DNA from: an uncultured delta proteobacterium
Lineage (GTDB): Bacteria; Myxococcota_A; Polyangia; Haliangiales; Haliangiaceae
NCBI GenBank assembly: GCA_963764695.1
Contig: CAVXTW010000015.1
Span: forward strand, 157,845 to 221,844
DNA: 64,000 nt
Direction: 5' to 3'
Made by a program: the position numbers and the translations under genes. Of the stretch, positions 1 through 64,000 are shown in pieces (positions within the stretch are counted from its first letter, which is position 1; each line of letters opens with the position of its first letter). Under the pieces are notes generated by a model. That model had not been told where the DNA came from. It made no database searches and worked only from the letters and a program-made list of their open reading frames with translations.

Positions 1-1
1 G

Positions 2-184
2 CGCTACTCGGTCACCCATGCCGAGACCGAGTACTACCGCGCGGTCACCTTCGACCCGGCCAACCATGTCGTGGTGCGCGGCGAGCTCCGCTACCACCAG
101 ATCCAGTTCGGCCACCGCATCGCCTACGTCATGGCCGACGACGTGACGATCCAGGCCTCCCCGGTCGCAGCGCCGCCCAGGTAG
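2..184 (+). CDS. 3' end of a hypothetical protein gene whose start lies upstream of the window
   Basis: The frame starting at position 2 reads RYSVTHAETEYYRAVTFDPANHVVVRGELRYHQIQFGHRIAYVMADDVTIQASPVAAPPR and ends at TAG 182-184. Third codon positions are GC-rich, as expected for coding DNA here. No family can be assigned by eye. Confidence 0.35.
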   Translation, partial: RYSVTHAETEYYRAVTFDPANHVVVRGELRYHQIQFGHRIAYVMADDVTIQASPVAAPPR

Positions 185-225
185 GACCACGGGCCGCGAG
201 CAGGCGGGTCACGTAAGCTACAGCC

Positions 226-900
226 ATGACCCGCCTGCTCATGGTTCGACACGGAGCGACCTCGCGCACCGCCGAGGATCGCTTCTCCGGCGACGAGGGC
301 GTGGATCTGTCCGACGATGGACGCCGGCAGGTCGCCGCGCTGGCCGCACGGCTGGCGGATCAGCCGATCGCCGCCATCTACGCCAGCCCGCTGTCGCGCA
401 CCCGCGAGACCGCCGAGATCCTCGCCCGTCGATCCGGCCTGGCCATCGCCACGCGCGACGGCCTGCGCGAGATCGGCCACGGCCACTGGGAGGGGATGAC
501 GCGCAAGGAGGTCGAGGCTGGCTTTCCCGACGAGTACGCGGCCTGGGAAGAGGATCCGTACACCTTCGCCCCGCGCGGCGGCGAGGCCGGCGTGGCGGTG
601 CTGGCCCGCGCGCTGCCGACAATTCGCGAGATCGTGACCGCGCACCGGGGCGACACCGTGCTGGTCGTCTCGCACAAGGCCACCCTGCGCCTGCTGCTGG
701 CCAGCTTTCTCGGCTTCGACGCCCGCGGCTACCGCGATCGCCTCGATCAGGCGCCGGCGTGCCTCAACATCGTCAACTTCAGGGACGCGGTGCGCGCGCG
801 GCTCATGCTGTTCAACGACGTCTCGCACTACACACCCGAGGTACGCGTGCCGGAATCGAACCTGTCGAGCTGGTGGGACGCGCCGCGCAACGAGCGCTGA
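226..900 (+). CDS. histidine phosphatase family protein (phosphoglycerate mutase-like)
   Basis: The N-terminus carries the LMVRHGAT motif (catalytic RHG). A second family motif, SPLSRTRETAEI, and downstream His residues are present. The 224-residue product fits the family; ATG start at 226. Confidence 0.85.
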   Translation: MTRLLMVRHGATSRTAEDRFSGDEGVDLSDDGRRQVAALAARLADQPIAAIYASPLSRTRETAEILARRSGLAIATRDGLREIGHGHWEGMTRKEVEAGFPDEYAAWEEDPYTFAPRGGEAGVAVLARALPTIREIVTAHRGDTVLVVSHKATLRLLLASFLGFDARGYRDRLDQAPACLNIVNFRDAVRARLMLFNDVSHYTPEVRVPESNLSSWWDAPRNER

Positions 901-1240
901 CCGCTTCGACGCGCGATGGCGCGGCTCGCCGGCGACCTGCTGGCGACCGCGCCGCGAGCGCGTTCGTCGTGCGCTACCGCAGGGGTTGCGCGCGCATCGA
1001 ACTGGCGTATCGGGACTTACGCGAGACACATCGTCTTCAGCGAGACCTCGATGCACCTACATCCATCGCTGTCGTCGATCGATCGCGCGTCAACAGCTCG
1101 CTGACTGCGACGACACCGGCGACGCCGAAGGTGATGTAAAGATCGCCTGCCCGGTCAACGTGAGCGCCAGTGCCAATCCGTTCGGATCAGCATCGGAACT
1201 TGCGGCCGGCCGGGCACTCGCCGGCACTCGCTCCGACCGA

Positions 1241-2545
1241 TCAGCCGGCGCTGGTCCGCGCCGCGGCGATCCACGCGGACTGAGCGCGTTGCTCGCGCAC
1301 CAGCGCGGTGAGCACGCCGAGAGACGGGCGGAGCTCGCCGGTGCGCGCGATGTGGCGCAGCTGCTGGTAGTACCAGTACATCGATCCGAAGCCGTTGAGC
1401 GCCTTGATCGTCTTGCTCGGCGACTGCGGTCCGAGCCAGCCCGGGCCGAGACGGACGCGGGCCTCGGGGCGGTCGAGCGCGCCACCCTCGCGAAGTAGCC
1501 GCGCCGGACCGTCGAGGTCGGTGCACAGCGGTCGGCCGATGCCGATCAGCGACACCCCGTCGTCCTCGACCGCGCGCGCCATTCCGTCGGCGCTGCGCAG
1601 GCCGCCGGTCACCATCAGCGGGATGCTGACCCGCTCGCGCATCTGCCGCGCGAACTCGAGGAAGTAGCCCTCACGGGCGGCGGTCGACGCGGTGAGCCCG
1701 TTCAGGTCGGGCCGCTCGATCCCGTCGAGGTCCATCATGCGCGGCTGCTCGTAGGTGCCGCCCGAGATCTCGACCAGGTCGACACCCGCCTCGCCCAGCC
1801 AGTTGACGACGCGCAGACTGTCGCCCGCGCTGAAGCCGCCGCGCTGGAAGTCGGCCGAGTTGATCTTGACCGCCAGCGTGAAGTCGCGGCCGACCGCGGC
1901 GCGGGTCCCGGCCACGACGGCCAGGAGCAGGCGGGCGCGGTTCTCCAGGCTGCCGCCCCAGCCGTCGGTGCGCACGTTCGCGCGCGGGCTGAGAAACTGC
2001 GACAGGAGATACCCGTGCGCCCCATGAAGCTGCACGCCGGTGAAGCCCGCCTCGCGCGCCGCCACCGCGGCGACCGCGAACCTCTCGATGACCACCTGGA
2101 TCTCGTCCTCGGTGAGCGCGATCGGCCGGCCGAACTGCTTGCCAGGCAGATCCACGCCGACCTCTGACGGCGCCTTCGGGTGCCGATTGATCGAGCGCAT
2201 CGTCTGGCGGCCGGCGTGCGAGATCTGCATCCAGAAGCCGGCGCCACCCGAGCGCGCCGCCTGCACCCACGCCCTCAGCGAGGCCATCGCCTCCGCGTCG
2301 GGCGGCCCCTCGATGATCACGTTGCCCGGGCGCTCCAGGTGGAGGCGATCGATCGGAACGTTGCCGGTGATGAGCAGGCCGCAGCCGGCATCGGCCCATC
2401 GCCGGTACAGATTGATCAGATCCGGCGACGCGCGACCGAGCGGATCGGCGAGCCCCTCGGTCATGGCGGTCTTGGCCAGGCGGTTGGCGAGACGCTCGCC
2501 GCTCGGCAAGGTGAGAGGCTGCCCCAGGACGGCGGTCGCGATCAT
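1241..2545 (-). CDS. NADH:flavin oxidoreductase, Old Yellow Enzyme family
   Basis: The translation contains GFTGVQLHGAHGYLLSQFLSPRANVRTDGWGGSLENRARLLLAVV and an N-terminal TAMTEGLADP region typical of OYE/FMN oxidoreductases. Product is 434 residues. Confidence 0.85.
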   Translation of the reverse strand: MIATAVLGQPLTLPSGERLANRLAKTAMTEGLADPLGRASPDLINLYRRWADAGCGLLITGNVPIDRLHLERPGNVIIEGPPDAEAMASLRAWVQAARSGGAGFWMQISHAGRQTMRSINRHPKAPSEVGVDLPGKQFGRPIALTEDEIQVVIERFAVAAVAAREAGFTGVQLHGAHGYLLSQFLSPRANVRTDGWGGSLENRARLLLAVVAGTRAAVGRDFTLAVKINSADFQRGGFSAGDSLRVVNWLGEAGVDLVEISGGTYEQPRMMDLDGIERPDLNGLTASTAAREGYFLEFARQMRERVSIPLMVTGGLRSADGMARAVEDDGVSLIGIGRPLCTDLDGPARLLREGGALDRPEARVRLGPGWLGPQSPSKTIKALNGFGSMYWYYQQLRHIARTGELRPSLGVLTALVREQRAQSAWIAAARTSAG

Positions 2546-2886
2546 CGCGCGTGACTATGCACCGACCAGATGGCAACGCGACAGCGGTCACGCACGCGAG
2601 ACAGAAAACTGTTGACGCGACCAGAAATGTGGAGACACCGGCGGCGCCCTGGTGGGAGCAATTTCCTCGCGACTGCAGGCAACTCGCTCATGCACGCCCG
2701 GCTCTGTCAACCGGAGCGGGCGCAACCCGGTGCGAGCCGTCACGCGACGGGATCGATTGCGTCCCGAGCTGTGACGAAGGAAGTGAGTGCCGTCGCACGG
2801 AGAGGAACGAGACCTTTCGTAACGTCGCTGGCTTGCCGCTTGCCTGAAGCCCCAGCCGCGTGACCCTCGCTCAGGAGAACCAGGCC

Positions 2887-5501
2887 ATGCGGCTACGACA
2901 ATCATCACGGAACAGACAAGACTGGCGGCTGCGCTCTGCGGATCTGCGCTGCTCGCGCTCGCCGGCTGGGGATGCAACTCGTCACAGGATCCGGATCCTG
3001 ATCCCAACCCGACAGGAGGACAGGCAGCAAACAAGGCGAAGTACGCCAAGGACTCGCTCATCGTCCGCTTCCGCAACACGCCGACCGCGTCGAACCTGCG
3101 CAGCAGCGTGGCGCAGGTCAACGGCACGATCGAGGACAAGAACAACGACGGCGTCTACGACCGCTTCTCGCACATCGCGAGCGGACAGCTGGCCGTGGTC
3201 AAGCTCGGCGCCGGCACCGACGTCGACGACGCCATCGAGGAGCTGCGCAAGGATCCGGAGATCCTCTACGCCGAGCGCAACTACATCGTCAAGGCGATCG
3301 CCACGCCGAACGACCCGAGCTTCCCGCAGCTGTACGGCCTGGACAACACGGGCCAGACCGGCGGCACGCCGGACGCCGACATCGACGCGGCCGAGGCGTG
3401 GGACAGCAGCGTGGGCAGCAGCGACGTGGTGATCGCCGTGATCGACACCGGCATCGACTACAACCACGAGGATCTGGCCGCCAACATGTGGACCAACCCG
3501 GGCGAGACCCCGGGCAACGGCGTCGACGACGACGGCAACGGCGTCATCGACGACGTGCACGGCTTCAACGCCATCAACGGCAGCGGCGACCCGTTCGACG
3601 ACCACTTCCACGGCACCCACTGCGCCGGCACCATCGGCGCGGTCGGCAACAACGGCATCGGCGTGGCCGGCGTGAACTGGGAGACCCAGATCATGGCGCT
3701 CAAGTTCCTCGACGCCGGCGGCTCCGGCACCAACGAGGACGCCATCAGCGCCATCGACTACGCCATCGCGCGGCGCAACGAGGGCGTCAACCTGCGCGTG
3801 CTGTCCAACAGCTGGGGCGGCGGTGAGTTCAGCCAGGCCCTGCTCGACGCCATCAACGAGGCCGGCGAGGCCGGCATGATGTTCGTGGCGGCGGCCGGCA
3901 ACTTCGCCTCCGACAACGACGGCTTCGCGTTCTACCCGGCCAGCTACGACGCGCCCAGCATCGTGTCGGTGGCCGCGACCGACCACAACGACGCGCTCGC
4001 CGACTTCTCCAACTTCGGCGCCACCACGGTCGACCTCGGCGCCCCCGGCGTCGGGGTGCTGTCGACCTTCCCGGGCAACTCCTACGAGTTTCTCGACGGC
4101 ACGTCGATGGCGACGCCGCACGTGGCGGGCGTCGCTGCCCTGGCGCTGGCCACCAACGGCACCCTCACGATCGACGAGCTCAAGGACATCCTCCTGAGCT
4201 CGGGCGATCCGCTCCCCGCCCTCGAGGGCATCACGGTCAGCGGCAACCGGCTCAACGCGGCCGCCGCGCTCGAGCAGACCGGCCCGCCGGTGCCGCGCTT
4301 CAGCCTCAGCGTGACGCCGCCCAGCGTCGTGGTCACGCAGGAGGAGACCGCGACCTACGGCATCGACGTCGCCTCGCTCGCCGGCTTCGAAGGGGACGTG
4401 GCTCTGACCGTCACCTCGGACCCGGCCATCGACGCCACGCTGTCGATCACCGACAGCGTCCCGGCGCCGGGTACCGGCACGCTCACCGTCGAGACCTCGC
4501 TGACCACGGTCACCGGGCTCTACACCCTCACCATCACCGGCGAAAGCGGCGAGCTGGTCCGCTCGCGCACGGTCCGGCTGCGCGTGCGCGCCGAGGGCGA
4601 CCCGCTCTTCGGCCTCACCATGTCACCCGAGAGCCAGACGATCTTCGATAGCGACGGCGCGCAGTTCAACATCGCCGTGGAGTCGTTCGGTCTCGAGGGC
4701 GAGGTCTCGCTGTCCTTCACGTCCGATCCGCCGTTCGAGGGCTTCGTCGATCTGTTTCCCACCGAGGTGCCGGCGCCTGGAAGCTCCGCGCTGGTCGCCT
4801 TCGCCGAGTGCGTCGCCGCGCCCGGCGACTACACGTTCACGATCACCGGCACGTCTGCGGACGGCGAGGTCGTGAGCGACAGCTCGGTGCTCACGGTCCA
4901 GGCGAGCGACGAGCAGCCCCCGTTCGCGGACTTCTTCTGGTTCCAGACCGATCTCACCTTCGAGTTCCTCGACTTCAGCTTCTCGCCGGGCTGCAATTCC
5001 GTGCCGATCGTCGAGTGGTTCTGGGACTTCGGAGACGGGGAGACCTCGTTCGAGCAGGACCCGATCCACACCTACGCGGCGCCGGGCGACTACGACGTCA
5101 CCCTGACCGTGTTCGACGCGAACGGCCAGAGCGACTCGGTCACGTTCACCGTGTCGGCGACCCCGCCGCCGCCGCCGCTCTCGATCTTCCGCATCGTGCG
5201 CGATCCGGACCGGTTCGAGTTCCGGGTCGACCTGCGCTGGAGCGATCTGACCGGAGATCTGGTCGAGCTGTTCCGCAACGGCCAGATGGTCGACATCCCG
5301 GACAACGACGGGGCGGTCCGCGACGTCTTCCGCCAGTACGAGACCCAGTACACCTGGATCATGTGCGAGCAGAACGGCGGGGTGTGCACCAACGAGGTGA
5401 GCGTGAACTTCGGGCCCAATCTGCTTGACGACGAGGCCACCATCACCGCCGTGATCGACGGTAACCGGGTCGTCGAGACGGTTGACATCGCCACGGAGTA
5501 G
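2887..5501 (+). CDS. secreted S8 subtilisin-like serine protease with N-terminal propeptide, three CARDB-like Ig domains and a C-terminal PKD domain; the reading frame shifts early in the gene
   Basis: The catalytic triad motifs DTGIDYNHEDL, HGTHCAGTIG and GTSMATPHVAG are intact in the ORF 3108-5501. The same frame is open back to 2823 and encodes a signal peptide TRLAALCGSALLALAGWGCNS followed by a classic subtilisin propeptide (DSLIVRFRNT...EILYAERNYIVKA), but it has no ATG, GTG or TTG start. An AGGAGA Shine-Dalgarno at 2873-2878 precedes ATG 2887 in the +1 frame. This implies a single-base indel near 2915-2925 or a non-canonical start. The PKD motif WDFGDGETS lies near the C-terminus. Confidence 0.7.
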
Positions 5502-5513
5502 CAGGCCCGGTTC

Positions 5514-7442
5514 CTACCGGACAGCCGGCGCGCGCCGCCCACCTGCCCCGGTGGGCGGCGCCCCCGTATTCTCCGCCCGCACGACCGCCTTCCGGCGCGC
5601 CTTGTTCTCGTACATCTTCTTGTCGGCGCGCTTGAGAATCGTGTCGAGCGACTCGGTCTGTTCCGGATCGTGGCTCGTGCACCCGATGCTGATGGAGAGG
5701 GTGAAGGGGCGCGGCGGAGTTGACGCGTTGTACTGGTGGATGACCTCGTCCAGACGCGTCACGGGCGCGGTCGGCTCGATGGCTCCGTCGGTGCAGAGGA
5801 TGGCGAACTCGTCGCCACCCAGGCGGGCGACGATGTCGGACTTGCGGAAGACCGAGCGCAGCGCCGAGGCCGCGTCGCGGATGGCCCGGTCGCCGAACTC
5901 GTGCCCGAGCGCGTCGTTGATCTGCTTGAGTCCATCGACGTCGGCGAAGAAGAAGGTCGCCTTCTGGCGGCCGCGCCTGGCCCGCTTGAGCTCCTGGTCG
6001 ACGAGGATGTTGAAGCCCCGGCGGTTGTGGAGCCCGGTGAGCTCGTCGACGACGGCCATCACGCGCAGGTCCTCCGCCATGGCGGCCAGCCGCTCCTGGG
6101 TGGCCCTGCGCTCGGTGACGTCGCGGGCCAGCGCATAGATGGATCCGTCGCCCCCCGGCGTCGCGTGCCAGGAGAGCCACTTGTACGAGCCGTCCTTGCA
6201 CCGGTAGCGATTCTCGAAGTCGATCGTCGACTCGCCCTGGGCGAGCTTCTCGAGCACGGCGAGCGTCGGCTTGAAGTCGGCCGGATGCACGAACTCGAAG
6301 AACGACCGCTCCATCAGCTCCTCGCGCGTGTGGCCGAGGACGAGCTCGAACGTCGGGTTCAGCTGGCGGAAGTAGCCGTCGGTCCCGGCGATGCAGACCA
6401 TGTCGAGCGACAGCTCGAAGAACCGATCGCGTTCGCGGCGCAGCCGGCGCTCGTCGGTGACGTCGCGGGTGACGATGGCGGCACCGGCCACGCGCCCCGA
6501 CTCGTCGTTGACCGGCGAGACCGCGAGCACGACGTCGAACAGCTTGCCGTCCTTGGTCCTGCGCAGGGTCTCGAGGTGGGGAATGGCCCGCCCGGCCCGG
6601 ATCTCGGCCAGGATCTTCGGAATGTCCTCGGCCAGCTCGGGCGGCACCAGCATCGACACGTGCTGCCCGATGACCTCCTCGGGCGTGTAGCCGAACACTC
6701 GCTCGGCGCCCCGGTTCCACGACAGGATGTTTCCGTCCAGGTCCTTGCTGTACACGGCGTCGTGGGACGACTCGACGATCGCCGCCAGGTGCCGCCGGGT
6801 GCGCTCGGCCCTGCCCTCCATGCGGCGCAGCGTCCGCGCCAGCGCGAGCGACGACAGCGCGGCGACGATCACGGCGAGGCCGGTCGCCAGCCACACCACC
6901 AGGACCGCCCGGAAGGTCGTCGCTGTCGATCGCGTGCGGGTGGCGGCGACGTTGGCCTGGTGAAACTCGACCAGGCTGCCGATCGTCGCGTCGAGGGAGT
7001 CGACGATCGGCTGCAGCTCCGCCTCGAGCACCTTGATGAGCGGGTCGGCCAGCGCGCCGGAGCGCCGGTCCTGGATGAGCCGGTCGGTCGTGTAGCGGCG
7101 CGACTGCTCCTGCTGATGGAGTCGGTCGAGCAGCTCCAGCTCCTTGGCCGCCCTGGCGGCAGCCCAGCGCGTCGCGAGCAGCTGCCGGGAGGCGTCCTCG
7201 GCCTCGCGCAGCTCGTGCAGGTAGCGCTGCTCGCCGGTGAACAGAAACGCGCGCGTCTTGCGCGAGACTCGCTCTCGCAGGCTGCGCAGCCGCTCCGCGT
7301 CCCCCAGATCGAGAGCGGCGCGCTCCAGCGTGTCATCCGATCTGCGGACCACGCCACGCATGACGACTGCTGCTGTGGTCACGGCGCCGATCGCGACCAG
7401 GGCGAGCAGGAAGAGAGCAATCGGCGCGCGCAGCCACGCCAT
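5514..7442 (-). CDS. membrane sensor diguanylate cyclase (transmembrane and periplasmic sensor region, two PAS domains, GGDEF domain)
   Basis: Two hydrophobic segments flank a periplasmic region. PAS-like blocks such as SWNRGAERVFGYTPEEVIGQ are followed by a GGDEF domain containing RLGGDEFAIL and a RxxD-like site. Product is 642 residues. Confidence 0.85.
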   Translation of the reverse strand: MAWLRAPIALFLLALVAIGAVTTAAVVMRGVVRRSDDTLERAALDLGDAERLRSLRERVSRKTRAFLFTGEQRYLHELREAEDASRQLLATRWAAARAAKELELLDRLHQQEQSRRYTTDRLIQDRRSGALADPLIKVLEAELQPIVDSLDATIGSLVEFHQANVAATRTRSTATTFRAVLVVWLATGLAVIVAALSSLALARTLRRMEGRAERTRRHLAAIVESSHDAVYSKDLDGNILSWNRGAERVFGYTPEEVIGQHVSMLVPPELAEDIPKILAEIRAGRAIPHLETLRRTKDGKLFDVVLAVSPVNDESGRVAGAAIVTRDVTDERRLRRERDRFFELSLDMVCIAGTDGYFRQLNPTFELVLGHTREELMERSFFEFVHPADFKPTLAVLEKLAQGESTIDFENRYRCKDGSYKWLSWHATPGGDGSIYALARDVTERRATQERLAAMAEDLRVMAVVDELTGLHNRRGFNILVDQELKRARRGRQKATFFFADVDGLKQINDALGHEFGDRAIRDAASALRSVFRKSDIVARLGGDEFAILCTDGAIEPTAPVTRLDEVIHQYNASTPPRPFTLSISIGCTSHDPEQTESLDTILKRADKKMYENKARRKAVVRAENTGAPPTGAGGRRAPAVR

Positions 7443-7685
7443 GGTGTGCAGCAGTCTAACATCGAGTTTCGCGAAGGATTCCGCCTTCCTGCGTCACCCC
7501 GGGTGGAGGGTCCTGTCGGGAGCCGCCTGTCGCATGAGACGGTTCGCGCGCACGAGTTGTGCGCACGAATCGTGTGGGTCGTGTCGACGGGCCTCGCCTC
7601 CCGTACGCTTGCGATGGGCCCGTCGCGTGCAAGGGGCGACGGTCACCAGATGAAGGCGAAGAGCAGGTTCGAAAGGAACGAAGCA

Positions 7686-8486
7686 ATGAAGATTCAAGCG
7701 CATAACGAGCCGGTGGGAGCGCGCTGGAGCGCGGGTGGAGCGGGCTACGATCGCATCAGCCGTCAGATCGCAGACCTCATCGAGCATTGTGTGGACCGTC
7801 TCGATCCGCGCGCCGGCGAGCGCATTCTCGACCTGGCGACCGGCACCGGGTGGACGGCCCGGCGCATCCACGCGCGCGGCGCCCGCGTGATCGGCGGCGA
7901 CATCGCCGCGGGGCTCCTGGAGGCGGCGCGTGAGCTGTCCCCGAAGGAGATCGAATTTCAGCAGGTTGACGCCGAGCGCATGCCGTTCGGCGACGCAGAG
8001 TTCGACGCGCTGTCGTCGACGTGCGGCGTGCAGTTCGCGAGCAAGCCGGACCTGGCCGCCGCCGAGATCGGCCGTGTGGTGAGGCGCGGCGGGCGCATCG
8101 CCCTCGGGCTGTGGGTCCACGACGGCGCCCTCGCCGACATGTTCAAGGTCATCAAGGCGTACATGCCGGCCCCGGCCGACCCGAGCAAGGCTCCGCCGTC
8201 GCCGTTCGAGTGGGGCCGCCCGGAGCGCGTCCGCGAGCTCCTGGGCACGGACTTCGATCTCAAGTTCGAGCGCGCCACGTCGTTCTATCGCGAGCCGCAC
8301 CCCGAGGACGCATGGTCGGCCTTCTACGGCGGCTACGGCCCGGTCAGGATGCTCGCCGATTCGCTCGAGCCGGAGCGCCGCGAGTCGTTCCAGCGCGAGT
8401 TCATCGCCTTCCACGCCCGCCACATGACGGACTGGGGCATGCTGGTGCGGCGCGACTACTGGATCGTCGGCGGCATCCGGCTCTGA
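7686..8486 (+). CDS. class I SAM-dependent methyltransferase
   Basis: The SAM-binding motif ILDLATGTGWTARRI is followed by ARVIGGDIA and PFGDAEFDALSSTC motifs typical of class I methyltransferases. It occupies the 3' end of a long shadow ORF. ATG 7686 is preceded by an AAGGAA RBS; ATG 7650 is an alternative start. Confidence 0.8.
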   Translation: MKIQAHNEPVGARWSAGGAGYDRISRQIADLIEHCVDRLDPRAGERILDLATGTGWTARRIHARGARVIGGDIAAGLLEAARELSPKEIEFQQVDAERMPFGDAEFDALSSTCGVQFASKPDLAAAEIGRVVRRGGRIALGLWVHDGALADMFKVIKAYMPAPADPSKAPPSPFEWGRPERVRELLGTDFDLKFERATSFYREPHPEDAWSAFYGGYGPVRMLADSLEPERRESFQREFIAFHARHMTDWGMLVRRDYWIVGGIRL

Positions 8487-9064
8487 TCGGTTCCCCGCGC
8501 GCCCGGTCGACGCAGCGCGTACTGGCGCTGCACGACCGGCGCGCCGCGCGAGCGCGAGTGCACCTGCACGTCGCGCAGGTGCCCGAAGCCGAGCCGGCGC
8601 AGGATGCGCCCCGACGCGGCGTTGTCCTCGGCGTGGCCGGCGACCAGCTCCGCGAGCTCGAGCTCGTCGAAGGCGAAGCGGACCAGCGCGCTCGCCGCCT
8701 CGGACGCGTAGCCGCGTCCCCAGCAGGACGGGTCGAACCAGTAGCCGAGCTCGCCGGTGGCACCGGAGATCTCGTCGATGTCGGCGAGGCCGATCATGTG
8801 GCGGTCCAGCGTGACGGCGAAGCGAAAGGCGGTGCCGGAGGTCCACTCGCCGGCATGGGAGGCGAACCAGGCGTCCATCCCCCCGCGGTCCGGCGGCCAC
8901 GAGGCCTGGCGCAGCATGCGCGTGACCTCCCAGCTCGACTGCACCTCGAACGCGCGGCCGGCATCGTCGGCCTCGCTCGGGCGCAGGAGGAGGCGCGGCG
9001 TGGCGATCGTCGTGGTGCGCGGCGGCTGCATCGCGTGAGTTTCTCCGTGGGGATGGTCGGACAT
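8456..9064 (-). CDS. GNAT family N-acetyltransferase (RimJ/RimL-like)
   Basis: The translation shows the GNAT fold signature IGLADIDEISGATGELGYWFDPSCWGRGYASEAASALVRFAFDEL. Its 3' end overlaps the convergent methyltransferase gene by about 30 bp. Confidence 0.8.
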   Translation of the reverse strand: MSDHPHGETHAMQPPRTTTIATPRLLLRPSEADDAGRAFEVQSSWEVTRMLRQASWPPDRGGMDAWFASHAGEWTSGTAFRFAVTLDRHMIGLADIDEISGATGELGYWFDPSCWGRGYASEAASALVRFAFDELELAELVAGHAEDNAASGRILRRLGFGHLRDVQVHSRSRGAPVVQRQYALRRPGARGTDQSRMPPTIQ

Positions 9065-9112
9065 CGGCCGGCGTCAGCTGGCATCGCTCCGCTGCCGCGT
9101 TACAGTGGGGCG

Positions 9113-9727
9113 ATGCCAGCATACAAGCTCACGTACTTCGATGGTTCCGTCAGCCGAGGAGAGGAGTGCCGCCTGGCCCTGCACGTCGCCGGGGTCGACT
9201 TCGTGGACAATCGCATCCAGAGCGCGCAGTGGCCCGACCTCAAGCCGAAGACGCCGTTCGGCTCGGTGCCGGTGCTCGAGGTCGAGGGCAAGGGCCAGCT
9301 GGCCCAGTCGAACGCGATCCTCACCTTCGTCGGCCGCGCCCACGGGCTTCACCCCTCCGATCCGTGGGAGGCAGCGCAGCACGAGGCGATCATGGCCGCG
9401 GTCGAGGAGCTCCGGCACCGGATCGCCCCGTCGTTGACAATGAAGGACCCGGACGAGAAGAAGCGCACGCGCGAGGAGCTGGCCCGCGGCTACATGCAGT
9501 CGTGGGGCGCCAGCGTGGAGAAGCAGCTCGGCGACGGACCGTTCGTGGCCGGCGAGCGCATCCAGGTCGCCGACATCAAGCTCTACGTCGTGATGAACTG
9601 GTTCGTCAAGGGCGCCCTCGACCACGTCCCGGCCGACGTGTTCGGAAAGTACACCCGCCTCACCCGCCTGTTCGACGCGGTGAAGAAGCACCCGCGCGTC
9701 GTCGACTGGCAGACCCGCCATCCCTGA
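9113..9727 (+). CDS. glutathione S-transferase
   Basis: It starts MPAYKLTYFDGSVSRGEECRLALHVAGVDFVD and carries the conserved FGSVPVLEV G-site motif, with a C-terminal helical domain. ATG at 9113; the long ORF upstream in the same frame is a shadow. Confidence 0.8.
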   Translation: MPAYKLTYFDGSVSRGEECRLALHVAGVDFVDNRIQSAQWPDLKPKTPFGSVPVLEVEGKGQLAQSNAILTFVGRAHGLHPSDPWEAAQHEAIMAAVEELRHRIAPSLTMKDPDEKKRTREELARGYMQSWGASVEKQLGDGPFVAGERIQVADIKLYVVMNWFVKGALDHVPADVFGKYTRLTRLFDAVKKHPRVVDWQTRHP

Positions 9728-9736
9728 CGCGAGCGC

Positions 9737-10114
9737 ATTCATTTTCTGACGGGGATCCTGATCGCCGGGATCCTCACCCTCACCGCCTCCGCGGTCACCG
9801 TCGGTGTCCTGAACAACGAAGCCTCCGCGCAGTACGGCTTCCAGGGCAGCTGCGGACAGCCCGTGTACTTCGGTGGCTACCCGGACCACGGAGCGTGGGT
9901 GGTCTGCGAGGCGAATCAGGACGCCATGGCGATGCTCACCGGGAACTGCGGCTCCGGGGCGTTCGTCCACGACACCGAGCGCATCTACGGCTCGGGCAAC
10001 GTCGGCCTGCAGATCGAGTGCTACGACTACGCGACCCTGACCAGCGCCCGGGCCACGATCTCTCCCATCTATGGCGGCATCGACGCCCCGGAGACGCCGC
10101 CCGAAGACGAGTAG
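9737..10114 (+). CDS. small secreted hypothetical protein with 4 Cys; start codon uncertain
   Basis: An open frame directly after the GST stop encodes a hydrophobic signal-like segment IHFLTGILIAGILTLTASAVTVGVLNNEASA. A mature region with four Cys follows (GSCGQPVYFGGYPDHGAWVVCEANQ...GNCGSGAFVHD...ECYDYATL). There is no ATG, GTG or TTG in frame between 9728 and 9860; ATT 9737 and CTG 9746 are the only candidates. Confidence 0.4.
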   Translation: MHFLTGILIAGILTLTASAVTVGVLNNEASAQYGFQGSCGQPVYFGGYPDHGAWVVCEANQDAMAMLTGNCGSGAFVHDTERIYGSGNVGLQIECYDYATLTSARATISPIYGGIDAPETPPEDE

Positions 10115-10120
10115 CCGACT

Positions 10121-10567
10121 CTACAGCTCGAGCTTCATCCCCTCGTGGCTGGCGCGAAAGCCGAGCGACTCGTAGAAGCGCAGCGCGTCGCTCCGGCTCT
10201 TGTCGCTGGTGAGCTGGACCAGGCCGCAGCCGCGCGCGCGGCTCTGCTCGATCGCCCACTCGATCATGGCGCGCCCGAGCCCGCCGCCGCGATGGCCGGC
10301 CGCGATGCGCACGCTCTCCACCTGTCCGCGCCACATGCCGAGCCGCGACAGCCCGGGGATGAAGCTGATCTGGAGACACCCGACAACCTCGCCGTCGCGC
10401 TCGACGACGGCGAGCAGCTGATTCGGGTCCGCGTCGATGGCCGCGAAGGCGGCGACGTAGCGGGGGTCGGGCGGCGACGCCCCGCCCTCGCGCAGCCGCC
10501 CGAGCGGATCGTCGGCCAGGAGCGCGATGATGGCCGGTAGGTCCGCGGCCGTGGCCCGTCGGAACAC
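10121..10567 (-). CDS. GNAT family N-acetyltransferase
   Basis: The translation has the acetyl-CoA binding region VRIAAGHRGGGLGRAMIEWAIEQSRARGCGLVQLTSDKSRSDALRFYESLGF. A GTG start at 10567 gives MFRRATAADLPAIIALL. An ATG at 10575-10577 sits in the +1 frame, so a one-base insertion at the start is possible. Confidence 0.75.
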   Translation of the reverse strand: MFRRATAADLPAIIALLADDPLGRLREGGASPPDPRYVAAFAAIDADPNQLLAVVERDGEVVGCLQISFIPGLSRLGMWRGQVESVRIAAGHRGGGLGRAMIEWAIEQSRARGCGLVQLTSDKSRSDALRFYESLGFRASHEGMKLEL

Positions 10568-10587
10568 GATGCGCCATGCCGAGCAGC

Positions 10588-11640
10588 TCAGGTCTCGAAC
10601 GGGTTGAACGTGTAGTCGAAGCTGACCTCCTCCGGGATGGTGAAGTACTCGGTGACCAGCCCGGCCGGATCGCGCGCCATGTCGCCGCGGCGAGGCACGT
10701 CGTTGTGATCGTCCCAGCCCCAGGGCGGGTTGGCGGCGTTCGTGTCGCACGCGGTCGGGCCGGCGCCGCAGCCGCCGGAGCTGTTGCCCGAGAAGGTCCC
10801 GAAGCTCGAGAACAGCGACGTGTTGTTGCGCAGACTCCACAGCCCGCCGGACGCCACGATGTCGATCAGCCGGTAGCGAACGCCGCGATCGTTGGGACCC
10901 GACGGAACCTCGGCGAGGCTGGACGATGGATAGTAGGAGACGCCGTCGCCGTTGATGTCGTAGTACGGGCGGGCCTTGAGACCGTGGCCCTTGGCCTCCT
11001 GCGCGGTGACCGGGTGCGGGCGCCCGCTCCAGTTCTCCATCGACAGGGTTCCGTCGAGGTCCTCGCCACCCTCCTCCCAGTCGGTGCTGGCCGGCAGGTA
11101 CGAGAAGAAGTCGCGGTGGGCGACGGTGACTGCCGACTTGAGGTCCCCGTAGGGCGAGCCGTCGCGGGCCACGGTCAGCATCACGCCCTCGGAGTCGTTC
11201 TCGTGCTCCGAGTCGAGCCAGGAGTCGGACCAGTCGCGCGGGTGGAAGAACATGTAGACGATGAACCAGTGCGTCTCCGTCTCGACGACCGAGAAGTAGA
11301 CGTACGCGGCAAGCGAGGAGGTCGAGCTGCCGGCGTGGTCCCAGTTGTCGTTGCCGACGAAGTTTCCGTCGAAGTTGACCCGCGCGATGTAGTCGGCGCG
11401 CCCGCCCAGCGCGTGGGAACCGGTCTGATCGACGTCCTGGTAGTGGATGGGCGCCCAGCGAAGCGCGAGCTCGGCGCGGTCGGCTGGAGTGCCGGCCGAC
11501 AGCGCCAGGGCCGTGGAGTCGATCTCCTCCTCGTCCCCCATCTCGGCGCATCCCCACGGAGCCGCCAGGAGGATCGCGGCCAGAGCGCAGGCGCACGTCC
11601 CGCGGCTCGATGTCGGTCGGCATCTCGGGTCCAGGCGCAT
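10588..11640 (-). CDS. secreted hypothetical protein with a Vps62/DUF946-like domain
   Basis: The signal peptide MRLDPRCRPTSSRGTCACALAAILLAAPWGCAE precedes the mature region. Motifs THWFIVYMFFHPRDWSDSWLDSEHENDSEGVMLTV and NWSGRPHPVTAQEAKGHGLKARPYY resemble the conserved Vps62/DUF946 blocks (recalled, not searched). Only the 3' 351 codons of the 805-codon ORF are real; the rest is antisense to the adaptor gene. Confidence 0.55.
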   Translation of the reverse strand: MRLDPRCRPTSSRGTCACALAAILLAAPWGCAEMGDEEEIDSTALALSAGTPADRAELALRWAPIHYQDVDQTGSHALGGRADYIARVNFDGNFVGNDNWDHAGSSTSSLAAYVYFSVVETETHWFIVYMFFHPRDWSDSWLDSEHENDSEGVMLTVARDGSPYGDLKSAVTVAHRDFFSYLPASTDWEEGGEDLDGTLSMENWSGRPHPVTAQEAKGHGLKARPYYDINGDGVSYYPSSSLAEVPSGPNDRGVRYRLIDIVASGGLWSLRNNTSLFSSFGTFSGNSSGGCGAGPTACDTNAANPPWGWDDHNDVPRRGDMARDPAGLVTEYFTIPEEVSFDYTFNPFET

Positions 11641-11663
11641 GGACGGTCTCCCCCCGATCGCAG

Positions 11664-11675
11664 TGGTTCGAACCA
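11664..11675. promoter_or_regulatory. perfect 12-bp palindrome TGGTTCGAACCA in a divergent intergenic region
   Basis: TGGTTCGAACCA equals its own reverse complement. It sits about 25-35 bp upstream of the Vps62-like gene start and 170 bp upstream of the heavy-metal efflux adaptor gene. Confidence 0.25.
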
Positions 11676-11847
11676 GTAGATGCGAAACGAGGCAGGCGTC
11701 ACAAGGGAACGCTGTGCGCCGGTGTGACCGCGAGGCGCTCGCTGGCCGTGGCCTGGCCCCGTCGAGCGGAGGCCACGAGGGCATGCCGCGGCGCGCAATT
11801 GCTGCGTCATCGCAGACGAACCGCCAGGCGCCGCCAGCATTTCGTGG

Positions 11848-13152
11848 TTGAAGGCGTCGATCCGTCCGCCTACGTTCGAACGACGGGAGGTTTCGCGGAT
11901 GGCGCTCGCCCGGCGAAGCGGACGTGTGGAGGATGGTGTGCCCGCGTCGGACGAAGCGAGCGCGCCGTCGAGGTTCGTCGCCGCCGCGCGCTGGACGCTG
12001 GTGGCCGCGACGGCCGCCCTGGCGGTCTACTCGGTCGCGCGCGCGACCGGGCTGTTCGACGCAGCGTCCGCGGCAACCGCCGGGCAGTACGTCTGCCCGA
12101 TGCACCCGGAGGTGACCAGCTCGCAGCCGGCGCTCTGCCCGGTGTGCAACATGCGGCTGGAGGCGCGTGCGCAGGCTCCTTCGGCCGATTCGACCACTGC
12201 GCCGCGCGCGGTGCCGGTTCGTCGCAGGCAGGTGACGCGGACGTTCGCCGCGCCCGCCGCCCTGGTCGTGCCGGACGGGCACCTGGTCTCTGTCTCCGCC
12301 CGCGCCCAGGGCTGGATCGCGACGCTGCCGGTCGCCGAGGTCGGCCGCCGCGTCGAGCGCGGGCAGGTGCTGGCCACCCTCGACAGCCCGGACCTGTTCC
12401 GCCTGCAGCAGAAGTACCTCAACGCGGTGCGCTGGAGCCGCGCCGGCCAGCCCAACGTGCAGCCCAGCCACGACGGAGACTCGACCGGCGATCTGGTCGC
12501 CGAGGCGCGCACCCAGCTGGGCCTGGCCGGACTCTCCGGCCCGGACATCGACGCCATCGTCGCCGGCGGCACGCCGCGGCGCGCGGTGGCCCTGCGCTCG
12601 CCCATCGACGGCGTCGTGATCCGCAAGCAGGCCGACCGGGGCGGGTTCGCGGCCGTCGGACAGGAGCTGTTCGCGGTCGCCGACCTCGGCACCATGTGGG
12701 CGGTGGCGGAGGTGCCCGAGAGCAGCACCGCTCGACTCGGCGTCGGCGAGCGCGTCCGCGTCGAGCTCGCGGCCGGCCCCGCCATCGACGGAGCCATCGC
12801 CTTCATCCATCCCACCGTCGACGAGGCGAGCCGGACCGTGAGCGTCCGCGTCGAGCTGCCCAACCGCGACGGCGCGCTGCGCCCCGGCACGTCCGCCACC
12901 GTCCACCTCGCGAGCGCGCCGGTCGAGGTGCAGGTGGTGCCGGCCGCCAGCGTTGTCGACACCGGCTCGCGCCCGATCGTCTACGTGGCGCGCGACGGCC
13001 GCCACGAGCCGCGCGCGGTCGTGCTCGGCGCGCGCATCGACGACGACGTCGAGGTGGTGAGCGGCCTGGCCGCCGGCGAGCTGGTCGTCGGCGACGGCGC
13101 CTTCCTCCTGGAGTCCGAGAGCCGCCGGCGCGCGGCCCCCGCGGCGCCGTGA
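11848..13152 (+). CDS. efflux RND transporter periplasmic adaptor subunit, heavy-metal type (CusB/CzcB-like) with N-terminal metal-binding motif
   Basis: A YVCPMHPEVTSSQPALCPVCNMRL heavy-metal binding motif is followed by HlyD-type beta-barrel and lipoyl segments. It is 434 residues and its stop overlaps the next start as GTGA. Confidence 0.85.
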   Translation: MKASIRPPTFERREVSRMALARRSGRVEDGVPASDEASAPSRFVAAARWTLVAATAALAVYSVARATGLFDAASAATAGQYVCPMHPEVTSSQPALCPVCNMRLEARAQAPSADSTTAPRAVPVRRRQVTRTFAAPAALVVPDGHLVSVSARAQGWIATLPVAEVGRRVERGQVLATLDSPDLFRLQQKYLNAVRWSRAGQPNVQPSHDGDSTGDLVAEARTQLGLAGLSGPDIDAIVAGGTPRRAVALRSPIDGVVIRKQADRGGFAAVGQELFAVADLGTMWAVAEVPESSTARLGVGERVRVELAAGPAIDGAIAFIHPTVDEASRTVSVRVELPNRDGALRPGTSATVHLASAPVEVQVVPAASVVDTGSRPIVYVARDGRHEPRAVVLGARIDDDVEVVSGLAAGELVVGDGAFLLESESRRRAAPAAP

Positions 13153-16100
13153 TCGCGGCGATCCTCGACTGGTCGGCGCGTCACCGCGCCAAGGTCCTGG
13201 TGGCGACGTCGCTGGTCGCCCTGGCGGCCTGGCTCGGCATCGATCGGCTGGCCATCGACGCCAGGCCGGATCACGCCGACCGCCAGGTGATCGTCGTCGG
13301 CGAGTGGCCCGGTCGCAGCGCCAGCCTGGTCGAGACCAGGCTGACCGGCGTCCTCAGCGCGGGCCTGGTCGGCCTGCCGTCCGTCGGTGCGGTGCGCGGA
13401 TCGTCGATGACGGGGATGTCGTTCGTCCACCTCGTGCTCGAGGACGGGGCCGACATCGGCGCGACGAGGACGCGCGTGTCCGAGCAGCTCGACGCGCTGC
13501 GCTCGCAGCTGCCCGAGGAGGCGACCGCGACGCTCGGCCCGGACGCCAGCGCGGTCGGCTGGGTCTATCAGTATGCCCTTGTCGATCGGGCCGGCCGCCT
13601 GGACCAGCTGCGCGCCTTTCAGGACCAGACCCTGCGGCCCGCGCTGGCGTCGCTTCCGGGCGTGGCCGAGGTCGCCGCGGTCGGCGGCCACGTGCGCCAG
13701 TTCGACGTCACCGTCGATCCGCGTCGCCTGGCCGCACGCGAGGTCCGGCTGTCCGAGGTGATGGAGGCCCTGCGTGCGGCCAACCTCGAGTCCGGCGGTC
13801 AGTCACTGGAGCTGGCCGGGCGCGAGGTGACGGTGCGAGGTCGCGGCGCGGTCGCGCGGCTCGCCGATCTCGAGACCGCGGTGGTGCGCGGCGGCCCGCC
13901 GCCGGTCCTGGTGCGCGATGTGGCCACCGTCGCCCTCGGTCCGGCCCCGCGCCGCGGGCTGGCCGACTGGAACGGCGAGGGCGAGGCGGTCGGCGGCATC
14001 GTGATCATGCGCCAGGGCGAGAACGCGCTTCGCGTGATCGACGCCGTCGAGGAGAAGCTCGCCGCCCTGCGTCCTGGCATGCCGCCTGGTGTCGACCTGC
14101 ACGTCGCCTACGACCGCTCGAGCCTGATCCGCCGCGCGGTCGACACCCTGCGCGTCGCGCTGCTCGAGGAGGGGCTGGCGGTCTCGCTGTTCATCCTGCT
14201 CTTCCTGCTCCACCTGCGCAGCGCGCTCCTGCCCGCGCTCTCGCTGCCGCTGGTGGCGCTGCTCAGCGTGCTGCCCATGGTGCTGTTCGACGTGCCGGTG
14301 ACGATCATGAGCCTGGGCGGCATCGCCATCGCGCTGGGCGCCGCCATCGACGCCGAGATCGTCATGATCGAGGCTTGCCACCGACGGCTCGAGAGCGCGC
14401 CGCCCGGCGCCGACCGGCGACGGCTGCTGGCCGCGGCCGCCCGCCAGGTGACGCCGGCCATCTTCTTCTCGCTGCTGGTGGTGGCGGTGGCGTTCCTGCC
14501 GGTCTTCGCCCTGACCGGCGAGGCGGCGCGCCTGTTCCGGCCGCTGGCCTTCACCAAGACCGCCGTGATGGTGCTGTCCGCGATCCTGTCGATCACCTTC
14601 GCGCCAGCGCTGCGCGACTTCCTGCTGCGCGGCCCGATACGCCCGGAATCCGTCCATCCGGTGTCGCGCCTGTGCCGCCGCGTGTACGGGCCGTTCGTGC
14701 TGGCCGCCCTGCGCAACCCGCGCTCGACCCTGCTCATCGGCCTCTTCGCCGTCATCTCGGCGGTGCCGGTCGCCATGCGCCTGGGGCACGAGTTCATGCC
14801 TCCGCTCGACGAGGGCGACCTGCTCTACATGCCCACGACCTCGGCGAACATCTCGATGGAGGAGGCCAAGCGGCAGCTGCAGCGACAGGACCAGGTGCTG
14901 CGATCGTTCCCGGAGGTGGCCTCGGTGTTCGGCAAGGTCGGACGGGCCGCCTCCGCCACCGATCCGGCGCCCATCACCATGATCGAGACCACCGTCCGTC
15001 TGCGCCCCCGGAGCGACTGGCGCCCCGAGATGCGCAGCACCGACGATCTGGTGCGGGCCATGGACGCGCGCATGCGCTTTCCCGGCTGGACCAACGCGTG
15101 GACCATGCCGATCCAGGGCCGCGTCAACATGCTGAGCACCGGCATGCGCACGCCGGTGGGCCTGAAGATCTTCGGCCCCGACCGGGCGGCGATCGATCGG
15201 GCGGGCGCGGCGCTCGAGCGCGTGCTCGCCTCGGTGCCGGGTACCCGCGGCGCCTTCTTCGAGCGCACCGCCGGCGGCCTGCATGCCGACATCGTTCCGG
15301 ATCGCGAGGCGCTGGCCCGCTCCGGCGTCCGCGTCTCCGATCTCATGGATATCGTCAACGCGGTCGGCGGCCGCATGGTCGGCCACGCGATCGACGGCCG
15401 CGCCCGCCTTCCCATCCGTGTCCGCTTCCCGCCCGATACGGTCGCCGACCTCGACAGCCTGCGCAGCCTTCCGGTACCGGTCGCCAGTGCGAAGACGCGG
15501 GCCATGCAGCCGTCGTCGCCGTCACCGTCGCCGGCGAGCGACGACATGCCCATGAGCGACATGGTGCGGGCCGCGCCCCAGCCGCCCACGCCGTCGCGCC
15601 TGCGCCTCGCCCACGTCCCGCTGTCGCAGCTCGCGCGCGTCAACCTGGTCGAGGACGCGGCCATGATCCGCAGCGAGGGCGGCCAGCCGGTCGGCTACCT
15701 GCACCTGGACGTCGATCCGGCGACGACCGACCTGGCCGGATACGTCGCCGCCGGGGCCGCCGCCGTCGACCGGGCGCGCTCCAGCGGCGCGCTCACCCTG
15801 GGGGTCGGGGTCCACCTGGCCTGGGCCGGCCAGCACGAGCAGCTGCTCGAGACCGAGGCGCGCCTCAAGATCATCGTCCCGCTGACCCTGCTGGCGATCT
15901 TCCTGCTGCTCTATCTCCACTTCCGCAGCGCGGTGGAGACGGCGATGGTGCTGCTCTCGGTCCCCTTCGCGCTGGTGGGCAGCTTCTGGCTGCTCGACCT
16001 GCTCGACTACCACCTGTCCACGGCGGTCTGGATCGGCCTGATTGCCGTGGTCGGACTGGCCGCCCAGACCGGCGTCGTGATGGTCGTCTACATCGACGAG

Positions 16101-16583
16101 GCGTACCTGCGCCGCAAGCGCGCCGGCCTGATCCGGTCGCTCGACGACATCATCGCCGCTCACCTCGAGGGGACCGTGCAGCGCCTGCGGCCCAAGCTGA
16201 TGACGGTCGGCGCGATGCTGGCCGGCCTGCTGCCGCTGCTGTGGGCCACGTCGTCGGGCGCAGACGTCATGAAGCGCATCGCCGCGCCGATGGTCGGGGG
16301 CCTGATCACCTCCGCGTTCCTGACCCTGGAGGTCATCCCGGTCGTCTACACGTACTGGCGCGCCGAGCAGCTCCTGTGGGAGCGCGCCGCCGGTAGCGCA
16401 TCTTTCGTCCGGCTGCAGCGCGCGGCCCGGCTCACAGGCTGGGCCGCCCTGGCGACGCTGCTCGTCGCGGTCCTGCCTCTCTATGTCTCCATGCCGCGGC
16501 CGGCGACCATCGCCGCGCTCACCACGGCGATCGCCCTGACCATCGGCTTCGCCCTCCGCTATCGCCGCCTGCGCGCCGCGTAG
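13149..16583 (+). CDS. CusA/CzcA family heavy-metal efflux RND transporter
   Basis: Twelve-TM RND architecture with large periplasmic loops. The N-terminus IAAILDWSARHRAKVLVATSLVALAAWLGIDRLAIDARPD is typical of the family. GTG start 13149 overlaps the adaptor stop. It carries a Ser/Pro/Met-rich insertion PSSPSPSPASDDMPMSDM. Confidence 0.85.
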   Translation: MIAAILDWSARHRAKVLVATSLVALAAWLGIDRLAIDARPDHADRQVIVVGEWPGRSASLVETRLTGVLSAGLVGLPSVGAVRGSSMTGMSFVHLVLEDGADIGATRTRVSEQLDALRSQLPEEATATLGPDASAVGWVYQYALVDRAGRLDQLRAFQDQTLRPALASLPGVAEVAAVGGHVRQFDVTVDPRRLAAREVRLSEVMEALRAANLESGGQSLELAGREVTVRGRGAVARLADLETAVVRGGPPPVLVRDVATVALGPAPRRGLADWNGEGEAVGGIVIMRQGENALRVIDAVEEKLAALRPGMPPGVDLHVAYDRSSLIRRAVDTLRVALLEEGLAVSLFILLFLLHLRSALLPALSLPLVALLSVLPMVLFDVPVTIMSLGGIAIALGAAIDAEIVMIEACHRRLESAPPGADRRRLLAAAARQVTPAIFFSLLVVAVAFLPVFALTGEAARLFRPLAFTKTAVMVLSAILSITFAPALRDFLLRGPIRPESVHPVSRLCRRVYGPFVLAALRNPRSTLLIGLFAVISAVPVAMRLGHEFMPPLDEGDLLYMPTTSANISMEEAKRQLQRQDQVLRSFPEVASVFGKVGRAASATDPAPITMIETTVRLRPRSDWRPEMRSTDDLVRAMDARMRFPGWTNAWTMPIQGRVNMLSTGMRTPVGLKIFGPDRAAIDRAGAALERVLASVPGTRGAFFERTAGGLHADIVPDREALARSGVRVSDLMDIVNAVGGRMVGHAIDGRARLPIRVRFPPDTVADLDSLRSLPVPVASAKTRAMQPSSPSPSPASDDMPMSDMVRAAPQPPTPSRLRLAHVPLSQLARVNLVEDAAMIRSEGGQPVGYLHLDVDPATTDLAGYVAAGAAAVDRARSSGALTLGVGVHLAWAGQHEQLLETEARLKIIVPLTLLAIFLLLYLHFRSAVETAMVLLSVPFALVGSFWLLDLLDYHLSTAVWIGLIAVVGLAAQTGVVMVVYIDEAYLRRKRAGLIRSLDDIIAAHLEGTVQRLRPKLMTVGAMLAGLLPLLWATSSGADVMKRIAAPMVGGLITSAFLTLEVIPVVYTYWRAEQLLWERAAGSASFVRLQRAARLTGWAALATLLVAVLPLYVSMPRPATIAALTTAIALTIGFALRYRRLRAA

Positions 16584-16597
16584 AGTCGCCTTTCCTG

Positions 16598-19210
16598 TCA
16601 GTACGGAGCGCTCTCCACCGGCCCGGTACCGGTCGGAACGAACGTGGCGCTCGACGTCAGCAGGACCTTGTCGAGCTGGGTGCCGTCCTCGCGCATCCAG
16701 ATGCTGACCCGGTGCAGGCCGATGCTGGGCACGTTCAGCGTCGCCACCGGGCCGTCCATGGTGGCCCTCACCCAGGCGAAGGCGGTGCCGCCGGCGCTGA
16801 TGCGATCCGACGTGGTGTTCGCCGCACCGTCGAGCCCGGCGTGCATGCTGTCATCCGATCCGGTCGGACCTCGCATGCGCACCCAGACGTAGTGGGTCCC
16901 GGTCCTGGTGAAACTCGCCCAGTAGTCCAGGCGCGGACTGCCGGTGACGTAGCCGGTGTCGACCGCGGTGCCGGCGTTGGGCAGCGCGCTCATCGAGCCC
17001 ACGCCGGACTGACCGGACACGCCCACCCGGTTCCAGCTGCGGCCGCCCTGCGTGATCCGCGCGTGGAACCGCTCCGCCTCGATCGCGACCACGCCGTTGG
17101 TCCCCGCCTCCTGCTGGTAGGGCCGCTGCAGCGACAGCAGGCGCCCGATCGACGGCACCCCCGTGTTGCGCACGACGAACAGCCAGTAGTAGCCGGGCGG
17201 CGCGAGGTTCGAGCTCGCCGGCAGCGTGACGTTGAGCCCGCCGGCGACCGCGCTGAACGAGAGCCGGTTGATGCGCTGATCCTGATCGAACGCATGCGTC
17301 GTCGCGCCCAGCCGGATCACGTGCACCTTGGTGATCGCGGCGGCGTCCGGCGTCGCGACGAACACGGTCTGGCCGTAGGCGCCGCTGTCCGGCGCGCCGG
17401 TGACCGTCGGGCGCGCTCCCTTGAACAGGTACGGCGGCGAGTAGTACTCCATGTTGAAGTTGTTGGGACCGCCATTGGCCGCACCCGGGTGACCGCCGCC
17501 GAGGCTGACCACGCGCCCGTCCGGCAAGAGCACGGTCTCGGAGTGGTACAGCCTCGGCACCGCCGCCGCCGCGCCCATGGACCAGGTGTTGGCCAGCGGG
17601 TCCCAGATCTCCGCCGCGAAGAGCGACCCGGCGTTGTCGTTGAAGACCGGCGTCTTCGAGCCGCCGGTCACCAGCACGTTGCCGTCGGCCAGGATCACCG
17701 CGTTGATCTGGCGGCGCGGAAACGCCATCGGCGCCGCGAGCGACCAGGCCGGCGTGGCCGCCGCCAGATCGATCCGTTCGACCGTGTTGGTGATGTAGCC
17801 GCCGCCGATCAGCGCCACCTTGCCGGCGTCGTACATGACCGCGGCGCCGTAGTTGCGCTCGACGCTGCTGTTGATCGACGCCGACCACGACCCGGTCCCG
17901 GCGGTGTTGAGGAACTGCGCGCTCTGGTTGGGTCCGGCATTGAAGGCCCGGCCGTCCGGCGCCAGGAACATCATCGGGTAGAGCGGCACGCCGCGGACGG
18001 CCGTGCTGAGGGTGCGCCAGGTCTCGGTCTTGGCCTGAAAGACCTGCGGCGTGTTGTTGTTGACCCCGGGTGTGGTGCTGCCGCTGATCACCAGCGTGTC
18101 GCCGTTGGCCAGGGCCGTGTTGGTCGGGTACCAGCGCCCGGCGTTCATCGCCGCGTGGCTGGTGAAGGTGTTGCTGGCGTGGTCGTAGGCGAAGGCGGTG
18201 GCCAGCCCGAAGCCGTCCGCGCCGTCGTGGCCGCCGAAGATCATCGCGCGGCCCTGGGCGTCGAGCGTGTGGCCGGCGCAGAAGAGCTCGAGCACCGGGT
18301 GCGGCGTGGCCACGACGGTGCCGTCCGGGTTCAGCAGGCGCGGGTTGATGTCGGTGCCGGCCGACGCCCGATCCCAGAACAGCACCCGCTGGTTGGGCAG
18401 CATGACCGAGTGGATCGCGACCACCGGCAGGCCCGCCGTCGCCGTCCACTGACCGACAACCGCCGGGTCTCCGGCATACGTGATCGACACGTTTGTCACG
18501 TCGTGGTGCGCCGATTGACCGCCCGTGCGGGCCCCGAAGTAGGCGCGGCTCTCGAACGGGACCAGCCCGGCCACCGCGAAGTTCGAGACGATCGCCACCT
18601 CGGCCCCGCCCAGCGGAGTGAGAAAGACGCTGACGTTCGACTGTCCGCCCCCCGGCCGCACCACGATGCGGGCGTGGACCCACTGGCCGCTGGCCAGGTT
18701 TACCGTGCCCGCGCTGAACTGCCCGCGCAGGACGTTGTTGAAGTTGATCGAGACCTCGTTGGCGCTCAGGTCTCCGGGCGCATTCTGGTAGACGTCGAAG
18801 CCGACCCCGATGGCGCCGGGCGCGTTGGCCTCCTCGGCGCCCTGGCAGGTGCCGCCCGTCACGTCGTTCACGGCGGTGTTGAGCAGGATGAAGCCGAGGC
18901 CGTCCGCCTTGCTTGTCGGGGAGGCCGGCGTGATCCGGAAGTCGAACTGCGCGGTGATGGTGGTGAAGGCGCCGCGATCGCTCGACGCGAACGCCACGCT
19001 GTTCCGGCCGCTGGCGTCGCCGGCTCTCACCAGGCGCATGAACTTGCCGGTGCCGGTCGGGCCTCCATCGAGGATGACCGGCCCGGCGACGGCCGAGCAC
19101 GCCGAGGCGACGTAGGCCGTGCCCGGGCTGTTGAAGTTCTGGGTGGTGGCGGCCGTCGCCACCCCCGACCCGCCGCACACAGACAGCACACAGAGAAGCG
19201 GTCTCGACAC
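16598..19210 (-). CDS. secreted galactose oxidase/glyoxal oxidase-like protein (N-terminal lectin-like domain, kelch beta-propeller, DUF1929 Ig domain, extra C-terminal putative carbohydrate-binding domain)
   Basis: A signal peptide is followed by a legume-lectin-like region (DGLGFILLNTAV). Kelch repeats include LFCAGHTL and AMNAGRWYPT. The DUF1929 signature PPGYYWLFVVRNTGVPS is present. Product is 870 residues. Confidence 0.8.
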   Translation of the reverse strand: MSRPLLCVLSVCGGSGVATAATTQNFNSPGTAYVASACSAVAGPVILDGGPTGTGKFMRLVRAGDASGRNSVAFASSDRGAFTTITAQFDFRITPASPTSKADGLGFILLNTAVNDVTGGTCQGAEEANAPGAIGVGFDVYQNAPGDLSANEVSINFNNVLRGQFSAGTVNLASGQWVHARIVVRPGGGQSNVSVFLTPLGGAEVAIVSNFAVAGLVPFESRAYFGARTGGQSAHHDVTNVSITYAGDPAVVGQWTATAGLPVVAIHSVMLPNQRVLFWDRASAGTDINPRLLNPDGTVVATPHPVLELFCAGHTLDAQGRAMIFGGHDGADGFGLATAFAYDHASNTFTSHAAMNAGRWYPTNTALANGDTLVISGSTTPGVNNNTPQVFQAKTETWRTLSTAVRGVPLYPMMFLAPDGRAFNAGPNQSAQFLNTAGTGSWSASINSSVERNYGAAVMYDAGKVALIGGGYITNTVERIDLAAATPAWSLAAPMAFPRRQINAVILADGNVLVTGGSKTPVFNDNAGSLFAAEIWDPLANTWSMGAAAAVPRLYHSETVLLPDGRVVSLGGGHPGAANGGPNNFNMEYYSPPYLFKGARPTVTGAPDSGAYGQTVFVATPDAAAITKVHVIRLGATTHAFDQDQRINRLSFSAVAGGLNVTLPASSNLAPPGYYWLFVVRNTGVPSIGRLLSLQRPYQQEAGTNGVVAIEAERFHARITQGGRSWNRVGVSGQSGVGSMSALPNAGTAVDTGYVTGSPRLDYWASFTRTGTHYVWVRMRGPTGSDDSMHAGLDGAANTTSDRISAGGTAFAWVRATMDGPVATLNVPSIGLHRVSIWMREDGTQLDKVLLTSSATFVPTGTGPVESAPY

Positions 19211-19404
19211 GACAACCCAGGGTCAACTCATGGGGCCTCCGATCGAGCGCGGTCGGGCGCGCTCCATCGGAAGCGCCCGCCAGGAGAGTCGTACGGATGT
19301 CTGCGCCTCACTCTCTCTAGCCGAGGCCGTGCATCTCCATCAACAACAACTTTCATCCGGCGCACGAATTCGCATGCGTGACGCGGGACGGCGACGCGAT
19401 CAGG

Positions 19405-20178
19405 TCACCAGCAGGTGTAGCCGCCGTCGACCGACACGATGGAGCCGGTCATGAGACTCGCCGCGTCGCTGGCCAGGAACAGGACGACCGAGGCGACCTC
19501 CTCGATCTGACCGAGTCGTCCCATGGGCGTGCCGCCGACCCAGGCGTCGAACATCTCCTTGTTCGACTTCACGAACGCGGTGAGCGGCGTCTCGATGTAC
19601 GTCGGCGCGACCGCGTTGACACGCACGCCGCGCGCCGCCCACTCGGCCGCCAGCGACCTGGTCAGGTGATGAACGCCGGCCTTCGAGGCGTTGTAATAGC
19701 TCTGCTCCTGCGGGCGGTTGACGATGAAGCCGGACATCGACCCGATGTTGACGATCACGCCGCGCCGCTGCTCGAGCATGTGCCGGCCGAACGCGCGGCA
19801 GCACCAGAACACGCCGTTGAGGTTGACGTCGATCACATTGAGCCAGTGCTCGTCGGTCACCGACTCGGCCGGCGTCTCCGATCGGGCGATGCCCGCGTTG
19901 TTGACCAGGATATCGATGCGGCCGTGCTGGCGGATCACCGTGTCGGCGACCGCGGTCACCTGGTCCGGCCGCGTCACGTCCATGATCGCCACGCTGACGT
20001 CGTGGCCCTTTGCCTTCATGGCGCTGCGCCCTGCCTCGGCCGTCGCCTCGTCCATGTCCGCGATCACCACGGAGGCTCCGGCCTCCGCGAGCGCCTCCAC
20101 ACAGCCGAGACCGATGGCGCGCCCGCCGCCCGTGACCAGCGCGACTCGATTCGTGAGCTTGAATTTCTCCAGATACAT
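19405..20178 (-). CDS. SDR family oxidoreductase
   Basis: The Rossmann motif VALVTGGGRAIGLG is followed by NNAG, and a catalytic Tyr-Lys pair (YNASKAG) is present. Product is 257 residues. Confidence 0.9.
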   Translation of the reverse strand: MYLEKFKLTNRVALVTGGGRAIGLGCVEALAEAGASVVIADMDEATAEAGRSAMKAKGHDVSVAIMDVTRPDQVTAVADTVIRQHGRIDILVNNAGIARSETPAESVTDEHWLNVIDVNLNGVFWCCRAFGRHMLEQRRGVIVNIGSMSGFIVNRPQEQSYYNASKAGVHHLTRSLAAEWAARGVRVNAVAPTYIETPLTAFVKSNKEMFDAWVGGTPMGRLGQIEEVASVVLFLASDAASLMTGSIVSVDGGYTCW

Positions 20179-20188
20179 GTCTTTCTCC

Positions 20189-21193
<1,005 letters not shown>

Positions 21194-21203
21194 GACCGTT
21201 TCC

Positions 21204-22034
<831 letters not shown>

Positions 22035-22037
22035 CTG

Positions 22038-22910
22038 TCAGGTCTCCAGGTTCTTGCCGACCATCCGGACGAAGAAGTAGGCGACGATGTTGGCCAGCAC
22101 GACAGCGACCAGACCGCCGGCCGACGCCCCGCCCACGTCGTACTGCAGAAGCGCCTGCGAGTAGATGAGGAAGGCCAGGTTGGTTGTCTGCAGCCCGGGC
22201 CCGCCACCGGTGGTGACCAGGATCTCGGCGAAGATGGTCAGGAGGAAGATCGTCTCGATCAGGATCACCACCGTGATCGGCCGCGCCAGGTGCGGCAGCA
22301 CGATGTAGCGGAAGAAGGGGAAGGCGCCCGCGCCGTCCATCTCGGCCGCCTCCTTCTGCTCCTGGTCGAGCGACTGCAGCGCGGTCAAGAAGATCAGTGT
22401 CGCGAACGGCAGCCACTGCCAGGCAACGATGATGACCACGGAGAAGAGCGGCCACTCGGCGAACCAGTCCACCGCCGGCAGGCCCAGGAGCCGGGCGATC
22501 CAGGCGAACAGCCCGGACACCGGGTGCATCATCAGATTCTTCCAGACCAGCGCGCTCACCGTCGGCATGACGAAGAACGGCGCGATCACCATCAGCCGCA
22601 CGATTGGCCGGCCGACGATGTTCTGATCGATCAGCAGCGCGAGCAGGGTGCCGCCGACGACGGTGATGAGCAGAACCGAGCCGACCAGGAGCAGCGTGTT
22701 GAGCAGCGCCGTCTTGAACGCCGGGTCGGTCAAGAACCAGTAGTAGTTCTCCAGTCCCGCGAAACGCTCCTCGCCCGGGGCGAGCAGGTTGTAGCGCAGC
22801 GTGGAGAAGTAGATGGTCATCACCAGCGGGACGATCATCCACAGAAAGAGGATGATCACCGACGGAGCGACCAGCAGCCTCCCGGCGACGCGTGTTTGCC
22901 GAGTCGACAC
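22038..22910 (-). CDS. carbohydrate ABC transporter permease (MalF/UgpA-like)
   Basis: Polytopic membrane protein with the EAA motif EAAEMDGAGAFPFFRYIVLP; tightly linked to the flanking transporter genes. Confidence 0.85.
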   Translation of the reverse strand: MSTRQTRVAGRLLVAPSVIILFLWMIVPLVMTIYFSTLRYNLLAPGEERFAGLENYYWFLTDPAFKTALLNTLLLVGSVLLITVVGGTLLALLIDQNIVGRPIVRLMVIAPFFVMPTVSALVWKNLMMHPVSGLFAWIARLLGLPAVDWFAEWPLFSVVIIVAWQWLPFATLIFLTALQSLDQEQKEAAEMDGAGAFPFFRYIVLPHLARPITVVILIETIFLLTIFAEILVTTGGGPGLQTTNLAFLIYSQALLQYDVGGASAGGLVAVVLANIVAYFFVRMVGKNLET

Positions 22911-22925
22911 GTTCGACTCCTCACC

Positions 22926-24347
22926 TCACTTGAGGTAACCGGCGCGCGTCATCTCGCGCTGGGTGAGCTGCTGGGCCGCCGCGAGCGCGCGGTCAACGTC
23001 GGTCTGGCCGGTGAGCGCGGCCGAGAACTGCTGTCCGACGGACGTGCCGATGCCCTGGAACTCCGGGATCGCCACGAACTGCACGCCGGTGTACGGGACC
23101 GGCTTGACCGTCGGATGCGTCGGATCGGCGGCGTTGATCGAGTCGAGCGTCATCTTCGCGAACGGCGCGGCCTTCTGGTACTCCGCGTTCTTGTAGAGCG
23201 AGGTGCGGGTGCCTGGCGGGACGTTGGCCCATCCCTCCTTCGCGGCGACCAGCTCCAGGTAGGCCTTGCCCGTCGCCCACGCGACGAACTTCTTGGCCGC
23301 GTCGGCCTTCTTCGAGCTGGCCGGGATGGCGAGCGACCAGGCCCACAGCCAGTTGCCACGCTTGCCCAGCCCCTTGTCCGGTGCGAGCGCGAAGCCGACC
23401 TTGTCGGCCACCTTCGACTCCTTCGGGTTGGTCACGAACGAGGCGGCCACGGTGGCGTCAATCCACATGCCGCACTTGCCGGAGTTGAACAGGGCCAGGT
23501 TCTCGTTGAAGCCGTTCGACGAGGCGCCCGGGGGCCCCGCGTCCTTCATCAGCTTCACGTAGAAGTCGAGGGTGCTCTTCCACTCCGGCTGGTCGAACTG
23601 CGGCTTCCATTGCTCGTCGAACCAGCGCGCCCCGAACGAGTTGGCCATGGCGCTGAGGAAGGCCATGTTCTCGCCCCAGCCGGCCTTGCCGCGCAGGCAG
23701 ATGCCGTAGACCTCGCCGGATCGATCGGTGATCTTGCGCGCCGCGTCGGCCACGAAGTCCCAGGTGGGCGCGTCCGGCATCTGCAGGCCGGCCTTCTCGA
23801 ACAGGTCCTTGCGGTACATCGTCATCGACGACTCGCCGTAGAACGGCGCCGCGTGGAGCTTGCCCTCGTAGGTGAGGCCGGCGCGGATCGCCGGCAGCAG
23901 ATCATCGACGTCGTAGTCGGCGCCGAGATCGTCGAGCGGCATCAGCCAGCCGCGCTTGGCCCAGATGGGCACCTCGTAGGTGCCGATGGTGAGGAGATCG
24001 AACTGGCCGCCCTTGGTGGCGATGTCGGTCGTCACCTTCTGGCGCAGGACGTTCTCCTCGAGCGTGACCCATTCGACCTCGATACCCGGGTTCTTGGCAG
24101 TGAAGTCGGCGGTCAGACCCTGCATGCGGATCATGTCGCCGTTGTTGACGGTGGCGATGGTCAGCTTGTTGCTCGCCCCGGCCTTGTCGGATGTCTCCGA
24201 CTCCTTGCCGCAGGCGTGGAGCAGGGCGACGCCGGCCAGCAGCGCGGTGACCGCGATGCGTGGTCGCGTCGCGCGCGCGGCTGGCGACGGCGAAAGCCGA
24301 GACGAACAGCGGGTACGGCCCGGTCCGGAAACAGCGATTGGCGCCAT
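22926..24347 (-). CDS. ABC transporter extracellular solute-binding lipoprotein (sugar)
   Basis: The lipoprotein signal ends LLAGVALLHACGKESE, followed by a periplasmic-binding-protein type 1 fold. It is the first gene of the transporter operon. The exact start is uncertain. Confidence 0.8.
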   Translation of the reverse strand: MAPIAVSGPGRTRCSSRLSPSPAARATRPRIAVTALLAGVALLHACGKESETSDKAGASNKLTIATVNNGDMIRMQGLTADFTAKNPGIEVEWVTLEENVLRQKVTTDIATKGGQFDLLTIGTYEVPIWAKRGWLMPLDDLGADYDVDDLLPAIRAGLTYEGKLHAAPFYGESSMTMYRKDLFEKAGLQMPDAPTWDFVADAARKITDRSGEVYGICLRGKAGWGENMAFLSAMANSFGARWFDEQWKPQFDQPEWKSTLDFYVKLMKDAGPPGASSNGFNENLALFNSGKCGMWIDATVAASFVTNPKESKVADKVGFALAPDKGLGKRGNWLWAWSLAIPASSKKADAAKKFVAWATGKAYLELVAAKEGWANVPPGTRTSLYKNAEYQKAAPFAKMTLDSINAADPTHPTVKPVPYTGVQFVAIPEFQGIGTSVGQQFSAALTGQTDVDRALAAAQQLTQREMTRAGYLK

Positions 24348-24437
24348 GGTTTCCCTCCCCTGGGACTGCTGCGGGCCGGCGGCTTCGCCCCCGCAGTGCC
24401 TGATTTCTTCGGCTTTTAACCCCTCCGCGGCGTCTCT

Positions 24438-24472
24438 GTCAATAAATAAATCAGGCGGAAGTAATTATTGAC
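24438..24472. promoter_or_regulatory. AT-rich palindromic operator candidate GTCAATAA-N19-TTATTGAC between the ROK regulator gene and the sugar ABC operon
   Basis: An 8-bp perfect inverted repeat lies inside the only AT-rich stretch of the divergent intergenic region 24348-24518. ROK/NagC-type repressors bind AT-rich palindromes. Confidence 0.45.
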
Positions 24473-24518
24473 CGAGCCTGGCAAGCCCCTGCATTCTCGC
24501 GATATAGAAACCTCTTTC

Positions 24519-25769
24519 ATGGGAAGCGACGACATGGAACCGGACGCCAGCGCGGACTCGGCGGCGGTGCAGTCGCGAGATGGTCGCGGCACCAACCAGA
24601 CCGGGGTACGCCTCTACAACGAGCGGCTGATCCTGTCGCTCATCCGCCGCCACGGCAGTCTCACCAAGGTGGACATCGCGCGGCTCACCGGTCTATCGAC
24701 GCAGACCACGACGGTCGCGATCAACCGGCTCAAGGCCGACGGCCTCTTGCGCGCCGGCGAGCGCCAGCGCGGGCGCATCGGCCAGCCCGCCGTGCCCTAC
24801 TCGCTCAACCCGGACGGCGCGTTCGCGCTCGGCCTCAAGATCGGCCGCCGCAGCAGCGACCTGGTGCTGATGGACTTCGTCGCCGGCATCCGCGCGCGCC
24901 GCCGCATCACCTATCAGCATCCAGAGCCGGCCCAGCTGATGAGCTTCGCCGGCGAGGGCATCCCGGAGCTGGCCGGCGAGCTCAGCGCGCGGCAGCGCGA
25001 CCGCATCGCCGGCCTCGGCGTGGCGATGCCGTTCGAGCTGTGGAACTGGGAGGCGGAACTGGACATGCCGGCCGGCACTCTCGGCGAGTGGCGCCGCTTC
25101 GACGTGACGGGCGAGCTGTCGCGGCTTGTCGCGCCCTGGCCCGTGCGCGTGTGCAACGACGCCACGTCGGCCTGCGCTGCCGAGCTCACCTTCGGCCGCG
25201 GCGCCGCGTATCGCGACTTCGCCTACTTCTATGTGGGCGCCTTCGCCGGCGGCGGCGTCGTGCTCAACGGCAGCCTGTTCCCCGGCCGCAGCGGCAACGC
25301 CGGCGCGCTCGGCTCGATGCCAGTCTTGCGGAACGAGCCGACCGGCGCGGCCGGCGTCCAGCAGCTCATCCGCTCGGCGTCGCTCTACCTGCTCGAGCGC
25401 CGCCTCGTCGCCGCCGGCCAGCCCGGCACCGCCATCTGGCTCTCGCCGGACGACTGGTCGAGCTTCGCGGGCCCCCTCGATTCCTGGATCGACGAGGCGG
25501 CAGGCGGGCTGGCCCAGGCCGTCGCCGCGGTGCTCTCGGTCATCGACTTCGAGGCCGTCGTCATCGACGGCGCCTTCCCCGCCGACGTCCGCCGCCGCCT
25601 GGTCGAGCGCACCATCGATCGCTTCGGCGACATGAACCGCCAGGGCCTCACCGACGCCGCCATCATCGAGGGCTCGGTCGGCCGCGACGCCCGCGCCATC
25701 GGCGGCGCCGCCATGCCGCTGCTCGCCGCCTTCGCCCGCGACTTCGACGTCCTCTTCAAGGCGAGCTGA
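24519..25769 (+). CDS. ROK family transcriptional regulator (NagC/XylR-like)
   Basis: An N-terminal winged HTH (LILSLIRRHGSLTKVDIARLTGLSTQTTTVAINRLKADGLL) is followed by a ROK sugar-kinase-like domain with glycine-rich motifs. ATG 24534, preceded by a GGAAG RBS, is an alternative start; the TTG at 24468 used by the ORF track is unlikely. Confidence 0.85.
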   Translation: MGSDDMEPDASADSAAVQSRDGRGTNQTGVRLYNERLILSLIRRHGSLTKVDIARLTGLSTQTTTVAINRLKADGLLRAGERQRGRIGQPAVPYSLNPDGAFALGLKIGRRSSDLVLMDFVAGIRARRRITYQHPEPAQLMSFAGEGIPELAGELSARQRDRIAGLGVAMPFELWNWEAELDMPAGTLGEWRRFDVTGELSRLVAPWPVRVCNDATSACAAELTFGRGAAYRDFAYFYVGAFAGGGVVLNGSLFPGRSGNAGALGSMPVLRNEPTGAAGVQQLIRSASLYLLERRLVAAGQPGTAIWLSPDDWSSFAGPLDSWIDEAAGGLAQAVAAVLSVIDFEAVVIDGAFPADVRRRLVERTIDRFGDMNRQGLTDAAIIEGSVGRDARAIGGAAMPLLAAFARDFDVLFKAS

Positions 25770-25790
25770 CCGCGGTATGCTCGCGGCTGC

Positions 25791-26813
25791 ATGAGCGACG
25801 CCAGCGTCTGGTACATCGGGATCAACGGGCAGCAGCAGGGACCGGTCGGCACGCAGCAAGTGATCGACCTCATCCGCACGGGGCAGCTGACGCCCGATGC
25901 GTATGTCTACGGTCCCGGGCTGGCCGGGTGGACGCCGATCACGCAGGTGGCGGCGTTCACGCCGGCGTTCCACGGGTCGGCGATGCCGCCGCCACCGCCG
26001 CCGCCGGTCGGGCCCGCGCCCGCCGCGGCCGATCAGATCGACTTCGAGATCTTCGGCGAGGAGATGCAGTTCGTCGAGGTCACGCTCGACCCGGGCGAGG
26101 CCGCGGTCGCCGAGGCCGGCTCCTTCTTCTACATGGATCCCGGCATCGAGATGTCAACTGTCTTCGGCGACGGCTCGGCGCAGAGCGACCAGCAGGGCTT
26201 CATGGGCAAGCTGCTGGGCGGGGCCAAGCGCCTGCTCACCGGCGAGTCGCTGTTCATGACCATCTTCGGCAACGCAGCCGGGCAGCGGCGCAAGGTCGCG
26301 TTCGCCGCGCCCTACCCCGGCAAGATCATCCCGATGGATCTGCGCCAGCTCGGCGGCGCCATCCTCTGCCAGAAGGACGCCTTCCTGTGCGCGGCCAAGG
26401 GCATCTCGGTCGGCGTGGCGTGGAACAAGAAGGTGGGCGCCGGCCTGTTCGGCGGCGAGGGATTCATCTTGCAGAAGCTGGAAGGCCAGGGCCTGGCCTT
26501 CGTCCACGCCGGCGGCACCATCGTCACCAGGGAGCTCGCCCCGGGCGAGGTGCTGCGCCTCGACACCGGCTGCCTGGTCGCCTTCGAGCCGCGCGTCGCC
26601 TACGACATCCAGTGGATCGGCGGCTTCAAGAGCGCGCTGTTCGGCGGCGAGGGCCTCTTCTTCGCGACGCTGACGGGGCCCGGCCGCGTGTGGCTACAGT
26701 CGCTGCCGTTCAGCCGCCTGGCCGGGCGCATCCTGGCCGCCGCCGCTGCCTCCGGCTTCGGCCGCGGCCGCGAAGAGGGCTCCATCCTGGGCGGCCTCGG
26801 CACCGGCTCGTGA
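25791..26813 (+). CDS. AIM24 family protein (DUF124/TIGR00266) with N-terminal DUF4339 (GYF-like) domain
   Basis: The N-terminus [47 protein letters not shown] is followed by a Pro-rich linker and then the AIM24 core ([34 protein letters not shown]...[21 protein letters not shown]). Confidence 0.8.
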
Positions 26814-26864
26814 GCGCCCTCAGGCAACCATGACCTGATCGGAAGCGATTCGTCAGGAGAGACA

Positions 26865-27215
26865 ATGCCCCAGCCATCCGCTCTGTACCGACAGGTGATC
26901 GATCGACTCGTTCATGAATGTCGCGAGGGACAGGGACAGATCGGGTCGCAGCGCGCGCGGCAGGGAACATGGAACGTCAGCGCGCGGCCCGACTTCATCC
27001 CGGAGCAGCACGCGATCAATGAGTTGCTCGCCCGGATGACGGCCGAGGATCGCGAGATCCTCGCGGGGATGCTCCGGGACGCGTTTGTCGGCGGCGTTCA
27101 TGCGGCGCTCGTCGTGCTCCATGAGGAGGAGGTCCAGCCATTCGAGGATGGATACGAGGGCACGCCCTTTCACGACTTCATCGGCCGTCTCAACGACTGG
27201 CCCTGGCCGGAGTAG
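26865..27215 (+). CDS. hypothetical small acidic protein
   Basis: A 116-residue ORF with GC3-biased codons and an acidic C-terminus (EEEVQPFEDGYEGTPFHDFIGRLNDWPWPE). No recognisable family. Confidence 0.5.
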   Translation: MPQPSALYRQVIDRLVHECREGQGQIGSQRARQGTWNVSARPDFIPEQHAINELLARMTAEDREILAGMLRDAFVGGVHAALVVLHEEEVQPFEDGYEGTPFHDFIGRLNDWPWPE

Positions 27216-27235
27216 ACCAAGAGTAGTGTGAGCGC

Positions 27236-28006
27236 TCAGTCCGGCGACACTTCGCCCATCACGGTCCACATCCAGGCGCCGCGTACTTTCGTGGCGGTGA
27301 TGTCGCTGTAGCTGCCGGGTAGCTCCAGGCGGTAGGTTTCCTGGTCGAGCCGGCACATCGGGGTGAGCTCGCCGGCGTCGATCTCCTTGGCGTCGCTCTC
27401 GTCGATGAGCTCCCGCCAGCGGGCGGCGAACGCGGCGGCGTCCTTGAACTTCACCTTCTCGTCCTGATCCTTGAGCGGGAACGCGAACGAGGTGGCGACC
27501 GCGGCCGGCTTGCCGGCGACCACCGACCTGACGAAGGCCTTCCAGAACGCGGCGAAGCCGTCGTTGGCCCAGCAGGTGCGCTTCGATCCGGGGCCGGGCG
27601 GCACCAGCAACAGAACAGGCGACGTCGGGTAGTTCGAGAGGCTCGGGCTCAGGATCAGCGAGGCGCGCTTTCCTTCCCACAGCTTGTCGCCCTCGGCGCT
27701 CACGATCGGCGCTGCTCCGAACTCCTTTGTGATGGCGGCGACCGCGGCGGCGACGTCGGCGCACTTGTCGGACTCGAACCTGACCTTGATCACCTTCTTC
27801 TTGCGGTCGATGTCCGGGTACAGCCGACCGGCGCAGCCGTACACGGTCGTCTTGATCGTGCCAGCCACCGCCCTCTCCTGGCCGAGCGCGACACCGCCCA
27901 GCGACGCGACCTCGGCCCGGACATCAGGCGAGGCCGCGAGCGCGGCGACCAAGAGTACGAGTGAGCTGACCGCAACACGCATCCTGTGACTCCTTCCCCT
28001 CTTCAC
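27236..28006 (-). CDS. secreted hypothetical protein
   Basis: Signal peptide MRVAVSSLVLLVAALAASPDVRA, then a mature protein with four Cys and a Lys-rich core. No recognisable family. Confidence 0.55.
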   Translation of the reverse strand: MKRGRSHRMRVAVSSLVLLVAALAASPDVRAEVASLGGVALGQERAVAGTIKTTVYGCAGRLYPDIDRKKKVIKVRFESDKCADVAAAVAAITKEFGAAPIVSAEGDKLWEGKRASLILSPSLSNYPTSPVLLLVPPGPGSKRTCWANDGFAAFWKAFVRSVVAGKPAAVATSFAFPLKDQDEKVKFKDAAAFAARWRELIDESDAKEIDAGELTPMCRLDQETYRLELPGSYSDITATKVRGAWMWTVMGEVSPD

Positions 28007-28084
28007 GCGCGAGACATTAGCTGACTATTGGGCTCACGAGGCCGTCTTGCCTTCCGCGGTCCGGTCGCCCACGATCCGGACCGC

Positions 28085-29287
28085 GTGCTGCGCAGTCGGG
28101 CACCCACGTCGCACCTCGCACTCCTCTGGGCCGGCCAGCTGCTGTCGGCCATCGGCGATCAGCTGCACCAGGTCGCGCTGATGTGGATCGCGGTCTCCGC
28201 GGTGGGGGCCGGCGCGGGGCTTGTCGCGGCGGCGGGGACGGCCGCGCGGCTCGTGTTCGGCCTGCTCGGCGGCGTCTACTCCGACAGGTGGAATCGACGG
28301 CGCGCCATGATCGCGTCGGACCTCGCGCGCGCGGCGCTGGTCGCCACCCTCGCGATCGCCGGCGCTGGAGGGCCGCTCGCGCTGTGGCATCTCGCGGCGA
28401 TCGCCGCCGCGCTGGGCGCGCTCGACGCTCTCTTTCAGCCGGCCTTGCAGGCCAGCCTCCCCGCGCTGGCCCCCGAGCCGTCGCGACTCCAGCGGATCAA
28501 CGCCGCGCTCAACATCAACCATCGCGCGGCGCTCGTCGTCGGCCCCATGCTCACCGGAGCGCTGCTCGGCGTCATCCCGATCACGCAGTTCTTCGCCGTC
28601 AACGGCGTGAGCTTCGTGGCGTCGGCCGCCGCGATCGCCTCGCTGGGACGCCACTACCGCTGGAAGGGCGGCGCTGATGACCCGGAGGTCGGTCCGCGCC
28701 CCATCCTGCGCGAGCTCGCCGACGCCGGACGCGTGGTCGCCGCGCACCCGTGGATGCCGGCCGCGCTCGTCGCGTTCGTCTGCTCGAACGTGGCGTGGAG
28801 CGCCGTGGTGGTCGGGGCACCGCTTTTGGCTCGCGATGTCCTCGGCGGCGGCCCGGAGACCTACGGCTACGTGATGGGCGGGTACGGCCTGGGCAACGTG
28901 CTCAGCAACGTCCTGCTCGGCGTCGTGACGATCAGGCGGCGCGCGGCCGTCTTCTTCGCCGGCGGGCTGGTGTTCTCGCTCGGTGTGGCCGCGCTCGGGT
29001 CGACCACCACCCTGGCCCAGGCGATGGCGATCGCCGCCATCGCCGCCCTGGGCGGGCCGATGCAGGATCTGATGCTGCTCTCTGCCGTGCAGCTCGACGT
29101 CCCTCCCGACAAGATCGGCAAGGTCTTCGCCTTCCGCACCACGATCTCGCAGACCGGCCTGGGTCTCGGCCTGGTCATCGCGGCGCCGGTGCTCGCGTCG
29201 CTGTCCATCCCGCTGGCCATGGCGCTGCTCTCGGCGCCGGCCGCGCTGCTCTCGCTGGCTGCGCTGTTCCGCTACGGGCGTCGTTGA
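28085..29287 (+). CDS. MFS transporter (EntS/YbdA-like exporter family)
   Basis: Twelve predicted TM helices and the MFS motif LLGGVYSDRWNRRRAMI between TM2 and TM3. GTG 28085 gives a plausible start; the ORF track's TTG 28028 is an alternative. Confidence 0.75.
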   Translation: MLRSRAPTSHLALLWAGQLLSAIGDQLHQVALMWIAVSAVGAGAGLVAAAGTAARLVFGLLGGVYSDRWNRRRAMIASDLARAALVATLAIAGAGGPLALWHLAAIAAALGALDALFQPALQASLPALAPEPSRLQRINAALNINHRAALVVGPMLTGALLGVIPITQFFAVNGVSFVASAAAIASLGRHYRWKGGADDPEVGPRPILRELADAGRVVAAHPWMPAALVAFVCSNVAWSAVVVGAPLLARDVLGGGPETYGYVMGGYGLGNVLSNVLLGVVTIRRRAAVFFAGGLVFSLGVAALGSTTTLAQAMAIAAIAALGGPMQDLMLLSAVQLDVPPDKIGKVFAFRTTISQTGLGLGLVIAAPVLASLSIPLAMALLSAPAALLSLAALFRYGRR

Positions 29288-29575
29288 TCGAAGGGCGAGC
29301 CGCCGGGGCGGCATCCTGGCCGCCATCTCGCTCGCAAATTGTGCGGCCAGCGCGCAGCGACAATCACGCGCGTCCGGACGCCGCACCGCGCGGGTCATGA
29401 GTCCGGGACCTACGCGCCGACGACACACGATCATCGCTCGCAGAGATCATTGTCGGCTGGCTTCCGATCAACGATTCGCTCGGTGGCCTGTGCGCGTGCT
29501 GCTAGCGTGATTCGCGCGCGGGTGGTGGTGGCCGACTGCCGCGCAGCTCGTCCGCGGCCCGTAGCAAGGAGCTCC

Positions 29576-30415
29576 ATGGAACTCGTCTCCGCGTCGCCCG
29601 GTCTCGATTTCGAGCCCGCTCCCATGATCCACGAGCTGGTGGCGCGCGACATGCCCGCGCCGGAGTACGTGGACGCTCTGCAGCGCTATGCGCGCCTGTC
29701 GCGCGCCGCCCGCCATCCTCTGCTCGAGGTCGTGGCCGGCGGAGCGTTCGCCTCGCACCGCGCGGCCATGCGCAGCTTCTTCCGCGAGTACTACCACTAC
29801 AGCCGCCGCTTCACGCGCTTCCTCGCGTCGGTGATGGCCGAGCTGGAGGAGCCGGAGCACCGCGCGGCGCTCGTCCCCAACACCGCCGAGGAGGCCGGCC
29901 ATCTCGACGACCGGCACGTGATCGAGCTCATCGCCGCCGGCATCGATCCGGTCAACGTGGCCGCACCGCACCCGCAGCTGTTTCGCCGCTTCCTGGTCGC
30001 CATCGGCCTGGCTCCCGCCGAGCTCGATCGCGCCACGCCGCACGTGGCCACCGCGGCGTGGATCCGCTCGTTCGAGGCGCTGTGCCGCACCGACGAGGCG
30101 ACAGCGGTCGGCGCCCTCGGCATCGCCACCGAGGGGATCGTGCGCGACATGTACCAGCACGTCCTGGCCGGCATCCGGCGCGCATGGCCGGATCTGAGCG
30201 CCCGCGACCGCGCCTTCTTCGAGCTGCACGCGCTTGTCAACGACGATCATGCCGAGACCCTGCGCACCATCGCCATCGCCCTGGCCACCGAGCCGGCCGG
30301 GCGGCACCGGCTTGCCGTCGGCGTGCTCGGCGCGCTCGACGCGCGGGCCAGCTTCTTCGATCAGATGCAGCTGTTCCTGCTCTCGATCGAGAGGCGCGGA
30401 GAGGACCGCTCGTGA
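29576..30415 (+). CDS. heme-oxygenase-like fold iron-containing redox enzyme (HDO superfamily; TenA/PqqC/CADD-like)
   Basis: An all-helical protein with paired carboxylate/His ligand motifs EEAGHLDDRH and FFELHALVNDDHAETL, consistent with a diiron site of the heme-oxygenase-like oxidase family. ATG 29576 follows an AAGGAG RBS. The stop overlaps the next gene as GTGA. Confidence 0.7.
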   Translation: MELVSASPGLDFEPAPMIHELVARDMPAPEYVDALQRYARLSRAARHPLLEVVAGGAFASHRAAMRSFFREYYHYSRRFTRFLASVMAELEEPEHRAALVPNTAEEAGHLDDRHVIELIAAGIDPVNVAAPHPQLFRRFLVAIGLAPAELDRATPHVATAAWIRSFEALCRTDEATAVGALGIATEGIVRDMYQHVLAGIRRAWPDLSARDRAFFELHALVNDDHAETLRTIAIALATEPAGRHRLAVGVLGALDARASFFDQMQLFLLSIERRGEDRS

Positions 30416-30861
30416 CCGACAGGTTCACCGATCCTGCGCGCAATCGCGAGGGGCTCGAGCCGCGTCCGTCGCGGGGGCCTGTGCCGGAGCTGCTGCACAC
30501 CGCTGTCGTGTCAACAGGCGCCGCCCTCGCCTTCTCGCGCGAGCGCGGCCACCCGGTGTATCCTGTGCGCGTGCCGGCCTGCTCGCTCAGCATGACGGTC
30601 GGCGTGCTCGAGCCGGGCGCCCGCACCGTCAATCATCGCCACGCCTACGAGGCGATCATGCTCGTGCTGGCCGGCCACGGCCACAGCGTCGTGGAGGGGC
30701 GCCGCTTCGACTGGAAGGCGGGCGATGCGCTCTACGCGCCGCCGTGGTGCTGGCACCAGCACATCGCCGATGCGGACTGCCACGTCGAGTACGTGACCGC
30801 GACCAACATGCCGATGCTCGAGTCGCTGGGCCAGACGGTGATGCGCCAGGAGGAGCGCTGA
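30412..30861 (+). CDS. cupin domain metalloprotein
   Basis: Cupin motif 1 is VNHRHAYEAIMLVLAGHG (HxH...E...G) and motif 2 is GDALYAPPWCWHQH. It is 149 residues; the GTG start overlaps the upstream stop. Confidence 0.75.
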   Translation: MTDRFTDPARNREGLEPRPSRGPVPELLHTAVVSTGAALAFSRERGHPVYPVRVPACSLSMTVGVLEPGARTVNHRHAYEAIMLVLAGHGHSVVEGRRFDWKAGDALYAPPWCWHQHIADADCHVEYVTATNMPMLESLGQTVMRQEER

Positions 30862-30880
30862 TGTCACGCCGGGGGCGCAG

Positions 30881-31207
30881 GTGATCGCGCGGCGCTGGAC
30901 GGCCAGCGCCAGCGACGAGGGCGCGCGCGCCTACGTCAGCTTCTTCGAGCGGGTGCTGGTTCCCCAGCTCGATCGCATCGACGGGCACCGCGGCGCGCTG
31001 GTCCTGACGCGTCCGGCCGACGATGGAGACGGCGTCAACATCACGGTGCTCACGTTCTGGGCATCCATGGAGGCGATCTCTCGCTTCGCCGGATCGACGC
31101 CGGATCTGGCCGTGGTCGAGCCGGACGCGCGCGCCGTGCTGCTGGCGTTCGACGAGCGCGTCGAGCACGAGGAGGTCGCGGTGCACACGCTGCGGGCGCC
31201 GCGGTAG
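30881..31207 (+). CDS. antibiotic biosynthesis monooxygenase (ABM)/Dabb-like small protein
   Basis: A 108-residue ferredoxin-like fold pattern (YVSFFERVLVPQLDRIDGHRGALVLTRP...NITVLTFWASMEAISRFAG) fits the ABM family. It is the third gene of the operon. Confidence 0.55.
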   Translation: MIARRWTASASDEGARAYVSFFERVLVPQLDRIDGHRGALVLTRPADDGDGVNITVLTFWASMEAISRFAGSTPDLAVVEPDARAVLLAFDERVEHEEVAVHTLRAPR

Positions 31208-31216
31208 CAGACGGGC

Positions 31217-32677
31217 TCAGTTCACCTCGAACTGCCGCCGGACCGGAAAGAGACTTCGATCATCAACCGCGTGGATCGTGATGATTCCCGGCTTCGTCCC
31301 CTCCGGCACGGTGAAGACGACCGGGGTCGTCAGCGCTCCGGCCTCGCTGGTCTCCGCGGTCCCGACCTCCGGCGAGTCGAGCGTGCCGACCCGGATGCTC
31401 ACGGTCGCGCTGGCCGCGAAGTTCTCGCCCGCGATCTGGATCTGGGTGCCGACGGGGCCCTGCAGGGGACTGAGCGACAGCTCGGGGCCGTAGATCTCGA
31501 CGGTGCCGACCGACGCGGCGCCGGCGCCACCGATGGCCCAGATGCGCCCGTCCGGCCCGAGCGTGACGCCGAGCGATGCGCGACCGCCGGCGGGTAGCGA
31601 CGCGACCGGGAACCAGTGATCCGCTTCCGGCGAGTACGCCTGCACCACGTCGAGCGGATTCACGTCATCGTCGCCGCCCACGACGTAGAGCCGGCCGTCG
31701 CCCGCCGTGGCGGCGCCATGGTTTGCGCGCACCGACGGCAGATCGGCGACCTCGCTCCAGGCCGAGTCGCCCGGCTTCCAGCGAAGGGTGCTGGAGAGAT
31801 ATCCGGTGAAGGCCCTGCCGCCGAGCACGTAGATGTGATCGCCGACGGTGGCGGCGGCGTGATCGATGATGCCGAACGGCAGATCGGCAGGCGCGGGATC
31901 CCACATGCGGACGCCGGGCGCGGCCGGCGGAGGCTGGTAGGACTCGACGGCCGAGCCATAGGCCGACTTGTTGGCAGAGGGCTCGGGCGAGCCGCCGATC
32001 GCGTACACCTTGCCGTCGGGGCCGATTGCTGCAGCGAGCGAGGAGCGCCCCGGATCGATCGAGGCCAGCTGGGTCCAGGCCGCGGCGCCGGGCGGCAATC
32101 CCCACGCGCGCTCGACCCGCAGGCCATCGCTCTCGCGGCCGCCGATGGTCCACACGTTGGTCCCGTCGCCGACGACAGCCATGTCCGAGAACGGGATCTG
32201 GAACTCGAGCGGATCGTCCACCGGAACCTCGGTCCAGCCCCCGCCGACCAGGAAGGCGACGCGGGTGCCGCGCAGCACCCAGATGGTGGCGTCGCCCAGC
32301 CCGGCCACCATCGACCCGATGTAGGTGGGCAGCGTGGGCCCGTCGATCCAGGACGGCGGCCCGCTGGCCAGCGCGCAGAAAGTGTCAACGCAGCTCTCGG
32401 TCGTGCAGTCGGCCGGGACCTCGCAGTGCTTGTGCGGCGCGCACGGATCGCACAAGCCGCCGCAGTTGACGTCGGTCTCGTCCTGATTCTGCTCCTCGTC
32501 GCTGCAGCTGGCCACGGCGTCGTCGCCACCGTCGTCGTCCGACGATCCGTCGTCGTCCGCCGATGCATCCGAGGGCAGGCCGTCGTCGTCCCCGCCGCGC
32601 GAGACCGAACCGCACGCCGCCGCCCCCAGCGCGAACGCCATCGCGCTCGCCATTCCCCATGCACGCAGTCTCATCAC
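31217..32677 (-). CDS. secreted kelch-repeat lipoprotein with Cys-rich N-terminal module and C-terminal IPT/TIG-like domain
   Basis: Signal peptide with Cys (FALGAAACGS). An Asp/Ser-rich linker is followed by CGGLCDPCAPHKHCEVPADCTTESCVDTFC. Kelch blades follow (IYAIGGSPEP, IYVLGGRAF, LYVVGGDDD, IWAIGGAGA), then a C-terminal Ig-like domain. Confidence 0.75.
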   Translation of the reverse strand: MMRLRAWGMASAMAFALGAAACGSVSRGGDDDGLPSDASADDDGSSDDDGGDDAVASCSDEEQNQDETDVNCGGLCDPCAPHKHCEVPADCTTESCVDTFCALASGPPSWIDGPTLPTYIGSMVAGLGDATIWVLRGTRVAFLVGGGWTEVPVDDPLEFQIPFSDMAVVGDGTNVWTIGGRESDGLRVERAWGLPPGAAAWTQLASIDPGRSSLAAAIGPDGKVYAIGGSPEPSANKSAYGSAVESYQPPPAAPGVRMWDPAPADLPFGIIDHAAATVGDHIYVLGGRAFTGYLSSTLRWKPGDSAWSEVADLPSVRANHGAATAGDGRLYVVGGDDDVNPLDVVQAYSPEADHWFPVASLPAGGRASLGVTLGPDGRIWAIGGAGAASVGTVEIYGPELSLSPLQGPVGTQIQIAGENFAASATVSIRVGTLDSPEVGTAETSEAGALTTPVVFTVPEGTKPGIITIHAVDDRSLFPVRRQFEVN

Positions 32678-32748
32678 GACCCCCGTCGGGCGATCCTAGC
32701 GGGACCGTCGCGGCAGTGGAAGGTCGTTTTCTGTTCAGCGAGACAGGG

Positions 32749-33396
32749 CTAGAACTCGACGCGATAGCCGATCGCGCCGCTCAGCACGTCAACAAGGTCG
32801 AGGCGGTCGGGGTTCTCCAGGTAGGAGGTGGCGAACGTGTCCAGCGTGGTGGCGCGGTAGAAGATGGCGTGGCGGGTGAAGACGCCGTGGCGCGGCTCCC
32901 AGGCCAGCTCGACGCCGACATGCGCCAGCCAGTGCAGGGCGGTCGGCGGGTAGTACCCGGATGGATACTTGTCCGGGAAGGTGACGTGGTACTGGTCGCC
33001 GAAGACGTACATGACACCGGCGCCGAGCTCGACCGGCACCAGAGACCAGCCACGGCGTCCCAGGTCGATGTGGAACGGGCGGATCACAAGAGTCGCGTCG
33101 ACGTTGAACACGTCCTTGCCCGACAGCCGGCCGGGCGTGTAACCGAACCCGGCCGACAGGTGCACGACGTCGTCGAGGAAGGCGTATCCGGGGGCGATGT
33201 TCATGGCGCCAATCCAGCCGCCGTACTGGAGCCGCACGAAGTCCGGCGCGGCCCAGCCGAGGCGACCGGCGTGCCGGTCGCGCTCGTCGTCGTCGTGGTC
33301 TGCGAGCGATGCGCGCGCCGGGCTCTGCGCGCCGGCGTCACCAGCGCCGGTGGCCGACACCAGCGCGACGGAGAGGATGCAGAGTCCGCGCCTCAC
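32749..33396 (-). CDS. outer membrane beta-barrel protein (hypothetical)
   Basis: GTG start overlaps the upstream stop (GTGA). Signal peptide VRRGLCILSVALVSATGAGDAGA. Alternating amphipathic strands end in the OMP C-terminal signature GYRVEF. The upstream Arg-rich part of the 471-codon ORF is rejected. Confidence 0.6.
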   Translation of the reverse strand: MRRGLCILSVALVSATGAGDAGAQSPARASLADHDDDERDRHAGRLGWAAPDFVRLQYGGWIGAMNIAPGYAFLDDVVHLSAGFGYTPGRLSGKDVFNVDATLVIRPFHIDLGRRGWSLVPVELGAGVMYVFGDQYHVTFPDKYPSGYYPPTALHWLAHVGVELAWEPRHGVFTRHAIFYRATTLDTFATSYLENPDRLDLVDVLSGAIGYRVEF

Positions 33397-34253
33397 GGCA
33401 GAGGCACCGGGGCAGCACAGCCGTCCAGATCGCACAGCTCGACGTCGGTCGCGCGGCCGTCCGTCACCGTCACCAGGTTGTATGTGAACACCACCTGAAA
33501 GGTCCCGCTCTGCAAGATTGGCGTGTCGTGATAGCGATGGAGTCGGCGCTCGATCCGATGTGAGTGGAGCACCAGGCTGGTGACCGGATAGTCGTCGAGC
33601 AGGCGCGCATAGAACTGCTTGCCGTCGGTGCCGGGCGGCTCGTCGGGCCGGGGGATCTCCTGGTGCGTGACCCATATCGCCGACGTTGCCCCCTCCAGAT
33701 CCGACAGCTGCGCTTCGAGCCACTCTCTGTCGGGAGCCTGGCCGGGAAACTCGAGGCTGTTGGAGTTGAAGAAGATCAGCTTCACGCCGCCGAACACGAA
33801 GCTGTAGTCGAGCGCCCCGTACATTCGCCGGTAGACCTCGGCGCCGTTGCTCAGGGCATCGTGATTGCCGATCACGGTGAGATAGGGAATTTCGAGATCC
33901 GACAGCTCCTCGCGAGTGAGCTCGAACTCGCGGAGGAGGCCCTGATCGGTCTGATCGCCGAGGTCGATCACGAACGCCACGTCGTCGCGCAGGTTGATCG
34001 CGCCGACCGCCTCGTTCAGCGCGGAGTAGTCGTCGTGCGTGTCGCCGATGACGACGAACTTGAAGGAAGGGATCTCGGCCCGTCGCGCCTCGATCCGCGC
34101 CAGGTCCTTCGCGGTGAGATCGACCTCCGACGGCTCGGTGTCGAACGGCGTCGGCTGCAGGCACGCGGCCGCTCCGGTGCCCGAGACGAACGCAGCGACG
34201 GCGACGAGCGATCGCCGCCGACGCAGACCCTCACCCACGATGGCTGACGCCAT
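33393..34253 (-). CDS. metallophosphoesterase lipoprotein (calcineurin-like phosphoesterase)
   Basis: Lipoprotein signal MASAIVGEGLRRRRSLVAVAAFVSGTGAAAC. Metallophosphoesterase motifs are FVVIGDTHDD, VIDLGDQTD and VIGNHD. It is translationally coupled to the downstream OMP gene. Confidence 0.8.
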   Translation of the reverse strand: MASAIVGEGLRRRRSLVAVAAFVSGTGAAACLQPTPFDTEPSEVDLTAKDLARIEARRAEIPSFKFVVIGDTHDDYSALNEAVGAINLRDDVAFVIDLGDQTDQGLLREFELTREELSDLEIPYLTVIGNHDALSNGAEVYRRMYGALDYSFVFGGVKLIFFNSNSLEFPGQAPDREWLEAQLSDLEGATSAIWVTHQEIPRPDEPPGTDGKQFYARLLDDYPVTSLVLHSHRIERRLHRYHDTPILQSGTFQVVFTYNLVTVTDGRATDVELCDLDGCAAPVPLP

Positions 34254-34609
34254 TCTCTCCACCCCCCATTCGCCCCTCCCCGAGCGACGGATGCCTGAAT
34301 GACCACATAGCGCGCAGACCAGGGGTGGCAAGCGCCAGCGGACCGGTACACCTCGTCGGGTCGTGGTCCGGACTGGCGCATGGCCGCCCTGTGAGGAGTC
34401 CGACAGTGTGTGACGCCGTGTGACGGTGCCGGAACGTGTTCCTGGAACGTGTCGGCCGTGATCCAGCGCGCGCCCTGGACGGACGAACGCCTCGTTCGCG
34501 GCCACGGAGAGCGATCCGGCGCACGCGTCTCGCAGGCATGGGCACTGCTACACACCGCCCCGGTCACTCGACCGCGTCAACCAGAACGATCTCACCGAGG
34601 AGGTACCTG

Positions 34610-34951
34610 ATGAACCGTTCGATGCTTCGACGTATCAGTCTGCTGGGCGCGCTGCTCGCCGTCGTGTTCCTGTCCTTCGCCGGCCATCAGGCCGCGGCCG
34701 AAGACCGGCAGCCCGCCGGGCCGGTCGCGGCGCAGGCCCTCGACGAGGCCCCGGCTGTTGCCGCCGCGCCCGAGCAGACGACCGAGCGCGACGCCGCGGC
34801 CGCACAGGCGGAGCCGGGTCAGGACACCGAGGACGTCTGGTCGCCCCACACGTCGCCGACGCAGATGGCGTGCGGTGACCGGCGGTGCAGCGGCAGCCTG
34901 CAGTGCTGCTGGTACCAGCGCTGTTCCGCCGGCCGCTGCGTCGCCTGGTAG
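34610..34951 (+). CDS. small secreted Cys-rich peptide (113 aa; 7 Cys in C-terminal 28 residues)
   Basis: A strong GGAGG RBS precedes ATG 34610. Signal peptide MNRSMLRRISLLGALLAVVFLSFAGHQAAA. An Ala/Glu/Gln-rich linker leads to the C-terminal knot-like module MACGDRRCSGSLQCCWYQRCSAGRCVAW. Confidence 0.6.
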   Translation: MNRSMLRRISLLGALLAVVFLSFAGHQAAAEDRQPAGPVAAQALDEAPAVAAAPEQTTERDAAAAQAEPGQDTEDVWSPHTSPTQMACGDRRCSGSLQCCWYQRCSAGRCVAW

Positions 34952-35058
34952 CTTCACACGGCTGCACCGGGACCTCGCCGGCGTGGGCGGGGTCCCTCCA
35001 TCCTCGGGCTCGGGTATCCTGTCGATGCGGCGCGTCGATCGCGTCGAGGCTTGCAACC

Positions 35059-36273
35059 TTGAGCTCGAAGCGCATCCATCTCACCGTTCACGGGCCGGAC
35101 CGACCCGGCATCTGTCACGCCATCTGCCAGGTGCTGGCGCGCCACGCCGTGCCGGTCGTCGACATCGAGCAGGCCTCGACGCACCGCCTGCTGTCGCTGT
35201 CGTTCGTGATCGACCTCGGGCACATCGACGGCCAGCAGGAGGAGGCGGCGCTGGTCAAGGAGCTGCTCTACGAGGCCTGGCAGATCGGGGCCAACGTGCA
35301 GCTCGAGCCGATGAAGGACGACGACTTCATCGCGTTCCCGGAGCTGACCGACTCGGTCAACCGCAACCTGTACGCGATCACGCTGATCGGCAACCAGGTC
35401 GGCGCCGAGGGGCTGGCCGCCGTGACCGGAGTGCTGGCCAGGCGCTCGGCCAACATCACCAACATCCACAAGCTGTCGCGCCGGCGGCTGGCCGCGGTCG
35501 AGATGATCGCCAGCGTCCCGAGCGGCGAGATGACCGAGGTCAAGGGTGAGCTGCTGCTGGCCGCGCAGGGGCTCGACATCGACGTGGCGGTGCAGCGGGA
35601 GAACCTGTACCGCCGCTCCAAGCGGCTCGTCGTGTTCGACATGGACTCGACGCTGATCGAGCAGGAGGTCATCGACGAGGTCGCGCGCGCTGTCGGCTGC
35701 TACGAGCCGGTGGCCGAGCTGACCGCGCGGGCCATGCGCGGCGAGCTGGACTTTCACCAGGCGTTCGCTGCCCGGGTCGCGCTCCTGCGCGGTGCGCGAT
35801 TCGACGAGATCGTCGCGCGAGTGGCCCCGACCCTCGAGCTCACCCCGGGCGCGCAGGAGCTGATCCGCGTGCTCAAGAAGCTCGGCTACAAGCTGGCTGT
35901 CATCTCGGGCGGCTTCAGCGCGTTCGTCGATCCGATCGTCGAGCGCCTCGGGCTGGACTACGGCTTCTCCAACGAGCTCGACGTCGAGGACGGCCTGCTG
36001 ACCGGACGCGTTCGCGGCCAGGTGGTCGATCGACAGCGCAAGGCCGATCTGTTGAGTCAGGTCGCCCGCGCCGAGAGCATCCAGCTCGACCAGGTCATGG
36101 CCGTCGGCGACGGCGCCAACGACATCGCCATGCTCGAGCGCGCCGGCCTCGGCGTCGCCTTCAACGCCAAGAAGACGGTGCAGGACGCCGCCCCGGTGGC
36201 GGTCAACCAGACCAGCATGGCGTCGCTGCTCTACCTGCTCGGCATCCGCGAGGACGAGGTCGCCGAGCTCTGA
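35059..36273 (+). CDS. serB: phosphoserine phosphatase SerB with N-terminal tandem ACT domains
   Basis: ACT domains (IHLTVHGPDRPGICHAICQVLARH) are followed by a HAD phosphatase domain. HAD motif I is VVFDMDSTLI, motif II is SGGF and motif III is GDGANDIAM. A TTG start at 35059 is inferred; other in-frame starts further upstream are possible. Confidence 0.85.
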   Translation: MSSKRIHLTVHGPDRPGICHAICQVLARHAVPVVDIEQASTHRLLSLSFVIDLGHIDGQQEEAALVKELLYEAWQIGANVQLEPMKDDDFIAFPELTDSVNRNLYAITLIGNQVGAEGLAAVTGVLARRSANITNIHKLSRRRLAAVEMIASVPSGEMTEVKGELLLAAQGLDIDVAVQRENLYRRSKRLVVFDMDSTLIEQEVIDEVARAVGCYEPVAELTARAMRGELDFHQAFAARVALLRGARFDEIVARVAPTLELTPGAQELIRVLKKLGYKLAVISGGFSAFVDPIVERLGLDYGFSNELDVEDGLLTGRVRGQVVDRQRKADLLSQVARAESIQLDQVMAVGDGANDIAMLERAGLGVAFNAKKTVQDAAPVAVNQTSMASLLYLLGIREDEVAEL

Positions 36274-36286
36274 GCCCGGCGCCGGT

Positions 36287-36733
36287 TCACTTCTCCTCGT
36301 CCGGCTTCAGCTTGACCCAGGGCACCAGCTGGCTGGCGTCGACCGGCTCCAGCTCGGGCGGCTTCTTCGCGCGCGTCGAGCGGCTCTCTTGCGGAAAGAA
36401 GATCTCGTTCTCGTCGAACGACGTACCGCCGCCGAGCAGCACATTGGGACTGCTCGAGAAGATCACCCCGATCACCGCGGCCGCCGACGCCGCCACGGTC
36501 TCGACCTTCCGCATCTTGTCGGGCAGCGGCTTGCGCTGCTCCGGCCCGGGCCGCGCGGCAGCCTTGTCCAGCCGCTCGTTGCGCCGGTCCGCATCGTCCG
36601 GCAGCCCCCTCATGTCCAGCAACGTCGCCGGCATCGTGCTGTGCCAGCAGCCGGTGACGAGCGCGATCGCGAGCATCAGCGCCGATGCGCTCTTCAAGTC
36701 AGGGCGGCCTTCCAGCATGGCGGCATCGATCAC
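36287..36733 (-). CDS. hypothetical lipoprotein
   Basis: Lipobox in MLAIALVTGCW. Charged low-complexity mature region. An alternative start lies at the second Met (36718). Confidence 0.55.
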   Translation of the reverse strand: MIDAAMLEGRPDLKSASALMLAIALVTGCWHSTMPATLLDMRGLPDDADRRNERLDKAAARPGPEQRKPLPDKMRKVETVAASAAAVIGVIFSSSPNVLLGGGTSFDENEIFFPQESRSTRAKKPPELEPVDASQLVPWVKLKPDEEK

Positions 36734-36847
36734 GTTGCATCGGCAGTACCAGTCGCGGCCCTGACGAGATTCGCGCGCTTGCGCTCAGCGCCCGCCGCGC
36801 ACCTGTGGCCGCCGCGCCACACGATGCGTCGAGCCAGGCCGGGAGTT

Positions 36848-37705
36848 TCACTCCATCTGGCCGGCCCGGACGGCCTCGTCGATGGCGCTCTGCAGGAGTG
36901 CCGGGTCGCGCTTGGCGGCCGCGACCAGCTCGGCCACCGATTCGAGCACGCTCCGGTCCGTCGACCAGATCGCCAGGCCTTCGGCTTCCGGATCGAAGCG
37001 GAGCGCGCGGAGAAGCCAGGGCCGCTTCAGCGAGACAAGGCCGTGAACGATGCCGGCCCAGCTCTCCCCGCCGCCCTGGTAGCCCTTCGCATCGAGCTGG
37101 GCGTAGCTCGAGTCGGTCTCGTGGACATCGTGGTAGTCGTAGCGAAAGCTCCCCGGGGCGACCTCCACGATGGTGCCTCGTCCGCTCGACGCGCGAGCAG
37201 ATGCCACCGCCGTGGGCCGCGCGGGCCTGGCGGACGCAGGCCTGCCGCGCTCCGCCGCCGGGCGGGTGAAGGTCTCGTACTCGATCTCGACGACCTCGCC
37301 CTTGAGCCGGGTGCTCGTCTCCCTGGCGGCCGGCTTCAAATCGTCCGGATAGGCGATCACGAGGTGGGTGTCATCGCGCCACGTCACACGTACCGGCACG
37401 TCCGCCTCGTAAACGGCGAACACACCGCCGCCGCCTCGCGAGTCGGGCCAGCCGAACTCGACCATGACCTGCGTGGTGTCCCCGGCGTCCGACTGCGTCG
37501 AGAACACGCGCGCACCGTGCTTCTCACCCGGAGAGACGAAGACGTGAGAGACACTCCCATCCGCGCCGGACGTCACCGTCACGACGATCTGTTTCTTAGG
37601 CACCGACCGCTCCCCGCAGCCAGGAGCCAGCGAGCAGGCCGCGACGATCCAGATCCACGATCTCGCCATGCCGCGACGAGACCACAGTTTCGCCGCGCCG
37701 TGCAC
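36848..37705 (-). CDS. hypothetical lipoprotein
   Basis: Signal WIWIVAACSLAPGCGERS with a lipobox-like Cys, then a 260-residue mature domain with no recognisable family. Confidence 0.55.
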   Translation of the reverse strand: MHGAAKLWSRRGMARSWIWIVAACSLAPGCGERSVPKKQIVVTVTSGADGSVSHVFVSPGEKHGARVFSTQSDAGDTTQVMVEFGWPDSRGGGGVFAVYEADVPVRVTWRDDTHLVIAYPDDLKPAARETSTRLKGEVVEIEYETFTRPAAERGRPASARPARPTAVASARASSGRGTIVEVAPGSFRYDYHDVHETDSSYAQLDAKGYQGGGESWAGIVHGLVSLKRPWLLRALRFDPEAEGLAIWSTDRSVLESVAELVAAAKRDPALLQSAIDEAVRAGQME

Positions 37706-37841
37706 GGGGAACGATCGCGTGGCGAGACCCGACGGCGCTCCTCGTCACCTTTTCACGTCGGCCGGCCGAGAAGTTTTTCGGCGGAGCTCGTCAAGGCAGA
37801 TGAGAGTCGCGATCGGTGTACTGGCCGATCAGGAGTCCCAT

Positions 37842-38237
37842 GTGACGGCACCCTCCTTGACGCTGCTGCTGCTCGTCACCCTCGCGGTCTGGCGTGTCAC
37901 GCATCTGCTCGTGGCGGAGGACGGCCCGGCCGATCTGATCGCGAGGCTCCGGGGCGCCGCGCAGGGCGGTCCGTTCGGTCGCCTGCTCGACTGCTTCTAC
38001 TGCCTGAGCCTGTGGATCGCGGCGCCGTTCGCCTGGCTGATCGCGGCGGACTGGAGGGGCGGCGTTCTCGCGTGGCTCGCGCTCTCCGGCGGGGCGGTCC
38101 TGCTGGAGCGGCTGACCGCGACGCGGGCAGCGACGGTGGAATGGCGCGAGGACCGCCACGTGACCGAGGCGGCGAATGTGCCGCAGCACCCGATGGCCGA
38201 GAGAGACGAGGAGAACAAGCATGTCGTGCTGCGGTAA
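37842..38237 (+). CDS. DUF1360 family membrane protein
   Basis: An AGGAG RBS lies 6 nt before GTG 37842. Two TM helices flank the conserved motif GRLLDCFYCLSLWIAAPFAWL that is diagnostic of DUF1360 proteins. Confidence 0.65.
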   Translation: MTAPSLTLLLLVTLAVWRVTHLLVAEDGPADLIARLRGAAQGGPFGRLLDCFYCLSLWIAAPFAWLIAADWRGGVLAWLALSGGAVLLERLTATRAATVEWREDRHVTEAANVPQHPMAERDEENKHVVLR

Positions 38238-38475
38238 TGGTCGCGCCACACCGGGCCCGGTCGCGGTGCCCTCCGCGCCGAGCGCACCGGTCGTTCGTTC
38301 CGCGCGCGCGTCCGCGCCGGTCGACTTCGAGCTCATCGGCAGCGGGCGACTGCTGGTGACCGGCCCGAGCACCGGCATGATCTATCGCTTCGGCGGCCGC
38401 GGGACGCGGGTCCGGGTCGCCGCCAGGGACGCGCCGTTCCTGTACGCGATCCCGGCATTGCGACCCGTCCGGTAA
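38221..38475 (+). CDS. small hypothetical protein (84 aa) overlapping the 3' end of the DUF1360 gene
   Basis: A GAGGAG RBS lies 7 nt upstream of ATG 38221, in the +1 frame relative to the last five codons of the DUF1360 gene. GC3-biased codons. The sequence begins MSCCGNGRATPGPV and continues IGSGRLLVTGPSTGMIYRFGGRGTRVRVAARDAPFLYAIPALRP. Confidence 0.4.
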   Translation: MSCCGNGRATPGPVAVPSAPSAPVVRSARASAPVDFELIGSGRLLVTGPSTGMIYRFGGRGTRVRVAARDAPFLYAIPALRPVR

Positions 38476-38621
38476 TCGCATCGCCGCGCCTCGAGCGGTT
38501 CACGCCGGCATCGGCCGGCGCCAGGCGGTCCTGCGCGCGCGCTCTGCCGCGCAGAGACGGTCGAGCACGCTTTTTCTTCAGCAGTCACGACATCGACGCA
38601 CCACAGGAAGGACAGCAGCAA

Positions 38622-41354
38622 ATGATCGAACACTTCATTCATCCGGTCGCAGGCAAGAGCGAGCGCGTGAGCCGCTATCTCGCCATCCGCTGGCGAGCCG
38701 ACGCATCTCCGAAGGCGAAGGCAGATCTGCTCCGCGCGGCCGGCGTGGAGCTGGCGACCACGAGCGCAAAGCCGCAGCCGCCACTTCCGCGGGTCAACCA
38801 GACCGAGGGTCTGTCGTGGGTCCAGGGCGCCGGCGGCAAGCCGGTACCGCCCGACGCGGCGGCCAAGCTCGAGGCCAGCGACCTGGTCGAGTGGGTGTCG
38901 CCCGGGTTTCGCGGCGGCAAGACAGGCGCGGAGGTGTTCGCGATCAATCCGACGCGCCTCTACATCAAGCAGTCGGCGCTCGACCGCGCGGGCGGGCTCT
39001 CGGCCCTGGGCACCGGCGTGGCGATGGACTCGACCCGCACCAGCCGGCTGCCCGGCTACGTCGCCCTGTCCGTCGAGGACCCCAGCTACTCCGGCGGCAG
39101 CACGGCGATCGACATCGCGAGTGCGGCGGCCTCGGCTCTCGTCAAGCAGGGCGCATCGGCGGCGGCGAGCTCCCCGTTCACCTACGAGACGATCCCGTTC
39201 CTGTCGCCGGCCGCGCAGGTCGGCCGCTGCCGGCCGCCGGTGACCGAGTTCACGCCGAACGACCCGATGTTCGCCCAGCAGTGGGGCCTGCACCGGACCA
39301 GCGTGCCGCGGGCGTGGACGATCGTCCGCGGCTCGCCGCAGGTCACCGTCGCGGTCATCGACGAGGGTGTCCAGCTCGATCACCCCGACCTCAAGTTGCA
39401 TCCGCAGTCGTGGAACGCGTCAACCGACACGCCGGACGGCAGCCCGACCGACAACCACGGCACCGCCTGTGCCGGGATCATCGGCGCCCGTCTCGACAAC
39501 ACCGCAGGGGTCGCGGGTGTGGCCGGTGGCGTCCAGATCATGGCGATCGCTACCGCCACCTGGGCCGACGTGGACATCGCCGAAGGCCTCTACTTCGCGG
39601 CCGACAACGGGGCGCGCATCGTCAGCATGAGCTTCGGCGTGTACCCGTCGTGGGGCTGGGACTTCAACATCATCCAGGACGCGCTCCAGCACGCCCACGA
39701 CAAGGGGCTGCTGCTGATCGCGGCCTCCGGCAACGAGGACGGCGCCCAGGCCCGCTTCCCGGGCAGCGACGCGCGCACCCTGTGCGTCGGCGGCAGCAAC
39801 CGCAGCGACGAGCGCAAGCGGACAGGAGATGCGTCGAGCGAGAACTGGTGGGGCGCCAGCTACGGCCCGGACGTCAACGTGGTCGCCCCGTGCCTCGAGA
39901 TGCCGACCACCGACCGGCTCGGCGCCGACGGCTACAGCGGCGGCGACTACCACGAGCGGTTCAACGGCACCTCGTCCGCCACACCGCTGGTCGCCGGCAT
40001 CGGCGCGCTGCTGTTCAGCCTGCGGCCGTCGCTCACCGGCGTCGAGGCTCGTTACCTGATCGAGAGCTCGTGCGACAAGGTCTCGCCGAACCTCTACGCC
40101 TTCACCAACGTCGGCACCAAGCCGAGCGGGACGTGGAACAGCGAGGTCGGGTACGGACGCGTCAATGCCGAGCGGGCGCTGATGGCCGCGTGCGCGCTCG
40201 ACGACGAGGAGGAAGGCGAGTGCATCGGCTGCGGCAACGGCTGCGCCGAGCACACGCACGGATCGTGTCGAGGTCCGTCGCCGGTGCCGTGGATCACGGC
40301 CGACCGGTGCATCACCTTCTACGAGGGCCGCACCTTCGACAGCGGGCTCGACGACCGCAGGCTGCAGATCCGCATCGTCTACGAGCATCGCCTGTGCCTG
40401 ATCGGGCGCCAGCAGGGACCGCTGCTCTACACCACCACCCTGCTTCCCGGCGAGGAGGTGAAGATCTTCGAGTTCGATCGATTCCGCCGGGTGAAGTCGG
40501 AGACGGAGCGAGTCTCGGTCCACACCTCGTTCCGGCAGACGATGAGCGCCCTGTCGCAGAGCCGCCGCTCCAGCTCGGCCTCGGCGTACACCAGCATCCT
40601 CAACGACGTGCGCACGCACGCTGACACGTCGGTCTCTGCCGGTGGCGGTCTTGCCGGGATCCTGGGTCTACCCGAAGTGAGGGGAGAGTCGGGCTTCGAG
40701 ACCCAGACCACGGTCGCCTCCGGCGCCTCGGCGCGGACGGCGTCGGAGCAGTTCAGCCAGCTGGCGGTGACCGCCTCGCAAGCGATGGATGCCGAGCGCT
40801 CGCTGGTGGTCAGCCGCTTCGAGGAGAGCGAGCACCAGAACACGACCGCGCGGTCGCTCAAGAACGAGAACCACTGCTTCGCGGTCACCTACTTCGTGCG
40901 CCGGGTCAACGAGGTGTACGAGACCTCGACCCGCATCGAGTCGGTCGAGTGGCGCCTCGGCGATGGCCCGTGGCGCTCGTTCAAGGACACGGCCAACCTG
41001 CCCGACGGGGTCCGCGAGCTGCTCGACGCACTCCGCCGCCAGCTCCCCCGCATCGGCGAGGTGGTCACCGACCCGCGCCGCATCACCCTGCCCACCGACG
41101 GAACCCTCTACGAGTCGGAGCTCGCCCACTGCACCTCGTGCGAGCCCGTCCGCGAGGCCGAGGAGCAGGTCAAGCTGGAGCACCTCCGCCTCTCCGCCCG
41201 CAAGAAGTGCCTCGAGGTCGAGCTCCTCGCCATGGAAGTGGAGCGCCGCCGCGCCCTCCTCGCCTCGGCCCAGGCCCCGCTCCTCGAGCTCAACCCCTGG
41301 CCCTTCGAGCCGATGGCCCTCCTCCCCGCGATGGCCGAGCACAAGGACAGCTGA
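38622..41354 (+). CDS. large S8 family peptidase without signal peptide (N-terminal propeptide-like region, S8 catalytic domain, approx 390-aa C-terminal region of unknown function)
   Basis: PNDPMFAQQWGL precedes the catalytic domain. Triad motifs are VAVIDEGVQLDHPDL, HGTACAGIIGA and GTSSATPLVAGIGALL. There is no N-terminal hydrophobic segment. A Cys cluster CIGCGNGCAEHTHGSC sits after the protease domain, followed by 390 residues with no recognisable domain. Confidence 0.85.
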   Translation: MIEHFIHPVAGKSERVSRYLAIRWRADASPKAKADLLRAAGVELATTSAKPQPPLPRVNQTEGLSWVQGAGGKPVPPDAAAKLEASDLVEWVSPGFRGGKTGAEVFAINPTRLYIKQSALDRAGGLSALGTGVAMDSTRTSRLPGYVALSVEDPSYSGGSTAIDIASAAASALVKQGASAAASSPFTYETIPFLSPAAQVGRCRPPVTEFTPNDPMFAQQWGLHRTSVPRAWTIVRGSPQVTVAVIDEGVQLDHPDLKLHPQSWNASTDTPDGSPTDNHGTACAGIIGARLDNTAGVAGVAGGVQIMAIATATWADVDIAEGLYFAADNGARIVSMSFGVYPSWGWDFNIIQDALQHAHDKGLLLIAASGNEDGAQARFPGSDARTLCVGGSNRSDERKRTGDASSENWWGASYGPDVNVVAPCLEMPTTDRLGADGYSGGDYHERFNGTSSATPLVAGIGALLFSLRPSLTGVEARYLIESSCDKVSPNLYAFTNVGTKPSGTWNSEVGYGRVNAERALMAACALDDEEEGECIGCGNGCAEHTHGSCRGPSPVPWITADRCITFYEGRTFDSGLDDRRLQIRIVYEHRLCLIGRQQGPLLYTTTLLPGEEVKIFEFDRFRRVKSETERVSVHTSFRQTMSALSQSRRSSSASAYTSILNDVRTHADTSVSAGGGLAGILGLPEVRGESGFETQTTVASGASARTASEQFSQLAVTASQAMDAERSLVVSRFEESEHQNTTARSLKNENHCFAVTYFVRRVNEVYETSTRIESVEWRLGDGPWRSFKDTANLPDGVRELLDALRRQLPRIGEVVTDPRRITLPTDGTLYESELAHCTSCEPVREAEEQVKLEHLRLSARKKCLEVELLAMEVERRRALLASAQAPLLELNPWPFEPMALLPAMAEHKDS

Positions 41355-41380
41355 CCGCGCGCCACATCGTTCGACATCCG

Positions 41381-41411
41381 GTCGCCTGCGTGCCATGCGC
41401 AGCCAGGCGAC
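41381..41411 (+). terminator. GC-rich hairpin downstream of the S8 peptidase gene
   Basis: GTCGCCTGCG tgccatg CGCAGccaGGCGAC forms an imperfect 10-bp stem 27 nt after the stop codon. There is no U-tract. Confidence 0.35.
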
Positions 41412-41446
41412 TGGATGTCGTCCACCACCCGTCTTGCGGGTCCGAC

Positions 41447-41689
41447 TCACTGGCCGCGGTTTCGCAGCTCCTCGCGCAGGGACGCGTGCACTTCGTCGGC
41501 GTCGACGAGTTCCGCGGTCCCGGCGCGCACGTCCTCAAGTCGCAGCCCGATCTCACCGATCCACGCCTTCTCCCAGGCAGGGTCAATGCCAGTGTCGCCA
41601 ATGCTCTCGTAGAGCTCGTCCGCAAGCGCCTGTCGCTCTTCGGCTGGCAGCTTCAGGAGTTGCTCCCGCAGTCCCGACTCGATCGGCAT
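41447..41689 (-). CDS. putative addiction-module antidote component (TIGR02574-like), without an adjacent toxin gene
   Basis: The 80-residue product MPIESGLREQLLKLPAEERQALADELYESIGDTGIDPAWEKAWIGEIGLRLEDVRAGTAELVDADEVHASL matches the conserved pattern of the putative addiction module component family. Confidence 0.6.
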   Translation of the reverse strand: MPIESGLREQLLKLPAEERQALADELYESIGDTGIDPAWEKAWIGEIGLRLEDVRAGTAELVDADEVHASLREELRNRGQ

Positions 41690-41801
41690 GGGCGTAGTGT
41701 ACGTCGGAGGAGACAGCCATCGACGAGATCGCCGGGATGATGGCGAGACGGTGACGCACGAACCGGACGCGACCGACCTCTGGCAGGATGACACCACATC
41801 C

Positions 41802-42146
41802 ATGTACAGCTCGATCTCGCGTGTCGTGACGGTGGCAGCGTTCTCGCTCGTCGCATGCGGCGGCGATGACAGCGGCGGCGGCGGTGCTGACCCGGAAGAG
41901 TTCCTCGGCAACTACCAGGTCACGTCGCACCGCGAGAATCACCAGCAGGGCACTCCGGTATCGTGCAGCAACCTGTACGCGGGCACCTCGCGCCTCTCGC
42001 TGGACGGCGACGTGGCTACCTTCGAGGATCGCCAGTGGTCGAGCTTCGACGTCCCCGAGAGCGACTGCACCCTCGAGGCCGCCGACGCGCTGATCGGAAC
42101 GCCGGACTGCCAGGACGTCGTGGTCCGGGTCGGAACCCGTCTCTGA
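41802..42146 (+). CDS. hypothetical lipoprotein
   Basis: MYSSISRVVTVAAFSLVACGGDDSGGGG carries a canonical lipobox LVAC. The 114-residue product has two additional Cys pairs. Confidence 0.5.
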   Translation: MYSSISRVVTVAAFSLVACGGDDSGGGGADPEEFLGNYQVTSHRENHQQGTPVSCSNLYAGTSRLSLDGDVATFEDRQWSSFDVPESDCTLEAADALIGTPDCQDVVVRVGTRL

Positions 42147-42302
42147 CGACCGCAGTCCCTCGGCGAAGCCCGTGCCCGGTCGTCGCTTCATCGACAGTCG
42201 CTGGCCCACGCGGTGCGCTCGGGTCGGCGCGCCCGCCGCCTGCGCGGAGCTCGCGACCGCTTCGAAGCTGGCGTGGCCACGAACTCGTGGCCGATGGTGC
42301 CG

Positions 42303-43157
42303 CTAGCCGACGTCGCGTTCGGCTACCACGCGAGCCGTCGGCAACGGCGGCGGCTGCTTGGTCGCGCACACCATCGTGACGATCCCCGCTATCAGTAGTC
42401 CGGCCAGAACCAGGTACATGGGCCGGAAGGGAAACACGAACACCCAGTCTTGTCGCGCGTGCTCGACCAGCTGCAGGAACTCCGGGAGATGTTTGCTGTA
42501 GTCGCGCTCGTCTGCCGAGTACACGAGCCAGGCCTTCGATGCTCGACCGGGCAGGATGTACGAGAGCACGACCCGAGTTTCGTCAGCGAACCGGATGATC
42601 GCGAGGTACTTGCCGCTGAGGACTCCTTGCACCTCGAGCAGCTCATAGTGGCCGATTTCAGGCCGCACTCCTGTGGCGGCGTGAACGCCCTCGGCTTGCT
42701 TCTCGGCTGCTCTCACCAGATGGTCGAGAGTCGCTGTCCACGTGCCGGTGGCCAGACTGGTCAGGAAGATCGACGGGCGACCTTCGTCGACCACGGCGCC
42801 GATGGAGGCCGCGCCTGGCGACCCGGCACGAATGGCCGCCGCGTCGAGGCCCGCCTCGGGCGGTGGCAGGTTCCTGACGCCGTCGGAGAGATCGTGCCAG
42901 CCAGCCGGGACGGAGATGTCGAACTCGCGCACGCCCGGGGGGTAAGCAGTCAGGGCGATCACCACGGCGGCAAGAGCGACGACTCCTTCGCCCACTCCGC
43001 ACCACAGTAGAACGCGCCACGGAAGCCACTTGCCGCGCAGAAACCCAGCCCTCCGGCCGAACCGGTGATAGCCGCTGCGCCGTGCCTCGATGCCCTGCAC
43101 GACATGAATGACCGCGAAGACCAGGCCGACGAGCGAGGCCGTGAGCCAGGATGTCAT
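42303..43157 (-). CDS. hypothetical membrane protein
   Basis: An N-terminal TM helix (LVGLVFAVIHVV) and a second TM bracket a 180-residue extracytoplasmic domain, with a C-terminal TM (LVLAGLLIAGIVTMV). Confidence 0.5.
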   Translation of the reverse strand: MTSWLTASLVGLVFAVIHVVQGIEARRSGYHRFGRRAGFLRGKWLPWRVLLWCGVGEGVVALAAVVIALTAYPPGVREFDISVPAGWHDLSDGVRNLPPPEAGLDAAAIRAGSPGAASIGAVVDEGRPSIFLTSLATGTWTATLDHLVRAAEKQAEGVHAATGVRPEIGHYELLEVQGVLSGKYLAIIRFADETRVVLSYILPGRASKAWLVYSADERDYSKHLPEFLQLVEHARQDWVFVFPFRPMYLVLAGLLIAGIVTMVCATKQPPPLPTARVVAERDVG

Positions 43158-43307
43158 CTTCCCCCCCGGCGTCGGAACCTATCCCCGCCGATCGGCTCGC
43201 GCAAGGGGCAGTCCCTGCCGCTCGCGCTTTGAATTGGTCGCCACAGCATTGCCGGCGGCCACCTTCGCACGCAAGGCTTCAGCGGCGATTCACTGCAGGA
43301 GATCATC

Positions 43308-44261
43308 ATGACTGTCCGTGTCAGGCCTGTAGCCCTTGCCTCCTCCGTCCTGATCGCCCTCGCGGCCTGCTCGCCCAAAGCCGAGGCCCCGGCCGGGGCT
43401 GTAGCTCCCGCTGCTTCTGCGGCGTCCGCCATCGCCGCCATTCCGGAAAGCGCTGACGTCAAGCCCTTCACCATCGGCGGCTTGCAGGCTGCGGCGCTTC
43501 GCGATGGCGGGCTGTCGGTACCCAACGACAACAAGGCGCTCGCCATCAACAAGACCAAGAAGGAAGTCGCAGATCTGCTGACGGCCAGTGGCCTGTCGCC
43601 GGAAATGATCGACCTCTCGGTGCAACCGCTCCTGGTGAAGACGGCCGACAAGGTGCTTCTGTTCGATACGGGCGCGGCGGGCCTGTTCGGCCCGACGACG
43701 GGCAAGCTGCCGGCGACGATGGCCACGGCCGGGATCGATCCGGCAAGCGTCACCGACATCTTCATCAGCCACGGCCACGGCGACCATATCGGCGGCCTCG
43801 TGAAGGCCGACAACACGCTCGCCTTCCCGAACGCGGCGATCCACATTTCCGCTGACGAGTTTGCCTCGCTCAAGAGCACGGACGGGACGACCGCGCTGGT
43901 CGATGCGATCACGCCCAAGGTCGTCGAGTTTCAGCCGGACGCCGAGCTGATCCCAGGCGTCGTCAAGGCGGTGGACATCAAGGGTCACACGCCGGGCCAT
44001 TCAGGCTATCTCATCACCTCGGACGGCCAGTCGCTTCTCTACATCGGCGACACCATGCACCACTCCGTCATCTCGGTGCATCAGCCCGACTGGACCATCG
44101 CCTTCGACGGCGATGCGCCGACTGCGCAAGCGAGCCGCAAGGCTCTGCTCGAGACATCGGCCGCCTCGGGCCAGCGTATCTACGCCGTCCACTTCCCCTT
44201 CCCGGGCATCGGCAAGTTCGAGAAGCAGGGCGACAAGTTCGTCTGGGTCGCAGAGCCCTGA
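43308..44261 (+). CDS. MBL-fold metallo-hydrolase lipoprotein
   Basis: Lipobox LIALAACSPK. The beta-lactamase-fold metal motif HGHGDHIGG and downstream His/Asp ligands are present. Confidence 0.8.
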   Translation: MTVRVRPVALASSVLIALAACSPKAEAPAGAVAPAASAASAIAAIPESADVKPFTIGGLQAAALRDGGLSVPNDNKALAINKTKKEVADLLTASGLSPEMIDLSVQPLLVKTADKVLLFDTGAAGLFGPTTGKLPATMATAGIDPASVTDIFISHGHGDHIGGLVKADNTLAFPNAAIHISADEFASLKSTDGTTALVDAITPKVVEFQPDAELIPGVVKAVDIKGHTPGHSGYLITSDGQSLLYIGDTMHHSVISVHQPDWTIAFDGDAPTAQASRKALLETSAASGQRIYAVHFPFPGIGKFEKQGDKFVWVAEP

Positions 44262-44289
44262 AACCAGCTTTGCAACGCCACATATGAGA

Positions 44290-44316
44290 AAGCCGAGATC
44301 GAAGTGATCTCGGCTT
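44290..44316. terminator. intrinsic terminator hairpin (perfect 10-11 bp stem, 5-nt loop) shared by the tRNA operon and the MBL gene
   Basis: AAGCCGAGATC gaagt GATCTCGGCTT. On the minus-strand transcript it directly follows the tRNA-Asp 3' end and is followed by UUUCUCAUAU. It is the only AT-rich patch nearby. Confidence 0.7.
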
Positions 44317-44321
44317 AATAA

Positions 44322-44398
<77 letters not shown>

Positions 44399-44427
44399 GG
44401 ATTTGATTGTCAGGACGCTTCTCGGGG

Positions 44428-44499
44428 TGGGTGGAGCAGGGATCGAACCTGCGACCACCGCCTTGTAAGGGCGGCGCTCTACCGCTGAGCTATCCACCC
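44428..44499 (-). tRNA. tRNA-Val (anticodon TAC)
   Basis: Folded by hand. The acceptor stem GGGTGGA pairs with TCCACCC. The D-arm is GCTC-AGCGGTA-GAGC. The anticodon stem CCGCC/GGCGG has the loop CTTACAA. The T-arm is GCAGG-TTCGATC-CCTGC. The discriminator is A. Confidence 0.85.
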
Positions 44500-44577
44500 G
44501 TTTCCCTTTGAGGCCGGAGTGTTCTAGCGGTAGCGCTCGGCTTTGTCAACCGCGATCCGAGGTAGGCTCCGCTCCAG

Positions 44578-46086
44578 ATGAGGGCGATGGCGCATCCCAG
44601 CGATGAAACGCTGCGCATGGTGCTCGACTGTGCGCCGGATGCGATCGCCATCATGGGCGGGCCCATCGTGCTTTACATGAGTCTGCCCGGGGCGCGGATG
44701 CTCGGGTTCGAGAAGCCGGCCGACGTCATCGGGCACAGCCTGGCGGAGTGGCTGGCGCCGGAGGAGTTCTCGGTCGCGTCAGACCGTATCGACGCGGTGA
44801 TGCGCACGTCGCTGCCCAACGAGCTCAAGGAGTACCGGGTGCGGCGGACCGACGGGCGCATCCTGCTCATCGAGGTGGCCTCGGCTCCGATCATCTATGA
44901 GGGTGCGCCGGCGGTGCTGTCGTTCGCCCGCGACGTCACCGAGCGCAAGGCGCTGGAGCGGCAGGTGGCGGAGTCGGCGCGGCTGGCCGCCCTCGGACGG
45001 CTGTCGGCCGGCGTCGCCCACGAGCTCAACAATCCGCTCACTCACCTGGTGCTCGCGGTCGACGGGCTGCGCCGCTCGCTGGGCAGCATCGGGTCGAGGA
45101 ACCCGGCCGCGGCGCTGGCGGTGACGCGCGACCGGCTCGAGCACATCGCCCAGGACATCGATCGCATGGTGCTGGTGGCACGCGAGCTGCGGCTGTTCGC
45201 CAGCCCGCAGCCGGGCTCGCGGCGCGCCGTCGATCTTCGCCAGCCGCTCGAGGCCGCGCTCAGCGCGGTGCGCGACACCCACCCGGCCGCGGGGCGCGTG
45301 ACCGTCGAGAGCCGGTTCGAGGACGTGGCCGCCGCCGACGCCTGTCCGCTGCGCATCGAGCAGGTCTTCGTCAACCTGCTCAACAACGCGTTCGACTCGC
45401 TGGGCGACGTCACCGACGAGGACCGGGTGGTCACCATCGAGCTGGTGCCCGTCGACGACGCGGTCGCCGTGCGCGTGAGCGACCGCGGCCCGGGCATCCC
45501 CGAGGAGATGCTCGAGCGCGTGTTCGAGCCGTTCTTCACCACCAAGGCCTACGGGCGCGGCGCGGGCCTCGGGCTGGCCATCTCGCGCAGCATCGTGCAG
45601 GTGCTCGGTGGCAACATGACGGTGGCGAGCGTCCCCGGTCGCGGCACCAGCTTCACCGTCACGCTGCCGGCGTGGCGACAGCCGGCGCCGGCCGTCGAGG
45701 CCCGCTCGCAGCTGGCTTGCAAGCGCCTGCGCGTCCTCGTGGTCGACGACGAGGCGGCGATCGGCGGCGCGCTGGCCGCGTCGCTCGACGAGCATCACGT
45801 CGAGGTCGCCGGCAGCGCGGCCGAGGCGCTGGCCCGACTCGCGCGCGACCCGGCCTTCGACGTCATCCTGTGCGACATCGTGATGCCGGAGGTCTCCGGC
45901 GTGGAGTTTCACCAGTCGCTGGCGGCGCTCGATCCCGGCCTCTCCCGCCGCATCGTCTTCATGACCGGCGCCACCCTCGGCACCGACGAGGGCAAGACCC
46001 TGGCCGCGCTGCCCAACACGGTGCTCGAGAAGCCATTCGACCTGGGCCGGCTCGAGCGCGTGCTGGTGGACGTCGCCTCGCGCTGA
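44578..46086 (+). CDS. hybrid sensor histidine kinase (PAS, HisKA, HATPase_c, C-terminal receiver domain)
   Basis: A PAS-like region precedes the H-box LSAGVAHELNNPLT. ATPase motifs DRGPGIPEE and GAGLGLAISRSIVQVLGG follow. The receiver has LRVLVVDDE, the phospho-acceptor Asp in ILCDIVMP and Lys in LEKPF. Confidence 0.85.
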   Translation: MRAMAHPSDETLRMVLDCAPDAIAIMGGPIVLYMSLPGARMLGFEKPADVIGHSLAEWLAPEEFSVASDRIDAVMRTSLPNELKEYRVRRTDGRILLIEVASAPIIYEGAPAVLSFARDVTERKALERQVAESARLAALGRLSAGVAHELNNPLTHLVLAVDGLRRSLGSIGSRNPAAALAVTRDRLEHIAQDIDRMVLVARELRLFASPQPGSRRAVDLRQPLEAALSAVRDTHPAAGRVTVESRFEDVAAADACPLRIEQVFVNLLNNAFDSLGDVTDEDRVVTIELVPVDDAVAVRVSDRGPGIPEEMLERVFEPFFTTKAYGRGAGLGLAISRSIVQVLGGNMTVASVPGRGTSFTVTLPAWRQPAPAVEARSQLACKRLRVLVVDDEAAIGGALAASLDEHHVEVAGSAAEALARLARDPAFDVILCDIVMPEVSGVEFHQSLAALDPGLSRRIVFMTGATLGTDEGKTLAALPNTVLEKPFDLGRLERVLVDVASR

Positions 46087-46098
46087 TCGCGCCGAGGC

Positions 46099-46917
46099 TC
46101 AGAGGTCGCCGAGCTTGCACTCCGGGCCGCAGGCCGGGCCGGTCAGCGCGCCGAGCAGGCGGCCGACCTGGTAGAGCACGCCGTCAACCTGGCCGTTCTT
46201 GAGGTCGGCCGGATCGCAGCGCGAGAACAGGCAGCCGGCGTAGGTGTAGCCCGGGCCCTTCTTCTTGACCCGGCGCACGTAGCCGTAGGCGTCGTGCCAG
46301 ATGGCGTGGACCGACACTGCCTCGGCCAGCACGGTCGCGATCTCGGCGGTGCGCTTGTTGTGGAACGAGGCGATGACCGGCGCGCAGACCCGCGCGATCT
46401 CCAGGCCGAGGGTCAGGTTCGAGCAATCCGGCCCGCTCCACCCGCCGCACGGCATCTCGCGCATCGCCTGCGCCTCGGAGATGGGAGCGCCCAGCTCCGT
46501 CGAGATCTTGACCACGGCGCGCGCGAACTGACGGCGCCGCGTGGCGGACCGCGCCAGATCGATCAGGGCCGAGCGAAGCGCGTCATCCAGCGACACGGCC
46601 GGCTCGGTCGTCGGCGTCGAAAGCGAGGCCGGGCCAGACGTCGGGGCCGGCCCCGAGATCGAGGCCGGGCCAGACGTCGAGGTCGTCGGGGTCGCGCTCG
46701 ATGCCGGCGCAGCGACCGGCGCCGGCGTGGCCGCCGTCGGGGCGACAGGAGCCGACGGGCCGGGCGCGGCCGCCGTGACATCCGGGGGCGCCGGCTCGGT
46801 AGCCGTGCTCTCGCCAGCCGCCGTTCCCCCGACCCGCCGCGAGCCTGCACACCCGATCGAGAGCGCGGCCATGACCGCGACGGCGCCCAGCAGGCGCGAC
46901 CCGACCACTGTCTCCAT
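46099..46917 (-). CDS. hypothetical lipoprotein with Pro/Thr/Ser-rich linker and Cys-containing C-terminal domain
   Basis: [26 protein letters not shown] carries the lipobox LSIGC. A PT-rich linker is encoded by a 19-bp direct repeat. The C-terminal domain has six Cys. The start lies 5 nt after the lon stop; the upstream two thirds of the 786-codon ORF overlap lon out of frame and are rejected. Confidence 0.55.
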
Positions 46918-46922
46918 CGCGG

Positions 46923-49421
<2,499 letters not shown>

Positions 49422-49560
49422 CGTCGCGGCCGGTCAACGCGACGGACGATCTCGTACTCTACGACGTGGGGGGTCGCGCGCAACAATCGGCCAGACAACG
49501 TCGGGCCTTCCGTATCCTGGGTCATCCGGACCCCCGTCGCGGGGTAAATACCACGAAAAA

Positions 49561-49580
49561 CCGTGGCATCATTGCCACGG
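49561..49580. promoter_or_regulatory. perfect palindrome CCGTGGCA-tcat-TGCCACGG in the divergent region between lon and the PilZ-domain gene, next to an AT-rich promoter-like patch
   Basis: An 8-bp perfect inverted repeat with a 4-nt spacer lies 140 bp upstream of the lon start and 111 bp upstream of the PilZ gene start. The AT-rich segment caattgctttaatatcatctggttgaat follows at 49594-49621. Confidence 0.35.
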
Positions 49581-49690
49581 TACCAGATCGGACAATTGCT
49601 TTAATATCATCTGGTTGAATCGGCGATTGCCGCATCCCTTACCACGATCGCAACGGGCATCCAAGCTGCTCCACTCCTGACCGCCTTCTC

Positions 49691-51011
49691 ATGGAACCCA
49701 TCACTGGTAGTTCGAGTCCGCCGTCGGATCTGTTCATCGTGCTCGAGCCGTTTCGCGCCGGGTTCGCCGACTTCGTGCGCGCGCTCGAACCGCTCAACGG
49801 CACCGCCAGCGACGGGACGCTGCTGGGCAGCGCCGACGTCTACTACCGGGCCGATACCGACATCGCGCTCCTGACCATCCGCCTCGACAAGGGCGGCATC
49901 ACGCCGCAGAAGCTGGCCTGGCTCACGTCGGTGGCGGCGCGCGCCGATCTGCCGGTGCTGGATCCGTCGCGGCTCGGCTTCAGCGACCGCAGGGCGTTCT
50001 ACGAGGACTACCTGCCCAACTACCGGGTGCGCGTCGAGGCGCGCGGCGGACCTCAAGAAGCTCTCGAGGAGCTGGCCCGCCTGCTGGCGCTGCCGGACGC
50101 GCCGCCCTTGCGGCCGGCCTCGTCACCGTCGGCCCGCCCGGCGCCGCAGGTGAGCAGCGAGGACTCCAGCCGCAGGACGGTCGAGACCGCGCCGCGCGCG
50201 CCCAGTGGCACCGAGCCGAACGGGCGCTACGGCTCGGCCCGCACCGTCGGCGAGAGCATCGGCGCGCGCTCGGCCAGCCGCCGCACCGCCGCCCCCCAGG
50301 CGTCGGGTCGCACGCCCCAGGCCACCAGCGCGCCGCAGCAGCCGACCGGCGCGCCGCCCGTCCGCGACTCCAGCGGCACCGGCAGGGACGGGCGGCAGAA
50401 GACGCTCGAGTACCAGTCGGCGCGCCGGCAGGGTCGCCGCCGGCCAGAGCCGGCGCTCACCACCCCCGAGGGGCAGCGCGTGCGCGAGCCGGACGAGTCG
50501 TCGCCCGCGGGTGCCAAGCCGGCCGGGCAGGTCACGCCGCGCGGCGCCGCGGTTTACCCGCTCGCGCGCGAGCTGTCCGGGCCGGTCACGCCACCGCCGG
50601 CGACGCCGACCGGCGTGGGCGCGCCGTCGGCCGCGGCATCCAAGGTGATCGTGCCGATGCCGGCATCGCCGCGCAGTACCGGCATCCCGATCATGATGCC
50701 GTCGACCGACTCGGACATGCCGCCGGGTGGGGTCACGCCGACCGGCACGTCGGCGTCGTCGCCGTCCGCGTCGGTGCCTCCGCCCTCGTCCAGCCGCGAC
50801 ACCGGGCCCGGGGCGGCGCTTCGCCGCGACACCGGCTCCGGGGCAACAGCCCTGCCCCGCCGCGACACCGGCTCCGGGGCATCCCCGCTTCCCCGCCGCG
50901 ACACCGATCCGGGCGCGCCCAGCCGCCGCGACACCGGTCCGAGCCGCGAGGTGGTCACGTCGCCGTCGCTGGCGCGCGACAGAATCCTCGGCGTCGTCGC
51001 CCGCCGGGACG
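49691..51011 (+). CDS. N-terminal part of a PilZ-domain protein gene (small folded domain plus long Ser/Pro/Thr/Arg-rich repeat region); 3' end uncertain
   Basis: Residues 1-140 look globular (DLFIVLEPFRAGFADFVRALEPL...YLPNYRVRVEARGG). About 300 low-complexity residues follow, including RRDTGxG repeats. The ORF runs on in this frame to 51262 into Arg-rich non-protein-like sequence. The PilZ part continues in the +1 frame from 51012. Confidence 0.5.
50791..50950 (+). repeat. five tandem copies of a roughly 36-bp (one copy 30-bp) repeat CGCCGCGACACCGGCTCCGGGGC inside the PilZ-protein gene
   Basis: Copies begin near 50791, 50822, 50859, 50895 and 50925. They encode the RRDTGSGA repeats. Confidence 0.6.
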
Positions 51012-52049
51012 ATGGCACCCGAGGGCAGCATCCCGCCGCCCACCGACGGCGTCCCGCGCAAGCGGCAGGCGCTGATCGTCGAGGACGAGGAGGCTCCACC
51101 GCTGCAAGTGCGCTTCCTGCGCGGCGACACGTGGGCGCCGGGCCGCCTGCGTGCGCTCAGCCTGCAGGGCGCGCGGCTGGCCGCGGCCGCTCCGCCGCGC
51201 CTGGGCGACCTGGTCCAGCTCGCGCTCGGGCTCGACCACATGGACGTGCACGTCAGCGGTGAGGTCACGCAGGTGACCGGCGCGGCCCAGGCCGCCGGCA
51301 GCGGCGAGCCGAGCGGCTTCGCCGTGCACTTCCGGCCGTTCGAGACCGGCGTGCGCGGCAAGCTGGTCACCCTGCTCAAGCGGGCCAAGCAGAGCGGCAT
51401 CTCGCTGCGGCCGCCGCCGCCGCGCGCGTCGGTGCGCTTTCCGGTCAGGTGGCCCACCGGCGTGATCACCTCGTGGGGCGAGCTCAGCACCGCATCGCTC
51501 GACGTGTCGCGCAGCGGCCTGTTCATCGCGGCCGGCACGGTGATAGGAGCGCGCGAGATCATCTTCCACCTGCCGATGGACACCAGCGGGCGCGCGCTGT
51601 CCGGGCGCGCCGAGGTGGCGCGCGAGGTGACCGAGGAGATGGCGACCCAGCGCGGCCTCACCCGCGGCTACGGCGTGCGCATCGTCAACTTCACGCGCAA
51701 CGACGGCGAGCGCTACGACTCGTTCCTCGAGCGCATCCGCCAGCGCACCGAGAAGCGGGTCATGATCGCCGCGCGCCGCGAGCGCGCCACCGACCTCGGG
51801 CGCGGCCTGATGGCGGCCGGCTACGCGGTGCACTCGGGCAACGATCTGGTCGCGCTGGCCGAGTCGATGAACGAGGCCGGGCCGCCGCCCGACGCGGCGC
51901 TCATCGACGCGACTCTTCTGACCTCGGATGCGAACGCCGCGGCGCTCAAGCGCGCCCTGCACACCAAGCAGGTGCCGTGCTTGACCCTGAACAACGAGCA
52001 GCCGGAGCGCGCACGCGCGGTGGTCGATCACCTGCTGCAGATCACGTAA
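51012..52049 (+). CDS. tandem PilZ-domain region plus C-terminal receiver-like domain (probably the C-terminal half of the upstream gene)
   Basis: PilZ motif 1 is PRKRQ followed by LSLQGA. PilZ motif 2 is RASVR followed by DVSRSG, the canonical RxxxR...DxSxxG. A C-terminal ~100 residues resemble a degenerate receiver. ATG 51012 is in the +1 frame relative to the upstream ORF. Confidence 0.6.
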   Translation: MAPEGSIPPPTDGVPRKRQALIVEDEEAPPLQVRFLRGDTWAPGRLRALSLQGARLAAAAPPRLGDLVQLALGLDHMDVHVSGEVTQVTGAAQAAGSGEPSGFAVHFRPFETGVRGKLVTLLKRAKQSGISLRPPPPRASVRFPVRWPTGVITSWGELSTASLDVSRSGLFIAAGTVIGAREIIFHLPMDTSGRALSGRAEVAREVTEEMATQRGLTRGYGVRIVNFTRNDGERYDSFLERIRQRTEKRVMIAARRERATDLGRGLMAAGYAVHSGNDLVALAESMNEAGPPPDAALIDATLLTSDANAAALKRALHTKQVPCLTLNNEQPERARAVVDHLLQIT

Positions 52050-52206
52050 GCGGCGCGGGAACGGCGCGGGTGCCGACGGAACAGGTTTGCCGGCTCGTGT
52101 GAGCCAGGTTTCCCCACGTCCACGTGATCACTTGCCCGCGGCTGCCTGCCAACTACACTGGATCGACGGCCCGTCCATCCGTCGTCAGCCCGAGGTCCCT
52201 TCCAGC

Positions 52207-52920
52207 ATGCATTCACACGTATCGCGCTCCGTTCGCGCGTCGGCGCTCGCTGCCGCCGCTCTCGCCGCTCTCGCGACCGTCGCCGCGCCTACGCGGGCCG
52301 ACGCGCAGCCGGGCGCCGAACCGCCCCCTCCGCCCGGCGAGGACGGCTACGGTCAGCCCCCGCCGCCTCCGGGTGGCGGCTACGGCGGCTACTACGGCCC
52401 GTACGGCCCGCCGCCGGATCCGACGCGGCGCGGCCTCACTCTCGGTTTCGGCGTCGGCCTCGGCGGCATGGACAGCGACTCGAACCTGACCGAGTGCTTC
52501 GACTGCAACTACGACCCGCTCGCGCTGGGATTCGACTTCCACCTCGGCGCCATGCTCAGCCCGAACATGGCGCTGCTCGGCGAGGTGTTCTTTCACGCCC
52601 AGAACATCGACTCGGACGGCTTCAACTGGATCAGCCAGACCATGCTTGTCGGCGCGCTGCAGTTCTGGCTGACGCCGCAGCTCTGGCTCAAGGGCGGCCT
52701 CGGGGTCGCCACGCTGCAGAGTCACTACGACGACGGCTACGAGTTCGACGACGACACCATCGACACCGGATTTGCGGTGCTGGGCGCGGCCGGCTTCGAA
52801 GTCCTGAGCTCGCCGTGGTTCGCCATCGACCTCCAGGTGCGCCTGGCGTCGGGCAGCTACGAGGGCGTCAACGAGCAGGTCAACGTCGGCACCGTCGGCC
52901 TCGGCTTCAACTGGTACTGA
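52207..52920 (+). CDS. outer membrane beta-barrel protein with Gly/Pro/Tyr-rich N-terminal linker
   Basis: Signal peptide MHSHVSRSVRASALAAAALAALATVAAPTRADA. A PPPPGEDGYGQPPPPPGGGYGGYYGPYGPPP linker precedes alternating beta-strands that end in the aromatic C-terminus GLGFNWY. Confidence 0.65.
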   Translation: MHSHVSRSVRASALAAAALAALATVAAPTRADAQPGAEPPPPPGEDGYGQPPPPPGGGYGGYYGPYGPPPDPTRRGLTLGFGVGLGGMDSDSNLTECFDCNYDPLALGFDFHLGAMLSPNMALLGEVFFHAQNIDSDGFNWISQTMLVGALQFWLTPQLWLKGGLGVATLQSHYDDGYEFDDDTIDTGFAVLGAAGFEVLSSPWFAIDLQVRLASGSYEGVNEQVNVGTVGLGFNWY

Positions 52921-52934
52921 GGCAGCGGGCGCCG

Positions 52935-52959
52935 GGGCGGCCCTTCGACGGGGCCGCCC
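52935..52959 (+). terminator. GC-rich hairpin 15 nt downstream of the OMP gene stop
   Basis: GGGGCGGCCC ttcgacg GGGCCGCCC forms a 9-bp GC stem with a 7-nt loop. No U-tract, as is common in high-GC genomes. Confidence 0.4.
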
Positions 52960-52978
52960 GCGCCCCGGGCCGCCCGCG

Positions 52979-53121
52979 AAACCGGTCCCAGGACCGTCGC
53001 GAGCGCCCCAGATGCAAGGCGCTGGTGGGTCCCGAAACCGGAGCGTAGTCGACCTACGTGAGGATTTCGGGGGGACCAGCAACGCAGCAGATGGGGCGCG
53101 CAGCAGGTCCTGGGACCGGTT

Positions 53122-53122
<1 letters not shown>
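52979..53122. repeat. 17-bp perfect inverted repeat (AAACCGGTCCCAGGACC / GGTCCTGGGACCGGTTT) bracketing 110 bp in the convergent OMP-clpX intergenic region
   Basis: The arms are at 52979-52995 and 53106-53122, and the second arm abuts the clpX stop codon. A related partial copy GGTCCCGAAACCGG lies at 53029-53042. An internal small hairpin CGTAG-tcgac-CTACG sits near 53046. Confidence 0.5.
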
Positions 53123-54433
<1,311 letters not shown>

Positions 54434-54462
54434 GGTTCTTCGAATCGTAACCTAGGGCGCCG

Positions 54463-55089
54463 TCACTTGTGATCGGGGCCGAGCTTCTTGTGGGGCAGGA
54501 CCTCGTCTACGATGCCGTACTCCTTGGCTTCGCCCGGTCCCATGAAGTAGTCGCGCTCGGTGTCGTTCTTGATCCGATCGACCGGCTGCCCGGTGTGGCG
54601 GGCCCACAGCGAGTTCAGGCTGTCACGCATCCGGAGGATCTCCTTCGCGTGTATGTCGATGTCGGTAGCCTGACCCTGATACCCGCCCAGGGGCTGGTGG
54701 ATCATGATGCGCGAGTGCGGCAGCGCCCGGCGCTTGCCCTTGGTCCCGCACGACAGCAGGAATGCACCCATCGACGCCGCCTGCCCCATGCAGATCGTCG
54801 ACACGTCGCAGCGCACGTACTGCATGGTGTCGTAGATCGCCAGCCCGGCCGTGACGTGACCGCCCGGCGAGTTGATGTAGAGCATGATGTCCTTCTCCGG
54901 CTCCTCCGACTCGAGGAACAGGAGCTGGGCGATGACGATGTTGGCGACGTCGTCGTTGATCGGCGTGCCCAGGAAGATGATGCGGTCCTTGAGCAGGCGC
55001 GAGAAGATGTCCCATCCGCGCTCCCCGCGGTGGGTCTGCTCGATCACGGTCGGGATGAGGATGCTGTTGCGCGGGTCCATGTCTCTCAA
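54463..55089 (-). CDS. clpP: ATP-dependent Clp protease proteolytic subunit ClpP
   Basis: The 208-residue product has active-site Ser in [11 protein letters not shown], His in MIHQPLGG and a downstream Asp. The gene is intact. Confidence 0.95.
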
Positions 55090-55140
55090 GGGTAGGCTCC
55101 GGCGGACCCGGGCGCAACGCCAGCGCGCCGGCGACGGACC

Positions 55141-56565
55141 CTACCGGGATTCGGGATCGTGTGGTGCGGGCGCCTCGCTGGCCTCGGTCGGCGCGGGTGC
55201 CGCCGGCTCGCTCGCCGCTGCGCTCGCCTCACCCTCGGGCCCCGGCTCGGATCCGGGCTCGGATCCCGGGGCCGGCTCCGGCGCGGGCTCACGCACCGTC
55301 ACTTCAGCGTGCTGAACGAGCAGGTCCAGCGTCTTTTCCTGGCGGATCTGAAAGCGCAGCGAGTCGAGGCGGCCGTCACGCTCCATGTCGGCGCGCGCGC
55401 GGCCCGGAGCCTGCCCGGATGAGCGGGCCACCCGAGCTACCCGATCGTCCAGGTCCGCATCGGCGACCTCGATCCCCTCCAGGGTGGCGATCTGGTCGAG
55501 CAGGAGCTGGCCGCGCACGTCGTCGGCGGCGCTGGCGCGCAGCTTCTCGCGCAGCTCGCCGTCGAGCTCGCTGTTGTCCTCGGGCGACATGCCGAACAGC
55601 TGGCGCAGGCGGGCGTACTTGGATTCGATCGAGCGCTCGACAAGGCTGCCGGCCACCGGGATCGGGTTGCGCTTGACCAGCTCGGCCAGCGCCTCCTTGC
55701 GCACCTCGTCCTGGATGTCAGCCTCGACGCGCGCCTCGAGCTCCACGCGCACCACCTTCCTCAGCTCCTCGAGCGACTCGGCGCGGCCGGTGTCCTTGGC
55801 CAGCTCGTCGTCGAGCTCGGGGACATCCTTCTGGCGCGCGTCGAGCACCGTGACGGTGAGCGACGCGGTGCGACCGGCCAGATCGGGATCCGGATGCTCG
55901 GCCGGGATGGTGAGCTCGACGCGCTGATCGGCGGCGCCGAGCGGCAGTCCGAGCAGCGCGGCGCGCAGGCCGGGCAGAGGCTCGTGCTCCGGGTCGCCCA
56001 GGTCGACCGGCATCTGCGGCCGCTCCACCTCGTGCTCGCCTACCGTGCCCTTGAGCGAGATGGCGGCGATGTCGGTGTCGGCCAGCACCTCGCGGCCCTC
56101 GATCGGGCGCAGCTCGGTCTGCTCGCGGCGGATCTGCTCGAGCGCCATGTCAACGGCTTCCTCACCGAGGACGACCGGGCGCCGGCCCAGCTGCATGCCC
56201 TTCCACTCGCCGACCTGGATGTCGCCGCGCACCTCGATGATGGCGGTGAACGAGAACGGCTGGCCCGACTGGATCTCGGGCGCCTCCTCGATGCGCGGCT
56301 CCGACACCGCCTCGAGCTTGTGCTCGGTCACCGCGGTCATGAACGACTCGCGCACCAGCTGGACCGCGACCTCGGCGCGCACGCGCTTGCCGAACATGCG
56401 CTCGAGCACGCTGCGCGGCACCTTGCCCTTGCGGAAGCCCTTGAGCTGGACGCTCTTGGTGAGCTCGCGAAAGGCCTCGCCCATGCGAGTGTCAACCGCG
56501 TTCCAGGGCACCGAGACGATGAGCTTCTTCTCGACCGGGGAGACGTCTTCGATCTTGACCTGCAT
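55141..56565 (-). CDS. tig: trigger factor
   Basis: A ribosome-binding N-terminal domain ([11 protein letters not shown] signature) is followed by a PPIase-like middle domain and a C-terminal arm. An Ala/Pro/Glu-rich C-terminal tail is present. It is adjacent to clpP-clpX as in the classic tig-clpP-clpX-lon arrangement. Confidence 0.9.
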
Positions 56566-56630
56566 GGCTGGGGCCGGGTCCTACCACATGGGCGCCGGCC
56601 TGGCGAGCCCCTGGGCGGGGGTCAGCGCCG

Positions 56631-57641
56631 TCAGCGGCGCAGGAGGTAGGTCGGTTCGCCGGTGCGGGCCACGCCGATGGCGACCATGTCGAGGCCCATC
56701 TGGGCCAGCTTGTGCATCAGGTGCTCCATCCAGGGCACCGGATCGGCGGCACCGACGATGCGGCCGATCTCGTCGGCGGTGAGCGGGGCGCGGCCGAGCG
56801 CGTCGAGCACGTCGCGCTCGAGCTGGGTGAGCTGCAGTCCCAGCGGCATGGTGCGGCCGACGAGCGAGGCGAAGGTGAGCTGCGTGCTGGCGGCCGGCGG
56901 CGCGGCCGGGACCGGAGGCATCGTCATGCTGCCGGTGCGCGGCCCTGGCATCGGAGGGGGCAGAAAGCCGGGCCGGGTGCGCGATCCGACCGATTCGGTC
57001 GAGGTCTCTGCCGTCGCGGACGCGGCCAGGCCGCCGAACAGGGGCGCCATCGGGATGGTCCCGCTGCGCGAGCGTCCGTCCGACGGTGGCGCGTGCGGCG
57101 GGGCCAGCACGGTCTGGCGGTCCGGCGGCGCGAACCCGGGCTGCGGATTGCCCTCGACCAGCATCGGGCGGCCCGTGCGTGCCACCAGCTCGGCCGGCTC
57201 GTAGTAGCCGTGGCCCATGCGCGTGGGGGGAGCGCCGGCCGGGACATCCGGCGGCGTGCCGGGCGCCCACAGATGGGTGGCCTTGTTCTCGAAGCGCGAG
57301 ACCTCGTCGGCCAGGCGCGGCGGGTTGCCCTTGCTGCCGGCCAGGCGGCGGGCGGCCAGCTCGAGCTCGGTGCGAAGCTCCTGGGCGCGGCCGTTAACCG
57401 GCGGCTCGACGTGGATGCCCCACTCGCCGTGCGGCTCGAGGCCGGCCGGCCCGATCGCCAGCACGATGCCGTGCAGCACGATGGTGGGGCGGGTCTGGTC
57501 GCCGCACGAGGCGAACGCGCGCATGAGAACGCGCTGCTCCGACCATGATTCGGCCACGACCATCACCGCCCGGTAGCGCGATGGCGGCGCGACCGGGCTG
57601 CGCAGCCACTCGTCGATGATGCGGATGCGCGCCAAGCGCAC
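56631..57641 (-). CDS. hypothetical protein (Pro-rich middle region); start uncertain
   Basis: The GC3-biased ORF lies upstream of tig on the same strand. The N-terminal alpha/beta-like segment is VMVVAESWSEQRVLMRAFASCGDQTRPTIVLHGIVLAIG. A long Pro-rich linker leads to a helical C-terminal domain. An internal Met at 57563 is the likely start, because the 5' end otherwise overlaps the divergent aldo-keto reductase gene. Confidence 0.45.
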   Translation of the reverse strand: MRLARIRIIDEWLRSPVAPPSRYRAVMVVAESWSEQRVLMRAFASCGDQTRPTIVLHGIVLAIGPAGLEPHGEWGIHVEPPVNGRAQELRTELELAARRLAGSKGNPPRLADEVSRFENKATHLWAPGTPPDVPAGAPPTRMGHGYYEPAELVARTGRPMLVEGNPQPGFAPPDRQTVLAPPHAPPSDGRSRSGTIPMAPLFGGLAASATAETSTESVGSRTRPGFLPPPMPGPRTGSMTMPPVPAAPPAASTQLTFASLVGRTMPLGLQLTQLERDVLDALGRAPLTADEIGRIVGAADPVPWMEHLMHKLAQMGLDMVAIGVARTGEPTYLLRR

Positions 57642-57693
57642 CTATAGTACACCGCTCCAGCGAGCATCCGATCCGAGCCACGGAGAGAATGAG

Positions 57694-58737
57694 ATGACCT
57701 ATTCGGCAGCACCCGGTCGCTACGAAGCCATGACCTATCGCCAGTGCGGGAGGAGCGGCCTGCGCCTCCCGCTGATGTCACTCGGGCTGTGGCACAACTT
57801 CGGCGAGGCCACCCCGCTGGCGACGCAGCGCGAGATGGTGTGCGCCGCCTTCGACCTCGGCATCACGCACTTCGATCTGGCCAACAACTACGGGCCGCCC
57901 TACGGCAGCGCCGAGGAGAACTTCGGCCGCATCCTGCGCGCCGATCTCGCCAGCTACCGCGACGAGCTCATCATCTCGACAAAGGCCGGCTGGGACATGT
58001 GGCCGGGCCCGTACGGCCAGGGCGGCGGCTCGCGCAAGTACGTGCTGGCCAGCCTCGACCAGAGCCTGCGCCGGATGGGGCTGGACTACGTCAACATCTT
58101 CTACTCGCACCGCTTCGACCCGGACACGCCGCTCGAGGAGACCATGGGCGCGCTGGCCACCGCCGTGCGGCAGGGCAAGGCGCTCTACGTCGGCATCTCG
58201 TCCTACTCGGCGGCGCGCACGCGCGACGCGGCGCGGCTACTTCGCGAGCAGGGCGTGCAGCTGCTCATCCACCAGCCGGCCTACAACCTTTTCAACCGCT
58301 GGATCGAGGGGGAGCTGCTCGACGCGCTGGAGGCGGAGGGGGTCGGCAGCATTCCCTTCACCTGCCTGGCGCAGGGCCTCCTCAGCGACAAGTACCTCCA
58401 GGGAGTGCCGGAGGACGCGCGGCCCAACCGGCCCGGCGGCGGGTCGTTCTCGCGCGACCACCTGAACGAGGAGAACCTGACCCGGGTGCGCGCGCTCAAC
58501 GAGATCGCCAAAGGGCGGGGCCAGACCCTGGCCCAGATGGCCTACGCGTGGGTGCTGCGCGATCCGCGGGTGACGACGGCGCTCATGGGCGCGTCGAGCG
58601 CGGCGCAGATCCGCGAGAACGTCGCCGGGCTGCAGAAGCTCTCCTTCACCGCCGACGAGCTGAAGGCCATCGACAAGCACGCGGTCGAGGGGCGCGTGAA
58701 TCTGTGGGAGAAGCCGAGCACCGACCGGCGGCCGTGA
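57694..58737 (+). CDS. aldo/keto reductase, L-glyceraldehyde 3-phosphate reductase (YghZ/Tas, AKR14)-like
   Basis: The product aligns by eye along its full length with E. coli YghZ (MTYRQCGRSGLRLPLMSLGLWHNFG...FDLANNYGPPYGSAEENFGRIL...ISTKAGWDMWPGPYGQGG...). A GGAGA RBS lies 7 nt upstream of ATG 57694. Confidence 0.9.
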   Translation: MTYSAAPGRYEAMTYRQCGRSGLRLPLMSLGLWHNFGEATPLATQREMVCAAFDLGITHFDLANNYGPPYGSAEENFGRILRADLASYRDELIISTKAGWDMWPGPYGQGGGSRKYVLASLDQSLRRMGLDYVNIFYSHRFDPDTPLEETMGALATAVRQGKALYVGISSYSAARTRDAARLLREQGVQLLIHQPAYNLFNRWIEGELLDALEAEGVGSIPFTCLAQGLLSDKYLQGVPEDARPNRPGGGSFSRDHLNEENLTRVRALNEIAKGRGQTLAQMAYAWVLRDPRVTTALMGASSAAQIRENVAGLQKLSFTADELKAIDKHAVEGRVNLWEKPSTDRRP

Positions 58738-58773
58738 TGCTGCGGCGCGGGTGCGTGGTAGCCTGAACAGCCG

Positions 58774-59286
58774 ATGGCACGCTCGCACGGCACCGGGGCC
58801 TTCGACCGCGCCGACCTGGCGGCCTGCGGCGAGGGCACCGTGTTCGAGCCGGGCGCGCTGGTGTTCCACCCGGAGAACGTCGAGATCGGGCGCGACGTCT
58901 ACGTCGGGCATCACGCCATCCTCAAGGGCTACTACCGCAACCGCATGCGCATCGGCGACGGGACGTGGATCGGGCAGCAGGCGTTCCTGCACTCGGCCGG
59001 CGGGCTGACCATCGGGGTGCGCGTCGGCATCGGGCCGGCGGTCAAGATCATCACGTCGAGCCACGAGCTGCCGGGCGACGTCGAAACGCCGATCATGGAC
59101 GGCGCGATCCGGTTCGCCGAGGTGGTGATCGAGGACGGCTGCGACATCGGCACCGGTGCGATCGTGCTGCCGGGCGTGCGTATCGGGCGGGGGGCGCAGA
59201 TCGGCGCCGGCGCCGTGGTGACGCGCGATGTGCCCGAGGGAGCGATCGCTGCGGGGGTGCCTGCTGTCGTGATGAGGGTGCGGTGA
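58774..59286 (+). CDS. hexapeptide-repeat (LbH) acyltransferase
   Basis: Tandem [LIV]-G-x4 hexapeptide repeats run through the protein (IGRDVYVGHHAIL, IGDGTWIGQQAFL, IGVRVGIGPAVKI, IGTGAIVLPGVRIGRGAQIGAGAVV). Product is 170 residues. Confidence 0.8.
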   Translation: MARSHGTGAFDRADLAACGEGTVFEPGALVFHPENVEIGRDVYVGHHAILKGYYRNRMRIGDGTWIGQQAFLHSAGGLTIGVRVGIGPAVKIITSSHELPGDVETPIMDGAIRFAEVVIEDGCDIGTGAIVLPGVRIGRGAQIGAGAVVTRDVPEGAIAAGVPAVVMRVR

Positions 59287-61721
59287 GTCGGAAGAAGAGG
59301 CGGGAGGGCGGGGAGGCCTCGCTGTCGGCTGGGGCCGCTGACGTGTCCGAACAGGTGACAGGCAGCGGGCAACAGGAAACAGGCATCGGGCGACGGGACC
59401 TCGGGTGGCGCGGGCGCGTGGCCTCGGTGTGGTCGCATCCGCCCGGGCCCGAGCTTGCTGTCTTCGCGGTCGCGACTGCTGTATACGCCGTCATGGCCGG
59501 CGGTGGGGTGGCGTGGATGGATGCCGGCGAGCTCAGCGCGGCGGCCTTCACGCTGGGCGGGGCGCATCCGCCCGGGCACCCGGTGCACACGCTGCTCGGC
59601 AAGCTGGCGTCGCTGCTGCCGGTCGGCGAGATCGGGTTTCGCATCGCCCTGGTGAGCGCGGTCGGCATGGCGGCGGCGCTGGCCGGTGTGGTCGCGCTGG
59701 CCCGGCGGCTGGCGCCGGAGCGCGATGCCGGGCGGGCGGCCGGAATTGTCGGCGCCGCGCTGGCCGGGCTCGCGCCGCCGGCCATGGCCAACGCCACGCG
59801 CGCCGAGGTGTACGGGCCGACCGCCGCGCTGCTCGTCTGGTCGCTGGTCGCCGTCCTCGATTTCGCGCGGGCGCCGGCCGGCGAGCGCCAGGGGCGCCTG
59901 TTGCTCGCCGCGGCCTTCGGCTGTGCCCTGGCCGCCGCGATCCATCCGGTCATCGCCGCGGCCGCCGCGCTGCCGATGGCGATCACCGCGTCCGCGACCG
60001 CGCGGCGACGGCTGATCCGCCTCGCGCCGCCCGCGATCCTGCTGGGCGTCCTGGCCCTGGCGGCCTACGCGTACCTGCCGGTGCGCGCGACGGCCGGCGA
60101 TCGCGCGCTGCTTGTGTGGGGCGAGCCGTCAACCGCGGACACCTTCTGGCGCCTCGTCACCGGCGCCGCGTACCAGGGCAACTTCTCGCTGGGCGGCACC
60201 GCGGAGCGATTCGCCGGGCTGTGGCCGATCGTCGGACAGGCGACCGGGCTCGGCGTGCTTCTTGGCGGCCTGGTCGGGCTCGGCTTCGGCGCGGTCACGC
60301 GGCTGCGCGGAGCCGGCACCGCGCTGGGGGTCGCTGTCGCCGTCGTGCTCGGCGCCAGCTTGCAGGGCCGGCTCAACCCCGACCTGCCCGGCTACGTGCT
60401 CACCGCGCTCCTGGTCCTGGCGGCGGGACTGGCGCCGCTCCTGGCCGCGGCGCTGCGCATGATGCCGGCCGAGCTGGCCGGACCGGGGCGGCGCGGCCGA
60501 CCGATCGCGATCGCGGTGGTGCTGGTGCCGGTCGCGGCCGCGGGTCTACTCGCCGCATCCGGCCCTGACCTGGACGCGGGCGACGATCCGACGCGCCTGT
60601 GGGCCGAGACCGTGGCCGTCATGCCGCCGGGCCCGGGTGTCTACTTCGCCGCCGGCGACCACGCGCTGTTCGCCGATCAGTACGAGCGGCTGGTCGCCGG
60701 CGGGCGCCCCGACATCGCGGTCGCCAACGAGCAGCTCTGCCGCGACGAGTGGTTCGTGCGCCACATCAAGCGCGCGCGACCCGAGCTGTACGTGCCCTTC
60801 CTCGACGACGGGCTGCGCGGCTCGATCGCCGATCGCATGGCGGTGTCGAACCTGCGCCGGGGCCGCCCGGTCGGCGGCGACGAGCCCGCGTTCGGCCGCC
60901 TGCAGAGCGCCAACGCGCGGCCGGTCGGCTTCGGCTACCAGTACCTGCTCGAGCCGGGCGACGCCAGGCGCGGCCAGGAGGCGCGGCCGCCCCCGGTCTT
61001 CCGCGGCGACATCGGCAGCCGCATCGCCGCGCTCATCGGCCTGGCCCGCGGCGACTACGAGCTGGCCCGCGGTCGCTTCGCCGCCGCCGCGCGCGCCGCC
61101 GGGCTCGACAGCGACCTGGGCGCAAAGAACATGGAGCGCCTGGAGGCCGCCCGGCCGCGCGGCGATCGCCCGCCCCTCATCGGCCTGTTGCCGCGGGTGA
61201 CCGGCTTCTTGCTGCACGAGCGCTGGCTCGACGAGCTTTTCGCCGACGAGCTGGCCTGGCGCGCCGGCATCGACGACGCGGGGCCGCCGCCCGAGTGGGC
61301 GCCGATCGAGCGCGTCCTGCATGCCCGCTGGCGATCGCTCCTGCGCGGGCAGATCGAGCCGGGCAGCGCCGCCATCCTCGATCTCGGCCCGGCCGCCGCC
61401 TCGTCCACCACCCGCCTCCTGGTCTCGGTCGGCCGCGACGCCGCCGTCGAGAAGCACCTGCGCGCCCTGCTCGAGCGCTACCCGCGCGACGCCGCGTCGA
61501 TGGCGCTGCTCGCCTCGCTCCTGTTCAACCGCGGCGACCTGGCGGAGTCGGAGAAGCTGTTCCGCGCCTCGATCGCGCAGGCCCCGCGCGTCGCCGAGAC
61601 CCACGCCCGCTTCAGCACCGTGCTGTCCCGCCAGGGCAAGCACGACGAGGCCAAGAAGGAGTGGCAGGTGGCGCGCAGCCTCGATCCGTCCCTGCCGGAG
61701 ACCCCGCCGGCCGCGCCCTGA
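59283..61721 (+). CDS. DUF2723/TMEM260-like (GT39-like) polytopic membrane protein with C-terminal TPR repeats
   Basis: The GTG start overlaps the upstream stop. The N-terminal half has 11 or more TM helices and an MDAGELSAAAFTLGGAHPPGHPV loop typical of DUF2723 glycosyltransferase-like proteins. The C-terminus carries TPR motifs (LLASLLFNRGDLAESEKLFRASIAQAP, HARFSTVLSRQGKHDEAKKEW). Confidence 0.7.
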   Translation: MSRKKRREGGEASLSAGAADVSEQVTGSGQQETGIGRRDLGWRGRVASVWSHPPGPELAVFAVATAVYAVMAGGGVAWMDAGELSAAAFTLGGAHPPGHPVHTLLGKLASLLPVGEIGFRIALVSAVGMAAALAGVVALARRLAPERDAGRAAGIVGAALAGLAPPAMANATRAEVYGPTAALLVWSLVAVLDFARAPAGERQGRLLLAAAFGCALAAAIHPVIAAAAALPMAITASATARRRLIRLAPPAILLGVLALAAYAYLPVRATAGDRALLVWGEPSTADTFWRLVTGAAYQGNFSLGGTAERFAGLWPIVGQATGLGVLLGGLVGLGFGAVTRLRGAGTALGVAVAVVLGASLQGRLNPDLPGYVLTALLVLAAGLAPLLAAALRMMPAELAGPGRRGRPIAIAVVLVPVAAAGLLAASGPDLDAGDDPTRLWAETVAVMPPGPGVYFAAGDHALFADQYERLVAGGRPDIAVANEQLCRDEWFVRHIKRARPELYVPFLDDGLRGSIADRMAVSNLRRGRPVGGDEPAFGRLQSANARPVGFGYQYLLEPGDARRGQEARPPPVFRGDIGSRIAALIGLARGDYELARGRFAAAARAAGLDSDLGAKNMERLEAARPRGDRPPLIGLLPRVTGFLLHERWLDELFADELAWRAGIDDAGPPPEWAPIERVLHARWRSLLRGQIEPGSAAILDLGPAAASSTTRLLVSVGRDAAVEKHLRALLERYPRDAASMALLASLLFNRGDLAESEKLFRASIAQAPRVAETHARFSTVLSRQGKHDEAKKEWQVARSLDPSLPETPPAAP

Positions 61722-62372
61722 CTACTGGACCATGCCGACGACGTTGCGGGCCTGCCGCTGGATCTCGATCGAGTCGCGGATGCGCTCGAACAGCTGGCGC
61801 GAGGCGGGCAGGCCGACGATCTGGAGCATCGGCGTGGTCACGTCCGCGGTGTGGATCTCGATGTGGGCGATGCCCAGGATGCGGTCGAAGAACGACTGCA
61901 CGTAGCGCACGTCGCGGCAGCGCCACAGCTCGAGCACGTCGATCTTCTTGCTGAGCAGCCCGTACTCGCTCTCGATGTTCGAGGTGGTGACCCGGTAGAC
62001 GCGCGAGCGCCGCCACAGGTGAATGGCGAAGAAGGCGATCACGCCGATGGCCAGCGGGATGGCGACCGCCAGCGTCTCGGCCATCTGCGTCGCCTGCAGC
62101 TTGCGCGCGATCCACCAGGACACGAACGGGATGCCGATTGTCGCGATGGTGACCACCGCGTACTCGCCGAAGTACGCCCGCCACGACGGCGATCCGGCGT
62201 AGAGCACCTTGCGCTCCGGCGGCGCCGCATGGGCGGGCGCGTGCGCCGGCTGCAGCGGCGTGGCCGGCGCCTGGGCCTGCGCGGCGTGGGCCTGGTCGAG
62301 AAACGAGTTACAGAAGCGACACTTGATCGCCTCGTCCTGGATCTCTTCGGCGCAGAAGGGGCACTTTTTCAT
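61722..62372 (-). CDS. zinc-ribbon plus bacterial PH (YdbS/YdbT-like) domain membrane protein
   Basis: MKKCPFCAEEIQDEAIKCRFCNSF has a Cys4 ribbon. Two TM helices follow. The C-terminal motif YRVTTSNIESEYGLLSKKIDVLELWRCRDVRYVQSFFDRILGIAHIEI is typical of bPH_2 domains. Confidence 0.65.
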   Translation of the reverse strand: MKKCPFCAEEIQDEAIKCRFCNSFLDQAHAAQAQAPATPLQPAHAPAHAAPPERKVLYAGSPSWRAYFGEYAVVTIATIGIPFVSWWIARKLQATQMAETLAVAIPLAIGVIAFFAIHLWRRSRVYRVTTSNIESEYGLLSKKIDVLELWRCRDVRYVQSFFDRILGIAHIEIHTADVTTPMLQIVGLPASRQLFERIRDSIEIQRQARNVVGMVQ

Positions 62373-62384
62373 GGCCCCCTGAGG

Positions 62385-63512
62385 CTACATCCTGTAGCCG
62401 ACTCCGACCAGCATCTCGAAGCGCGTGACCGACTCGATGTCCTCGCGCAGCGGGCGCGACGGGCTGAACGAGAAGACCACCGGCTCGGCGTGAACCAGGA
62501 AGTTATTGGTGATCGCGTACTCGACGCCGAGCGCGCCGCGCACGTGGAAGAGCGCGATCGGACCGTCGGCGAAGTCGTTCATGTCGAGGAACGGATTGCC
62601 GGTCTCGGTGAGCCCGCTGAAGATGAGCGCTCCGAGCCCGGCCTCGGCGCGGCCCGACAGCCTGGGCAGGAACTCCATTCCAGCGCCGAGGTTTGCCATG
62701 AGCCCGGTCAACGCTGCCGTGCCGGAGCGCGGCGGGTCCGCGTTCTCCACCTCCCACGGGATCGGCGTGTACGTGACCAGGGCGCCCGGCTCGAGCACGA
62801 CCTGACCGAAGTAAAGCGGATGCGCGACGCCGGCGGTGATCGACACCAGCGTGCCGACGTCGAGGTTGCCCAGCGACGGGAAGCTCGGCCCGACCGCGAC
62901 CCGCAGCGCGAACAGGCGCGCCTGATCTGCGCCCGGCTCGACGGTGTCCTCGATCTCGCCGTCCTCCTCGACATCGCCCTCGTCGCCCGGGTCGCTCGCG
63001 TCGGCCACGTCGCGGCCCTCGGTTCCGGTGCCGGATCCGTTGCCGGTGTCACCGCCCTCCGCTTCGGGCGGCTGGGGAACGCCGCGACCGGATGTCGGCT
63101 GGCCGCCGGTCGGCTGCCCGGCGGTCGTCCCGCGGCCGCTCGCGGCTGGCTTGTCCTTGCACTTGCGCTCCAGGTCGGCGATGTAGCCGTCCACCTCGGA
63201 GCGGTTGGGCGCGTTCGGCTTCGTCGACAGGTAGCGGCGGTAGAAGAACGGTCCCTGCTCGCAGTCCCCCTTGTGGCGGTAGGCCTGCGCGATGTTGAAC
63301 AGGAACTCGGGCGCGTCGAAGGTCTCGTAGGCCTGCATCCAGAGCTCGATCGCCTGATCCCAGCGGCCGAGGTCGTACTGGATCTTGCCGCGGTCATACA
63401 GCTCGAGCGCCTTCTTCCGGTTGGTGGCCGGCTGCACCTGCGCCGCTGCAGGCGAGGCCACCGACAGGAGCAAGGCGCATGCGACGACGACGCTGCTCGA
63501 GCGGACGTTCAT
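62385..63512 (-). CDS. secreted TPR-like N-terminal domain fused to C-terminal outer-membrane beta-barrel domain (hypothetical)
   Basis: Signal peptide MNVRSSSVVVACALLLSVASPAAAQ. A TPR-like helix pair (KALELYDRGKIQYDLGRWDQAIELWMQAYE...NIAQAYRHKGDCEQ) is followed by an acidic Gly-rich linker. C-terminal alternating strands end in GVGYRM. Confidence 0.6.
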   Translation of the reverse strand: MNVRSSSVVVACALLLSVASPAAAQVQPATNRKKALELYDRGKIQYDLGRWDQAIELWMQAYETFDAPEFLFNIAQAYRHKGDCEQGPFFYRRYLSTKPNAPNRSEVDGYIADLERKCKDKPAASGRGTTAGQPTGGQPTSGRGVPQPPEAEGGDTGNGSGTGTEGRDVADASDPGDEGDVEEDGEIEDTVEPGADQARLFALRVAVGPSFPSLGNLDVGTLVSITAGVAHPLYFGQVVLEPGALVTYTPIPWEVENADPPRSGTAALTGLMANLGAGMEFLPRLSGRAEAGLGALIFSGLTETGNPFLDMNDFADGPIALFHVRGALGVEYAITNNFLVHAEPVVFSFSPSRPLREDIESVTRFEMLVGVGYRM

Positions 63513-63555
63513 GGCGGCCTGATTCTAGCCCGGACCGGCCGCGAATGCAGGGCGG

Positions 63556-64000
63556 CTACAGCTGTGGACGCAGGATGTCGTCGCCGACAGTCGTTCGGCC
63601 CTCACCCTTGTCGCCCTTGTCTCCCTTGTCGCCCCGATCCTTCTCGCCGCGTTCCCGCTCTTCCCTGCGGCGCCGCCGCCGCTCGCGGGCCTTGCTGTCG
63701 CTGTCGCTGCGGTCGCTCGTGGCCCGGTCGCCGTCCTTGTCGTCCTTGTCGTCCTTTTCGGGCGCCTCGACCGCGGTCAGGACCAGATCGAGGCCCCGGT
63801 TCTGGGTCGGCACCACCGTCTCGGCCTTGTCGGCGTAGCCGTCCGCCTTGAGCACGATCTGGACCGGCGTGTCGCCGCGCGACAGCTCGACCGTCATCGG
63901 GGTGATGCCGCGCGACTCGGCCTCGCCACCCACGAACACCCTGGCTCCGGCCGGCTTGGACTCCACGGCGATGGACACCTTCTCCGCGACCGGCTCGACC
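63556..64000 (-). CDS. PEGA domain protein, C-terminal part (gene start beyond window end)
   Basis: The PEGA motif VSIAVESKPAGARVFVGGEAESRGITPMTVELSRGDTPVQIVLKADGYAD is followed by a charged tail with GDKGDKGDKG, encoded by a 9-bp tandem repeat. The frame is still open at position 64000. Confidence 0.6.
   Translation of the reverse strand, partial: VEPVAEKVSIAVESKPAGARVFVGGEAESRGITPMTVELSRGDTPVQIVLKADGYADKAETVVPTQNRGLDLVLTAVEAPEKDDKDDKDGDRATSDRSDSDSKARERRRRRREERERGEKDRGDKGDKGDKGEGRTTVGDDILRPQL

Follow-up and report, generated by a model that had tools for sequence, protein, structure and literature searches.

What does a heme-oxygenase-like diiron oxidase/oxygenase (HDO) do together with a cupin whose gene overlaps its own? 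The two genes lie in a 64-kb stretch of DNA (the window), and the first-pass annotation had read them as a split form of SznF, the streptozotocin N-nitrosating enzyme, which consists of an N-terminal domain, an HDO domain and a cupin domain. It further proposed that they form a cassette of four genes with an MFS exporter and an ABM monooxygenase. The features of the locus are as follows.

28085..29287, + strand: MFS efflux-type transporter gene (400 aa; PF07690, 9.6e-32)
29288..29575, no strand: intergenic region 5' of the HDO gene (ribosome-binding site AGGAG, 5-6 nt 5' of the ATG, read directly)
29576..30415, + strand: HDO gene (279 aa; PF14518, 2.4e-23)
30239..30241, + strand: codon AAC, Asn222 of the HDO, fifth metal ligand position, equivalent to Asp178 of CADD
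30412..30861, + strand: monocupin gene (149 aa; PF07883, 4.5e-14)
30881..31207, + strand: small ABM/HmoA-like alpha+beta barrel protein gene (108 aa; PF03992, E = 0.011)

Gene organization of the locus

Codon-position analysis confirmed that the four ORFs, at the coordinates originally proposed, are genuine genes, with coding-like GC3 of 0.90-0.92 and GC2 of 0.48-0.53 (GC3 of the ABM-like gene, 0.92). The stop codon of the HDO gene (TGA, 30413-30415) overlaps the start of the cupin gene (GTG, 30412-30414) as GTGA, as the initial reading had it. The MFS gene, which has an alternative TTG start at 28028, is separated from the HDO gene by a 288-bp gap that is non-coding in its codon-position GC; no Rfam family was found in this gap at E ≤ 1, and neither a sigma-70-like promoter nor a terminator was detected there.

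The exporter assignment held, as the MFS protein scored 110.7 bits against PF07690 (MFS_1), above the gathering score of 33.4. Its best NCBIfam match was TIGR00900 (DHA3-type H+ antiporter; 157 bits, under the cut-off of that family), and membership of the nitrate/nitrite porter type was rejected. The supposed ABM monooxygenase fell below the gathering score of PF03992 (16.4 bits, cut-off 23.1), and NCBIfam gave no match. Its 36 homologues, which have no Pfam domain precomputed and some of which JGI names HmoA, nevertheless indicate a real conserved small-protein family despite the weak Pfam score. No diazotase, AHBA, pab or nitrite gene was found within the window, and no methyltransferase flanks the HDO-cupin pair there.

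Conservation of the HDO-cupin pair

Among the 30 HDO-first loci without a methyltransferase-TauD cassette, 28 have an adjacent cupin (23 strong and 5 weaker matches), and 33 of the 39 evaluable cupin-first loci have an adjacent HDO. The gene order is usually HDO followed by cupin, and the pairing, which spans several phyla and includes the cultured and sequenced Stigmatella aurantiaca DW4/3-1, is far beyond chance. Natural HDO-cupin fusions occur in at least four proteins (P0027, P0029, P0031 and P0183). Because of the translational coupling, the cross-phylum adjacency and the fusions in some organisms, the view that the HDO and the cupin act as a functionally coupled unit, already advanced in the first-pass annotation, is supported. 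In a related HDO clade, the partners are instead a methyltransferase and a second mononuclear-iron oxygenase (TauD).

The conserved core is this pair alone and not the proposed quartet. An MFS gene upstream of the pair was found only in L003 (92% identity) and L069, and L070 and L071 were the only loci with an ABM-like gene after the cupin; these four are near-identical relatives, and L003, whose cupin is 93% identical, lacks the ABM-like gene. The MFS and ABM-like genes are lineage-specific neighbours outside the conserved module. Export of the product remains plausible because non-homologous exporters recur beside the pair, namely MFS in L060 and L061, EamA in L063 and ABC in L067.

The diiron oxygenase

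The HDO scored 83.3 bits against PF14518 (cut-off 28.9), and its AF2 model (pLDDT 93) is all-helical, with the HDO fold beginning near residue 18. Foldseek gave BesC, CADD, UndA and HrmI as the best matches to the model. A profile built from the family alignment (A1) and run against all PDB sequences matched CADD (1e-18), BesC (1e-14) and NePabS (5e-14), and at E ≤ 10 also HrmI, FlcD and PqqC, which places the HDO nearest to CADD, BesC and HrmI. With the same profile, a threshold of E ≤ 1e-30 gave 168 representative clusters and one of E ≤ 1e-3 gave 1739, counts that take in methyltransferase-TauD and kinase-fused relatives.

Alignment A1 contains 26 invariant residues, and the family has all six ligands (E, H, E, H-x3-D/E-x2-H), with an insertion of 25 residues separating the first Glu ligand from the first His. 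By homology to CADD, with the numbering offset taken from an ungapped alignment, the predicted ligand positions of the window HDO are E106, H132, E186, H218, 222 and H225. The diiron motifs described at first reading were therefore intact at five of the six canonical positions, and position 222 is Asn and not Asp. Asp occupies this position, within LHxxxDDxH, in 73 of 73 homologues checked, and P0001, which is 95% identical to the window HDO, keeps it; the related loci checked read FFELHALVDDDH at this motif, and the window reads FFELHALVNDDH. Owing to this Asn, the activity of the window copy is uncertain.

The cupin

The cupin has a predicted 3-His site (H75, H77 and H115), and H117, Y79, E80, R45 and H47 are likewise invariant in the family alignment (A2). 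In 26 homologues, its motifs HRHAYE and WCWHQH do not vary, in agreement with the earlier claim that the metal motifs are intact, and an invariant N-terminal segment, FSxERGHPV, is peculiar to the family. The best solved relatives, by sequence and structure, are gentisate 1,2-dioxygenase (3bu7; family profile 3.6e-29), salicylate dioxygenase and 5-nitrosalicylate dioxygenase, with which it has the HRH...WxH.H metal motif in common. However, the 149-aa monocupin is closer to the C-terminal domain of 3bu7 than to the N-terminal domains, which are the catalytic ones. We take the catalytic residues of salicylate dioxygenase to be Arg127 and His162 in the numbering of that enzyme. The His162 equivalent is present as H117, and Arg127 of the salicylate and gentisate dioxygenases is replaced by Met83 in the window cupin and by Met, Leu or Ile across the family. 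With this Arg missing, a monocupin in place of a bicupin and 36 bits against TIGR02272 (cut-off 442), the cupin was rejected as a gentisate or salicylate 1,2-dioxygenase proper.

Genomic contexts in relatives

In four loci (L060, L061, L063 from Haliangium, and L102), the pair is found alongside genes for an aspartate kinase, GriH-like and GriI-like proteins, an amidohydrolase, a BagE-like ligase, an AvaA6-like diazotase, OsmC and, in some, an exporter. L065 has the same diazotase cluster including the HDO, but the cupin is missing. In L049, a diazotase-like gene accompanies the HDO, the cupin and a PabC-like gene, and L006 carries pabB-like, pabA-like, HDO, cupin and PabC-like genes; pab genes also adjoin the pair in L053. 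In relatives, the pair closes operons for the synthesis of 3-amino-4-hydroxybenzoate (3,4-AHBA) or p-aminobenzoate. AHBA-type clusters with the pair in L008 and L055/L067 (Stigmatella) contain no diazotase within the available sequence.

In total, an ATP-dependent type I diazotase is co-located with the HDO or the pair in L060, L061, L063, L065, L102 and L049, unlike in the window. The diazotase homologue matches 8ztz at 4e-108. We take 8ztz to be CmaA6, one 16-residue offset placing all three published residues; with this identification, the homologue keeps the nitrous-acid triad His224, Phe267 and Lys533. In the literature, CreE/CreD are described as the general suppliers of nitrite to diazotases. 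No CreE- or CreD-type domain was found in these diazotase, AHBA and pab clusters. The relatives in diazotase clusters lend indirect support to the link with N-oxygenation and N-N chemistry made in the first-pass annotation.

Three further associations, each from a single lineage, involve nitrogen oxides. L096, L098 and L099 carry cupredoxin, NirK, HDO and cupin genes, and the stop codon of the NirK gene overlaps the start of the HDO gene; this NirK is a copper nitrite reductase (TIGR02376, 309 bits, cut-off 296). In L020, a formate/nitrite transporter gene lies 1 kb 3' of the cupin. P0279 is a member of the HDO family fused to a pyruvic-oxime-dioxygenase (POD)-like domain, whose best solved relatives are 8IL8, 8IQA and 8IX6 (5e-48, versus 5e-15 for fuculose aldolase); its HDO part shares the E-x25/26-H insertion and the invariant residues of the family. 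The gene after that of P0279 encodes an HPP-family protein, and the HPP family has been shown to transport nitrite. Many pair loci sit among housekeeping or regulatory genes and not in biosynthetic clusters. Whatever the type of context, the active-site residues are conserved, an argument for a single substrate common to all.

Proposed function of the pair

The reading we prefer, with a probability of about 0.4, is that the pair is a two-step, O2-dependent module for N-oxygenation and C-N cleavage that produces nitrite (nitrous acid). We observed the gene structure, the placement by fold and family, the conserved coupling with its fusions and the contexts in relatives; the substrate, the intermediates and nitrite as the product are what we infer from them. 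The nitrogen would derive from an amino group carried by a small primary metabolite, for which an alpha-amino acid is the likeliest candidate. In the first step, the diiron HDO would oxidise the amine to an oxime or a nitro-level intermediate, in the manner of HrmI, RohS and SznF. In the second, the 3-His Fe(II) cupin with O2 would cleave C=N-OH or C-NO2 to an oxo-acid and nitrite, which is the reaction of POD, itself a 3-His Fe(II) enzyme. In many relatives, this nitrite would be used by an ATP-dependent diazotase whose substrate is 3-amino-4-hydroxybenzoate or p-aminobenzoate, the pair then filling the role that CreE/CreD, the aspartate-nitrosuccinate pathway, has in actinomycetes. In the window, the pair stands alone save for the lineage-specific MFS exporter and the small ABM-like protein.

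Several known systems bear on the nitrite-forming role. Half of the known HDOs are N-oxygenases, and we counted in its favour that BesC and HrmI, the nearest characterised HDOs, use amino acids. These two are the next-closest to the window HDO by sequence profile and fold, and HrmI is an amine-to-nitro N-oxygenase, but the identity in structural alignments is 17-20%. POD (8IL8), known from heterotrophic nitrification, likewise makes nitrite from an oxime with a 3-His Fe(II) site, although it has a class II aldolase fold and the second enzyme of the pair a cupin fold. By analogy, CreE/CreD would be comparable in role, being two coupled enzymes in diazotase clusters that supply the distal nitrogen, and they are fused in SpiED as the HDO and cupin are in P0029; they are, however, a flavin monooxygenase and a fumarase-type lyase, compared with a diiron HDO and an iron cupin, so that neither folds nor cofactors are shared.

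On the other side, we counted the diazotase cluster with an HDO and no cupin (L065), the AHBA-type clusters lacking a diazotase (L008, L055/L067), the aromatic hydroxy-acids, resembling 3,4-AHBA, on which the closest cupin relatives act, the single-lineage origin of each of the NirK, formate/nitrite-transporter and POD/HPP links, and, for the window itself, Asn222 and the lack of diazotase, AHBA, pab and nitrite genes. Primary metabolism of nitrate or nitrite could also be the source of the nitrite, a suggestion made for some alanosine clusters.

A broader proposal, which we put forward tentatively, is that HDO-cupin, HDO-POD and HDO-methyltransferase-TauD represent a new way, without CreE/CreD, of converting organic amino groups enzymatically to nitrite. 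It would provide nitrous acid for ATP-dependent diazotases in Myxococcota and Proteobacteria, with HDO-POD as the hitherto missing enzymatic source of the oxime in heterotrophic nitrification.

Alternative functions

The alternative that fares best, though we consider it rather unlikely, is the tailoring of aminobenzoates, in which the HDO would N-oxygenate or ring-hydroxylate 3,4-AHBA or p-aminobenzoate (like AurF, RohS or CreL) and the cupin would oxidise or cleave the resulting hydroxy- or nitroso-benzoate. It would account for the repeated occurrence of the pair within 3,4-AHBA (GriH/GriI-like) or p-aminobenzoate (pabB, pabA, pabC-like) operons and for the gentisate, salicylate and 5-nitrosalicylate dioxygenases as closest solved cupin relatives; moreover, CADD, the closest HDO, makes p-aminobenzoate in its own active site, and the clusters contain a BagE/FevW-like ligase, the ferroverdin-pathway ligase using nitroso-hydroxybenzoate. 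However, the active-site residues are invariant although the scaffolds are two and neither is made nearby in most genomes, and a diazotase requires a free arylamine, which conflicts with N-oxygenation of the same amine. The replacement of the catalytic Arg127 and the monocupin architecture also speak against tailoring, and the NirK, POD-fusion, HPP and formate/nitrite-transporter contexts are left unexplained by it.

We regard as improbable the SznF-like function favoured in the first-pass annotation, in which the HDO would N-hydroxylate a guanidine or amine and the cupin would then form an N-nitroso or diazeniumdiolate group by a rearrangement within that one substrate. As in SznF, an HDO is combined with a 3-His cupin that would act on its product, the two being fused in some organisms, and the related clade with a methyltransferase and TauD recalls SznE plus SznF. 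Neither protein is specifically related to SznF, however: it was unmatched at E ≤ 10 when the HDO profile was run across all PDB sequences, was not among the matches listed for the cupin profile, and was absent from the Foldseek top 50 for both models. The pair, normally two separate proteins, lacks the N-terminal helical dimerisation domain of SznF, its HDO has the insertion between the first two ligands, and the cupin-type pairs have no adjoining methyltransferase equivalent to the partner N-methyltransferase SznE. Relatives do occur in clusters for N-N chemistry, but these already contain a dedicated N-N-forming diazotase. The claim that no split HDO and cupin system has been characterised agrees with the literature, in which we found none. 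A 2026 review of HDOs gives SznF as the only characterised member with a cupin domain, and GrbE/GrbD of gramibactin combine a different hydroxylase family with an SznF-like cupin.

Little credence can likewise be given to a role in catabolism or detoxification with no connection to nitrogen oxides, in which the HDO would act on a fatty or aromatic acid by hydroxylation or decarboxylation and the cupin would cleave the ring as in the gentisate and salicylate pathways. The resemblance of the cupin to ring-cleaving dioxygenases, the C-C chemistry of which the HDOs UndA and BesC are capable and the many loci among housekeeping or regulatory genes are consistent with it. Yet downstream catabolic genes of the maleylpyruvate isomerase/hydrolase type adjoin the pair in no locus, the contexts shared by different lineages concern biosynthesis (AHBA, pab, diazotase) or nitrogen oxides, and the catalytic Arg of gentisate dioxygenase is missing.

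It is very improbable that the HDO is a CADD-like synthase of p-aminobenzoate, a folate precursor, with the cupin as helper: CADD and the likewise self-sacrificing NePabS are its best solved sequence relatives by family profile, with the same fold and ligand spacing (H-x3-D-x2-H), and pab genes adjoin the pair in three loci (L006, L049, L053), but the HDO of the pair differs by its 25-residue insertion after the first Glu ligand and always has a cupin partner, the family-defining sacrificial Tyr27 and Lys152 of CADD align with an invariant Leu50 and a variable Val196, the score against TIGR04305 (CADD/PabS) is 47.6 bits versus a cut-off of 200, and the function would be redundant beside a canonical pabABC set of the same operon.

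Significance

For diazo, hydrazide and related N-N natural products, nitrous acid is thought to depend on the CreE/CreD pathway. If the HDO-cupin pair does make nitrite, it would be a second, unrelated metalloenzyme route to nitrous acid, which would alter the mining of genomes for such clusters beyond the actinomycetes, and it would be a new reaction type for both the HDO and the cupin superfamilies. The HDO-POD fusion beside a nitrite transporter makes the origin of the oxime or hydroxylamine of heterotrophic nitrification directly testable. Even with a product other than nitrite, the pair is a widespread, tightly coupled module of two metalloenzymes with no characterised member.

Architecture and family membership of the pair

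The window has a G+C content of about 70%. Four of its ORFs, all in the same direction, showed coding-like codon-position GC (GC3 0.90–0.92):

28085–29287, MFS exporter (PF07690, 9.6e-32)
29576–30415, heme-oxygenase-like diiron oxidase/oxygenase, HDO (PF14518, 2.4e-23)
30412–30861, cupin (PF07883, 4.5e-14)
30881–31207, ABM-like protein (PF03992 only at E=0.011, under the gathering score)

The HDO stop overlaps the GTG start of the cupin gene (GTGA). Despite its weak PF03992 score, the ABM-like ORF, with 36 homologues, represents a real conserved family. No riboswitch or known RNA was detected 5' of the HDO gene at E≤1, and a scan for sigma-70 promoters and terminators was uninformative. Two other stretches of the window, 11379–16583 and 49600–52100, stood out for their unusual G+C richness (0.76) and contain several long ORFs that overlap one another, on both strands.

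Single-sequence searches identified CADD/CT610 (1e-6) and BesC as the nearest solved relatives of the HDO. A profile of 35 sequences matched CADD (1e-18), BesC (1e-14), NePabS (5e-14), and HrmI (9e-7), and did not recover SznF even at E≤10. The AF2 model (pLDDT 93) gave its best fold matches to BesC, CADD, UndA, and HrmI, with SznF absent from the top 50. The family keeps E106, H132, E186, H218, D222, and H225 (window HDO numbering) and has its first Glu ligand separated from its first His ligand by a characteristic insertion of 25–26 residues. Position 222, the fifth metal-ligand position, is Asn only in the window HDO and Asp in 73/73 homologues, including a 95%-identical protein; the Asn codon is AAC (30239–30241), one base away from GAC, and D222N could stem from an error in sequencing, be tolerated by the enzyme, or inactivate it. 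Several HDO homologues (P0181, P0217) have N-terminal extensions of approximately 140–190 aa, which matched no Pfam domain and so gave no functional clue.

Self-sacrificing p-aminobenzoate (pABA) synthases are defined by two residues, CADD Tyr27 and Lys152, whose counterparts in the HDO are Leu50 (invariant) and Val196 (variable). The HDO is therefore not a CADD-type enzyme; its score was also under the TIGR04305 cut-off. CADD-like pABA synthesis by the HDO is a less likely reading of its role.

The cupin was closest to gentisate 1,2-dioxygenase 3bu7 (8e-21 alone, 3.6e-29 with the family profile), with salicylate dioxygenase and 5-nitrosalicylate dioxygenase also among the closest by sequence and fold; SznF was absent from the matches listed in the sequence-profile search and from the top 50 of the fold search. 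It is a monocupin with the invariant motifs HRHAYE and WCWHQH and an invariant N-terminal FSxERGHPV segment. The catalytic Arg of salicylate/gentisate dioxygenases aligns with its Met83. As a monocupin without this Arg and with a score under the cut-off, it was rejected as a bona fide gentisate dioxygenase, and aromatic catabolism by the pair is a less likely reading.

The first-pass annotation had proposed a split SznF-like architecture. Sequence profiles of both families and fold searches with both models spoke against homology to SznF; the architectural likeness stands, in that the pair combines an HDO with a cupin as SznF does, but it lies outside the SznF family. SznF-like intramolecular N–N bond formation by the pair is also less likely. 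A 2026 review gives SznF as the only characterised HDO with a cupin. Gramibactin GrbD/GrbE was considered as a known split version and rejected, as GrbE belongs to a different hydroxylase family and is not an HDO.

Conservation of the pair

An exhaustive HMMER search with the HDO profile returned 1739 representatives at E≤1e-3, of which 168 reached E≤1e-30. Scanning from the HDO with one genome per species yielded 48 loci, 18 of which, mostly from Flavobacteriales, contained the HDO with a methyltransferase and a TauD-type oxygenase and no family cupin; one of these (L030) showed a weak cupin-like match upstream. Among the other 30, a family cupin adjoined the HDO in 23 and a weaker cupin-like match in five, while of the remaining two, one was cut off by a contig end and the other (L005/L065) had, where the cupin would be expected, a 104-aa ORF that is unrelated to it and not a cupin. 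The reciprocal metagenome scan from the cupin gave 53 loci, 39 of them evaluable, with an HDO adjoining in 33/39. The usual order is HDO>cupin, inverted or divergent in a few loci (e.g. L018, L019, L031), and natural HDO–cupin fusions occur (P0027, P0029, P0031, P0183). Hosts of the pair include Myxococcota, Gamma- and Betaproteobacteria, Bdellovibrionales, Thermodesulfobacteriota, and cyanobacteria.

The genome nearest to the window was an uncultured 'delta proteobacterium' MAG (L003), with further relatives in Kofleriaceae, Polyangiaceae, and Haliangium, which makes an origin of the window in the Myxococcota probable. In L003 (8001–11520), the HDO gene appears to be frameshifted, since tblastn matched it as two pieces, each in its own frame, and about 2.2 kb of other DNA occupies the place of the ABM-like gene.

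MFS–HDO–cupin–ABM was considered as a conserved quartet and rejected. In tblastn searches, the MFS was found only in L003 and L069 and an ABM-like gene only in L070 and L071, so that the quartet is an arrangement at the level of a species or genus, and the conserved unit is the pair. In two loci (L051 9369–10136; L052 7489–8256), a fused HDO–cupin gene is followed by a NIPSNAP protein, which shares the dimeric alpha+beta barrel fold class of the window ABM-like protein; it could be an accessory that recurs, or the likeness could be coincidental.

A cupin subclade (42–45% identical) occurs without an adjoining HDO (L095, L108, L091, L094, L097, L116). In L095/L108 (8913–12323), this cupin is flanked on one side by a CynR-like LysR regulator and on the other by a protein similar to 6-hydroxyaminopurine reductase, an enzyme that reduces N-hydroxylated compounds.

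The literature searched, on PF14518 together with cupins, on HDOs in connection with 3-amino-4-hydroxybenzoate (3,4-AHBA) or GriH, and on other nitrite sources for diazotases, contained no description of the pair or of a myxobacterial AHBA–diazotase–HDO–cupin cluster.

Genomic contexts of the pair

In the window the pair stands alone: the gene of an EntS/Mef-like MFS pump precedes it and that of the ABM-like protein follows it, and none of the 64 kb carries AHBA, pab, diazotase, or nitrite genes. The surrounding genes code for a sugar ABC transporter, a ROK regulator, a lipoprotein, and a secreted protein. Exporters non-homologous to the window MFS recur beside the pair in other loci, making export of a product plausible.

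In L060 and L061, the pair lies at the end of a co-directional operon that starts with aspartate kinase, a GriH/BagC-like 3,4-AHBA synthase, a GriI/BagB-like aldolase, and Amidohydro_2, continues with a PaaK-type ligase (best match BagE/FevW, 1e-134) and an ANL enzyme (best match AvaA6 3-aminoavenalumate diazotase, 2e-135), and ends with MFS, HDO, cupin, and OsmC. A Haliangium genome (L063) carries the same gene set, as does a betaproteobacterial MAG (L065) that lacks the cupin. L102 has it too; its HDO belongs to a divergent subfamily (24% identity, short Glu–His spacing), and a methyltransferase, a MauG-like peroxidase, and three bleomycin-resistance-type proteins are added. Partial versions were found in L008 and in Stigmatella aurantiaca DW4/3-1 (L055/L067). 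The latter cluster (L067; CP002271 3878604–3899134) encodes an ABC exporter, GriI-like aldolase, aryl-acid ligase, aspartate kinase, hydrolase, HDO, and cupin and lacks a GriH-like gene; this cultured, sequenced strain is a possible experimental entry point. Aminobenzoate genes also accompany the pair in L006 (pabB-like, pabA-like, HDO, cupin, PabC-like), in L049 (diazotase-like, HDO, cupin, PabC-like), and in L053, where a fused PabAB lies 3 kb upstream. The commonest gene after the cupin was OsmC (L060, L061, L063, L065, L092, L104, L111).

The diazotase homologue matched 8ztz at 4e-108, versus 2e-28 for ordinary CoA ligases. We took 8ztz as CmaA6, since one constant shift of 16 residues brings the three published positions into register; on this basis, the homologue keeps His224, Phe267, and Lys533, which were shown to hold nitrous acid. 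According to the literature, diazotases, ATP-dependent N–N-forming enzymes, generally obtain nitrite from CreE/CreD, which is present in multiple diazo-related clusters. No CreE-type flavoenzyme or CreD-type lyase was found in these aminobenzoate and diazotase clusters.

Three loci (L096, L098, L099) showed the order cupredoxin, NirK (over the TIGR02376 cut-off), HDO, cupin, with the NirK stop overlapping the HDO start. The HDO of this co-directional, overlapping set (L098 1793–6588, L096, L099) is of the short-spacing type. A formate/nitrite transporter lies 1 kb downstream of the cupin in L020. In P0279, a family HDO that retains both the insertion and the invariant residues is fused to a domain whose nearest solved relatives are the pyruvic oxime dioxygenase (POD) structures 8IL8, 8IQA, and 8IX6 (5e-48). 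With pyruvic oxime and O2 as its substrates, POD, a 3-His Fe(II) enzyme, yields pyruvate and nitrite. P0279 (L122 3806–6027; L123 1435–3665) is followed by a gene for an HPP-family membrane protein, and nitrite transport has been shown for one member of that family.

A sister clade and multidomain members of the HDO family

In a sister clade, mostly of marine Flavobacteriales (L032–L048, L022, L030; HDO at about 8001–8711 in most), a SAM methyltransferase and a TauD-type Fe/2OG oxygenase lie directly downstream instead of the cupin, and the opposite strand carries a pabB-like gene about 5 kb upstream; L022 has an HDO–methyltransferase fusion. HDO, methyltransferase, and TauD domains also occur in single large proteins (P0230, P0238, P0251, P0255, P0265, P0267, P0294, P0319), four of which (P0230, P0238, P0251, P0319) also have EF-hand calcium-binding domains. 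As a group, these large proteins resemble the flavobacterial three-gene cassette recast in eukaryote style, with regulation by calcium. In P0224, P0292, P0312, and P0246, the HDO domain is part of signalling-protein fusions. It either forms the C-terminal part of a hybrid histidine kinase (HNOBA, HisKA, HATPase, receiver, Hpt) or is joined to receiver, Hpt, and methyltransferase domains, which points to a signalling connection for part of the family.

Proposed function

Nitrite, not one carbon scaffold, is the common denominator of the pair's contexts, and the HDO active-site residues are identical across AHBA-type, pab-type, NirK-type, POD-fused, and stand-alone members. On these two grounds we propose nitrite release, inferring every chemical step. 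The HDO would act first and N-oxygenate a common metabolite, in all probability an alpha-amino acid, at its amino group. This would give an intermediate at the oxime or nitro level, from which the 3-His cupin would free nitrite with O2. The cupin step would be functionally equivalent to POD, and at the pathway level to CreE/CreD, the aspartate-nitrosuccinate route to nitrous acid; the proposed role is alike, whereas the folds differ. An OsmC gene after the cupin would fit a peroxide-leaking oxygenase system. We assign this reading a probability of about 0.4. The main rival, in which the pair tailors 3,4-AHBA or pABA directly, draws on the resemblance of the cupin to hydroxybenzoate dioxygenases, but the pair occurs independently of the scaffold and in nitrite-related contexts, and we regard direct tailoring as rather unlikely.

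The HDO–POD protein P0279 and its HPP-family neighbour bear on the unexplained origin of the oxime in heterotrophic nitrification, and there is a substantial chance that the pair is a new route to biological nitrite.
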